Shown here one piece after another: positions 1 through 64,000 of a DNA stretch of 64,000 bases (position 1 is its first letter; the number at the start of each line of letters is the position of its first letter). Made by a program: the position numbers and the translations under genes. The stretch comes from Leucoraja erinacea (taxonomy: Eukaryota). Below the pieces are notes generated by a model, which worked only from the letters and a program-made list of their open reading frames with translations, searched no databases and was not told the origin of the DNA. The stretch spans positions 43,214,001 to 43,278,000 of the forward strand of contig NC_073384.1 in the NCBI RefSeq assembly GCF_028641065.1, read 5' to 3'.

Positions 1-60
1 AACACAGTGATTTTTTTTTTTTAATGTGCTGCTTGTAATTATTAATTTTTGCATTTCTCT

Positions 61-98
<38 letters not shown>

Positions 99-99
99 G

Positions 100-176
100 G
101 TTGTTTGAGAGTCCAGGATCCAGCATTGAAAAGGAACAGAGTCCAGGGCACTATGGAAAGAAGAATGGAAAATGGA
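100..176 (+). CDS. TP53BP2: TP53BP2 coding exon ([25 protein letters not shown])
   Basis: AG at 98-99 after a poly-C tract and GTAAGT at 177. The 77-nt exon is phase 1 to 0 and resembles the ASPP2 QDPSLKRN...ENG segment. Confidence 0.85.
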
Positions 177-3100
177 GTAAGTATGCCAGTTGTTATCTTT
201 TAAAGTATACAGAGTAGTGACAACACCCTATCACCTAGTGAGTTGAAAGTGGTGTATTTATGACGCACTGCAAATTTAAAAAAAAAACATGTGAAACAGA
301 AACTACTGGTATTGTGATTACAAATATTTCCCCTCTGATTTTCTTTTTCTGCTCTGAATTCCCCCACCACACCTCCAAATAATTTAAATTTGCATCCCTA
401 ATTTTTTATACATTGAATGTACTGAAGCAATTTAAATAAAGAATACTAATGTATGCTTAATTTACCCCCAAGATAATAAAAATGTAAAATAAAAGCTGAG
501 CGGTTAATTCAGGGTAGAAATAGGCTTGATGCAAAAGTGTTTGAGGATAGAAAATTGGCTTCATGGAAGGAAGCAGAAGATGATCGTGGAAGTTTTTTTG
601 GACTGGAGGCCTGTGACTAGTGGTATGCCTCGGGGTTTGGTTTTTGACGCATTGCTATTTGTCATCTGTATCAATGATTTGGATGAGAATGTGCAAGGCA
701 TGATTAGTAAGTTTGCAGTTTACACTAAAGTGGGTGGTTTTGTAAATAATTAAAATGGTTGTCAAAAATTGCAGCAAGATCTTGATCGGTTAGCCAGGTG
801 GGCTGAGGAATGGTTGATGGAGTATATAAGTGCAAGGTGTAACATTTTGTGAAGTCTAACCAGGGCAGGACCTACACAGTGAATGGCAGGTCTCTGGTGA
901 GTTGTAGAGCAGAGGGATCTAGAGGTGCAGATGCATAGTTCCTTTAAAGTGACATCACGGGTGGGTAGGATGGTCAAGAAGGCTTTTGGCTCATTGGCTT
1001 TCATCAGTCCGAGTATTGAGAATACAGGTGCACAACCTTTTATCCGGAGTTCCGGAAACCGAAAAAACTCCGAAAACCGGCCATTTTTTCCAGGATGTCG
1101 TCTGCACACCAAAGCTCGCGTTTGGCGCCAAACTTGACCCGAAACGACCCACGGTCAACCCAGGTCTGTACTACTGTAGTGGCTGCCTCCTCCTCGGAGA
1201 CCGGGGAGACACTTAAACCTCTGTAAATCATTGCTTAAATGTTAGTCAGTTAGTTTGGAGGGCTTTTATGTGAAGGGGGAGGGGAGGGGGTGAAGGGGTA
1301 AACTTTAATTCTTAGTCCCCTACCTGGTCGGAGAGGCGGGGAGCGGTCAATGCCTTACCGGGTCGCCGTGCAGTAAGCTCCGCAGCGCTGGGGCTGCGGG
1401 CGTCCGGCCGTGGGCGGCGCCGGTTGTAGCTCCGACTCCGGCAACTCTACCCCTGGCTGCGAGGCACTCCAAATCCACCGCCGCCCGCGGCCGGACGCCC
1501 GCAGCCCCAGCTCCGCGAATGTTGGGAGCCGGCGGCGTCGCAGCGCTGGGATACCAGCGGGGAGCGGCCAATGCCTTACCGGGTCGCCGTGCGGTAAGCT
1601 CCGGAGTGCTGTGGCCGCCGACTCCCAACATTCGCGGAGCTGGGACTGCGGGCGTCCGGTCGCGGGCGGCGCTGGGTTTGGAGCGCCTCGCAGCCAGGGG
1701 TAGAGTTGCTGGGGTCGGATCTCCAACCGGCGCCGCCCGCGACCGGACGGAGCCCCCAGCTCCGCGATATTGGGAGTCGCCGACCAGGTAGGGGACTAAG
1801 AATCAAAGTTTCCCCCTTCACCCCACCACCACCACCACATAAAATCCCTCCAAACTAACTAACTAACATTTATGCAATGATTTACAATGATTCCCCGGTC
1901 TCAGGGTAGGAGGCAGCCGCTCCAAACTTTTCAAGTCGCCCGCGCTACCTACCTAATCTACGCTAAAAAATCTTCCATTCGGAAATCCGAAAATGTCCGA
2001 AATCCGACAAGTGTCTGGTCCCAAGGCTTTCGGATAAAAGGTTGTGCACCTGTAGAAGTTTGAAGGTTATGTTACAGTTTTGCAAGACATTGTTGAGGCC
2101 ACATTTAAAGTATTGTGTTCAATTTTTATCACTCTTTTACAGGAAGGATAAAGGCGGGTATCACAGCTTTACCCGACTTCTATCGAACATTAAGCTGTTC
2201 AGTCGAAAGAAGGGTCTCAACCCAAAATGTCACCCATTTCTTCTATCCAGAAATGCTGCCTGTTACTCCAGCATTTTGTGTCTATTTTCGATTTAAACCA
2301 GCATCTGCAGTTCTTTCCTACATATTAATCTGCCAGTCCTGACCTTCCCTTTCACAGGTTTCTAATGTCCCAGAATCATGTGCTTAGCAATGCCCTGAGT
2401 TCATCCGCTTTGCATTGAAATAAATGCATTCAATGCAATTCAGCTGCCTTTCCTCGGCCCTTGGCCCGCTCCTGTCTATTGCATTTGCGGTTGTTGACCC
2501 ACCTGTTTCACGGCTGCATTGGATACCGGCCCCCTGGCAATCTAGTTTCTAGTTCCAGAGTGGTACTTGCAAACTTGACTGCCAGAATATAGGTCCCCTC
2601 CAGTTCAGGTGCAATCTGAATCTCATGTACCAGTCACCTCAGTCCCAGAAGAGATCCCAATGGTAAAAAAAACGGAATCTCTGTCCCCTGACCAACTCCT
2701 CAGCCGTGCATTTACCTGTCCTATTTCCCTATTCCTATGCTCAACTAGTATGCGGCACTGGAACTAATCCTGAGATTACTATTCCTGAGGTCCTACTTTT
2801 TAATCTTTGCCTATATTCACTCTGCAGGGCCTTATTCCTTTATGTGCCAATATGCACAATGAATTTGTCAGAGTTAAATTACGTCTACAATTCATTGACC
2901 CACTTTCGGGTTGATTCAGATCCTCTTAAAAACAGATAGCCTTCCTCACTGTCCACTTTCCTATATTTTTTTTGAGTCACCTGCAAGTTTACTAATAACG
3001 TTGACTGCATTATCGTTCAAATCATTCATCTTCTTCTTTTCGTGTCTTTGAAGCTGGTTGGTTATATGATAGTTTCCCATTCCTTTACACAGCCCTTTGC

Positions 3101-6100
3101 GTTTTTATTGAACACTGCAAGATCCTTTGGGCTGCACTGGTTGGGTAGTAGGGGGGCAGACAAGGCAGTGTTGCATTGTATGGTCCTCTTCTCCACATTC
3201 ACAGGTGGTTTGGCCAGTTTCATAGCTCCATCTGGCCATGGCAGCATTTGATCGCCCTGTTCCTGTTCTCAGGAGGTTGAGCATCTTCCAGTGGACCCAT
3301 GGTGCTTCTGAGCCCGGAGGGAGGGCTTCAGAAGGAGGGATACATAGTCAGTAGGAGGGGGGTCGTCCTCAAGCCTTTTTGTCCATAGTTGGAGTCTGGT
3401 TTCTTCCTGTGATGCTATTAGGGGCTGGACATGGCTGAGAAAGCTTCTCCTGGACTTCAGCCGTTGGGCCGGGGGTACACGTCCGTAGAGGAGGTGGCGT
3501 TCATCACTGGTGGCCTTGGTCATCTCTACTCGGCTGGCGACTTCCCGTCTCACATCAGCAGGGGCAATGCCAGCGAGGAGGTGCAGGTTGTTTATGTTGG
3601 TGGGCTTCAAGCAGCCAGTGATTGAGCGGCAGGTGTTATTCAAAGCTGGGTCTAGTTTCTTGGCATGGGATGATCTCTCCCAAACAGGACACGCATACTC
3701 CGCAGAGGAGTAGCACAGGGCCAGAGCAGTAGATCTTAATGTGTGTGCTGTGGCTCCCCATTTGGAGTTGGTCAGCTTCCGGAGGATGTTATTTCGGGAG
3801 TTAACTTTCAGTTTGGTGTTTTTGAAGTGTTCCTTATAGGAGAGAGTGCGATCCAGTGTTACACCGAGGTAGACAGGGTTGGTGCAGTGCTCAAGAGGTG
3901 TTCCAGACCATGTGATGTTAAGGGGTCTGTTTGCTTCCTGGTTTCTGAGATGGAACGAGCAGGCTTGGGTCTTCGAAGGGTTTGCGTGTAGGTGGTTGCG
4001 CTCGTAGTAGAGGTGTAGCTCATCTAGGGCTGAGGTGAGATTCGCTTCTACAGCTTCAAACGTACTCTCTTGGGATGTTACACAGAGGTCGTCGGCGTAG
4101 ATGAACCGCTCAGTGTTCTGGTCCATTGGCTGGTCATTGTTGTAGATGTTATATAGCAGTGGAGCCAGCACACTACCTTGAGGCAAGCCATTCCGTTGTC
4201 GTCGCCAGCGACTTTGCTTGTTGTTAAGGACAACATAGAAGCGCCTATCTTTCAGGAGGGCTCCGATGAGGTCCGTGAGTGCCAGGTCTTTTGTATTCTC
4301 CAAGATCTTTTTTAGGAGGAGGCAGTGATTCACATTGTCAACCGCGGCAGACAGATCAACAAAGACGGCTCCTGTCACCAGTCCTTTCTGGAACCCGTCT
4401 TCAATGTGCTGTGTGAGATTCAGAAGTTGACTTGTTGTGGATTTGCCAGGTAGGAATCCAGCTTGTTGAGGGATGATGGCTGGTTCAGCGACTGGGGCAA
4501 GCCTGTTGAGGATCAGGCACTCAAACAGCTTGTACGGGTGGCATAGCAGGGAGATTGGGCGGAAGCTCTTTGCATATGCTGGATTTTTACCGGGTTTTAG
4601 AAGAGCGATAATTTTGGTTTTCCTCCAGATCTTTGGGATGTTTCTTGTCAGCATGCAATTGTTCATCAGCTCAAGGACCCACTTCCGTGTCAGAGGTCCA
4701 AACTGCTTGATCTCCTCTATGAAAATATTGTCCAGGCCGATGGCTTTGCCAGTCTTGAGGGCTTTGATGCTGATATTGAGCTCTTCAAGGGAGAACGGCT
4801 CAGTCAGTCCGGTGTTTTGGGAGTGCTGAAGTCGGTGTGCTTTTGGTCTTGGCTGTTTTGTGGTGGATTTCCCGTTGAGCAGCAACTGATACGCAACTTT
4901 GTTGGCCGTGGTGGTATACTGTTGATGTGTTGGTGTTGATGGGTCATTGCTGATTTTTCGGATGAGGCTCCATGCCTTTTTGCTGTTTTTTGCCATATCA
5001 GTTGTCTCCAGTAGAGTTTGCCATTTCTGCTGGCGGCATTCTGATAGGGAGGTCATGAGTCTTTCACCTACTTCCATGGTGCTTTCAGCAAAGGGGTCAT
5101 ATTCGTAGAGCTGTTGGTATTGCTCATATATTTCGCTGCTTAGAGTGTCAAGGCCGGGGATGTATTGAGTGCGGCAGCCTCTCGGGATGTTCTTCCGGGC
5201 TGCCTGGTGCACTAACTTGGTGAAGATTTGATAGTTTTTGGGGTCCGCTGGAAGGTGGGCGATCTTCCCTTCAAGATCTTCTTGGAAACCAGGCCAGTTC
5301 GCTTTCCCCAAGTTGAATCTTCTCTGGAAAGGAACTGTGGCTGGGGTAACTGCAGCATTGACTGTAAAGTCAATGAGGCGGTGTTGGGTTTTTGGCAGTG
5401 GCTTCAGTACCAGCTTCTTGCCCAAACCAGAGATGCTGTGGCTGACAAACGCGATATCAGGGTTGTAGCCGGCTTTCCATCGCCCACTATTAAAGGACTT
5501 TGGTTGTTTGGCATTATGGATCAGGTAGAGCTGGTTGGTTTCGGCCCATGCTTCCACTGCATCTCCATCAGCGTTGTTCCCGGCTTAAACCCCATTGTGA
5601 GCTGTGGCTGTTGAAGTCTCCAATCACTATCCTTGGTTTCCCAGATGATGGTATTTCTGGCATCAGGAAAGGTGTGGGAGGTGGCTTGTAGACGGAGGTG
5701 ATGGTAATTCCTCTGAGCTCAGCGGTTAGGACCTGAATGTTGTTTTCATCGCTCTTTGATGTTGATTCGATGATTGTCCCGTTTTTTGCAAGCATGACGC
5801 TTCCATGTTTCTCATGTGGTCTTTCAATGAGGGTGGTCATGCTTCCACTCGAGGGCGGGGATGTTTGGATCCGCGGTGAGTTTCTTGGAGGCAGAGAATA
5901 TCACACTGATGCTCTCTGCAGAGTTGGGCAACAAGTTCTTTAGTTGCAGACAGTCCTTCAACATTTAGAGATATGATGGTCAAAGCTGGCCTTGGGGGCG
6001 GGTGTTGGCCTCTCTTCCTATTCCGGGCTGGGCTACTGCCATTTGTTGGGCTTCTGGACATCATTTGTCTTTCGGCTTTCGGCTTGGCTTCAAAGTGTTT

Positions 6101-9100
6101 GGTAGAATTCGCAAGTAATTTTGGTGATATTACTTGACGGGGATCGCAACGTGAACGCTTCTACCTTGACCCCCAAAATCATTCATGTAATTGACCAACA
6201 AAAGGGAACCAGCACATATCACTCCAGCACTCTGCTGGGCATGGGCTTCCAATCAGTAAAACAATTCTCCAGTACCATCTTTAGACTCCTTCCACCAAGC
6301 CAATTATTAATCTAGTTGGCTAGTTCACCCTAGTCCAATGTATTCTAACTTCCGGACTGGGGATAGATTATATAAGTTTAATGCAGGATACGCAAATGGT
6401 GCGTCGCTACTGGCAGGCAGGGTGTGGATTCAGTACTTCCCTGTTTATGTAAGCTCCTCAGAGATTTGTATAGAGCAGCAGATATGATGAGGTTAAAGAA
6501 GCAAACTAAGAAATTATCATGCAAAGTGTGAAATTATCATGCCAAGTACAGAAGCTAGTTGACTGTTTCAATGCAAGTTTGCCAGTACTTAAGGTAGCTA
6601 AGCTGCCCAGATAGAAAATGCAGTTGGGCACAATCTTCTAATTCTACGATAGCAGCACCAAAGTGTTGCACCATTTTTCAAAAGGTATTTGGGGACAACT
6701 TTGACAAAAAATATTTGTGCTTGCATGGTTACGTTTTTAGAATCAATAACCAAGCTACTGGAAAATAATGATTTAGTTTAGTTTAGAGATACAGCGTTGG
6801 AACAGGCCCTTCAGCCCATTCAGTCTACGCCGACCATTGAGTGCCCATACACTAGTTCTAGCCTTCACACTAGGAACAATTTACAGAAGTCAAATAACCG
6901 ACAATCATGCACATTTTTGGAATGTGGGAGGAAACTAGAGCACCCGGAGAAAACTCGCGTGATCATAAGGAGAATGTACAAACTCTGTACAGACTGCATC
7001 CAAAGTCAGGATCAAATCTGGTCTCTGGCACTGTAAGGCAGCAACTCTACCATTGCGCTGCTGCTCCAATCAAGATGTGCCAGCACAGGTTCATTTCAGG
7101 CAAATATGTGTTAAATCTCAGTAAATGTTCTCCGACAAGATCAGGAATGGAATGTTGCTACACGTGACAATCGACTAAACTGAACTTAGCCACATAAAAA
7201 TGTGGGTAAATGTCTCCCCCTATAGTATATCTGAAAAGGCAATCTAATACAGTATGATTGCAAAGAATGTAAAGCCCAGTATAATTTCCCCTCACCACTA
7301 CCCAACTTCCCTATTTGAGTTATTAGTTATTTTATATGTATTGTCCCTGGTTTTGTTTTCTCCGATATATGGAAGCATTTTTGTACACCTATTAATTTAT
7401 TTCCTTTTGTACCGTTTTGAACTACTCTTCCAAGAAACGTAGTATTTCTTTCTTTCAAAGTGGTCAACATTAGACTCTGATATGGTGTCACCCATTCTAA
7501 GTTGTCTTTTATTTCGTTGAAATCTTTCCTCTCTTATTTTATCTTTAATTTGTTGTCATTTGTACATTTTGAAATCATAATGATATCTGAGTCTGTAATT
7601 TTATATGAATGGTGAATGTTTGTGATCTCAGCACCAGTTTGAATGGAAAATCACTTTTCATGTTTTGTCAGTCTGAATAAATCAGAGTCCTTGATATATT
7701 TTGTATTTTGATTAGGTGTCTATTCTGAATTTTTTGTAAGCATGGTTATTTTATGGCTATTCCGAGATGGATCCCAACCACCCTGCAATAACAAAATGGC
7801 CTTGTCTACATCTAATTGCTCACCTATCTTTTCGTTTCATTCTTATGATGTGACATTACACGGGGACTGACCATTAGGATTTCTGCATTGCCGCATAGAA
7901 AGCTCTGTGTTATTTTTCAGTTACTTCTTGAATTTCTCAGTGCCCAACTGGAGATCGATGTATTCATCCATCTGTTGTTGTAATCTGCCAGCTAGCATAG
8001 CTACAGCATGTTTGTTGTAGAAGTATTTGTTCTGTCAGTGTTCCACATTCTTCTAAAACACCTTATTATCCATTTTATGTTTTATTGTCGCAAACCACTG
8101 TGTATTCAGTGCCACAAGCTAACATATTCCCTTTTTGGCTTGGGTTTTATTTTGAAACCAAAATGTTTCACAAGCTCTTGCTACCTATGTTCTCTGCACT
8201 CCTATCTTTATTATGAGCATTTATTATCTCTTTAAAATGTGTCAATGCTTGGCCCTGTCAGTAGCCACATGCATAAGCTTGATCATGTATAACCATGAAA
8301 GAAAGCAAAAGTCATACCGGCCTCAGCAGACCCAGCTAAGATGCTGGTTTGCTGCATCAAAGTCCATATTTCTGGTCCAGGACTCTGTATCCAAACTGCA
8401 AAAGTGAGAACTGAAGTAAAGAGGGAAGGACGAAGAGGAAATGTTTGTCGTAGGGTGAGATCAAATGCAGACGGATGTGATGAGTGTAGGAAGGGCATCT
8501 TGGTTGGCATGGGCATGTTGGGCTGAAGGGCATGTTTCCATGCTGTTTGACTTTGACTCTAATTGCTCAATTTAATATTCAACTAAAGAGTAACTTGATA
8601 CTTGAGACACAGGAGACAGCAGATACTAGAATCTTGAGTGGTGGAGCAAATCAGTGGGACAGGCAACATCCATCGAGGGAAACGGACAGATGAGCTATTT
8701 CCTACCAAAAACATCGCTTGTCTATGTAATTCAACAAATGATGACAGACCTGCTGCATTCCTCCACCTTGTTCTTTGCTCAAGATCTGGATGCTGTTTTG
8801 GTTAGATACTTGTTTGTGTCCAATCCAGTCAAGGAAAATACTTTACATGAATACAATCAAGCTGTCCACAGTCAAGGGAACAGCATTTAGTGCACAGATA
8901 CAAAAACAAAGTCCGATTAAGGATAGTTCAAAAGATTCTAGTGAGGTAGATGGGAGGTCAGGTTGATGAGAGAATGATTCAGTTGCCTGACAACAGCTGG
9001 AAAAATAAATGTTCTTCAATCTGGAGGTATTTGTTTTCAACCTTCTGTATCTCCTGCTGATGGGTGTTTCCAAACCAGGCTGTGATGCATCCCAGTAAGA

Positions 9101-12100
9101 CGCTCTGTGTGGCACATCTCTAGAAGTCGGTGAAGGTTTTTGGGGACAATCCAAACTTCCTAAGCTTTCTAAGGAAGTCAAGGCATTGTTATGCTTTCCT
9201 GTTCATAACATCAAGGTCCAGATCAAATTGCTGGTGATATTTATTCCTAGGGACTTGAAGCTGGCAACCAACTCTTTTTCAATGCCATCAATGTTCACAG
9301 GGGTATGTAAACTTTCTGAAGTCAATCATTAACTCCCTTGTCTTGCTAACATTTACAGAGAGGTTGTTGTCTTGGCACCAAATTGCTAGGTTTCCGCTGA
9401 AGAAATTGGAAGCAGTTGATTTTGAGCGCAATGTTTCTCAATTTGTTTTCAGGTTAGTGGGCCACGCATGGATATGACACTTGCTGAACTGCAGGAAATG
9501 GCAACTCGGCAACAGCAGCAGATTGATTCCCAACAGAAACTGTTGGCAACAAAGGTACACATCTGTAGACTTATTTTTTTGAAGCTTTTTGAGACTGATT
9601 CTCCCCTAAAGTCGGGTATAGTTCTACTGCGGCTTGGTACCATGTGGTAACATACCCATCTTGAAGGTGAAAATAAACTACTTAATGGAGGATGCGACAC
9701 CAATCTCGCACAATATGTGTTTCATGCCGATGAACTTCATAAATTGTATATTTACATTGTCTTTTTATATAAACACTTAGGAGCAGCATCTGAGGTACCT
9801 GAAGCAGCAAGACCATCGAGATCAACAGTTAGCAGAACAGGAGAAACTACAAAAGCTTCGTGAGATTGCAGAAAGTCAAGAAGCCAAATTGAAGAATGTA
9901 CGGGCACTGAAGGGACAAGTGGAACAAAACCGACTAAGCAACGGGAAGCTGGGTGAGTTATAAATGTTCAAAGGCACTACTGGAGGGATTTGCAGTCAAG
10001 GACGTGAACTTTTAAATTAAAGTGTTTTTTTGATCATGTTTGTCAGTGAGCATAGACATCATGGCGTAATGGAACTTGTGGGATAGAGGACTTTTGGTTA
10101 ACATTCCAAAAGGATTAAATAAAGTTTATTGAAAAATAATTTTTAAAAATCTGTTTATTAAATTTTGAGTTAACCATGGGAGCGAGGAAGACTGGGTCTG
10201 GAATGTATTGGAATAGTCAAATCTGCAATGGATAATGGGTATGAAAGCATTTCAACAGCTCATCTCATTTTATCTCATGAGACAACACATAGAATCTGGT
10301 GATGTTACAAAGGTCTTAGTCTGAAGAAGGGTTTCGGCCCGAAACGTTGCCTATTTCCTTCGCTCCATAGATGCTGCTGCACCCGCTGAGTTTCTCCAGC
10401 TTTTTTGTGTACCTTCTTAATGAGATCAGTTTGTTATCCACGTGATTCAAATGCAACAAAGCTCAGCCTGGATCACATATGATATTGTGATAGTGAAAAT
10501 GGTGTTTCACTTTCACACAGTTCTCAGGCAAAATGATATGGAGTAAATGATTTGGGGGCAAGGGTTGTGATAATGATGAAAACCAATGCACAAATCTTGC
10601 CAATGTTTCTGCTCACCGATCCTGGTTGACAAATTGAACATGATTTAGAAATAAGAAGATAGAAGTGATGAGATGAAGCTGGATGTGGAGAGGAGATAAA
10701 TACAGGGCCAAAGTAATGGATAGCATATGCACACTGGAAATAAGGGATCAAAAATAGGCTTTTGGTGATACCAGAGATAATAGCAATTGGAAGAGAGGCT
10801 GCAACTGAGCATGCTCAAACATTTGATCGATAAAGGTAAAGCTATATTGGTTTGATTTCATACAGCAGTCGACTTCTCAATTTCTTTTCCTCCATCTTAT
10901 TTCTTGCAAACCCACCTCTACCAAGCTTATGGTCATCTGGTCTAATATCTCCTTGTGTGAACCACAATACCTCCTTAAGTATCTGTGCTGAATTTTGCCT
11001 AGTTAATGTGCCATTTAAATGCAAGTTGTTGTTGATGAGAATGATGTTAAATTTCCTTCCCTTCAAAATTGAGAATATCAAATTTTGGGCTCTAAATTAA
11101 GTGACTTCAAATTAAGTGTAAATTTAGAAATTTGCAAAATAAATACTCTGTTCAGTTGCGACTCACCCACAGATGCTGCTCAACCTGTTGAGTTTCTCCA
11201 GCAGGGTTTATGTTGCTTCATATTCTTTTGAGATGGGTTTCTCACTGAATTTCCATCTGTTTCCAAGGCAACCATTTTATCTGTTGAAAATTGCAAAGTT
11301 ATACCCTAATTGGTGTTCAACCCTACACCATGCCTTCATCAATTTACTGGAATTTATTTTACTAATTAACCTAAAACTTAAAAAAAATGCCTGGGTCTCA
11401 CATTGCTCATATTTTCTTATGATGCAAAAGAGGACATTTGACCTAATCAAGTCTATGGTGATGCTTGTAATCCTATTAATGTGTTGGAGGTGGTCCTTCA
11501 AAGATTCAGTAGATTCATAATGGGATTGGTCTATTGAGTGGTTTTGAATGGTTTAACCTTGTCCTCTCTGGGAAAGAATGGGAGGTGATCCGATTTGGTT
11601 TTGTGCTAAACTGACAGGAATTGACTAAGTAAGTAATTTTATTGGCCAAGTATTCACATACAAGGAATTTGCCTTGGTGCTCCGCCCACAAGTAACAACA
11701 TGACATACAGTGACAGTTATGAATGACTCAGAAAACGCTAAACATTAATAATAATAGGGTTTTCACAGACGACACAAATGAACAAACACACAAAACAGCA
11801 AGGAGCAGTACACCGTGGCCGCCATCGTCGGCAGCAGCAGCAGCTACACTTAAAGCAGCTACACAAAGCAAATTGACGGAACAAATTTGTTTTGTTTAGT
11901 TGAACAATCTAGAGCTAAGGGTTCGTAATCTCAGCATAAGGTGTTAAAATATAAGATTTAGATTCATTCAATAGTTTGGTGAATCTTTGGAATTCTATAT
12001 CCTTGAGGGCATTGTTGAGTTGTCAATGTGTGTAATTGTTTAAACTGGAAGATTTTTGGACTTTAAAGGCATTGTGGAAAGTAGGGATTGGATGTGAATG

Positions 12101-15100
12101 GTGACATAGCCTCTCATGCACCTGCTTCTCTTTTAGTTCTGTTTATTTTCAATTTTTCCTTCCCCAATTTTTTGGCATTTACACTCTTTTATCACTTCCC
12201 TTTTAGGAAGTTCATATTTAATCTGTTGCCATAATTTATTAAAATGAGGATTGCAGCATGGTTTACTAAAGTTACAAAGCTTTGTGACCATCTATAAAGT
12301 ATTTACACATTCAACCTTTAATGTCATGCTTCATTATGACCTCATCAAGATGGGCACGTTTAACTTTGATTGTTTGGACAGTGAAGATTATTTCTGAGCC
12401 AATTGGCTATCAGTATTCAAATAAGTTATATGTGCAAGCATTACTCATTTAGCATTATTAACATTTTGGGAGAAAGATGATGCAAGTTTTGTTATTTTAA
12501 TCTGAAAAATGATAAGTTCTGGTGCTACCTACTTGGGATTTTTATTGTTTCAGTTGAGGAGATTGAACAGATGAACAGTCTTTTCCAACAGAAGCAGAGA
12601 GAGTTGGTAATTGCTATTGCAAAGGTGGAGGAGCTAACCAGGCAACTGGATATGTTGAAAAGTGGAAAGATTGATGGTTACCATGACAACCAATCTGCTG
12701 TAGCTGAACTTGATAGACTCTACAAAGAATTGCAGGTAATGGATTATATATGAAAAGTACATTATTTAACATTTGACTGTATAGAGTAAGGATTGTTGAA
12801 CAATTGGTATCAACTTCAAGTTTACCTGTTGACCTTTTATCTGGATATTTCCTAAGTCAATCATTCTTTTCCAACTAAATCTTGCCTTATAGTTTTTAAG
12901 GGCCAATCTCTGGGATGTTTAATTTATAGTTTAGTTTCGAGATACAACGCAGAAACGGGTTCTGCAGCCCACCAAGTCTGCACTGACCAGTGAACCTCGC
13001 GCAATCCTACACACACGAAGGGCAATTTACATTTATACCAAACCAATTAACTTACAAAACTGCACGTCTTTGGAGTGTGGGAGGAAACCAAAGATCTCGG
13101 AAAAACCCCACAGGGTCACTAGGAGAATGTATAAACTTCGTATAGACAGCACCTTAGCTGGTGTCTTTGCGTGCTTAGTCTATTTATTTACTCTTTTTCC
13201 CATTTTGCCTCATCCCTGTATGAATGAGCAGAGGTTTGTGGCATTTATCGCAAGGCTAGCATCCCATCTGGTACAGCTGGTTTTGAAATTGGGATTTAGT
13301 GATACAAACGCCCAACTCCCAGCTACCCTTAAATTGATACTGGGGAAAATGTTTTCTCCCTCTTCTCTGTAGGCAGCTAACAAAAGGCCAGCACTGTCTT
13401 ACCTATCCCTACCCCTAGCCTGTTTGATTTCTTCTAACATTGCATCATTTATCACCCATTTATCTTTATCCCCGCTCAACCTGAATGCTGCTTTTGGTCT
13501 GGACATTCCATAAGTAGTGCTGCATGGAATCAACTAATTTGTTAATATACTTAAAAGTTAGAGAGTAAAATGATTTCAAAAAAAGGACAGCAAATCTGAT
13601 ATTCTATCTTTTTCATTGCAACAACCAATGTATTTTAATTTACTTTTGTAGTTTGTTGAAAAAATAAATCCGAGTTCTTCATAATTCCAAACTTCGGTAT
13701 TCAAACAAATAAAGGATTTTTTTTTGTTGTTTCATAAATTAGTTACGGAATAAATTAAACCAGGAGCAGAATGCAAAGCTTCAGCATCAAAGGGAGACCC
13801 TAAACAAGCGCAACTCTGAGGTTTCGTCAATGGACAGGCGTATTGGGGATCTGCGGGACCGTCTGTGGAAAAAGAAGGCTGCCTTACAACAAAAGGAGAA
13901 TGTGCCGGTTGGTTTTGGCCTACCCATTAGCAATAAGATATTTGCCATGTATCAATTGAATACACCTCACTGCCTAGTTTGCATTGTAGTCTTCTGCTAG
14001 TCTAGCTATCCTCTAAATGTGCCTCTGGCCATGCTATTCCAGCACAGTTATACAACAGGCATCCAACGGATAATGTGGATGTTTGCCCAGTGGATGTTGC
14101 ATCCTGTTCAGAAGATGCAAATCAAATCCATTCCGACTAATTACAGCCCAATCATCACAAAAGTGGAAGTTGTCATAGACGATAACTTGATTTGGACCTT
14201 GCTCCTCAATAACTTGTTCACTGATGTTCAGCTTTGATTTTACCAGGATCGCTTTGCTTCAGTACTGATCGTAGCCTCAGTCCAAGCTCAGACCAAAGAG
14301 CTTGATTTCAGACATGACATTGGCTGTCTTTGACATCATGGCAGCATTTGTCTGAAATGTAGCTTTGATGCATCCGGCTATAACTGGAATGTTTTCCCTT
14401 GATAACCACTAACCAGTCAGTGTTGGAGTAGTTCATTGAACAAAAGAAAACAGTTGACGTTGGTGGAAGTCAATGATCCCAGCCCCACACATTGAATTTA
14501 GAGCAGTTAAGCATAGTAACAGGCTCTACAGCCTACAATTTCTGTGCTGACCATGATGCCAATCTAATCTAATCTCCTTTCTGTTTACACAAGGCCCATA
14601 TCCTGTTCCCTGCCTGTTCATGTCTATGTATAAATGCTTCTTAAAGATTTCTGTCATGTTTAATTCTACCTCTTCCCCAGGCACCACTTTCCAGGTGCCT
14701 ACCATGCTCTATTAATTTAAAAATGTTTGCCCTGCAATCTTCTTTAAGCTTTACCCCTCTCTCTAGCAGTTGACATTTCTATCCTGTGATAAAGATTATG
14801 TCCATCTGCACTGACTGTGGCTCTTAGAATTGTATATACTTCTATCAGGTAGAAGTATGTACATTCTCACCTTCCCATCGACCAACCTATCCAAACTTTC
14901 CCCGTAACCCAAATCTTCTAATCCAAACACCAATCTGGTGAACAACTTCTGCACCCACTCCAAAGCCTCCAAAACCTTACTGGAATATGGCAAGCAGAGT
15001 TCATGCAATTTATTTCAGATGTGCCCTAACCAAAGTTTTTTATACAACTACAATGTGGCTTCCCGACTTTTACACTCATATCCCCACCAAACTAAGGCAT

Positions 15101-15196
15101 GCACACTGTACACACCTGCCACAATCTCTGAAGGAATCCCTCAGGGCATTGCTCTACTCTGAGCATTTCCAACAGCCTTTTCATATTGTGTTGCGA

Positions 15197-15231
<35 letters not shown>

Positions 15232-18200
15232 CTCTCTCTGCCTCTCTCTCTCTCTCTCTCTGCTCTCTCCCGCTCCCTCTCTCCAGTCATAAGCTATTAC
15301 AAGACAGGTAAGATTTTTACTACAAAACTGCATAGCAAGCGAGAGTCTAACAGCCTTTCCTTCCTTCGTCATAACTAAGTCTAAATCCTGGGACCGTATA
15401 CAACTGCACTGTGGGAGTAGAGTTATCGGAAAGATTGCCATGACTTTCTCAAGGGCAGTGTGAAATATTTGCATATTTTCCATTCATTTTTCCTGAGTAC
15501 CGTCTATTTTTCTCATTCCCTTTTCCCCTGTCTCTCAGTCTGAAGAAGGGTCTCGACCCGAAACATCACCTATCCTTTTCTCCAGAGATGCTGCCTGATC
15601 TGCTGAGTTACTCGAGCTTCATGTGTCTGCCATGCTTTTGACCGAGATGATTGCTGCTACAATTTTGAAAGATTGACTTGTTGCTTGACAAAATACACAT
15701 TACAAAATGAGATTTTGGTGTGGCTGAGCAAAATAATGATTAATTTAGTTTATTAATTAAGCAATAAATGTGTTGATTGACTGCATTTGTGTGGGTAGGT
15801 TTCGTCTGACAAGACTATTCCACAACAAGCTGTGTCTTCTGCAACCAGCCGTGTGGCTGCGGTTGGACCCTATATCCAGTCATCCACCTTGCCCCGTGCC
15901 CCACAAAAACTTGAGCTCCTTGTAAAGCCAGCCTTTCCTAATGGATCGTCTACTCTACCCACTGTGCAAGCACATTCTGCATCGGTAAACGCCCAGACTC
16001 ACATGAAATCAGTGAAATCTCCTATTGGTAAGCAACTGCAACTTTTTCTCTCTCTTCCTATGCTGGTGGTTGATTTTTTTTTTTTTTCAATGTCTGAAAC
16101 AAAAATTGAAGTAAACAATAGAAACCATTATAAAAAGTAAAACCCAAGATGCTTCCCATCAGCTGCCAGCAATGAGGGATAGACTTGGCTATCCCTCAGT
16201 ACAGTAATATCGTTCTTGATGTTGCTGTACTGAGGGATAGCCAAGTCTATCTTTCTTGGCTAACAATCTAACCTTCGGCCTCCAAGATGCAGGTCAATTT
16301 TCGGGCCTTATTTTAGGGTAAGAAAATAGTGTCTTCATTGCTGGGAAATATGGTACTTCTTTTATCGATCATCTCAGGCCTGTTTCCATTTCCCTTTCTG
16401 GAATAGAACTTGGTTTTATGCGATTAAAGAAGAATGTCTTACTGAATTAGACTATTCCACTATATACATTTGGAGAACAGGCACAGTGGTGCAGCTGCTT
16501 GAGCTGCTGCCTTACAATGCCAGAATCCCAGGTTAGAACCTGATCTTGGTGCTGTCTGCCTGGAGTTTGCATGTTCTCCTTGTGACCGCATGGGTTTCTT
16601 CTGGGTGCTCCTGTTCCCTTCCATATCCTGAAGACTGGTGGGTTCGGAGGTTAATTGGCCTCTGTAAATTGTGCCTAATGTTTAAGTAGGGGATGTGAAA
16701 GTGGAATAACATAGAACTCTGTAAATAGTTGATCAAAACATTAAAGTGATGGCAAATATCTTTGGATCACAATTTCATCTAATGAGTAATGTGGGCAGAG
16801 AAAATATGTCAGGAAAAAAGATTGAGCTTTTTGTTGAGATAGATATTGCTGTAAAGAGTCGACTGTCATCTGTCATTACAGTTTATGGGATTTTATCTCT
16901 ATCTAGTCAGCTGGGTTCGGGACTCTTCATCATAACTTCAATGAAGAAAGCTATTCAAATTTAGTTTAAAGTAAGACTGTATTCTTTAATCGCATAAAAT
17001 TAAGTGCTATTTGACGTATTAGGTTACTCTAAGTTAAATAGTGAATCAGCATTACTCAGGGTTGTTTGCCAATTATTTTGTTTCCTGCAAATTACTTTTT
17101 TTATTGCACCTCTACATAATTTGCCAACCTGGTTTAAGCTCCCATCGTTACCGAGGATGGATTTATTATTAATACATCAGAAAGTTTTTTAATGTTCTTT
17201 CCCCCCTTTTTTTTAAACCTGCATAAATCTATGAGGTAAAATGGTGAGAATATATAAAAATGGATCTGGAATGTAAAGTATTATTAGAGTTGTCTCTTTG
17301 CATTCTATATGAGCGCCTATGACCTGATCAGCAACATATTTAGAAGCTGTGCTACCAATTACAAATAACTTTATAAGGGTGTTACAAAATTTTGTATCAG
17401 TGGGTAGTCAGCATTGGTAGTCAGACTTTGCTGAAATCCTCCAATAGGCATTAATTTCCCAGCCACAATACTGGGTAATTGTTTGGAAAGGCGTGGGGGA
17501 GGGGTGGTTCGAGTATGAATATAAAAAGATTATTGTGTACTTGAATGTTCTAAAGGTCATTAATTCCCTTCATTCCTTCAGGAATTAGCAGTACAGTGAT
17601 GCAAAGTAAAAGTAAGGTTTAACTTATTTTGAAATGTAGACTCTAATTCCTCAATCTGGACTGCAAAACACTTTGTAGGGTACTTGGTTTATGTAGAAGT
17701 GGCTGGTTTTGTCTAAGTTCTGGTAAGCTGATCACATTTTTCCCTTTAAATGTAAAAAATACTGAATATTTTTTTGTTTGTCAAATTTTGTTTTCCCGGG
17801 CTTCACAACTCGGACACCATCTTAGACCAAAGGCAGCAGATTACTTACTCCAAACTATCTGTAAATTAAAAAGCCATTCATAGTTACCGCGTATTTAATT
17901 ATTTTGCATGTTCACAATGAGAAGCTTTCATGAACTATTAAAAAGTGCAATTACTGGTGCAGTAGTTGTGAATTGCAAATTAACTGGGCATGGGGTGGCC
18001 AACAGAAGATATTATTGTCCTTTTCTGAGGTTACAACCACCCAAAATTCCATTGAATCGCAGCAACATTGACAACTTCATTCTCAAAACATTATAGCCAT
18101 TACTTTTTCTTGTTCTTAGCTGGCATTGCAACTCAGGCGCATTTGCACACACCGTCTCAGTCTGGAACCGAAAGGAATGAATTGAGTTTTGGTGGTTCTG

Positions 18201-21200
18201 TTCTTCCGCCTTCAACAACAGTTTCCTTGAATATTAGTGCTTCAAACCTGGCCAGAGGAGCAGCAGTACCTACTGCAGGTCAAGGTAACATCTATTTCCT
18301 CCTTTCACTTTTTGATTTGCTGACAGTGTGTTATATTCCATTCTTTGTGCAATCAGGTAGGTGTTCATTCATTATTTTAGAATCATCACTGTTCACTCTT
18401 GTTTCATTAACAAGGCTGAAAAAATTTAGGTTGAGAGGCACATTGGTGTGAAATTGAATTCCCCCCCCCCCCCCGGTTTATTCACGATTTTTCTTGATCC
18501 GGTCATTGTGGACGAGGGCCGCATTTATTAGCTATCCATGGTCGTTATTGAGAAGGTTACCACCTTGAACCACTGATGTTCTGGTGAATGTATGCTGTTG
18601 GGTAGACTTCAGCTCAAGTGGGTCACTTTATGCCGGATGGTGTCAATCTAATTTAGTGGTCTTGGAGCTGCATGCATTCAGATAGGTGGTGTATTTGATC
18701 TTGCTCTTCTTGTGTCTTGTTGATGGCATAAATGCTTTGGCCTGTCATTTACTGCAGGATACCCAGCAGGCCTCTGATTTGTTCTTGCTGCCACAGTAGG
18801 TATGTGGTTGGACCAGTTGCGTTTGTGGTCATTGGTGACTTTCCATCCCCCTTCCAGGATATTGATGGATTTTTTTCAGGTTGCCTTCATTTAAAATATA
18901 CATAACAGTCAAATCAAATTGCTACAAAGTGCTGGAATAACTCAGCAGGTCAGGCAGCTTCCCTGGAGAACATGGATAGGTAACATTTCGGATTCCGAGT
19001 TCACAAGTGTGGGAGATGCAGTTGTCGTAACTGTAGATGGCATACACTGCATCCTTTTACATTGGTAATGGAAATAATTAAAGTTTAGTGCTGGATGTGA
19101 GGTGGACCAAGCGCGACAGGGGTTATGGGGAGAAGGTAGGAGAGTGGGGTTGAGATGGGAAGATAGATCAGCCAATATTGAATGGCGGAGTAGACTTGAC
19201 AGACCGAATGGCCTAATTAGGTTACTATCATTTATGAACTTATGAGTCTTGGATGACGTTAATCTCCTTCATAGTTGACGTTGCACTCATCCAGTCACGT
19301 GGAAGGTATTCCACCGTATTTCTGTGACTTGCAGATGATAATAATGCTTAATGGTACAGAGGTTGACTTTCTTGCGGTAGGATATCCAGCCTTTGACTTG
19401 TTGTTGCTGATGTGGCTGATCCAGCTGGATTTCTTATTAGCTCTGTGTGTATATTTTATGGAAACTGGCTGAAAAATACATTCAGTCTTAAGAAATAGAA
19501 GCATAGTGTACAAGAATAAGGATGTCATGATCAACTTTTATAAAATACTGGTTAGGCCAGGCTGGACAATTGCCCAGTTTAGGAAGCCACGTCTGAAAAA
19601 AGATGTGAACATTTCATAGAGGGTGCAGCAGAGATTTACTAAAGTGATTCTATGGATGCAGGGTTCAGTTGTATAGATAGATTGGTGAAGGTGGGTGTTT
19701 TTTTGGAACAGAGATTTGGAAAGAGATTAGTTGGAGGTATATAAAATCATAAACGGTATGAGCAGAATGCACAGTGAGAAAGTGTTCACATTGACAGGGG
19801 GAGTAGTGAAGAACTAGGTGAGTGGCAAAAGAATTGAAACAAATGTGCAGAATATTTTTTTGCAATGATTAGAGCAATAATGGAGGCAAAATCAAATGTA
19901 GAATTTAAATAGGAACTGGATTTTATCTGGATTTGGAAGAAGGGTTTCGGCCCGAAACGTTGCCTATTTCCTTCGCTCCATAGATGCTGCTGCACCCGCT
20001 GAGTTTCTCCAGCTTTTTTGTGTGTAACCTTCGATTCTCCAGCATCTGCAGTTCCCTCTTAAACACTGGATTTTATCTGCAGGCTTGAGGAAAGGGAGCA
20101 GGGGAGGAGAATGTGGATTGTGTGCAGGTACAGATTAGTTTAACATGGACATCATGAGCAGAAAGGCCTGTTTTCGCTCTGTTCTGTTCAGTGCCTCACA
20201 GATTTGCCTCAATTCCAATTCCATGGCGCAATGGCCTCCTGAGTGGTAATTGTTCTGCGATGGGTAAAATAAGCAATCATTTTGTTGATGTGTAGTGATG
20301 AATTTTAGGAGATTTCATTGAAGGTTAAGCTTAAGTGATTGAACCTATAGTACAATAAAGATTCTGTAACCAAAATCAATCAAGCATGCACCCTGTGTCT
20401 AGATCAATCACGCCTACACCCTTGTGCCTGTGAAGGAACTGCAGATGCTGGTTTAAATCGAAGATTTAATGCTGGAGTAACTCTTGCACAATGCTGGAGT
20501 AACTCTTTTTAGGGGTAACATGAGGGGGAACTTCTTTACTCAGAGAGTGGTAGCTGTGTGGAATGAGCTTCCAGTGAAGGTGGTGGAGGCAGGTTCGTTT
20601 TTATCATTTAAAAATAAATTGGATAGTTATATGGATGGGAAGGGAATGGAGGGTTATGGTCTGAGCGCAGGTATATGGGACTAGGGAGATTATGTGTTCG
20701 GCACGGACTAGAAGGGTCGAGATGGCCTGTTTCCGTGCTGTAATTGTTATATGGTTATATGGTTTAACTCAGCGGGACAGGCAGCATCACTGGAGAGAAG
20801 GAATGGTCTCGACCTGAAACGTCACCCATTCCTTCTCTCCAGAGATGCTGCCTGTCCCGCTGAGTTACTCCAGCATTTTGTGTCCACCATTGTGTCTAGA
20901 TTGCTTTGCTGATTAGGTGTAATGCAGAACCTTTCAAATCTTAGTTATCAACTTCAATGCTCGTGATAGAAAGATAAATTGGGTTTAAAACACATAAGTC
21001 TTCAAATAGTTATTGCATCCACTGGTATTTGTTTGTTTGACATCAAACTTTGCTGAGATAAATAGATGAGTTAAAAAAAGAAAATTCCATTTAACAGTTG
21101 GTGACGGTGACGTTGTGATGAGAGACAAGAATGATAAGAGAGTGCGTTGTTTCTCCATGTTTGAATCCATGGATCCATCTGCAGTAATTCCATCATCTGG

Positions 21201-24200
21201 AATACTAAGAAAAAACCAGAGCAGTGAGGACCTTCTGCAGGAAATTCAGGTACAAAAGCAAAAATCAGTACATTCCATCTCATGGCAAGAGTATTTTGTA
21301 ACATCTATAAACCTCTTCCTGAAGTACAAAATGTAACACAAATGAAAGAACTTGTTAAAGCTTTAAAAAATGAAGAGACAAAATTGCACCAATAGAGTTG
21401 AACCCTAAAATAGATAAATTCCAAAATCTTCACAAGTTATAAAACACCTTAATAAAAATCAAAGATGTTAATATGCTTGAATTTGCATAACCAAATTCAG
21501 TATTTCCTTAAGATGGAGATTTTAAGTACATTTTCTTTTTACAGTCAAACTGAAATTGGGGCACATCTTTAAAAAAATTCCATCCAGGTGCAAAGTTGTA
21601 CAAATTTACCTTTTCCATAAATATATTATATAATATTTTTTATTTTCCATAAGGCAAGGTCTCTTGAATGACTTTGCCAATATAAAGACAAGTAAACAGA
21701 TGTTTTTTTATTCTATATGTAATTTATACTTCTCTGCCTCTCACTGATATAATGTAAAACAAAAATAAGCGAAGAACATTGCAAGCAATGTACAGAATCA
21801 CAACATGCTTGAATGTAGTTAATAGACAAAAGCTGTTTTGGTTTGTGGATAGTTGAACGGTCAGGGTACATGTTTAAGATAATAGGATAATGATGCAGTG
21901 TGTTATGCAGAATGGTTATGATCAGAATTTTTTTGCATACACTGTCATGGTCATTTCAAATTTGTTCCCCTTTTGTACTGGATTTTTTAAAGATAATTCT
22001 TTTTGTCATAGTCATACAGCATGGACACAGGCTCTTCAACCTAACGCATGCATGAGTTAGGTTGAAGAGCCTAGAACCAAAATAATTATCTTTTTTAGAT
22101 AACCTGGAGTAAGCACAAAACATGGTGAGCACAGAGCGTGAGCAGCCAGAGGTCCTGGTCCATATTGGTATCCAAGACACAGGTGGGAAAAGTGATGAAA
22201 GAATTTAGGGAGTAGGGTAATAGTAATAAAAGGACCTAGGGTTGTGATCTCGGGATTACCACATGTGCCATGTGCTGGTGAAACAAGGAAAGAAATATAG
22301 TGTAGTTGAATACTTGGCTAATGTATTAGCACCATGAAGGCAACTGACCATTCTGGAGATTTGTTTGCGGCCACATAAATAAATGTCCGTACCCCATGGG
22401 AGGTAATGATGTCGGAGAGCCCTACTGTGTTGTTCAACAGAGTCAGCTGTAGGGCCACTGTCCTGGCTGCTGCTATTATTTGCCCCTGAGGGGCTATCAC
22501 CCAATCCAAAATTGTATGATTGATCAGTGGTGCAACTAGCCCCTCTCTTTCGCACTATAATTATTGTGGGGCTAAATAGTGCTGTTAATTAAAAATAATG
22601 CTGGGGGGAGGAGTGCAAATGGAGAAGACTCCAAGGCAACTAAAGGATCTGCTCCTAGCAACAAAATGATGAGAGTCAGAGAATGCTCATTGAAGGAAAA
22701 TGGTGTCAGTGGAAGTATTCAGAATTAAGTAAAGTCGAGCAATGTGGAAATTTAAAGACATAACCAAAGGTTTTGAGAATTTGAGAGAATTAGCATGGGT
22801 GAGTATGGATGAGGATTGAAGATTAGCACTGTTTGATACTGATGTACTAAATTAGCATGTACGTAGGATGGAAGATTGAATTGCATCAAGGAATGTATTG
22901 GGATCTCCATATCTAGATGGCAAAGGCCTGTAAAAGGGTTCCATTAATGATGGGATCCTATGCCACTTTCTTGGCCAGAAGCAATTTACAGGTTTATGCT
23001 CCAAATGAATGAGTTAAGGTTTTTGTTTTTGTTTTTTTTTTATATTTTATTTTATTAGAAGTAAGCACAGTCATATGGCACCAAAGTGCCTAATATATAT
23101 TTTCATAATACATTTTATGTACAACTTCTTTTTTTTTTTTTTGTTACATTGAAAAAAGATGAGAATAAGAAAAAGAGGTTAGATAGTAAAGGATAGAAAA
23201 ATGTGAAATATATAGTGTGTGAAGAAAGAAAACGAGTAAATGAAGAAAGTTGAGAGAGAAAATAGTGAAAAGAAAAGGAGATCATTATTTATAGTCTTGA
23301 CCAACCCTCATCCAGTCCTGAAACAGTTATTTTTTACAATTGTGTTGCACCATATGATTCCAAAAAAACGACGAATGGAGACCAACTCGTTATGAATTGG
23401 TCTGATTTACCTTGAGTTAAGGTTAAATAGGGCTCTCAAAACATTGGTCATCTGGATCAGCCCGAGTTGGTGACCATGCAGGAGATTGATTTGTGTGCAG
23501 GGACAGTGGCCAATTGTGAAGAACAAGATGGTGTTTAAATTAGAAATTATAACTAGAGTTCTATTTTTATTTAATACAATTTTATTTCAATCTCAACTTT
23601 CAGATTGGTAATAAGAATGTGGTTAAAGTACCACCCCCTGTCCCTACCAAACCCAAGCAGATCTCCTTGCCTTTTTTTGGACCATCTGGCTTAGCTAATG
23701 CAGCAGAGATCAAGACTGAATACAACCCACAGAAGTTACCTGGGTCTCTCGGCAATGTAGCCAATAAATTGAAGCCAACCCAAACTGCCGGACCCCAGCA
23801 AATGCAACATTGTGCTGCAAATGCACAAGTTCAGCCATGTCCTGAGCCACCTCCTGCAGCCACCGTTAGGCCTTTCACCCCACAACCATCTAAAGAAACT
23901 CCTTCCCAATCCCTGAGAAAACCAGAGACAGTGGCTGCGAGTTCTATCTATACAATGTACACCCAGCAACAAGCACCAGGCAAAAACTTCCAGCAGGCTG
24001 TTCAGAGTGCCCTGACCAAAGTGCAAGCACGGCCGCAGTTCACAAGTGGTAAGTAATATTCATTGTGAACTTTTCACTGCTTTGTTGAATTTGTGAATTT
24101 TATTGTTTACTCTTCCCATTTGAATTGGTTGAGTAATTTATTGTGTTCAAATAAATAATCTTGCACTTTCCCTACCAGAGTTGTTTAATTTAAAAATACA

Positions 24201-27200
24201 TTAAATTTGGAGATGAAATGTAAGAAATGGCACCCAGAGAATGTTATTCAGAATGCAAATGCAGAGGAAACTGTTCTGAACATATTTTCAATTCTTCAGG
24301 TTCTGGGACATAGTGTCACCCAGGATTGTGGCCACGTTTTCAAAGACCTCTAGAGATCTTCAGTTAAACTTGTGCCCTTGACATCTCATCATACATGACT
24401 TCCTAGTTAATTGTCACCACGGTGCATTTTCCATTCTTTTTTCTTTGGCCTCCCTGCACCACAGGATGGCGGGAGTTACATATGATGAAAGAATGAATCG
24501 ACTGGGCTTATATTCACTGGAATTTACAAGGATGAGAGGTTATCTAATTGAAACAGAAAATTCTTAAGGGATTGGACAGGATAGATGCAGGAAAAATGTT
24601 CCCGATGTTGGGAGAGTCCAGATCCAGGGGTCACAGTTTAAGAACAAGTGGTTGGCCATTTAGGACTGAGATGATATTAAAACCTTTTGACTCCGAGAGT
24701 TGTGAATGTGTGAAATTCTGTGCCACAGAAGGCAGTGGAGACCAATTCATTGGATATATTGAAGAGAGAGTTAGATATAGCTCTTAGGGCTAACAGAATC
24801 AAGGGATATGGGGAGAAAGCAGGAATGGGGTACTGACTTTGGATGATCAGCCATGATCATATTGAATGGTGGTGATGGCTCGATGGGCTTAATGGTCTAC
24901 TCCTGCACTTATTTTCTATGTTTCTACCACATGAAATGGTCATTCCAATCCATGGTATAATGCTCTGAGAACTGTCCTCAAAAATGCCTTCAAATCACCT
25001 TGCAGGCATATTGTTATGGTGGTCACCGTTTTCATTGCCACTGCTTTCTTTGTTTTCTCATGACTAACTCTGTCCAGCCAAATTACATATTTGGATTGAG
25101 TCAAATTTCCTTTACCGAGTAGAAAGGTTATTCTTTTGGTTTTGGCTATAAACTCTGTAAACAATTATTTAACTGCTTTTCCTGGTTGCTTCAATTGACC
25201 AGAAGCTGACTATTTAAAACAAATGTTGCTGATTTCTCATCCACTTATCTTATATTCTATATTGCACAAAACTGCATTATTACTTGCGTCATTTCTGTCT
25301 TCACTGAAACAGGATGTTGTCTGTCACCAAAGCAATCCTTCCATGTCCTTGCTTTGCTCAACTCAATCTTTCCCATCCTTGTATATCCTTTCACTTTCTT
25401 TACAACATCTGTGGATGAATGTCAAAGACTCCGGCTTACAAATGCTAAGCATCATCAATATTAGATAAAATAATAAAAGTAACAATAATGGATTTGCCAA
25501 ACTTGGTCCTTCCAGCTTTACTGTGAATTTACTGTGAGCTATAGACTTTGATTTGTGTTTTTTTTTACATCATAAGTGTAATATGAAAGAGTTGGTGTCT
25601 GTTGGATAAAATTGGATTATTTTGCACTGCTGCTGTTCAATTAATTTGCCATATTTACCACAAGGTTTTTTTGCAAAAGCTTTGTAGTTATATTAAATGT
25701 ATATTTAACTGCCAATAACTCTGAAGCAATATGTATTCTGTGAGAAACCTAGACCATATTTTAAGTCAAGTTTAACATAAGTGTTATCTCCAAGCCAAAG
25801 TTAGCCGAAAAACTATGTGCGTTATGGAAAATATTGATAATTGGTTACATCAAAAAGACTAAGTGGCCAGTTTAAATTCTATATAATTTAATTTGTTACT
25901 TAAGAGAATTATAGAGAGACAAGGTGCAAAATTATTTGATTCACTTCAGGACGTTTTAAAAAATATGCTGAAACAAGGAATTGCAGGTGCTAATTTACAA
26001 AAGAAGACAAACTGCTGGAGTAACTCAACGGGTCAGGCAGCATCTATGGAGAACATGAATAGGTGAAGTTTTGGGTCAAGACCCTTCCTCAGACTGATTG
26101 TGGTGGGGAAGAAAGTTGGAAGAGAGGAGGGGTAGGACAAAGCTTTTTAAGTATTAGATACAGGTGAGGTGGGGGGGTGCTGATATGCAGATAGTTGGAC
26201 AAATGCCAGAGATTAAAATAATTTCAATGATCATACCACTGGGTTGTACCCTACCCAAACTGAATATGAATCGCTGTTCCTTCAGTTTGCATGTTGCCTC
26301 ACTTTGGCTATGGAGGAGGCCCAGATGGAAAGGCAGTATGAGAATGGGAAGAGTTAAAATGGTTAGCAACTAGGAGATCCAGTGTAAGTGTTTGGCAATG
26401 TAAAGGAGGTACACCGAGAACACATTTACTGCATGCTGTATCTACCGATCATTTGCCAGACTTTTTCCTGCCCCTCCTCTCTTCCAGAGGTAAGGGAAAC
26501 GAGAGATATAGAGTGATATAACATAAATGAATGAAAAATATGCAAAAAAAGTCACAGTGATAAAGGAAACAGCCATTGTTAGCTGTGGGCGAGGTGAGAA
26601 CTAGTTGCAACAAGACGCCTTTGAAGCTATGATGACGGGTGGGGGAGGGATGGAGAGAGAGAGGGGGGATGCAAGGGACATCATCAGGTAGGTCCAGGCA
26701 GACTGAGCGAAGGTGTTCAGCGAAACGAATTATTCCAATCTTGATTTTTTGCATTCATCCTAGGTCAGCATGGGGCAGTTTTCCTTGTATGTGCATTGTA
26801 GGATTTTAAAAATGAATCATGCTAGTTTAGGTGCTTGAGACAGGCTTATAGCATGTACAGTGTTTTGCAATAGTAAAATGACACTTTATTTCCACATTGA
26901 TATAAAATTAGAATGTTCCAATTTAGCCTACATTAGCTTTTTAAAAAGTCAGGATGCTGATTTGGGTAAAAACTGAGAGAGCACACTGAGTAAGATGGAA
27001 CAAATAAAGAAATAGAGGAAGATGCTGGTCATACTATTATTTCGCTAAAGAAATGTTATACCCAAGATATGAAGTAAGTCATAAGTCGTGTGAAATAATT
27101 ATTGTACAATTATACTCTCAAGTTAACTTGAGCTGTGTCTGTTTCTGAAATTTGCATTGTATTATTATTTGCAGTATACGGTAAACCAGTGGTTCCCGGA

Positions 27201-30200
27201 TCTTCACAGAGTTATGTAAGCAATCAATCTCAATCTGACCAGGATATTAATACTCTGCATTCAAAGAACCAGGAGAAACCTGATTGCCCTGAATCAGAGA
27301 CTGATAACGTTGCATCTGAGACTGAACGCATTCCACGACCACTGAGCCCCACAAAGCTTCTTCCATTTATGTACAATCCGTATCGAAATCAGAGTGATGC
27401 TGATTTGGAGGCATTAAGGAAAAAACTGTCCAATGCACCAAGGCCACTGAAGAAGCGTAGCTCTATTACAGAACCAGAGGGTCCGAATGGCCCCAATATT
27501 CAAAAACTGCTATACCAGCGCACAACACTGGCTGCAATGGAAACGGCTAGTCCAATGCCATTCTATCAGCCTAAAAAACCTACTTCATCAGAAGAAAATA
27601 CCATAAATGACAGCAGAGATGTCAATGCTAAGCTAGATGAGACCACAGCATCAACAGGTGAAACTCCAGATCTGTCAGAACCAGTTGTGAAAAAGGACAC
27701 CAAAGCAGAAGGTGCTGAAGAAGTTGTGAGAGCATCTCCAGGTAGCTCGGTACCTGTGACAGAGGGCCAGTTAGCTGCTTCTACTCTCTTACCTTCTGTG
27801 GAAGAGCAACCGAGTCGGGAAAGCACACTATCGCCACAGGAATTAGCAGAAGAATATCCTCCTTACCCACCACCTCCTTATCCTGTTGTGGGTGATCATG
27901 AGACTGTGGGTGATGAAAGTTTTACTATGCGTCCACCTGAAATTACTGGACAGACTGTCTTACCACCTGTGAGTAATGTGTATTGCCGATATCTTATTGG
28001 AATATTAGTCATTAATCACTTCTGGGGCTATAAGAATGATTCCTGTTGGATTTGTAGTTCGTATTAAAAAAAAAGTAATCATACCAATTTAAATTATCAA
28101 TCAAAGTTAAATAATCTCTGGTTATCCCCAAATACTATTCATAGAAACATAGAAAATAGGTGCAGGAGGAGGCCATTCGACCCTTTGAGCCAGCACCACC
28201 ATTCATTGTGATCATGGCTGATCGTCCCCAATCAATAACCCGTGCCTGCCTTCTCCCCATATCCCCTGATTCCACCAGCCCCTAGAGCTCTATCTAACTC
28301 TCTTAAATCTATCCAGTGATTTGGCCTCCACTGCCCTCTGTGGCAGGGAATTCCACAAATTCACAACTCTCTGAGTGAAAAAGTTTTTTCTCACCTGTCT
28401 TAAATGGCCTCTCCTTTATTCTAAGACTGGTTATGGACTCGTCCAACATTGCGAACATTTTTCCTGCATCTGGCTTGTCCAGTCCTTTTATAATTTTATA
28501 TGTTTCTATAAGATTTTATATGTTTCTATAAGATCCCCCTCATCCTTCTAAACTCCAGTGAATACAAGCCTACATTTTCTCAAAATTGATTTTGGAGTCG
28601 TAGAGCGATACAGTGTGGATACAGGCCCTTCGGCCCAACTTCCCTACACCAGCCAACAATGTCCCAGCTACACGTCCCACTTGCCTGCGCTTGGTCCATA
28701 TCCTTCCAAACCTGTCCTATCCATGTACCGTCTAACTGTTTCTTAAACAATGGGATAGTCCCAGCCTCAACTACATCCTCTGGCAGCTTGTTCCATACAC
28801 CCACCACCCTTTGTGTGAAAATGATTCGCCTCTGATCCCTATTAAATCTTTTCTCCTTCACCTTAAACCTATGTCCTCTGGTCCTCGATTCCCCTACTCT
28901 GGGCAAGAGACTCTGTGCATCTACTTGATCTATTCCTCTCATGATCTTATACACCTCTATAAGATTCCCCCTTATCCTCCTGCGCTCATGGAATAGAGAC
29001 CCAGCCTACTCAACCTCTCCCTATAGCTCACACCCTCTAATCCTGGCAACATCCATGTAAATCTTTTCTGAACCCTTTCAAGCATGACAATATATTTCCT
29101 ATAACATGGTGCCCAGAACTGATCACTATATTCTAAATGTGGTCTCACCAGCTTCTCATATAACTGCAACATGACCTCCCAACGTCTATACTCAATACTC
29201 TAACTGATGAAGGCCAAAGTGCCAAAAGCCTTTTTGACCACCTTATCTACATGCGACTCGACTTTCAAGGGACCATGCACCTGTACTCCTAGATCCCTCT
29301 GCTCTACAACACTACCCAGAGGCCTACCATTTACAGTGTAGGTCTTGCCCTTGTTTGATGTCCCAAAATGCAACACCACACACTTTTCTATATTAAATTC
29401 CATCAACCATTCCTCTGCCCACCTGGCCAATCGATAAAGAACCTGCTGCAATCTTTCACCACCTTCATTGTCTGCAAAACCACTCACTTTTGTATCATCA
29501 GCAAACTTGCTAATCTTGCCTGCATGTTCTCATCTAATTCATTGATGTAGATGGCAAACAGTAATGGGCCCAGCACCAAACCCTGAGGCACACCACTAGT
29601 CACAGGCATCCAGTCTGAGAAGCAACCTTCCACCATCACCCTCTGCTTCCTTCCATGGAGACAATTTGCTATTCAGTCACCTCCAGTTTAAATTCTCCAC
29701 CTCCAATTTAAATTCTCCACCTCCAGTTCAAATTCCATTTGGAATAATTTGGAGGACCAAGAACCAAGAACCAGGCTATCTCTCCTTGGATCCCATGCGA
29801 TCTAAACTTTCAGAGCAGCCTACCACGCGGAACATGGTATTGGGAGTAGGTTAGAAATTGATAGAAAATTGGTTGGCAGACAGGAAACAAAGAGTGGGTA
29901 ATAACGGGTCCCTTTCAGAATGGCAGGCAGAGACTAGTGGGGTACCGCAAGGCTCGGTGCTGGGACCACAGCTATTTACAATATACATTAATGATTTAGA
30001 TGAAGGGATTAAAAGTTACATTAGCAAATTTGCAGATGACACAAAGTTGGGTGGCTGTGTGAACTGTGAGAAGGATGCTATGAGGATGCAGCGTGACTTG
30101 GACAGGTTGGGTGAGTGGGCAGATACATGGCAGATGCAGTTTAATGTGGATAAATGTGAGGTTATACGCGTTGGTGGCAAAAACAGGACGGCAGATTATC

Positions 30201-33200
30201 TGAATGGTGTCAAGTTGGGAAAAGGGGAAGTACAACGAGATCTGGGGTCCTTGTTCATCAGTCACTAAAAGTAAGCATGCAGACACAGCAGGCAGTGAAG
30301 AAAGCAAATGGCATGTTGGCCTTCATAACAAGAGGACTTGAGTATAGGAGCAAAGAGGTCCTTCTGCAGTTGTGGATGATCAGCCATGATCACAATGAAT
30401 GGCGGTGCTGGCTCGAAGGGCCGAATGGCCTACTCCTGCACCTATTGTCTATTATCAAATGCCTTACTGAAATCCATGTGCACAACATCTGCAGCTCTGC
30501 CCTCATCGACCTTTTTGTTCACGTCTTCAAAAAAATCAATCAAATTTGTGAGACACGACCTCCCACGTACAAAACCATGCTGACTATCCCTAATGTGCCC
30601 TTGCCCAACCAAATGTCTGTATAACCTATCCCTCAGAATACTCTCCAGTAACTTTCCAACTACAGATGTTAAGTTCACTGGCCTCTGGTTCCCAGCATTT
30701 TCCCTGCAGCCCTTCTTGAAAAGTGGCACAACATTTGCCACCCTCCAGTCTTCCTGTATTTAAGGACGACTCGTAAATTTCAACCAGGGCTCTTGCAATG
30801 TCCTCTCTACTTTCCCATAATGTCCTCAGATATGTCTTATCAGGCTCTGGAGATTTGTCTACCTTCATTCTCAAGACACTTCCATTGACTTCCAAGTTCC
30901 TTCGTCTTACTGTCTTTTTCCTTGGTAAATACAAATGAGAAATACTCATTGAGGACCTTGCCCATCTTCTGTGGCTCTACACAGAGGTGACCGCTTTGTT
31001 TCCTGAGAGGTACCACTCTCTCTCTAGTTACCCTTTTCCCCCTTATGTATTTATAAAATCTTTTGGGATTGTCCTTAATACTACCCAGCAGAGCTATCCT
31101 GGCCCTTTTTTGCCCTTCTGGTCTCCTTTTTCAGTTTCCTCCTTAGTTCTCGTAACTCCTCCAGAGATGCCCTTTATCCCAGCTGCCTATACCTGTCCCA
31201 TGCATCCTGCTTGTTTTTGACCAATGCCTCAATTTCCCTCGTCAGCCAAGCTTCCTTACCTCTGCTTGCTTTGTCCTTCACTCTAACGGGGACGTACATA
31301 TCCTGAACTTTCTCGTTCGTCAGCTCCACCCACATAGCCTCACTAGACAAACCGTCCGTAATGTCACCTCTGATCACTGCCGTGACATCCTCCTTAACCA
31401 AAAATGCACCCCCCCTCCATCCTCTGTTTCCCTCATCCCTGTCTCTCCTGAAGCGAACCCTGGAACATTGAGCTGCCAGTCCTGCCCCTCTCTTAACCAG
31501 GTTTCAGTCATGGCTACAATGTCCCAGTTGCTCATATCTATCCATGCCATAAGCTCATCTGCCTTGCCTGTCAGGCCCCTTGCATTAAAATATGTGCAGT
31601 TTAAACCAAACCTCTTTCCTCGCTTTTGTGCTGTGACGATGCAACTGGTTTAAAGCCTAATGATTTTCAGTATGGGTCTGCCTTGATGATCAAAGCATAG
31701 CTATGGGCACACGCATGGGCTCCAGCTACGCCTGGCTCTTTGTCGGGTACGTCCTTGTTTGAGGTGTACCAGGGCCCCATCCCCGACCTCTACCTCCGCT
31801 ACATCGACGATTGCTTTGGTGCCACCTCCTGCACCCACACACAACTGACTGACTTCATCCGCTTCACCACTATCTTCCATCCGGCATTCAAATACACCTG
31901 GACCATTTGCGAAATTTCCCTACCATTCCATGACCTCACTATCTCCATCGCAAGTGATAGACTTCTGACCGACATCCACTATAAACCCAATGACTCCCAT
32001 GGCTATCTAGACTACTCTTCTTCCCACCCTGCTTCCTGTAAGGACTCCATTCCCTACTCCCAATTCCTCCGTTTACGCCGCATCTACTCCCAGGATGAGG
32101 GTTCCACACCAGGGCATCTGAAATGTCCTCATTCTTCAGGGAACAGGGGTTCCCCTCCCCTACTATAGAGGTCCAGGGTCTCTTCCATACCCCATAACAC
32201 TGCTCTCTCTCCCCATCCCCCCCACTCGCAACAAGGGCAGAGTCCCCCTAGTCCTCACCTTTCACCCCACCAGCCGTCACGTACAACAAATAGTCCTCCG
32301 TCAGTTTCGCCACCTCCAACGTGACCCCACCACTCGCCACATCTTCCCATCTCTCCCCCCTGTCTGCCTTCCGCAAAGACCGCTCCCTCCGTAACTCCCT
32401 TGTCAATTCTTCCCTTCCCTCCCGCGCCACCCCCTCCCTGGGCACTTTCCCTTGCAACCGCAAGAGATTCTACACTTGTCGCTTTACCTCCCCCTTCGAC
32501 TCCATTCAAGGACCCAAGCAGTCGTTCCAGGAGCGACACAGGTTCACCTCAATCTCCTCCAACCTCATCTATTGCATCCACTGCTCTAGATGTCAGCTGA
32601 TCTACATCGGTGTGACCAAGCGTAGGCTTGGCGATCATTTCGCCGAACACCTCCACTCGGTCCGCATTAACCAACCTGACCTCCCTGTTGCTCAGCACTT
32701 CAACTCCCCCTCCCATTCCGTATCCGACCTCTCTGTCCTGGGCCTCCTCCATTGCCAGAGTGAGCACCGCCGGAAATTGGAGGAACAGCACCTCATATTC
32801 CACTTGGGGAATCTGCATCCTGGTGGCATGAACATTGAATTCTCACAATTCTGTTAGCCCTTACTGTCTCCTCCCCTTCCCAGCTCTCCCTCAGCCCTCG
32901 GGCTCCTCCTCCTTTTTCCTTTCTTCTTCCCGCCCACCGATGGCTAGGATCCAGGACGGAATTAGCATGGATTACTTTCCATCCTCTCGCCATATGGGAT
33001 AATTCTTGTAACTTCCACCGTCAAAAATGGACCAAAGTGGACCTAATTATTTGAGAATTATGTTACTCTCTGGATTGTTTCCTTAATGCTTGTGAAGGTG
33101 GACCGTGATTGATTAAGAGACAGGAAAGGTTTAGAGGGACATGGGTCAAATATTGGCAAATAAGACTTGCATAGATAAACATCTCGGTCAGCATGTCACA

Positions 33201-36200
33201 CCAAAGGCCCTGTTTCCAGGTTATATGACTATGGCTGTATACGGGAGGGAGAAAATGGGGAAATATAGACCAATAGGCTGGCATCAGAAGATGGGAAAAT
33301 ATGGGAATTTGGTGTTGAATGAACAGTAACAGTGCATTTAGAAAACAATATGATAGGCCAGAGTCATCATGAATTTATGAAAGGGAGAGTGTGTTTGACA
33401 ATCTTCCGAGGTTAAAACTCACAGAGCGGCAAGAGTGAACAATGGTTGTGGTGTATTTGGCCTTTCAAAGACCTTTAGAGAAGGAGCTACAGGAAGGAGC
33501 TACAGTATGTTACTGCATAACATACATCTGGGACACTGGGGCATCTTCTGTTGCCCTACCAAAGTCAAGAATCAAACCCGGCACCTTCCTGACCTATATA
33601 GTTGAATTGCTCAAATGTCATTCTCGCCCACCTTTCTAGTGCATTGGTTCCTTAAAGAATTTTTAATACTTTGCATTTGATATGGCTTTTATTACTTTTG
33701 TTATGATAAACATTACTGGTTAGTTCTGAACAGATTATTTAGCAGCTCACATCCTAATATTTATTTACATTTTGTTGCTTTAGGGAAAGAGAACGAATTT
33801 GAAGAAGTTGGGGTCAGAGCGCATAGGTCATGGTATGAGAGTGAAGTTCAATCCTCTTGCCCTGCTGCTTGATTCTTCCCTGGAAGGTGAATTTGATTTA
33901 GTCCAACGTATTATCTATGAGGTACGTTCAAACCTTTAATGTAACTTAATATCTAGCCTTTCTGCATCATTGTCTAGTTTTACTGACCTTGCTGGATAGT
34001 TTTTAAATATAAAAACTTGTTCGGCACGGACTTGTAGGGCCGAGATGGCCTGTTTACGTGCTGTAATTGTTATATGCTGTTATATATATATATAAATGAT
34101 GTGTGTCCTGATAGATTAAGCGTACAAAAAACAATATCTTTTTTTAATCATTTGTGCGCCAAATCATGTCTTTTCGTCCAAATCGTTTATTACGTGAATG
34201 AATCTGCATTACTTGGCAGGCCAAAATAACACACTGTTTGCAGTTCAAACCCAAAAGACCCTGAATGAACTAAATTACATTATTTTAATTTGATTTTTCT
34301 TGAATCGTTTTCTAACGTGAATACTGTGTTAAACTATCATAGAGCAAGAACAGCAAACTAAATTCTGGAGGAACTTGGTGGGTGGGTCAGAGAATAGTTG
34401 ATCTTTCGGGTTGAAACCCTGCATCAGCTCAGAGTTCTCCCAGCATATTGTTTCTTGCTCCAGGTTCCACCATCTGCAATCTCTTGTACCTCTTAACAAG
34501 AAGCTTAATATCCTTAAACAATGGGCCATTGTCCAGAAGCAAGGGGGCCATTTACAATTGTACTGATAACTTCCAGTTTGCATTATTTTATACCAAGTAC
34601 ATTCAAGAATAATGTTCCTGAAAATTTCATGCTTCCCAATTCCTAATTGAATCATTTAAGTTATCCAGCTTACCATGCTTATAATAACAATGAATTTTGA
34701 TGCAACAGCTTGAACATTTGCATCATGAAGCTTTTTTTTTTGCCTTGTAACTTGAATGTTTTTATAGGTGGAGGACCCCAGCCAACCAAACGATGAGGGA
34801 ATAACAGCACTACATAATGCTGTGTGTGCAGGCCACACAGAAATAGTGAAGTTCTTGGTACAGTTTGGAGTAAATGTTAATGCAGCAGATAGTGATGGGT
34901 GGTAAGTTATACAACAATTATGTTTGTCGTCTGTTGTACTTTTGCATTCCAAATCTACCAAACTTTATACAAAATGCTGTTGCAAATGCTTTCACAGCAC
35001 AGGAGAGAATTATTTTTTAATCCTATAATCTAATTTTGTTGCATTTTAATTTTATTATTTTCTTAATTTCCTAAATCATGAAATATTTATCTTAAGTTGT
35101 ATTCATCATCTGGGGTTTGCTGTTATTCTTCACAGTTTCCGACATTATTTTGATTTCAATTTTCACAATAGTCTGATCTGGATTGCTCTTAGATAGAAAC
35201 ATAGAAAATAGGTGCAGGTGTAGGCCATTCGGCCCTTCGAGCCTGCAACGCCATTCAATGTGATCATGGCTGATCATCCAACTCGGTATCCTGTACCTGC
35301 CTTCTCTCCATACCCCCTGATCCATTTAGCCACAAAGGCCACATCTCGCTCTTAAATATAGCCAATGAACTGGCCGCAACTACCTTCTGTGGCAGAGAAT
35401 TCCAGAGATTCACCACTCTCTGTGTGAAAAATGTTTTTCTCATCTCAGTCCTAAAAGATTTCCCCCTTATCCTTAAACTGTGACCCCTTGTTCTGGACTT
35501 CCCCAACATCGGGAACAATCTTCCTGCATCTAGCCTGTCCAACCGCTTAAGAATTTTGTAAGTTTCTGTAAGATCCCCCCTCAATCTTCTAAATTCTAGC
35601 GAGTACAAGCCGAGTCTATTCAGTCTTTCTTCGTATAAAAGTCCTGACATCCCAGGAATCAGTCTGGTGAACCTTCTCTGTATTCCCTCTATGGCAAGAA
35701 TGTCTTTCCTCAGGTTAGGAGACCAAAACTGTACACAATACTCCAGGTGTGGTCTCACCAAGACCCTGTACAACTGCAGTAGAACCTCCCTGCTCCTATA
35801 CTCAAATACTTTTGCTATGAATGCTAATTCTTAACTCCCCATCTTTTTATTGCTTTGATGTTATTTCCATGGCCTCACCTGAACCTGCTTATGTGATCAA
35901 GATTACTCCTCGTGTTTCTACTGCCCACAATACACTGGGCACAGGGGTGGCACAGCATAGAGTTGCTGCTGCCTTACAGCGCCAGAGACCCGATTTCGAT
36001 CCTGACCATGGATCCTGCTTTCTGTACGGAGTTTGTACGTTCTCTCTGTGACTGTGTGGGTTTTCTCCAGGTGCTCAAGTTTCCTCCCACATGGGATGAT
36101 GTTGTTCATATTTTTCAGGGTTGTAACATTGAACCTTCTTTGTTCGAGAGCAGTGTGAAGCTTTTTGTATGTACGGTTCCTCCTGATATATTTTTTTTAA

Positions 36201-39200
36201 TGATGTGTTATGATACTACTCCACCTAGTGGCACAGTGGAAAACTGAGGCAGATTGTTATTGAAAGCTGAATTGTTGGAATATCTCGAGGCTTGGAGCTT
36301 GTCACCTTTTGTATACAAGTACTACAACCCCTGTTTCCCACAACTAATAATAAATAGGATAGTTTCCAAAAATAATTTTAGTGATACTTTCAAGAGAGAG
36401 CTAGATAGGGCTCTTAAAGATAGTGGAATCAGGAGATACGGGGAGAAGACAGGAACGGGGTACTGATTGTGGATGATTAGCCATCATCACATTGAATGGC
36501 GGTGCTGGCTTGAAGGGCCGAATGGCCTACTGCTGCACCTATTGTCTATTGTCTATTGTCTGTGATGTGTGGTGATGCTGCATTTACAGAGTTAGGATTG
36601 CAGGATGGAGCAAACAATAAGGGACACTTTTGAGCAAATGATGGAAGTCATGCAGCATGGAAACAGGCACATTGGCCCAAATTGCCCACACCGGTCAACA
36701 TGTTCCATCTACACTCATCCCACCTGCCTGCGATTGACCCATATCCCTCAAAACCTGTCCTATCCATGTACCTGTCTAAATGTTTCTTAAATATCGCAAT
36801 AGTACCTGCCTCAACTACCTCCTCCAGCAGCGCGTTCTATATACCCACCACGCTTTGTGTGAAGAAGTTACCCCTTGGGTTCCTGTTAAATCTTTCCCCC
36901 CCTTAGTTTAAATGATGTCCTCGGGTTCTTTATTCCATTACTCTAGGCAACAAACTCTGTGAGTTTACCCAATCTATTCCTCTCATTTCTTTGTACACCT
37001 CTGTAAGACCAAGCTTCATCCTCCTAACCTGCTCAACCTCTCCCTATAGCTCAGGCCCTCAAGTCCTGGCATTGCAAATCTTCTCTGCACCCTTTCCGGC
37101 TGGACAACATCTTTCCTATAACAAGGTGCCCAAAACTGAACACAAAACTCTAAATGCGGCCTGGCTAACGTCAACTGCACATGACCTCCCATCCTTTATA
37201 CAATGCCCTGACTGATGAAGGCCAATATGCCAAAAGCCTTTTTGACCACCTAATCTACCTGTTACGCCATTTTAAACAAACGATGTACCTGTACTCCTAG
37301 ATACCGATGCTCTACAACACTCTCCAGAGCCCTACCGTTCTCTGTGTAGGTTCTGCCCATGTCAGTGCTCCCAAATTAAACACCTCACATTTCTCTGTAT
37401 TAAATTCTATCAACCATTCCTCAGTCCAACTGATCAAGATCCTGCTGCAATTTTTGACAACCATCTTCACTGTCTACAATCCCACATAATTTTGTGTCAT
37501 CTGACTAGATATCTGAAGAGCTACCGCATGCAATATTGAAAATATCAGATCAGTTTGAGCATATTCCATGGCCTGGCATAAGAGCAAATGCTGTAATGTT
37601 CAGCAGGTTGGGTAGTATCTGGTAAGTTAACATTTCAGGTCTAATGCCCTTTTCCAGAAGTGTTTTCTCCCAGTTCTAACAAAGGGTCCAGGATGTGAAA
37701 CATTAACCATGTTTCTCTTTCCTGAAATGCTGCTTGACCTGTTGGCTGTTTACAGCATTTTATTTTTACTTCAGATATCTAACATCTGCTTTTTCCAGTT
37801 TGATATTCATTCACCTGACTCTAGATTTGGGTAATTGAAGTATTATTTTTAAAGTTTGTGGACGACACAAAGCTTGTGTGGAGAGACCAGAGCAGCAGGG
37901 ATCCTGATATAATTTATCAAAATATCCAGAAGTGACATATGCATTTTTGGGTGGAACAGTTGTGAGCTGGAATATACTGCCTAAAATACGACAGGAAAAA
38001 TTAAAAGCGAATTGGAGAAACACATGAAGTTATTTAGTTTTACATTATGAGGAAGAAATCAGATTAGAAAACTTCAGTTGATGATTTGCCAATCGTTCAT
38101 CCTATCTGGAGCATTCAATGATTAGGGATGCCTGATATGGACATTGTCTCAACTGAAGACATGGTGAACATATACTTGGAAGTTCATGCTTACATGTTTA
38201 CATGGAGAAGCTTGTTGCAGACACAAGACTGCAAAGGAGATGATAAATCATTTGTAAATGTTGCCCATTTCTCTCTTTTCCTTATTAGGACTCCATTGCA
38301 CTGTGCAGCCTCCTGTAATAATGTACAAGTTTGCAAGTTCCTAGTTGAATCTGGGGCTGCAGTGTTTGCCACAACCTACAGTGACCTGCAGACTGCTGCT
38401 GATAAATGTGAAGAGATGGAAGAGGGATACATCCAATGCTCACAATTTCTGTACGGTATGTGCATGTCTATACAATAGCAAAATAAAATAGCAGGACAAA
38501 ATACTAGAGGACATAGCTTTAAAGTAAGAGGGGCAAAGTTTAAAGGAGATGCGCAGGCCTAGATTTTGAACACAGTGGTGGGAGTCTGCAACACACTGCC
38601 AGGTTTGATGGTAGAGGCACTTATAACAGTGGCATTCAAAGAGCCCTTTAGATAGGCACATGGAAATGCAACGAATGGAGTGATGTGGATCACACGCAGG
38701 CAAAGGAGATTAGTTTAACTTGACATCTTGTTCGGTGCGAACAATGTGGGCCGAAGGGCCTGTTTCTGTGCTTTATGTTCTATGATATAAAATGAACCTG
38801 TCCAGACCAGATTTCTAAATCAAAGCTTGCAAATGGCTTGGCAAGTTTAATGAATCACTTTTATGCATTTCCCTAATATTTACTATTCCTATTTAATGTT
38901 ACCCAAGGGTTGCAGCTTTACGCATGTTTTAAATGGCGGAAACTGCTGATGACATTGGAATATGAATATGAGCAGCTCCAGTCATTGGAAGCAAATAGCT
39001 GTTAGTTTCACCGTTTCACCATAAGCGGCAGTAGTTTAAGCGACCTGCCCTCAGCAAAGACGATGGAGGCTTGGGAGGGAGGTCCAATGTGCTGACATCC
39101 TGAGAAAGAGAGTGCGTTTAAAAAAAATAGAAATAAGTAGATTAGATAGGAGAATACCATTATTTTAATTTACTTCAGCCCAGTTGTTGTGCTCAACATG

Positions 39201-41753
39201 GGCTGCTCCAGTGATGCCAGTCTTTTTCATAGACATGTACATGAATTGCTAGGTACCCTAAAGCCATTTAGCCTTTGCTAACTGATTGAGACACCATGTT
39301 GTCTTACAACGGAGGCAAATGCATTTAATTGGTGTTCTGAATATGTATTGGTGTCTATTTACATCCAGCTATTAAGCTATAGAACATGTGTGGGTTTGAG
39401 ATTTGCATCAGTGCACAGCACCCAGGGAGCACGTGAACTTGGAAACATGAACTCTGTTTGATTGTCATGTGTGTGACTGAGTAAGGGTATTGTGTTTTGA
39501 TCAGTGTCAGAGAAAGGTAGTTGGGGGAGATGTGACAATTGAAGGAATGTCTGACCTTGACATGCATGACAAATCGTTGAAATGCTTTGGTGCCACATCC
39601 AGTTCCCTGGGATCGACTCCTAGCTACTTCCTCATCATTGTTTTTCATTGATTGTCTGGAGGCCATCCTGACAACCCAGCGAAGCAATGATTCGCCACTT
39701 CCAACATGACTTCGGGATTGTTCCCTATTTCCAATGCCTGCAGGCTTTCCTTCAATCCCTTCCATATCTATTAACATGCAAAGAAGTATGTTCTGATTTG
39801 GTCTTTTGAATATGTTGGGTCTGAAAAAGAAATCTGAAATCTAACAAATGCCAGAAATGTGCAGTAAGTCAGGCAGCCTCAGTGGAGTGGGGAGCAGACT
39901 GAAGATTTCAAGTAACCTTTGGTTATCCGATTATTTAAAAAATGTTTTTTGGTTGTGAGCAGAGTACTCTTTGAACTATTGTGCTTGAAGGTGTCCAGTT
40001 GTTGCCTTTGTTACATAAATCTATTAATTATTTGAGATCATAAGAAAAGTTGGAACAATTTCTGCTGGAAGTGGGAGATTACTGAAATAGTTTTTTTTTT
40101 TTCCTTCAGGCGTGCAAGAGAAGATGGGTATAATGAACAGAGGCATAGTATATGCTCTATGGGATTATGAGTCCCAATCTGAAGATGAATTATCCTTTAC
40201 AGAAGGTGATTGTATGTCAGTCATCCGACGAGAGGATGAGAAGGAAATTGAATGGTGGTGGGCACGGCTAAACGAAGCTGAAGGCTATGTAGCTCGCAAC
40301 TTACTTGGGGTAAGTTTTTAGCAATGATAACAATGAATTATTAAATGAGAGTGGAGATACAAAAGACTGCTGATGCTGGAATAAATGCAAAAAAAATGTC
40401 ATCATGTGAATTAAATAATTAGCTCGTACACATATTTTCTGAGAAAATAAAATCTCTGTATTTGGGTATTATTAAATATTCATTAATGGAGGCAGAATAG
40501 TAACTGGGAAACAGATTGGCAGGTTCCTCAGGAAATTGTAGAAACAAAGAACTGCAGATGTTGGTAAATACACAAATGGACACACTGCTGGAGTAACTCA
40601 GCAGGTCGGGCAACATCTCTGGAGAACATGGAGAGGTGACGTTTCAGGTCAAGATCCTTCTTTAGCCTCAAGAAGGGTCTCAACCGGAAACGTCACCTAT
40701 CCATGTTCTCCAGTGATGCTGCCTGACCTGCTGAGTTACTCCAGCACTGTGTGTCCTTTTCCTCAAGAAATTGACTGTTAATTTTTACCTTGTGTGTCTG
40801 TCACTGACTAAACCGGTAATTAATATCAGGTTCCAAATACCTTTGTAAACAAAATGATGGCAAAGGAAGTTGGGTAAGAGTGTCCAATGGTTCATATCCA
40901 ATGGTGGTGAAAGAATTATGATATATTTCTAAATGAGGGTGATATGTATCTTGTGGAGTTTGGAGGGAATTGTGTCTCCTTCCTGTACCTTAAAGTGGGC
41001 TTTCACATGGAGCCCTGTCAAACCTCTATTAATTACAACTCGGATCGAGACAGCGCACAAAAACAATCTCGGAGAGCAGTGGTGAATTTCGCAGACGAGT
41101 CAGTTTATTCAAGGCCTCATTGGTATATATTCTGTGAGAGAACCCAGTGCTTCACTGACTCACAGTAGCCAGTCATTTTATATTTTGGATCTCAATGGTT
41201 AGATACAGACTTTAGCTTTTGTAAATAGTTAATCAGTGATCAATGATGCTTTGTTGTCTTTCCTCTTTGTTTACTCCCTCCTAAAGTTAACCTTTAACTT
41301 TCCTCGTTGTTTAAGAAACCATTCTCCCATTGGGTGCAATAAAATGACATCTTATTTCCTGAGCAGTTTAATTGCCCTGTCTGGTCTACAATCTCCAATG
41401 ATTATCATTCTCATCTTAACGTAGCTTTGTAATCTAAACACCTCCTGAAACTAGTTATTGCCTCTCCAATTACCTTTAAGTTACCTTCACTATGTTGACT
41501 TTCCCCATCATGTATGAATGCTGTTGGGTAAAACATATTATAAACGCCCAATTTTCTCATAATTCCAGAAAATCTTCTATAAATTAGAATTTTGATATTC
41601 CCATGCACCAGCTACCATTTTCCTTGTCGTAGATTTTGTAGGTCTGGGAGGGTGGTCTGTTAGTGTATTCTCCTGCAATTCTAATCTCACAATTTGCTTT
41701 GTATTTTACAGCTTTATCCAAGAATTAAACCAAGACAGCGAAGCCTGGCATGA
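100..41753 (+). CDS. TP53BP2: TP53BP2 / ASPP2 (apoptosis-stimulating of p53 protein 2); 5'-partial gene span with 15 coding exons in the window
   Basis: The exons splice in frame with GT-AG boundaries. The protein matches ASPP2 motifs: [47 protein letters not shown], the RVKF PP1 motif, ankyrin repeats, SH3 and C-terminal [13 protein letters not shown]. Confidence 0.97.
526..2150 (+). mobile_element. Decayed CR1 LINE RT fragment interrupted by a MITE at 1025-2052
   Basis: [10 protein letters not shown]...VTSGMP...INDLDE...ISKFA; the sequence resumes after the insertion with [20 protein letters not shown]. Confidence 0.85.
1025..2052. mobile_element. Non-autonomous Tc1/mariner/pogo-type DNA transposon (MITE) with a GC-rich repetitive core
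   Basis: 22-bp TIR CAGGTGCACAACCTTTTATCCG (1025-1046 and 2031-2052) and a TA target duplication at 1023-1024 and 2053-2054. No transposase. Confidence 0.9.
3030..6175 (-). mobile_element. Full-length Ingi/Vingi-like non-LTR retrotransposon (APE + RT + CCHC, frameshifted)
   Basis: 11-bp TSD AAATCATTCAT at 3019-3029 and 6176-6186, and an (AAG)n-type 3' tail. A single ORF from ATG 6064 is broken by frameshifts and encodes APE (LNVEG, LQETH, GDFNSH), RT ([12 protein letters not shown]) and a C-terminal [16 protein letters not shown]. No ORF1 or RNase H is seen. The clade was assigned from recalled motifs. Confidence 0.85.
6101..6174 (-). ncRNA. HDV-like (CPEB3-like) self-cleaving ribozyme at the 5' end of the LINE
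   Basis: GGGGGUC AA GGUAGAA GCG UUCACGU UGC GAUCCCC GU CAAGUAAU AUCACCAAA AUUACUUG CGAA UUCUACC. P1, P2, P3 and P4 all pair in HDV order, with J4/2 CGAA (putative catalytic C at 6111). Confidence 0.9.
6775..7064 (-). mobile_element. tRNA-derived elasmobranch SINE (HE1/V-SINE-like)
   Basis: tRNA-like head, a conserved central domain (GTTTCCTCCCACATTCCAAA) and a CR1-like 3' tail ending in (TAAAC)n. Confidence 0.75.
8790..9390 (-). mobile_element. Decayed Rex1/Babar-like LINE 3' fragment
   Basis: The minus strand reads [35 protein letters not shown], a typical Rex-Babar C-terminal motif. Confidence 0.6.
9453..9554 (+). CDS. TP53BP2: TP53BP2 coding exon ([34 protein letters not shown])
   Basis: ttttcag acceptor, gtacac donor, 102 nt, ASPP2 coiled-coil sequence. 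Confidence 0.96.
9781..9952 (+). CDS. TP53BP2: TP53BP2 coding exon ([10 protein letters not shown]...RLSNGKL)
   Basis: cttag acceptor, gtgagt donor, 172 nt, in frame with neighbours. Confidence 0.95.
10316..10416 (+). repeat. Penelope-derived short repeat with a hammerhead-like core
   Basis: CTGAAGA-A-GGGT-TTCG-GCCC-GAAAC-GTT. Related copies lie near 2201, 15538, 19935, 20765, 26010 (-), 40575 (inverted pair) and 43530 (-). Confidence 0.65.
12554..12735 (+). CDS. TP53BP2: TP53BP2 coding exon ([17 protein letters not shown]...LDRLYKELQ)
   Basis: tttcag acceptor, gtaatg donor, 182 nt; overlaps ORF 12571-12753. Confidence 0.96.
12925..13152 (-). mobile_element. HE1-like SINE fragment
   Basis: Same central domain and tail as 6775-7064. 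Confidence 0.65.
13743..13907 (+). CDS. TP53BP2: TP53BP2 coding exon ([14 protein letters not shown]...[15 protein letters not shown])
   Basis: ttag acceptor, gttggt donor, 165 nt. Confidence 0.95.
14500..15180 (-). mobile_element. Decayed CR1 3' fragment
   Basis: [28 protein letters not shown]. Confidence 0.7.
15201..15283. repeat. (CT)n microsatellite
   Basis: Imperfect CT dinucleotide run, directly visible. Confidence 0.95.
15799..16027 (+). CDS. TP53BP2: TP53BP2 coding exon ([10 protein letters not shown]...[17 protein letters not shown]...)
   Basis: tag acceptor, gtaagc donor, 229 nt; contains the ASPP2 [10 protein letters not shown] motif. Confidence 0.94.
16178..16251. repeat. 34-bp-arm inverted repeat (hairpin) with a 6-nt loop
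   Basis: 16178-16211 pairs with 16218-16251. The only two non-Watson-Crick positions are U-G wobbles on the + strand. Confidence 0.9.
16478..16730 (+). mobile_element. HE1-like SINE
   Basis: tRNA-like head GGCACAGTGGTGCAGC...GGTTAGAACC plus the V-SINE-like core. Confidence 0.7.
18120..18284 (+). CDS. TP53BP2: Probable TP53BP2 coding exon in the poorly conserved linker ([10 protein letters not shown]...AVPTAGQ)
   Basis: Strong pyrimidine tract plus tag acceptor and gtaaca donor. The 165-nt exon is open and phase 1-1, fitting between its neighbours. Sequence similarity to ASPP2 is weak. Confidence 0.7.
19490..19925 (+). mobile_element. Old CR1 3' fragment
   Basis: Degenerate LYKILVRP / [10 protein letters not shown]-type sequence. 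Confidence 0.6.
20507..20765 (+). mobile_element. Young CR1 3' end with a (TTATATGG)n tail, inserted in a Penelope-derived repeat
   Basis: [17 protein letters not shown]; near-identical to 48433-48640 and similar to 60025-60280. Confidence 0.85.
21098..21249 (+). CDS. TP53BP2: TP53BP2 coding exon ([21 protein letters not shown]...[15 protein letters not shown])
   Basis: aacag acceptor, gtacaa donor, 152 nt; contains the LRKNQSSED motif. Confidence 0.93.
23022..23412 (-). mobile_element. 5'-truncated L1/Tx1-like element with a poly(A) tail
   Basis: 12-bp TSD TGAGTTAAGGTT (23010-23021 and 23413-23424), poly-T at the left end and ORF end [12 protein letters not shown]. Confidence 0.75.
23604..24048 (+). 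CDS. TP53BP2: TP53BP2 coding exon ([12 protein letters not shown]...[12 protein letters not shown])
   Basis: tttcag acceptor, gtaagt donor, 445 nt. Confidence 0.96.
24465..24926 (+). mobile_element. CR1 3' fragment
   Basis: [16 protein letters not shown]...SRGHSLR, followed by a TTTCTATG tail. Confidence 0.85.
26150..26400 (-). mobile_element. Penelope GIY-YIG C-terminal fragment
   Basis: [31 protein letters not shown], homologous to the element at 31690-32940. Confidence 0.75.
27175..27968 (+). CDS. TP53BP2: TP53BP2 large proline-rich coding exon
   Basis: ttgcag acceptor, gtgagt donor, 794 nt; encodes [40 protein letters not shown] and [12 protein letters not shown]. Confidence 0.97.
28140..28570 (-). 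mobile_element. CR1 3' fragment
   Basis: Reverse complement of the family seen at 24465-24926, with an (ATAGAAAC)n tail at the left end. Confidence 0.85.
28590..31610 (-). mobile_element. Decayed CR1 ORF2 with a nested + strand CR1
   Basis: Minus-strand ORFs with [37 protein letters not shown] and [12 protein letters not shown]. Confidence 0.9.
29834..30453 (+). mobile_element. Internally deleted CR1 nested in an older CR1
   Basis: [22 protein letters not shown] and KFADDTKL. The sequence jumps from EVLLQL directly to the 3' UTR at about 30373 and ends in a (CTATTGT)n tail. Confidence 0.85.
31690..32940 (+). mobile_element. Penelope-like element fragment (RT + GIY-YIG endonuclease)
   Basis: YLRYIDD RT motif; [36 protein letters not shown] motif; frameshifted. 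Confidence 0.92.
33784..33921 (+). CDS. TP53BP2: TP53BP2 coding exon (GKRTNL...[30 protein letters not shown])
   Basis: ttag acceptor, gtacgt donor, 138 nt; PP1-binding RVKF motif and start of the ankyrin region. Confidence 0.97.
34768..34901 (+). CDS. TP53BP2: TP53BP2 ankyrin exon ([23 protein letters not shown]...[10 protein letters not shown])
   Basis: atag acceptor, gtaagt donor, 134 nt. Confidence 0.97.
35190..35830 (-). mobile_element. CR1 3' fragment
   Basis: ORF 35264-35773: [15 protein letters not shown]...[12 protein letters not shown]. Confidence 0.9.
35938..36092 (+). mobile_element. HE1-like SINE 5' half
   Basis: tRNA-like head with a TTCGATCC B-box-like sequence and the conserved core. 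Confidence 0.7.
36640..37505 (-). mobile_element. CR1 3' fragment
   Basis: Homologous to 28590-29500 and to the reverse complement of 60750-61390. Confidence 0.8.
38289..38455 (+). CDS. TP53BP2: TP53BP2 ankyrin exon ([23 protein letters not shown]...CSQFLY)
   Basis: ttag acceptor, gtatgt donor, 167 nt. Confidence 0.97.
38495..38785 (+). mobile_element. CR1 3' fragment
   Basis: [16 protein letters not shown]-type sequence and a CR1 3' tail. Confidence 0.7.
40110..40309 (+). CDS. TP53BP2: TP53BP2 SH3 exon ([20 protein letters not shown]...EWWWARL...GYVARNLLG)
   Basis: ttcag acceptor, gtaagt donor, 200 nt; SH3 ALWDY and WWW motifs. Confidence 0.97.
40575..40757. repeat. Inverted pair of Penelope-derived repeats forming an approximately 85-bp-arm hairpin
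   Basis: GCTGGAGTAACTCAGCAGGTC...GGTGACGTTTC versus GAAACGTCACC...GACCTGCTGAGTTACTCCAGC. Confidence 0.8.
41712..41753 (+). CDS. TP53BP2: TP53BP2 last coding exon ([13 protein letters not shown])
   Basis: ttacag acceptor, TGA at 41751-41753; canonical ASPP2 C-terminus. Confidence 0.96.
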   Translation, partial: LYPRIKPRQRSLA

Positions 41754-43110
41754 AATAAATACCAGAAAACATTACAGATAACTACTATAAAACTTTGTAT
41801 GTTTTTTTAAGGTAGTTGTAGCAATCCGGATCCAACAGAATGTTTGCAATAAAATGCTGATCTCCAGACTTACATGAAGGACAATTCAATTTACACTAAA
41901 TATGCTTCTATAATGAAGTTAGCTATTTCTGTTCAGTGTTAATGATCACCTAATACAAAGGGTGAACAGGGTTTTTTTGAAAAGTGTGTATTTTAATGGA
42001 CAATAATATTAGCTTAGAATATTTTAAATGTCTATGCAGGCAGTAAAGATGGTTTGGTGAAAAAATCAAGCTTATTTTGTCTCCCCATGATCGCTATTTT
42101 TAAAATCAAAGTATTTGTTATTGCATTTGTTATATTTGGAGGATGTTATCCAGAAGTTGTATAATAACTGTAATTTCTCTTTTTAATTGAAATCTGTAGA
42201 GGAAATATAAAGTAGAATATTTAGTCAGCAAATATGCGTTAGTTTTAACAGATACAAGCCAGGCTACAGAAAGTCGATGCCTTCGGCTTTGTAGTATTCC
42301 AACATTTTCATCTTGATATTTTACTCTTGAATATGAAGCATTGCAAAACATGCAGATAGGGTTTTGAGGGTAGTTCAAAAAAAATCAAAACATTTTTGAT
42401 ACTTTCCCAGACGGTCTATCGGATGAAGCATAAAATTACTTTGAGGATGACTCTAGTTTGTCCCTTTTAACTCTTTTTAGCACGGGCTACTATGTGTCGC
42501 CTTTATTAATGAAGAATTTCATGTATTGTTCTGATTTCTATATATTATGATAATTGCAGAAGTAATATTTTGTATTTCTCAATAAACCCAATATGAGGAT
42601 AAAATTAAGTGCAGTCTTTTTCAATATGATAAATGTAATGTTATGGTTTTAAATTATTTTCCACTTCTCTTCCGCCCATGAGAAATAGTCGAGTATCTAC
42701 TTAGTATGGTCCAAAACTATTAACATTGTATGTATTAATATGTTTAAGAATTACTGAACATTAACGATAAGTATTTTATTACTGGGAGTTTAATTCCTTG
42801 TATAGATCTGTAAACTCTATGAAACACCCATGCCATTGTGTGTTGGACAACTTTTGTTTGCCCATTTTCAAGAGATCTGTGATGTTACCTGTTTAATAAT
42901 GTTTATGTAAGATGTATTAAATCTTGTGCCGACAACAACTACATTTTGCCCCACACTCCTGTACCACTGTAGAGTGATTCATTACTTAATGTGTCACCTC
43001 CTGTATTTTGCCTAACACTAAATAATTGAGCTACAGATTCAAGCATGTTAATTTTCTTTCTTGGAAGCTGACAGCTATACCTGAATAAAAACTATGAATT
43101 TTAGGTTTTA
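41754..43110 (+). other. Probable TP53BP2 3' UTR with candidate poly(A) signals AATAAA at 42581 and 43084
   Basis: AT-rich, repeat-free sequence after the stop with AATAAA hexamers. The true 3' end cannot be determined from sequence alone. Confidence 0.55.
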
Positions 43111-43919
43111 ACCTATTTCTTTAAAAAATTTCAAGACAAAGGTGAAGCACTTTTTTTTTTTAAAGGACAGCTAAATAAGATTGAAAGAAAACTAGTATGA
43201 TGACCACTGCAGCAAGGAACCATGCCATGAAAATTCATTGCAGAAAAGTCGTTAATATATATCAAAAATGTAAACATTTTGCAGTTTATATTTGTTGGGT
43301 ATGTCATTCAGCTCCTCAACCCGGTTAAATCATTCAAATAATAGTTGATAGGCATGGCACCTCTGTACCAATTCTCTCCAGAGATGCTGCCTGTCACGCT
43401 GAGTTACTCGGACATTTTGTGTCGACCCTCTATTCCAATTGCCTGCTTTGAGTGCATCTATTAACCATTAAACAATTATACATACTTTAACACGATCTAC
43501 AAAAGCTGGTTTTCCAAAAAAAAAAGACAGTGCTGGAATAACTCAGCAGGTCAGACAGCAATTTTGGACAACATGGGTAGGTGATGTTTCGGATCAGGAC
43601 CCTTCTTCAGACTCATCAAAAACTCGCAGTCTCAGTTTTGAGGCTCTTCATTGATTTGGGCTGAACATCATTTTGGTGAAAGACTAAAAGATATGCACGA
43701 TTCAAGAAATGCTGCATGGCCTCTAAACCGATGTGAAGTAGAGAAAAAATAGTTTTATTTACACTGTCTAATCCTATAATTGTTTTAAACACCTAGAGCA
43801 TGTCATCCCATTGCATTCTATATTGTAGAGAGTACAAATCTAGACCATGCAATTGGATCTTGCAAATTGTAATCCAGCCTTTTCCCTAAAGTCTGGTTTC
43901 TTTCTGACAGTCCTTCCAA

Positions 43920-44642
43920 CGCTATCATGCCCTGTTTGCGGTGCAATGCTCAGAATCGGCGCGACCGACATTGCAGCGGCCTCTGCAGTCTGTCTGGTTT
44001 GTTTTTTTTGTCCCGTTGAGGGTATAGTTTGTAGTGGGCTTTTAAATGTGTATGTGGGGGGTGGTAGGGGAAACTTTTAAATCTCTTTCCTGTATGGGGA
44101 CCCGACCTTTTCCTTGTCGGGTCTCAGTTGTCGTTGGGGCCTAGCACAGTGGAGCGGCCGCCAACTGGAACGACCTGGGGGCTCAAGTCACGGAGCAGGC
44201 GGAGCCGGCGGACCTACCACCGTGGAGCTGGCCGGCTTCGGAGCGTGGAGAGCTGCGGTGGTGCGCTGCTGCGACCAGAGTCCGGTGGATGGTGACACTG
44301 GGAGCTCGCAGGTCCCCGGTGGGAGACTGCTTTGCGGGGCACGGGCAATGGCGACGTCTCCCGCTCGAATTGCGGGGTTGAGAGTGACCTGGAGCGGGGC
44401 CTTACATCGCCTGGTGCGGCTTTAAATGGCCGCGGACTTGCTAGCCTTTGACTTTGACATCGGAAGAAGAACGGAGAGCATGGGAGAGACAAGACTTTGT
44501 CTTCCATCACAGTGAGGAGGAGATTCACTGTGATGGATGTTTGTGTAAAATGTGTTGGTGTGTGTCTTGGTTCTTTTTTTGTATGGCTGCAGAAACAAAA
44601 AATTTTGTTTGAACCTCATGTGAGGGTATTGTATTGTATTGA
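43920..44642 (+). repeat. Unclassified GC/CpG-rich interspersed repeat with a (GTATT)n tail
   Basis: Abrupt GC-rich block ending in gtattgtattgtattg, a retroposon-like tail. No recognisable ORF. Confidence 0.35.
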
Positions 44643-44774
44643 ACTCCGTCTTCCTGAGTCTTCGAGACATGTTGGCATTGTTTGTAAATCTGCAAACCTG
44701 CCTCATTTACCAACAGTGTGGGGAGGAATGAATAGTCTACAGAAGGTGGGGGTACTATTGCTCATTTTGGTTGT

Positions 44775-45700
44775 AGTCAAGTCAAGTCACTTTTATTTAT
44801 ATAGCACATTTGAAAAACAACTCTGGCCAAAGTGCTTTACATTGGTATAAGAATAGTATAAAAAACAACAGTGGTTCATAGATTAAAAACAAACATCACT
44901 ACATACACATAGCCCTCGCTCAGAGGACGTCAAGAAAGGCTTGGGAGATGAGTTTTAAGTCTCGACTTTAAGGAGTCGATGGAGGGGGCAGTTCTGATGG
45001 GAAGAGGGATGCTGTTCCACAGTCTAGGAGCTGCAACCGCAAAGGCGCGGTCGCCCCTGAGCTTATGCCTGGACCGCGGGATGTTCAGTAACCCCAAGTC
45101 GGCCAATCTGACGGACCTAGAGGTTGTGTGGTGGGTAAGCACTTTTGATGTAGGTGGGGGCAATCCCATTGAGGGCTTTGTAAACAAAGGAGGATCTTGA
45201 AATATATTCGGAACCGCACAGGGAGCTAGTGGAGAGAGACCAGGATCGGGGTGATGTGGTCCCTTTTTCGGGTGCCCGTCGGGTGTCTCACTGCGGTGTT
45301 TTGGACCAGTTACTGGCAGGACGGAAGATTGGCTGATGCCAGTGTACAGGGAGTTGCAGTAATCTAGGCGGGAGGAGATGTGTGGATGACCTTTTCGAGG
45401 TCATCAAACTGGAGGAATTGTTTTATTTTAGCTATCTTCCGAAACTGAAAGAAGCTAGCTTTTACCACGGCATTGACTTGTTTGTCAAATTTCAATGCTG
45501 AGTCAAATATCACACCAAGGTTTTTGATGCGAGGTTTGAGTAGTGGGGTAAGGTTTCCAAGGCTGCCTGCTATCATTTTGATTGAGTCCGAGGGGCCGAG
45601 AAGGATGACCTCAGACTTACTCTCGTTTAGTTGGAGAAATGTCTAGGCCATCCAACACTTTATATCCTCGAGGCAGTGGATAAGGTTAAGCAGATTTGAT
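44775..45700 (-). mobile_element. L2-clade LINE 3' fragment
   Basis: IKNLGVIFDSALKFDKQVNAVVKASFF and GDRAFAVAAPRLWNSIP...LKSRLKTHL, with a (TTGAC)n tail. Confidence 0.85.
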
Positions 45701-46421
45701 TGGTTTTTGGGCTTCAGTGGGTTGTATTAATGTTTTTCTGCCCTGCCTTCATTTGGCAGTCTGAGGAATCCCGAGTCAGTCATACTTGCCTTTCATTGCA
45801 CTCACTAGGAACTAATTTTGTAAAACTGTTCCATTACGTTAATTGTGATTTTTTTTTCATGTGTTCAAAGGAGCTTAAGGATGACAAAGACAAATTTTAA
45901 CAAATGGACTTAATATTATTACTGTCTACTTTTTAAATACATGTAAAACATGCTGATTTCTGCAGCAAAAATCTTACAAGCTGCATGCTGCACCTGCATC
46001 ACCCTTATTCTGGACAATAATTTAGCACAATCTCATTTTACTACAAATAATGATTACCCCCCCACCCCACAAAGAGCAAAGTAAAACCAATAATTTTATT
46101 TTGCACGCTGGCATCAGAATCTTTTAATTAGGATGTAAAGTGACATGTTTTGTTATTTTTTGTTACTTCATGTTTCCATATTGAAATCAATGAGCATGAA
46201 CAGGAATGTGTGTTGTGAATTTTAGGTGAGAGGTTCATCTCAAAAATATATTTGTTGTAAGGAAATGATCACATTGTTGATTGGTGGATTTTCTAAAAAT
46301 ATGTCGTGTTCAGAAAGGTTGTTGATCGATGTCCAGTACTGGAAGCTAATGGTGCTCTGCCATATCTCTGGGGACTGTTCTTTGAGTTGCTTTCAAATGT
46401 TTTTTGAAATGTAATTCAGTA

Positions 46422-47278
46422 CTAGACTAGGTGAGACCCGTTGGGTCCCAGTCACACGGGGGGAGGAGAAATAGTGGGCAGGAAGGAATGTGAGTGGGGA
46501 GAGGGGGCTTGGAGAAACGACGGGGTAAGAGTCATGGGGAGAGGGGGGGGGGGGTATCATGGGGGAGGGGGGCAGGAGCCAGTGAGGGGAACCAGAGGGG
46601 AAGAGGCTGGCGCTGGGGGGTGGTGCGATGGAGATCACAGCAGGCGGATCAGTAACTGGTCGCTCTCCTTCATCGGGATCAGATTCTCCGCTTTCCGATT
46701 TGGCCGACATCTCCGGCTCCGCTACACTTCCGATCCATCCAATAATTGTGTTCGGTTGGAGACCCTCCCCCCTCTCCCACTCCCCCATCCCACTCCCCTA
46801 CTCTCCCTCGCCTTCCCCCACTTTCCCCTCCCTACCCCCTCCATTCCTTCTCGCCCCCTGCTCCCCCACTCACCTCCCCCCTATCCCACCCCCCACCCCC
46901 CCACAATGAAAATCACAGTGTTTTATTTTCATGAAACCGTCCCCCAAGAATTGGATTAAAACTGAGTTTTTTTAGAAAATTGTAATTTATGTAAATGAGA
47001 TTCGGGATCCCATTGTGACGTCATTGTGATGTCAAACATGGCTGATGTGCAGGCCAAGTGGAAAAATGGTTTGAAAAGTGTTTTTTGTAAAGTTTAAAAT
47101 GTCAATAACTTGTAAAATAAATCTGAACGAAACTTTAGTTTCTTTTACATCACAGGACAATGGTGAATAAGGTGGGCCAAAAATTGTTGCGCTATTGTGT
47201 ACCAATTTGGCGGGGTTTTTGAATATTGCGCATACACACAAACAAATAAGATGTGAGTTTTGGTAATATAATAATAGA
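46422..47278 (-). mobile_element. Non-autonomous Helitron
   Basis: The minus strand starts TC (A|TCTATT...) and ends with hairpin GACCC-AAC-GGGTC followed by CTAG|T. It is inserted between A and T with no TSD. Confidence 0.8.
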
Positions 47279-48432
47279 TGGTCATGGTATTGATCGTGTT
47301 ACTGGAACCATGTGTATTTATTTGTATGTATTGAAAAATGCCTCTTGAAGTTAGCTAGGGCACAATAATTAGTAATAACAATGTTCAGGCATGTATCTAA
47401 TTATTTAACTGTTTTATTGAATTATATTACATCAGTTTTCCCACATTAAAAGCTATGAATCCCAACTATATAAAGCAGTGATTATTATTGGGGGTAGATT
47501 AAGCAATTATTGAATTAATTAAAAATGGCAATCAAGAAAGCTAGAAATTGCTCCATTTTATCTTATCTTGTAAGTTGACAGCTTTTTGTTTTAGTACTTT
47601 TGCCATGTCAGAAATAAACAAGTTAGGCCATTGACTGTTTAATTGACAAAATTATCTGCATGCATTATGACCCAAAAAAATCAACCGGCAAAAGATGTGT
47701 CATTTGCTCTTGTGCCAGAGTTACTTGTTGAATCATTTGATTTCCATTGTTGTGTATAGAGAAATGAAGGCATAAAAGGCCAGTACTAGCATCAATTTCA
47801 ATAAAAGTTAGTGGTAATCGTTGAGTAGCACTTTAACACTGTGGACAGTAATGTGTGCATGGGTGTGATATCATGGAATTTTCTCCTCAATGTTCCTGTA
47901 CATCAAATTAGTGGCTTTACCACTCCACTCTCAAAATCCAGTTCCATTAACTTCAAAGTGATTGTTGTATAATAGTATTTTTCAATGCTGCTTTTGCAGT
48001 TTTAAAATATGTTTTTAGTTTTAAATAAGGTCATTCGTCAGGACTCTCCAAATGAGATAGAATAGTGACAATACACTTTCAATTTTAAGATTTTTTGAAT
48101 TATGCACCTCTGCAATGTAAATAAAATTAATGCAATGTTCATGCTTTTATTTTAGTGTAAAAGTATCAAAACACCAAGTATGACAGTAACTTTATGCTCA
48201 GTGTGCATTATAAGAGACCTGCTGGAAGATGAAATATAATCCTATTATGACAAGACCGTTAATCTATGAGATTATATGCCATTGAATGAAGGACCAAGTG
48301 CTATATGTTTAAAGGAAAAGTTTGCATTTGAGATATATAGGTCTGATGTTAATGGTCTAGCAGAAGATGCTGATTATCACAACAGCACCACATACTTGGG
48401 AAAACCGTTAAGAAGAGAAATACTGCGCTAAG

Positions 48433-48640
48433 GAATGAGCTTCCAGTGAAGGTGGTGGAGGCAGGTTCGTTTTTATCTTTTAAAAATAAATTGGATAGTT
48501 ATATGGACGGGATGGGAATGGAAGGTTATGGTCTGAGCGCAGGTATATGGGACTAGGGGAGATTATGTGTTCGGCATGGACTAGAAGGGTCGAGATGGCC
48601 TGTTTCCGTGCTGTAAATTGTTATATGTTATATGGTTATA
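48433..48640 (+). mobile_element. Young CR1 3' end
   Basis: Near-identical to 20560-20765. Confidence 0.85.
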
Positions 48641-49534
48641 AGGTAAATTTAGCTTAATGAGTATCACAGAAAAAAGCAAGAATGAAAGAAGAGTCTTAAT
48701 GGCAATAAGTTGTGCATCCACAATTAAATGACTGTTGGGTCTCTTGCAGCACAACTCATGGTAGGTTCAAGGATACTTGCTTTCCAGTGCAAGTGCTTGA
48801 GGCAATTCAGTATAATATGAAGGCGGTTAGCTTGCACATAAATTGAATTCCATTTTTAAGATATTCTGGTGCTTTAGAAAATAATTCTGATAACTTCTAT
48901 GACAATAGTAGAAGCATCCTTAATTTGAGAGGGAAAAGCTCTTTGCTTCAGGTTTTCTTGGTGCTGTTTTTCAAGTAGAAACATCAGGATATACAGCTTC
49001 TAACACCCACATTGTTCGTAGTAGTCGTATTTTGCTTAAAATTGATGCACTTCCTGGTGCTACTATTTATGTAATGTGAGCTGGATTTCAGTCCTATTTC
49101 CCTCTGATGGTTATTGTTCATATTTGGAAATATATTACCTGGAAGTGCATGGAGAGACTGGATTTTTTTTTTGCTAAGATTAGTCCTATGTTGAATGCCC
49201 ACTGACATGGAGAATATTTGTTATTTTGTTTACTAAAGGCCAAAGTCAGTAACAGAGACAAAGGAATCAAAGTCACCCATGTTCAGAATTTAATTTTAGA
49301 TAGTTGTGCAAGTAAAAGCAGTTCTTAATAAAACATACTTATTTATACTAAACACCTGTACCAAAAGCATTCAGTAAACATACAATAAAAACACCAGCTA
49401 TTTAATAATAATTAGTTTTACTGTTCCGATCGGTCAAAAACATTTATGGAATTGGCTGTAGAGCAAAAGCAAGTTTTTTTTTCTTCATTTAAAGGCCAAT
49501 TCAGTCAGAAAACTATAATTGCATTATAAACTGA

Positions 49535-49718
49535 AGGGCCTGTCCCACTTTGGCAATTTTTTAGGTGACTGCCAGCGACTAGGACAATGGAATTCACCGG
49601 TCAGCACCGGTGAGAACCTACGACAGCCCAAATTGTCGCCACTGTCGGTGCAAATTTTTCAACATGTTGAAAATTTTTCGGCAGTCGCCTAAAAAATTGC
49701 CTAAGTGGGACAGGCCCT
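49535..49718. mobile_element. PIF/Harbinger-like MITE
   Basis: TIRs of about 39 bp (AGGGCCTGTCCCACTT...GACTGCC), flanked by TGA and TTA (imperfect 3-bp TNA TSD). Confidence 0.75.
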
Positions 49719-50156
49719 TTAAATTCCAAATCATGATTCTCCTGGTATAATTTTTGTGATTTACCTGTGCCCACATTTGTAGACGGAGGTAAAATAACAA
49801 ATTTGTTAAATTTTGTATCTTTTAACATTGCAGAACAAATGTGTCCCATTTATTATCTTCAATGTGGGCCATATAAATTGTGTAACATGGTAATTATGAT
49901 TTAAGATGTCTTTTGGTAATATCGGTGCACAGTATGATACTGATTGAGACACAGTTCTGATCAAATATCACCCAAATTTCTGTATAAAAGATTGTACAGC
50001 GAAGCATTTAAAAACAAACCCTACTCCCCTCACTCTATACCCATTCATGATGCCCATTAAATTAAATATTAGGGTTCATGTTCCTTTCGTAGTTTTGAGA
50101 TGTTCTTTTCTGCATCTGTTGATTGGTCAAAGCTTGGCTTGCAGCAGAGCAATATT

Positions 50157-50180
50157 TTAGCCCAGTACCAGACCCAACCA
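50157..50180 (-). CDS. CAPN2: Calpain last coding exon (WLGLVLG*)
   Basis: tctttcaacag acceptor followed by TGG TTG GGT CTG GTA CTG GGC TAA; typical calpain WL... C-terminus. Confidence 0.85.
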   Translation of the reverse strand, partial: WLGLVLG

Positions 50181-53100
50181 CTGTTGAAAGAGAATTAGAC
50201 AATCCAGTGTAAGTGAACTCTTGCAATTCATTTGCAAATAGCTTGCTTGAGCCAACAAAAGTGAAAGTATACAATAAACTTTGCAGAGCAGGAGATCATA
50301 ATTGTGCACAAACACAACTTTTGCCTCTTATCTAAAAATACTAAATCCACATAAAAATGTAAACCTTTATTTTGAAGTAACAATCAACTAATTGCAAATA
50401 TCAAAATGGGAAGGTTTTAGTCAGATTAAAAACAGGCTTTTTTAAAAAATCAACTTTGAGTGACAGCATTACTTCAGATGCTAGAAAAATAGGTCCGAAA
50501 GGGACAGAATTAATGTTGCAGGCCAAACCAGATGTTGACTTATTTCTCTTTCTGAAGTGGTACAGCTTGTTTATTTCAAATTTAGAGAATTGATTTTTGG
50601 AAAGAAAAAACAGTTCTAAAGGGATAAGGATAATTTAAGGGGAGCTACATCAAGGGATTAAAAAAAAAAAATTTTTTGGAAAGGAAAAGAACCAAAAAAT
50701 GAGGTTGGCAAACTACTGCAGTCGAGTGAAAGCAAATTTTCTATCAGATAGAGACTTTCTGAATTTTGTTGTAGTATTTCTACCCGCGTTTTTCCAATTT
50801 CACATTTTGCTCTAGGTCAGAAACAAAATCTTCCCCCAGGCAGATAAGGGTATAAAATGGATTGGCAACTGAACACAATGTTTTTCAGATAACTTAATGC
50901 AACACATCTTTTGTGTTTTTTCTCTTCCAGACAAATCAGGAAAATTTAGATTGAACCATTGTAGAAAGTGCTGGCAGAGTAAGTAACACTCATTGGCATC
51001 AAATGCTAAGGACAGGAAGCAATGGCTCCAGCTTGCACTCAATGCCACAGGAAGCCCCTGTGAGTGGGAATTTAAGTTCAGACATTGGCTATGCAGGTGG
51101 AATGGGTTCAGCTCTATAATTGCAGCTCTACAGCATAACAATGTCATAACTTTGTGATGAAGGATTCTAAAATATTTAAAAGGAAACCTTTTCTCCATTA
51201 CCCTCTCCAGTTTTTGAGTTTCACAGGCCCATGGAGAGTTCAAAATTGAGTTAACCAACACACAAATGCTGGTCTTGTTAACTTTGATTCTGTTGCAGTA
51301 GACTGGTGAAAATGTGGGCAGAATCTGAATAGTGGGAGAAATGGATAACTGCAATATTTAAAGTATTAAAGATAAATAGCTCCAGAATTTCCAATGCAAG
51401 GGGGCAGTCAACTTCTCTTCTTTCTCCCATCCACCCACACCTCCAGAAATTACAGTATATATCCTTCTCAAAACATAAAACTAGAGGTTGTACATAGAAT
51501 AGATTACGGTATGACATAGTTGGCACCTAAAATTAGGTTCCACTGTACTGTTTTGTACTGTATTAACTTCTAATAAAATAAACAAAAACAAAAAAAAGTG
51601 CGGTATCGGATACCTACCTGAAATATATCCAACTCTGCCGATCCCTCATCATCGACTTCTAGTGCTTTAAATATTCCTGAAAAAGCAGGAACATAAAACT
51701 TTAAGCATAGCCATTTATCTTTTTGCTTGCTAGATTGGAAAACTTAAACATTGTTTTCTCTAAACATCCAAATATTTTAACCTAGTTTGGGAATAATATC
51801 CTCTCTAACATCTGTAATTACATGCATTGGCAATGCAGGGTAAAATGTCCTTCGGGAAATTAATCTGAAATGAAAGCTTTCACCCAAATCTGTAGCCAAA
51901 TTTAAGCTGATAATTTTAAATTAGGCAAATTACTTGGGTGGTTTACTGGTGCCATCTGAATAATAAAGCAACACCACTTAATTTCAAAGGTCAGCGCCTG
52001 TCTATTGCACTGAATCAAAATAAGTGCCCCACAAATTTGCATTGTGAATAAAACAGTAACTTGGCAATCCATTCCAATTTCCATCAACATGTTTAATATT
52101 TTCTTTGGATTTTTCAATTGTTTAGAAACTGATCAGAAAATTGCGAGGATTCTAGAGGGCCAAATCCCTGTCCTGGGACGAGAACTACAACAGAATGGAG
52201 CAGATAGACATTTCGCTCTGCTGCACTTTGTCTGTAGCCCATGGTTCAATGAAGGGAGGATTTAGGGAGTTGGGAGGAGAGTTAAGGAAAAGGACCAAAC
52301 AGGTAACAATCTCAGGATTACTGCCTGTGCCACGCGACAGTGAGAGTAGGAATGGAGCGAGGTGGAGGATAAATGCGTGGCTGAAAGACTGGTGCAGAGG
52401 GCAGGGATTCAAGTTTCTGGATCATTGGGACTTCTTTTGGGGAAGGTGGGACCTGTACAGAAAGGATGGGTTGCACTTGAACCCGAGGGGGACCAATATC
52501 CTGGCGGGGAAATTTGCAAGGGCTACTGGGGAGACTTTAAACTAGAATGGTTAGGGCGAGGGACTCAAATAGAGAAAGCTAGTAGACAGAATGGGAGGCA
52601 GAAAGCAGAATAGGGAAGCACTCGGACACAAGAGGAGAAAGAAGAAAAAGGAAATAAACAGAGAATAAGAGGTGGGGGGTTTCTTAAATGTGCATATTTT
52701 ATGCTAGGAACATTGTAAGAAAGGTGGATGAGCTTAGAGTCTGGATAGACACCTGGAAGTATGATGTTGTGGCGATCAGTGAAACGTGGTTGCAGGAGGG
52801 CTGTGATGGGAAACTAAATATTTCAGGATTTTGTTGCTTCAGGTGTGATAGAATTGGAGGGGCAAGAGGTGGAGGTGTTGCATTGCTAGTCAGGGAAGAT
52901 ATTACAGCAGTGCTTTGGCAGGATAGATTGGAGGGCTCATCTAGGGAGGCTATTTGGGTAGAACTGAGAAGTGGGAAAGGTGTAGCAACACTTATAGGGG
53001 TGTATTATAGACCGCCAAATGGGGATCGAGAATTGGAAGAGCAAATATGTAAGCAGATAGCAGATATTAGTAGTAAGCACAAGGTAGTGATTGTGGGAGA

Positions 53101-56100
53101 TTTCAACTTTCCACACATAGACTGGGAAACACATTCTGTAAATGGGCTGGATGGTTTGGAGTTTGTAAAATGTGTGCAGGATAGTTTTTTGCAGCAATAC
53201 ATAGAGGTACCTACTAGAGATGGGGCAGTGCTGGACCTCCTATTAGGAAATGAGATGGGACAGGTGGCGGAGGTATGCGTTGGGGAGCACTTCGGGTCCA
53301 GTGATCACAATACCATTAGTTTCAATATAATTATGGAGAGGGTTAGAACTGGACCTAGGGTTGAGATTTTTGATTGGAGAAAGGCTAACTTTGATGAGAC
53401 GCGAAATGATTTAAAATGAGTGAACTGGGACATTTTGTTTTATGGGAAGGATGTAGAAGAGAAATGGAGGACATTTAAAGGGGAAATTTTAAGAGTACAG
53501 AATCTTTATGTTCCTGTTCGGTTGAAAGGAAACAGTAAAAATTGGAAGGAGCCCTGGTTTTCAAGGGAAATTAGACATCTTGTTCGGAAAAAGAGGGAGA
53601 TCTACAATAATTATAGGCAGCATGAAGTAAATGAGGTGCTTGAGGAGTATAAGGAATGTAAAAAGAATCTTAAGAAATAAATTAGAAAAGCTAAAAGAAG
53701 ATATGAGGTTGCTTTGGCAAGTAAGGTGAAAGTAAATCCAAAGGGTTTCTACAGCTATATTAATAGCAAAAGGAAAACGAGGGATAAAATTGGTCCATTG
53801 GAGAGACAGAGTGGACAATTTCATTTCTTCGGTATTCACCACGGAGAAGGATATTGAATTATGTGAGGTAAGGGAAACTAGTAGAGTAGCTATGGATACT
53901 ATGAGGTTCAAAGTAAAAGAAGTACTGACACTTTTGAAAAATATAAAAGTGGATAAGTCTCCAGGTCCTGACAGGATATTCCCTAGGACATGAGAGAAGT
54001 TAGTGTAGAAATAGCCGGGACTATGACAGAAATATTTCAAATGTCATTAGAAACGGGAATAGTCCCCGAGGATTGGCATACTGCACATGTTGTTCCATTG
54101 TTTAAAAAGGGTTCTAAGAGTAAACCTAGCAATTATAGACCTGTTAGTTTGATTTCAGTGGTGGGCAAATTAATGGAAAACATACTTAGAGATAATATAT
54201 ATAAGCATCTGGATAAACAGGGTCTGATTAGGAACAGTCAACATGGATTTGTGCCTGGAAGGTCATGTTTGACTAATCTTCTTGAATTCTTTGAAGAGGT
54301 TACTAGGGAAATTGACGATGGTAAAGCAGTGGATGTTGTCTATATGGACTTTATTAAGGCCTTTGACAAGGTTCCTCATGGAAGGTTGGTTAAGAAGGTT
54401 CAACTGTTGGGTATTAATGCAGGAGTAGCAAGATGGATTCAACGGTGGCTGAATGGGAGAAGCCAGAGGGTAATGGTGGATGGCTGTTTGTCGGGTTGGA
54501 GGCAGGTGACTAGTGGGGTGCCTCAGGGACATCAATGGTCTGGATGAAGGTGTGGTAAATTGGATTAGTAAGTATGCAGATGATACCAAGATAGGGGGTG
54601 TTGTGGATAATGAAGAGGATTTCCAAAGTCCACAGAGTGATTTAGGCCATTTGGAAGAATGGGCTGAAAGATGGCAGATGGAGTTTAATACTGATTTTAC
54701 TTCGGAGTCACGTGAGTGATTCCGTGAAGATCCCAGCTCAGTGCGCAGGTGCGGCATTATCGCACAGCTGTGCAAACTGCGGCCAGCGGGAGTCGGGCGC
54801 TCCCGCAAACCAAGGACGTGAGGTAAGTACTTACCTTAATCGGGCCTTGTGGTTTTTTGCTCCAGGGGGAGCAAAGCAGCAGAGGAAGCGGCCCCCGTTC
54901 GACTCTAGCGAAGGAGCCGACAGTGGAGGGGGAAAGGCGCAAACGGGACCGCACACACTGCGGACCGCTGCAGGGAGCTGCGCTGATGCTGGTCCGCTGA
55001 ACAGCTGTTTGGTTAACAGCAGCGGACCGGCGGGAAATTTAAAAACCCGACCGGCAGCCCTGCAGACTCCTGACACGGAGAATCGCCGCCCGGCAACCGC
55101 TACAATGCTGCCTGGAAAACGGCAGGCAGCCTCTACATACAGGTAAGACAAAAATCTTACCAAAATTACAGGTTCTATAGGAATCAACTTCCTCCAACAC
55201 AGGAACAGGTTGGAGACAGCAAAAATAAGTATGTCTGTCTCCCCAAGCCAGAGGAGGTCATGGAGTTCAAAACCTCCAGGAAAAAAGGGGCACTGGCTGA
55301 ATGCCAAGGGAGCTGACACTCCTACCCCAGTGCTATTGCACTAGCCATCTCCCTTGTCGAGGGATTGATGCAACAGCGGAGTTTGAGCTATGCCTCCTCC
55401 AATTCATAGCACACCCTTTTGCTCCCTCTTTTGAGGCTAGCTAAGGAGGCCAGGGCTGGGCTGGCTTAAACGCTGGGCAGGCGGACGAGAACAGCAGTAT
55501 GCCAGGGGATCAGGAAGAGCTACTGGGTGTCGTGGGCCACTACATGCCTCCTCCACGCGACCATCTTCCCAACAAAGCCCTGCAGGAGCAGGCCTTTCTA
55601 GAGGCAAATCCGCAGGCAGCTGGGTCAGCAGACTCGCAGACAAGAGCTAAAAGCAGCGAATTCTGAAGCTCCTAACAGAAGGGTCAAGATGTCACCGCCT
55701 TTGCTCGTTTTCTACGGATCATACTCACCTGGCAGGCGAGACGCCATGATCACCAAGGTGGTTCTCCCAGGATGAGACTATCCCGTTGCACTACGAGGGT
55801 GCTGACGCCTAAGATGTTCCCAAATTTGGGATACTCGACTGACATTGGTGCATATAAGACCTGCCCGCAACCCCAAATATACGGGGCTATGCAAACCGCT
55901 GCTGCGGGAAGAGAGGCAGCTAAACCTGTGCGCCTCATGAGGGCAGGCCATGGAACGAGCAGGACATCGCATCCAACACCCAGCTGGCAGCACCCCTCGG
56001 CATCCACCAGCAATATCAAACAAGGACTGGTGAAAGCCTGGCGACCGCTTCACATTACCCCCAAAGTTCTTTTTAGACAGGGGCCCAGAGCGGAGCCGTG

Positions 56101-59100
56101 GGAAAATGCGCCGCCCCACCGACAGCACCAGCATACCAGCAAACTAGGCCTTCATGAAAAAACAATAAACATGGAGGTAGGTAGTCTGGTTCCTCCCAGT
56201 TTACACTAAATAAGGGTGTTCTACTAACTGCGTGGGGGGGCATTTACACTTGTTGATAAAGCATGGGATGCTGTCACAAATAACTAAAATATACTCAACA
56301 GTATTAGTGGATAAAAACGAATTCAAATTGGGCATATTACCGCCAGTTCAGCAATGCGCCCAAAGGGCATTTTCTCCCTCTAAGAAAGAGAAGTGAGAAG
56401 GTCAAGCTGAACTAGAAAGGCTCATTACTAAACGGATCATGGGAGTAAACATGAACCATTGGAATTTGTATCGAATATATTCACCAAAACTACAAAAGAT
56501 GGTGAATGTAGCATCATCATTGATCTAATATCACTAAATAAATCTGTTGAGTATATACACTTTAAGATGGAGACGGGTTTTTTGTCACTGCCAGACATCT
56601 GATCTCCAAAGGATACCTATGGGGAGCATTGATATGGAAGATGCTAACTATCTTATACCCATACACTAGGATCATTATAGATACCTAAAAAATTTTCTTA
56701 CCTGGATAATGGATATCCCGGTTAGGGCAACTATGGGAGCATAGAGCATTCCCTATGGTCTAACCTCAGCCCTAAACTATTATAAATATTTAAAAAATGG
56801 CCATGAATATTAAGAAAACAAGCATAATCATGGCATATATTGGATGATATCCTCATATTAGGAAACAAAGGAATTAGCTGTGGCAGCAGTTCTAGCTACG
56901 AAACAGCTCCCTAAAGCTCTGAGGTTATCCCACGCCCAGATAAACCAGAATTGAAGCGTTAACTACCATGGATTATCTGGGCTTCAATAACAATTCCGTC
57001 CATATGACTGTTACTTTGCCAAGGTACTTGGGTCACTATAATCAAATCATGAATGTACCCACTGAAGCTATATCACAATTACGGTGGTGGGCAGACATAT
57101 ATTTGGCATAGTTTTCAGCCCTATTATCATCACCAATCCCAACTTGGTTATTAAAAACCGATGCCAGTACTTTAGGCTGGGGAGCAACTAAACTCCATAT
57201 CCAGCACAGGTAACAGATGGACCGATTCACAAACATCGTTACTACACACACCGGGCATCAACTACTTGGGATTGGTGATCGCCTATTGGGCTAAAAAGCA
57301 TATGCATTTCAAATGCAGCACGTACATATGTGGTTACGGATTGATAATACTATGGTGGTGGCTTATATCAACCATATGGGGAGCATAATAATCATTATTG
57401 TGCAACAAATTGGTCAAACAAATCTGGCAATGGTGTGTCAAAAGACATTTTAACTATCAGCTGCCTATGTCCTAGGAAGCTAGAACACAGTGGGAGACAC
57501 CATGTCACGGGGTAAAATTTATGATAACATTGAATAGATGTCAAACCCAAGATATCTGCTAAAGGTATTAAGCAGTTTGAAAGCCAGATATCAATTTGGT
57601 TGCACAAGACGGAATCACCAGTAACCTATGTATGTGACTTAGGAACCAGATTAGAGGCAGCAGCGATAGATGCCTACACGCTGGAAGGGGGAATTTCTGC
57701 TTTGCCTTCCTCCCTTCTGCCTCATCAGACGGGCACTTCGCAATACAGATGGGATCTGTCTCCGAGGTATTGAACGTGCCCGACCGGCCTACACAGCCAT
57801 GGTTCCCAGTTCATCACGACACGGTGGGCGAGTCACCTATGGATTTCCCTAGTGGACCATGGTTGCTGACTCAACCCAGTATCAGGCACAAGCCACCCAT
57901 GCCAGAAAAACATCAAACTCCTGGGTGCAGGTTTTGAATAGACCTTACCAGGGACTGGGATTATCCAAAGGAACCATTACCACCATGTCGGCATCCCTGC
58001 GAACAGTCACCAAAAGCTAACATGGGTAAAATACTGCCATGACGCAGGGACAACATACCAAACTATTCAACCACTGACGTATTGGAGTTCCTGGAACATC
58101 TACACCATGACTAAAAGGTGAGTTACAGTGCCGTAAATACAGCATGGAGCGCCTTATCTGCTTATCTAAAACAGCATGACAGCAGAGCATGGGATCCCAT
58201 CCACTGAAGGTAAACTTATGAAGGGCAACTATAATAATAAGCCCCAAAAACCCAGGTATATACCCATGTATGGGATATTGGTGTGATATTGACATATCTC
58301 AGAGAATGGCACCAGCCAGATCCCTCAGCTTGCTCAATCTATGTTAAAAACGCTCATGCTTATGGCTCTCGTACACGCTCACAGAGTCCAGTCACTCCAT
58401 AAAACTAGACTGGATAACATGGTGATTACCCCAGACGCATCACGTTCATATTCTAGGTCTGGTAAAAATCTAACTCGCCGGTATATGGGACTAGGCGAGA
58501 TTATGAGTTCGGCACGGACTAGTAGGGTCGAGATCGCCTGTGTTTTCCGTGCTGTAATCGTTATATGGCTATATGGACCAGGAACGCCCAATTCACTGGT
58601 GGGATTCCGGGCCTACCCACCAGAGTCCAGGTTGAGTGTGGTGACCCATCTACTACAATATATAGACACAACCCACAATCTTAGAGGGAGAGGAAAGCCT
58701 ATGGGTCAACCACAGAAACCCCAAGACGGGGTACGAGCCAAACCACTCCAAGGTGGCTCAAACAGGTACTGAAAGCTGCCGGAATAGATAATAATACATT
58801 TTAATCCCATTCCACTAGGGCAGCATTGATATCAGCGGCTGAACGAATGGACATCCCGGTTGACCACATTCTCAATACGGCAGAACGGTCAAGGGAACGA
58901 CGTTCAGAACATTTTTTATTGTAAACCGTTGATAAACCTGATTTAATTGCAGAAAGAATATTACAAACTGCAATATTAATTTAAGCTCAGGGGAGCTCTT
59001 TATGTTGTTATTGTTAACAAATACCTTCTGTTTCTTGTGAAAGCAGATCCACTGGTTGATTACGATAACACTTCCTCCCTCAAAAACTTCGGCAGTGAGT

Positions 59101-62100
59101 GAAATAAAAACTGTTACACGGTTTGAAATCACAGACCTTTGAAGTCTTCACGGAATCACTCACGTGACTCCGAAGTAAAATAGTAAGATTAAACGAGTAC
59201 TTACCAGTATGAAGTTTGATCTGTATTTTATGAGGAGTTACGGTGAGGTATTACGTGCCCTCCGCTCCCACCCTCAATATATAGATCAAACTAATAAACT
59301 GATGTCTCATGATCTTTACTATCTTACTTCAAATATTGTGTCTATCCTGTGATTTCACACCGCTGCTTCGAAGTATGCCGCACCTGCGCACTGAGCTGGG
59401 ATCTTCACGTAATACCTCACCGTAACTCCTCATAAAATACAGATCAAACTTCATACTGGTAAGTACTCGTTTAATCTTACTATAAATGTGAGGTGCTACA
59501 CCTTGGCAGGACAAATCAAAATAGGACGTACATGGTAAATGGTAGGGAATTGAAGAATGCAGTTGAACAGAGGGATCTGGGAATAACCGTGCATAGTTCC
59601 TTGAAGGTGGAATCTCATATAGATACGGTGGTAAAGGAAGATTTTGGTATGCTAGCCTTTATAAATCAGAGCATTGAGTATAGAAGTTGGGGATGTAATG
59701 TTAAAATTGTACAAGGCATTGGTGAGACCAAACATGGAGTATGGTGTACAATTTTGGTCGCCAAATTATAGGAAGGATGTCAAAAATAGAGAGAGTACAG
59801 AGGAGATTTACTAGAATGTTGCCTGGGTTTCAACAACTAAGTTACAGAGAAAGGTTGAATAAGTTAGGTCTTTATTCTCTGGAGCGCAGAAGGTTAAGGG
59901 GGGACTTGATAGAGGTCTTTAAAATGATGAGAGGGATAGACAGAGTTGATGTGGACAAGCTTTTCCCTTTGAGAGTAGGGAAGATTCAAACAAGAGGACA
60001 CGACTTTAGAATTAAGGGACAGAAGTTTAGGGGTAACATGAGGGGGAACTTCTTTACTCAGAGAGTGGTAGCGGTGTGGAATGAGCTTCCAGTGGAAGTG
60101 GTGGAGGCAGGTTCGTTGGTATCATTTAAAAATAAATTGGATAGGCGTATGGATGAGAAGGGAATGGAGGGTTATGGTATGAGTGCAGGCAGGTGGGACT
60201 AAGGGAAAATAATTGTTCGGCACGGACTTGTAGGGCCGAGATGGCCTGTTTCCGTGCTGTAATAGTTATATGGTTATATGGAATTTGGGTCTCATTGTAT
60301 TGATTGGAAAATAGGCTGTTAATGTAAAAGTCATTAAAAAAATAACTTACTGAACATGGTTTCCAATCGGATCAAACAGCCAACAAAGTTATCAAAGTCG
60401 ATGAGAAGGTCGGAGTTTGCATAACGGGCAACAATGTTCTGAATCAATGCAGTGTTCAGAGTGAAACCTGGGAAGGAAAACACATAATTGTATTGACAAC
60501 TCATTCAACATGTGGCCTACTTATTACATTAAAATTGTTGGGCATATTGCATTGATTTGTCAACATAATCAATATGTACCTGATAATTATAAAAAGAATG
60601 ATAGTTAATAGTGCAGAAATGTGTGGCAATGATGTTTGTGATGATGCTGTATTTTTGTTGTTTTGTCAAAGATGCCAGTCTCTGGAATAGTGAACTGAAA
60701 TTTTTTTGCACAAAAGTGGGTGGTATTGTAGTTAGTGAGATGGTTGTCAAAAATTACAGAAGGATCTTGATCATTAGGCTAGTGGGCTGAGGAATGGTCA
60801 AGCAAGTTTTTGGCACATTGGTCTTCATCAGTCAGAGTAATGAGTATAGCAGGTGGGAGGTCATGTTGCAGTTATACAAGATATTTGTGAGACCGTATTT
60901 CGAGTCTTGTGTTCAATTCTCGGCACCATGTTACAGGAAAGGTTTTGTCAAGCTGGAAAGAGTGCAGAGAAGATTGATAAGATTGTTGCCAGGACTTGAC
61001 CCAAGTTTAAGGGAGAAGTTGGGCAGGCTCAGGCTCTTCATTGGAACACGGGAAGATGAGGGGTAATCTTATAGAGGTGTACAAAATCATGAGAAGAATA
61101 GATTGGATAAACGCGCAGTCTCTTACCCAGAGTTGGGGAATCGAGATCCCGAGGACATAGGTTTAAGGTGAGGGAGAAAAGATTTAGCAGGAACCCGAGG
61201 GGTAACCTTTTCCACACAAAGGGTGTTGGGTGTATGGAACGGGTAGATGAGGCAGCTACTATCGCAACATTTAAGAAACATTTAGACAAGTACAGGTTTA
61301 GAGGGATTATGGGCCAAACACAGGCAGATGGGACATGTTGGTCGGAATGGGCAAATTGGGCCGAATGGCCTATTTCCACGTTCTATGACTAAGAAAAGGT
61401 AGCATCCAAATTATATTGTTGCAATTGATACTTGCACTGCCTTATGTTTAAAAAAACAATGTTCTGTCACACCTGCCATGTGACCCTTCAGTTTTGGGCT
61501 AAATTATTAAACCAAAACACTGAGGATTCACTCTACCCTCCCACTTGCAAGAATACTTTTGAAATTTGAGTTCAAAAGGAATGTTGGCTAAGACTAGTTA
61601 GCAAAAGCTTAAAGGAGATTTATTGGTATGATTATATTTATACAATTTGATAGTCTATAGAAAAATAAGAGGCATAATGTATATATTTTTAATGAAAAAT
61701 CTAGTCCCAATAACTTGCAGACATCTTATCTTTATTTAACATACTGAGTGAAGCATAAACACCAGTGGTTGAATCAAATGGTAGGTATTTATTAATGCGA
61801 GCATATCCTGTACAGAAAATACTGTTTCTAAAACCTTGATAATGACAGCTAAATGATATTGAGCATGTTATTTGCTGGGGAAATAAATAACTTTGCAATG
61901 AATCTTGTAAAGGTCTGTTTGCCTGGGCTGTAAGAATATTCTAAGTTTACCTGCTTCTTCGAGTGCCACTTGTATTTCACATGAACCCATGGTACCAGAT
62001 TCATCAGCATCTACCCTCTTGAAGATTTTCTAAATGGAACAAACATTATATTTAAGCATACAGTGGTAAAGAAGGTGTGCCTAAAGGAGAGGGGTGAGGA

Positions 62101-63306
62101 TCTTCTCGCATGCACTTCATTTGCCTTGCATCTTTCCTTCATTTACATTTGAATTTGCCTAGCTTAGTTACTTAATTACCAAGAGGTTACATATTCACAT
62201 ACTGTAGAGACATGAAGCTAATTAATCAATGGCTATTCATTTTAATGCTTATTAAAACTAACCCCAGCCTCTAAGTCATTGTGGGGCCCGTTGTTAGAGG
62301 AAGTGTATTCAAAGCAACTATCAAGAGGAAAAATCAGAGATCAATCTTGATCAGGAGTTTGTAAAAAATAACGCTTACCAGCATCTTCTGCAACTTGTTC
62401 CAAAATAGCTTGAATTCCACTAATCCAATTTTTCCAGATCCATCCTTCTGTTTTATCATTTTCATTCAGAAAACCACTTTGTTTTTTGTTTTTTATCTAT
62501 ACCAGCACCCCAACATTTAATGTCAATGTTAATTCTGGGTGAATGCTAATCTATTTAGATCAATCTGGATCAAGACCATATTCATTATGATTGAAAGAAA
62601 TTACATAGAAACAGGTCCTTTGGCCCACCAAGTCCATGTTGACCACCAATCCACCCGTTCACGCTAGTTCTGTTATTCCACTTTCACATCCACTCCCTAT
62701 GCACTAGGGCCATTTTACAGCAGCCAATTAATGTGGAATCTGGAGCACCCAGAAGAAACCCACGCGGTCACAGGCAGATTGTGCAAATTCGGCCCAGACA
62801 CAGCATCCAAGGTTAGGATTGAACCCAACGTCTGGCGCGGTGAAGCAGCAGCACTGACAATCCAATTTTGGTTGATCTGTTTGGTATTTGGAAATGAGAG
62901 AAGCCCGAATATGATGATTCATTAGCAGGTGGCATAATTCCTCTTGCAATCACTTCATTGTATACATGGTTATGTCTGAAATGGGCAGCAAGTAAACAAA
63001 ATGAACTTCCCCAGAAATCAGAACAAGCTATTCCATTCATCAGTGCATGACTACTGATTAGATGTAACACCTGCTAAGCAGAATATTAAAAGTTTTCAGT
63101 TTGAAAACTCCATGTAAAGTTTTGAATGACGAGGTAACCTGTGGCAGCAGATATGTCTCACCTGTAGTCATTAAAATTAAAAGGATTTTATTTTGTGTAA
63201 ATTAGCACCTGCAGTTCTTTGTGTGTACTTTAAAAGGATACATCCATTAGACTGATTACATTTCGACAGGTCTCCAAACTAAAACCATCAGTTTTAATGT
63301 CTTCAC
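50157..63306 (-). CDS. CAPN2: Classical calpain large subunit, 3' part (penta-EF-hand domain), probably calpain-2; 5'-partial
   Basis: Six in-frame exons give [75 protein letters not shown]...[45 protein letters not shown]. It is convergent with TP53BP2, as CAPN2 is in human. A CAPN8-like or CAPN1/2-like paralogue is not excluded. Confidence 0.8.
51618..51676 (-). CDS. CAPN2: Calpain exon ([19 protein letters not shown])
   Basis: 59 nt; tttcag acceptor, gtaggt donor; in frame. Confidence 0.9.
52233..54694 (+). mobile_element. CR1 LINE, 5' segment (ORF1 esterase C-terminus + ORF2 APE/RT), interrupted by DIRS
   Basis: ORF1 [11 protein letters not shown]...DGLHLN; APE ISETWL, GDFNFP, SDHN; RT QHGF, KYADDTK. 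Few lesions. Confidence 0.93.
55721..55841 (+). pseudogene. U1 snRNA-derived fragment (about nt 1-121, lacking the Sm site and stem-loop IV) inside the DIRS gag region
   Basis: ATACTCACCTGGCAGGCGAGACGCCATGATCACCAAGGTGGTTCTCCCAGG...TTGCACT...CCCAAATTTGGGATACTCGACTG is colinear with U1 (ATACTTACCTGGCAGGGGAGATACCATGATCACGAAGGTGGTTTTCCCAGG...). No PSE or 3' box was recognised. Confidence 0.9.
58485..58576 (+). mobile_element. CR1 3' tail fragment inside the DIRS YR gene
   Basis: GGTATATGGGACTAGG...GTTCGGCACGGACTAG...TTATATGG matches 20670-20762 with substitutions. Confidence 0.8.
59483..60281 (+). mobile_element. CR1 LINE, 3' segment continuing 52233-54694
   Basis: Resumes at KCEVLHLGR and runs to [12 protein letters not shown] and a TTATATGG tail. 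Confidence 0.93.
60351..60467 (-). CDS. CAPN2: Calpain exon ([39 protein letters not shown])
   Basis: 117 nt; cccag acceptor, gtaagt donor; IDFDNFV motif. Confidence 0.94.
60750..61390 (+). mobile_element. CR1 3' fragment
   Basis: [20 protein letters not shown]...[14 protein letters not shown]. Confidence 0.8.
61951..62029 (-). CDS. CAPN2: Calpain exon ([26 protein letters not shown])
   Basis: 79 nt; EF-hand DADESGTM; tttag acceptor and gtaaac donor. Confidence 0.93.
62379..62447 (-). CDS. CAPN2: Calpain exon ([23 protein letters not shown])
   Basis: 69 nt; completes the EF-hand loop [13 protein letters not shown]; gtaagc donor. Confidence 0.93.
62448..63241 (-). other. U12-type (minor spliceosome) GT-AG intron
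   Basis: 5' splice site GTATCCTTTT. A branch-like TTTTCTGAAT lies about 15 nt before the AG, and there is no pyrimidine tract. Confidence 0.85.
62600..62855 (-). mobile_element. HE1-like SINE inside the U12 intron
   Basis: The minus strand has GGGTTCAATCC (B-box), the SINE core and a CR1-like tail. Confidence 0.65.
63242..63306 (-). CDS. CAPN2: Calpain exon ([21 protein letters not shown])
   Basis: 65 nt; ctttcag acceptor; donor GTATCCTTT (U12 type). Confidence 0.93.
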
Positions 63307-64000
63307 CTGAAAGAGAAAACATTCCAGAAAGAGGCTTAGAGAATATATATTTAAAGTAACAATATTTATACCAAGCAGATTCAACCCTTTTTTTCCATCC
63401 AAGTAACTTGCAAACACGCATCCTTTCAGTAAAATGCAGGATCATGGGGTAAAATATGTTTTTGTTAAAGCCACAGGCACCGTGTATTCCCAAACACTCA
63501 TTTCCTCCATGCCAATATCACACAGTGGAAGAAACTAAAATCCTTGCGTGTGTTTGTATCTTTGATCACCATTATGAAATTGATTTAATCATCTGGGTCC
63601 TCTTAACGCTTGCTGAATTGCACTAATCCATAAATCTGAAAGGACAAATTTTGGGGAAAAGAGTTTAATATTCCCAGGCTGCGGGGTTTTTTTTCCTGTT
63701 TGGTTGAAAAGGAAAATTTTACTGGCCTTACTGATGAAAGGAAACCCCAATTTGTCTTTCCAATGTTAAAATGGTTCTGACGTATACAAGGACCATACCA
63801 GGAATCCTGGCCTTTTGAGGCCCCACTCCCCAACTTGAATCCTCCATGGCAAAGCTGGTTCTTCTACTTCTAATCCATCTGAGATCAGCAAATGTAACAC
63901 TGACCATGGGTTGAATCAAAACTTATGGGTACAGCAAGATTTGTTTTCTATGTCACCATGAGAAGTTTGGGTGCAAGGGTACCTTTGTCTAAACTACCTG

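What the first reader, a model, noticed from the sequence alone, without database searches (positions are those of the whole stretch)
6101..6174. Complete HDV-like ribozyme, strikingly similar to the mammalian CPEB3 ribozyme, forming the 5' end of a Vingi-like LINE
Seen: the minus strand parses into the HDV nested double pseudoknot. P1 is GGGGGUC/GAUCCCC (7 bp), J1/2 is AA, P2 is GGUAGAA/UUCUACC (7 bp), P3 is GCG/UGC, L3 is UUCACGU, J1/4 is GU, P4 is CAAGUAAU/AUUACUUG (8 bp) and J4/2 is CGAA (putative catalytic C at 6111). G1 (6174) lies one base from the TSD, so the element begins at the predicted cleavage site. Established: HDV-like ribozymes process the 5' ends of R2, RTE and L1Tc/ingi retrotransposons. 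Recalled: the human CPEB3 ribozyme (GGGGGCC...CAGAAGCGUUCACGUCGC...CCCCUGUCAG...CUGCGAAUUCUGCUG) shares the GGGGG start, the 14-nt block AGAAGCGUUCACGU, the GU J1/4 and UGCGAAUUCU, with pair-preserving changes in P1 and P2. Inference: Vingi-type LINE ribozymes and the orphan CPEB3 ribozyme may share ancestry, so the latter could be an exapted retrotransposon 5' end.
Basis: partly seen in the sequence, partly recalled or inferred. Interest (0 to 1): 0.9.

Follow-up and report, generated by a model that had tools for sequence, protein, structure and literature searches.

The report
CPEB3-type ribozyme heading a LINE
A jumping gene in this genome begins exactly at the predicted cut site of a self-cutting RNA fold that closely matches the mammalian CPEB3 ribozyme, which hints that the mammalian ribozyme may descend from such an element.

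Summary
Window 6174..6101 (minus strand) matches Rfam RF00622 (CPEB3_ribozyme) at 56.0 bits against a gathering score of 35 (E 1.8e-12). No other HDV-type family matches there even at E<=10.

G1 (6174) lies one base from an 11-nt target-site duplication (6186-6176 and 3029-3019). That duplication bounds a 3,145-nt single-ORF APE+RT LINE with a GAAAAGAAGAAG tail. The ORF of this copy is broken.

A model built from this ribozyme alone found homologous heads in other LINE loci. Of 31 metagenome loci that keep their 5' region, 13 carry one, 12 of them 200-244 nt upstream of the inferred ORF start. The stems covary: 87.4% of 302 cells pair, and 11 of 23 pairs change on both sides.

The Rfam CPEB3 model scores those cousins at 25 bits or less. 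The window's variant is therefore unusually CPEB3-like.

Self-cleavage was not shown, because RNA read depth was too low. 'Vingi' could not be tested against reference sequences. Common ancestry with CPEB3 is plausible but unproven.

The scan had already noted ribozyme-headed mini-retroposons and LINE pieces elsewhere in this genome. I found no paper reporting a CPEB3-type LINE ribozyme.

The parts
6176..6186 (-). 5' copy of the 11-nt target-site duplication
   Evidence: Same 11 nt as 3019-3029. Contigs of other copies diverge beyond 6175 (table 7).
6175..6175 (-). Extra T between the TSD and G1. It is neither part of the target nor of the fold.
   Evidence: A T also precedes G1 in 6 of 7 complete heads from other loci.
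6101..6174 (-). 74-nt HDV-fold ribozyme of the CPEB3 sequence type; predicted cleavage 5' of G 6174
   Evidence: Rfam RF00622, 56.0 bits (the reported match 6185-6101 also includes 11 leader nt upstream of G1). Descriptor parse. Own model R1, 109.8 bits.
6168..6174 (-). P1 5' strand, pairing with 6139-6145. G1 pairs with C 6139.
   Evidence: P1 columns covary across 15 distinct sequences.
6159..6165 (-). P2 5' strand, pairing with 6101-6107 (the pseudoknot)
   Evidence: Four of 7 P2 pairs change on both sides across relatives.
6146..6158 (-). P3 (6158-6156 with 6148-6146) enclosing the 7-nt L3 (6155-6149)
   Evidence: L3 is identical to the Rfam consensus. Its 7 letters are the same in 9 of the 15 distinct sequences of alignment A6.
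6137..6138 (-). J1/4 (GU), partner of L3 in the short P1.1/T1 pairing of CPEB3
   Evidence: Identical to the consensus. T1 is described in PMC9901934 (passages).
6112..6136 (-). P4 hairpin: 8-bp stem with a 9-nt loop
   Evidence: the MFE fold contains P1 and P4; z = -2.1.
6108..6111 (-). J4/2 (CGAA). C 6111 aligns with the consensus C of the CGAA segment of the CPEB3 model.
   Evidence: Alignment. A C stands 4 nt before the P2 3' strand in 14 of the 15 distinct sequences of A6; L027 has a deletion there.
6065..6100 (-). 36-nt linker of the 5' UTR
   Evidence: Read. The ATG at 6064-6062 is in frame with the protein alignment that starts at 5941.
3062..6064 (-). Single LINE ORF (APE then RT), broken in this copy
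   Evidence: tblastn of P0001 residues 3-963 maps to 5941..3065 at 54% identity. Seven stops fall in the main frame (5839-5587 and 3271), and a second-frame piece covers 5867-5589. Other copies differ by 1-nt indels at 5841, 5587, 3346 and 3151 (table 4). The stop codon TAA is at 3064-3062.
3857..4591 (-). Reverse-transcriptase domain (RVT_1)
   Evidence: Pfam PF00078, E 1.3e-29, residues 323-567 of the 762-aa ORF piece 3269-5557.
5568..5840 (-). Piece of the APE endonuclease domain
   Evidence: Pfam Exo_endo_phos_2, E 7.5e-4, below the curated cut-off. Aligns to P0001 residues 28-122.
3030..3061 (-). 32-nt 3' UTR ending in the tail GAAAAGAAGAAG
   Evidence: Family contigs diverge at 3028/3029 (table 7). 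Similar AAG-rich tails end the metagenome relatives.
3019..3029 (-). 3' copy of the 11-nt target-site duplication

Best explanation
Window 6174..3030 (minus strand) is one dead copy of a 3,145-nt single-ORF APE+RT non-LTR retrotransposon. Its first 74 nt are an HDV-fold self-cleaving ribozyme of the CPEB3 sequence type.

Inferred mechanism: the element has no recognised promoter of its own and is transcribed as part of longer host or read-through RNA. The ribozyme folds co-transcriptionally and cuts 5' of G1. This releases an RNA whose first base is G1. That RNA is translated and then copied back into DNA by target-primed reverse transcription from the AAG-rich 3' tail. Full-length insertions therefore start at G1, here with one extra T, next to the target-site duplication.

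Shown: the fold, its family match, its position at the element boundary, and its conservation with covariation in related LINEs.

Inferred: the cleavage itself, read-through transcription, and any role in translation.
For: - Rfam CPEB3_ribozyme scores 56.0 bits (gathering score 35), and no rival family matches at E<=10.
- The descriptor parse is exact.
- An 11-nt TSD lies one base from G1 and directly after the AAG tail.
- Contigs of other copies lose similarity at 6175 and at 3028/3029. Contig depth rises from about 37-71 in the 5' half of the ORF to 2,122 at the 3' end, the usual LINE 5'-truncation profile. The bin that holds the ribozyme head stands at 146.
- RVT_1 and APE domains are present.
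- Model R1, built from this ribozyme only, found heads in L066, L037 and L030 at E 1.7e-7 to 3.6e-5.
- Model R2 found 15 metagenome loci at E<=2e-4, plus L035 at E=2.
- Of 31 loci with an N-terminus and at least 260 nt upstream, 13 carry the head on the coding strand. In 12 it lies 200-244 nt before the inferred first residue; L017 is the exception at -24. The window's spacing is 227 nt.
- Upstream flanks of these copies are unrelated up to G1.
- Covariation on the MFFT alignment A6: 87.4% of 302 cells pair against 40-48% when partners are slid. Eleven of 23 pairs change on both sides, and 0 of 500 shuffles reach that.
- The general mechanism is established for R2, RTE and L1Tc (review PMC6765202, passages).
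Against: - No cleavage assay was done.
- The one RNA run with coverage (X24) lays only about 1-3 reads over the head. It also covers the flank beyond 6175 and shows no pile of 5' ends at 6174 (tables 2 and 6).
- G1 pairs with C here, whereas a G1.U36 wobble is typical of the most active CPEB3 sequences (PMC8233481, passage).
- This copy's ORF is broken, so the copy itself is not mobile.
- The three metagenome members of the window's own LINE clade that keep 5' regions (L001, L002, L004) show no such ribozyme, even with filters off.
- The loose descriptor alone is near noise level.
Confidence: 0.85

Rival explanations
1. Common descent. The mammalian CPEB3 ribozyme is the exapted 5' end of a LINE of this lineage that inserted into a CPEB3 intron in a mammalian ancestor.
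For: - The CPEB3 model, named by Rfam for mammals, scores the window at 56 bits.
- 13 of 13 unpaired core positions are identical, the junctions and the strands of P1, P2 and P3 have the same lengths (P4 differs), and the helix changes preserve pairing (hand count).
- Only about six nucleotides are invariant across HDV-like ribozymes in general (PMC8256844, passage).
- The ribozyme is old within LINEs. A protein clade only 26-47% identical to P0001 carries a homologous head. The direction LINE to host gene is therefore the more economical one.
- The CPEB3 score is graded: window 56.0, L037 25.2, L066 22.1, and the other 12 ribozyme loci scanned in evalue mode give nothing at E<=10.
- The window's LINE clade includes proteins named from Anolis and teleosts.
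- The human genome holds ancient Vingi traces (PMC5753468 and PMC9004415, passages).
Against: - No flank of any mammalian CPEB3 ribozyme was examined.
- No tree places CPEB3 sequences among LINE ribozymes.
- The Vingi assignment is untested.
- A short, strongly constrained RNA can retain or regain similarity.
- Similarity does not extend into the 11 nt upstream of G1 in the model. This is expected under either view.
Confidence: 0.5
2. Convergence. The LINE ribozyme and the CPEB3 ribozyme reached the same core sequence independently, because this subtype of the HDV fold tolerates few alternatives.
For: - The core (L3, J1/4) stays nearly fixed across very divergent LINE hosts. This shows strong constraint.
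- The helices differ between the window and the consensus at 12 of 46 and 6 of 18 aligned positions (hand count).
Against: - Other HDV-like families in Rfam do not match at all, so the fold alone does not impose this sequence.
- Identical junction lengths together with 13 of 13 core identities are more than the roughly six invariant nucleotides of the class.
- Chance matches to a 20-base core pattern in bacterial contigs are not scored by the CPEB3 model. None of the 7 of 11 pattern-hit loci that were scanned matched.
Confidence: 0.3
3. Relic. The fold is a sequence relic with no present activity, in this copy or in the family. The 5' ends are instead set by an internal promoter, as with Pr77 of L1Tc.
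For: - This copy's ORF is dead.
- It has a G1-C pair instead of G1.U.
- No RNA 5' ends pile up at G1.
- The 77-nt head of L1Tc is both a promoter and a ribozyme (PMC3383444, abstract in the listing).
Against: - All 25 base pairs of this copy are intact.
- Compensatory changes across relatives indicate selection on the fold.
- Both G1.U and G1-C variants occur among relatives.
- A promoter role would not exclude cleavage.
Confidence: 0.1

Closest known systems
Mammalian CPEB3 ribozyme (Rfam RF00622)
   Same: - Same HDV-type double pseudoknot.
- Scores 56 bits on the family model.
- L3, J1/4 and J4/2 are identical, and the junctions and the strands of P1, P2 and P3 have the same lengths.
- The changes in P1 and P2 preserve pairing.
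   Different: - It is not in a CPEB3 intron and, by the scan's earlier notes, not in a mammal. It is the first 74 nt of a TSD-flanked LINE.
- G1 pairs with C rather than U.
- P4 is 8 bp with a 9-nt loop, against 7 pairs and a shorter loop in the model.
- There is no similarity upstream of the cleavage site.
HDV-like ribozymes at the 5' ends of R2, RTE, baggins and L1Tc/Ingi retrotransposons
   Same: - Position at the exact 5' end of a non-LTR element.
- Upstream sequences that differ between copies.
- The presumed role of freeing the element RNA from a co-transcript (PMC6765202, passages; PMC5786205, passages).
   Different: - Those ribozymes resemble CPEB3 in fold only.
- Rfam's other HDV-type models do not match this one.
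[quoted passage not shown]
Vingi clade LINEs (Vingi-2_Gav, Vingi-1_Acar)
   Same: - Compact element of about 3.1 kb with a single APE+RT ORF and no RNase H (PMC13708176, passages).
- The 5'-terminal nt 2-74 of Vingi-2_Gav is a reused module in a SINE (PMC5786205). That is the same length as this ribozyme.
   Different: No Vingi reference sequence could be compared, so membership is unproven.
Ribozyme-headed mini-retroposons noted earlier in this genome by this scan
   Same: By those notes they share the CPEB3/HDV-type head at the exact 5' end and an (AAG)n tail.
   Different: - Those elements are 135-190 nt, mostly lack P4, and lack an ORF.
- This is the full-length protein-coding element with a complete P4.
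- None of them lies in this window.

Membership tests
HDV-like self-cleaving ribozyme (fold class) | Nested double pseudoknot P1/P2/P3/P4 in the canonical order | tested here: met
   Descriptor parse. Covariation in all four helices across 15 distinct sequences.
HDV-like self-cleaving ribozyme (fold class) | Catalytic C in J4/2 and G at +1 | tested here: met
   C 6111 and G 6174 align to the corresponding consensus positions of the CPEB3 model.
HDV-like self-cleaving ribozyme (fold class) | G1.U wobble closing P1 | tested here: not met
   This copy has G1-C (6174 with 6139). The relatives L037, L023, L017, L052 and L027 have G.U, while L030 and L066 have G-C.
HDV-like self-cleaving ribozyme (fold class) | Site-specific self-cleavage | not testable with these tools
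   RNA read depth over the head was about 1-3 reads, and no 5'-end pile appeared.
Rfam RF00622 CPEB3_ribozyme | Score at or above the curated gathering score | tested here: met
   56.0 bits against 35.
Rfam RF00622 CPEB3_ribozyme | Location in an intron of the CPEB3 gene of a mammal | tested here: not met
   It is the 5' end of a TSD-flanked LINE. It is a sequence relative of the CPEB3 ribozyme, not an orthologue.
Ribozyme-terminated non-LTR retrotransposon | Ribozyme cleavage site coincides with the element's 5' boundary, and the flanks differ between copies | tested here: met
   The TSD lies one base from G1. Loose ends at 6175. Unrelated flanks in 8 complete heads.
Vingi clade of LINEs | Single ORF with APE and RT and no RNase H domain | tested here: met
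   Pfam finds only RVT_1 and Exo_endo_phos in the window pieces and in 4 of 4 full-length relatives. Many other LINE clades share this feature.
Vingi clade of LINEs | Phylogenetic grouping of the RT with Vingi reference elements, sister to Ingi | not testable with these tools
   No Repbase or Dfam sequences are on hand, and the Vingi paper (PMC3002237) is not held. The tree contains no named clade references.

The most novel reading that the evidence does not exclude
The 'orphan', mammal-restricted CPEB3 ribozyme is a domesticated LINE 5' end. An element of this LINE lineage inserted into the CPEB3 intron in a mammalian ancestor. Only its self-cleaving head survived, and it was kept for regulating the host gene. 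The LINE lineage carried this ribozyme type long before mammals existed.
Probability: 0.5. Interest if true: 0.85.

Novelty: new member of a known kind. Interest (0 to 1): 0.7.

Why it matters
HDV-like ribozymes at LINE 5' ends are known. The CPEB3 ribozyme, however, is treated in the papers I saw as a mammalian feature whose origin is not discussed. In Bendixsen 2021 the terms 'origin' and 'retrotranspos' each occur 0 times.

A LINE ribozyme that passes the curated CPEB3 model, with homologous covarying cousins in other LINEs, turns the origin question into a testable one. It would parallel the proposed mobile-element origin of intronic hammerheads.

It also bears on Vingi-type gene-writing systems that keep the native 5' UTR (PMC13708176, passages). 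If that UTR begins with a ribozyme, it would trim any leader placed in front of it.

Finally, this element is the probable autonomous partner of the very abundant ribozyme-headed mini-retroposons that the scan noted in this genome.

Tried and rejected
- **The look-up of encoding contigs.** I asked for the DNA of the closest LINE proteins (P0001, P0004, P0022). I used the search for related loci on metagenome contigs instead.
- **Rfam on LINE loci.** Rfam at gathering threshold on 20 of the 80 LINE loci, chosen because they hold the N-terminus, gave 0 matches. The relatives were found only with my own models.
- **Descriptor scan.** The loose HDV descriptor over all loci was near noise: 75 hits against 44-55 in shuffles. 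I used it only as a lead to L066.
- **Core pattern scans.** The pattern gave 1 hit in viral contigs and 10 in bacterial or archaeal genome contigs. All lie in GC-rich prokaryote-like DNA, and by my estimate the number is at the chance level. None of the 7 of these 11 loci that I scanned was scored by the CPEB3 model. I rejected them as chance.
- **Protein scan of viral contigs.** No relative was found.
- **L004.** I suspected a ribozyme remnant upstream of its ORF. The pairwise alignment looks like noise, and R1 with filters off finds nothing there. I dropped the idea.
- **RNA reads.** They did not show 5' ends at G1, because depth was too low and the run reads both directions alike.
- **Tree.** The first tree run timed out and lacked rows. 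I replaced it with a query-anchored FastTree, which dropped only L067 for having fewer than 150 aligned residues. The tree is midpoint-rooted, and I did not print support values.
- **U36C.** I found no text on the effect of U36C in CPEB3.
- **Papers not held.** Kojima 2011 and Ruminski 2011.
- **Supplements.** I did not open any. The supplementary figure S1 of PMC5786205 (the alignment of SINE2-1_AMi with the Vingi-2_Gav 5' end) may bear directly on whether Vingi heads are this ribozyme.
- **Mammalian sequence.** I did not examine any mammalian or human CPEB3 sequence.
- **Rfam consensus.** I compared it only by hand from the tool's printed alignment.
Full report
**1. What is there**

On the minus strand, 6174..6101 reads as a 74-nt HDV-type double pseudoknot. 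That parse is P1 7 bp, J1/2 2 nt, P2 7 bp, P3 3 bp, L3 7 nt, J1/4 2 nt, P4 8 bp and J4/2 4 nt.

The descriptor is loose. Over 406,880 bases it gave 75 hits against 44-55 in three shuffles, so it checks the parse and does not show significance.

Significance comes from Rfam. CPEB3_ribozyme (RF00622) matches 6185..6101 at 56.0 bits, against a gathering score of 35, with E 1.8e-12. It is the only family above threshold in the 64-kb window. In a permissive scan of 5900-6400 at E<=10, no other ribozyme family appears. The nested-only MFE fold contains P1 and P4 (-19.6 kcal/mol, z = -2.1).

**2. Likeness to the CPEB3 consensus**

I counted by hand on the alignment printed.
- From G1 onward, 46 of 64 aligned positions are identical.
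- Outside P4, 39 of 49 are identical.
- L3 (7 of 7), J1/4 (2 of 2) and J4/2 (4 of 4) are identical.
- One P1 pair and two P2 pairs differ on both sides and still pair. One P1 pair and one P3 pair become G.U.
- The 11 model positions upstream of the cleavage site do not match, apart from two letters.
- G1 pairs with C (6139) here and with U in the consensus. Bendixsen et al. [quoted passage not shown]

**3. The element**

An 11-nt direct repeat lies at 6186-6176 and 3029-3019. Between the upstream copy and G1 there is a single T (6175). The downstream copy follows directly on the tail GAAAAGAAGAAG (ending at 3030). The element is therefore 6174..3030, or 3,145 nt.

Laying contigs of a DNA-type run (X15) confirmed both boundaries: loose ends at 6175, and at 3028 and 3029. 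Depth climbs from about 37-71 in the 5' half of the ORF to 2,122 at the 3' end, as expected for a 5'-truncating LINE family. The bin that holds the ribozyme head rises to 146. That rise fits the many head-bearing short elements noted elsewhere in this genome by the scan. I did not test that link, and no such element lies in this window.

The ATG at 6064 opens a frame that joins the protein alignment at 5941. The 5' UTR is thus 110 nt, made of the ribozyme plus a 36-nt linker. The ORF aligns with the full-length relative P0001 over residues 3-963 at 54% identity. In this copy it is broken by frame changes in the APE region and near the C-terminus. Those breaks fall at places where most other copies differ by 1-nt indels: 5841, 5587, 3346 and 3151 (table 4).

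Pfam finds RVT_1 (E 1.3e-29) and a weak APE match. Four full-length relatives have APE plus RT and no RNase H. The nearest solved structures are LINE-1 ORF2p and R2 proteins, matched over the RT only.

**4. Relatives of the protein**

The ORF has 651 relatives at E<=1e-3 among 8,000 scored candidates. The best 120 are 47-86% identical. The named ones come from Branchiostoma, Diaphorina, Lepidoptera, sea urchins, Anolis and teleosts.

**5. Relatives of the ribozyme**

I therefore fetched 80 metagenome loci that encode LINE relatives.

Rfam at gathering threshold found nothing in the 20 loci I scanned. A covariance model built from the window's ribozyme alone (R1) did find matches:
- L066: 39.7 bits, E 1.7e-7
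- L037: 38.0 bits
- L030: 30.6 bits
- L076, L077 and L078: weaker matches

A second model built from these (R2) found 15 metagenome loci at E<=2e-4, plus L035 at E=2.

Of the 31 loci that hold the N-terminal part of the protein and at least 260 nt upstream, 13 have the head on the coding strand. In 12 of them it lies 200-244 nt before the inferred first residue; L017 is at -24. The window's spacing is 227 nt. Two further heads (L023, L066) lie on the other strand and are not followed by LINE coding sequence.

Similarity between copies starts at G1, and the upstream flanks are unrelated. L024 and L077 have TSDs of 10 and 8 nt abutting 5'-truncated heads. These LINEs also end in AAG-rich tails.

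**6. Covariation**

On the MAFFT alignment of all 16 hits (15 distinct, A6), I tested P1, P3, the pseudoknotted P2 and a 6-bp P4 in the register of the metagenome sequences.
- 87.4% of 302 cells form standard pairs, against 40-48% when partners are slid by 1-3 columns.
- 11 of 23 pairs show changes on both sides.
- 0 of 500 shuffles reach any of the five measures.
- The smaller model-fitted alignment A3 gave 95.2% of 83 cells paired and 8 of 17 pairs changed on both sides.

Three caveats apply. The sequences are related. The window's own P4 is in a different register and counts as mostly unpaired in that helix. Several rows are 5'-truncated or degenerate, and I kept them all in.

Two subtypes are visible in the metagenome set. 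One has a 7-bp P1 and the other a 6-bp P1, and the 6-bp P1 is one letter shorter on both strands. L3 and J1/4 are almost unchanged throughout.

**7. Where the window's ribozyme stands**

In a midpoint-rooted FastTree of the RT region (94 rows; L067 dropped), all ribozyme-bearing metagenome loci fall in one clade. That clade is separate from the window's clade, which holds P0002, L004, P0001, P0004 and the named teleost, Anolis, amphioxus, urchin and insect proteins.

The Rfam CPEB3 model scores the metagenome heads far lower than the window: L037 25.2 bits (E 0.0084) and L066 22.1 bits (E 0.21). The other 12 ribozyme loci scanned in evalue mode give nothing at E<=10. L035 was scanned at gathering threshold only.

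So the fold and core are old in this LINE group, and the window's variant is the one that resembles CPEB3.

One result goes against a simple picture. The three metagenome members of the window's own clade that keep 5' regions (L001, L002, L004) show no such ribozyme, even with filters off.

**8. How it most likely works**

By analogy with R2, RTE and L1Tc (review PMC6765202, passages), the head cuts the LINE RNA out of a longer transcript at G1. The element's DNA copies then begin at G1.

The T at -1 stands in 7 of 8 complete heads and is not part of the target here. It may be an untemplated A added by the RT at the end of a G1-terminated template. This is my inference and is untested.

Direct evidence for cleavage is lacking. 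The oligo-dT RNA run X24 covers the whole element and its flank at low depth, in both directions, with no pile of ends at 6174. Earlier notes of this scan report RNA reads starting at G1 of the mini-elements. I did not check them.

**9. Comparison with what is known**

The kind is known. [quoted passage not shown] The same paper reports that Vingi 5' ends are reused in SINEs, for example nt 2-74 of the 3,128-nt Vingi-2_Gav (PMC5786205, passages). A 2026 review of Vingi-1_Acar gene-writing systems mentions the native 5' UTR but no ribozyme for Vingi (PMC13708176, passages).

My searches returned no paper reporting a CPEB3-type ribozyme in a retrotransposon or a retrotransposon origin of CPEB3:
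- 'CPEB3 ribozyme' + retrotransposon + HDV-like: 19 papers, seen as a listing
- Vingi + ribozyme: 6 papers
- 'CPEB3 ribozyme' + ancestral + mammals: 12 papers
- a broader search on HDV-like ribozymes, SINEs and LINEs

Subscription papers and supplements were not visible.

Ancient Vingi traces exist in the human genome according to PMC5753468 and PMC9004415 (passages). An insertion in a mammalian ancestor is therefore conceivable.

**10. Verdict**

The ribozyme-headed LINE reading is well supported. 'Vingi' is compatible but untested. Common descent with CPEB3 is the most interesting reading, and I put it at about even odds. The scan had already found the same ribozyme type on other DNA of this genome. 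This window adds a full-length, protein-coding element with the complete P4-bearing, CPEB3-scoring form.

Noticed in passing
window 6175; L037, L030, L023, L017, L052, L027 just 5' of their heads: A T directly precedes G1 in 7 of 8 complete ribozyme heads, although the flanks are otherwise unrelated. In the window it is neither TSD nor target sequence. It may be an untemplated base added at the end of reverse transcription.
   Followed up: partly
window 6187-6400 and 2900-3018 (minus strand): The LINE sits inside an older, degraded stretch that reads like a reverse transcriptase on the same strand. The flank translations join across the target site into an RT-like motif. I did not check this with Pfam.
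   Followed up: no
L023 979-1049 (-) and L066 2296-2366 (-): These two ribozyme heads are not followed by LINE coding sequence. They may be non-autonomous, head-bearing elements in another organism.
   Followed up: partly
L076 711-779 and L077 2460-2528: The two heads are identical and share an identical 25-nt upstream flank. This is the same locus recorded in two metagenome records.
   Followed up: no
L017, L024, L045, L077, L031 3' ends: The metagenome LINE clade ends in AAG-rich tails like the window's element. L024 has a 10-nt TSD and L077 an 8-nt TSD.
   Followed up: partly
window 1347-1821: A GC-rich stretch with long overlapping ORFs on both strands. There is also a 35-nt poly-C run at 62-96.
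   Followed up: no
L019 4155-4242: A long hairpin that several microRNA models hit below their thresholds.
   Followed up: no
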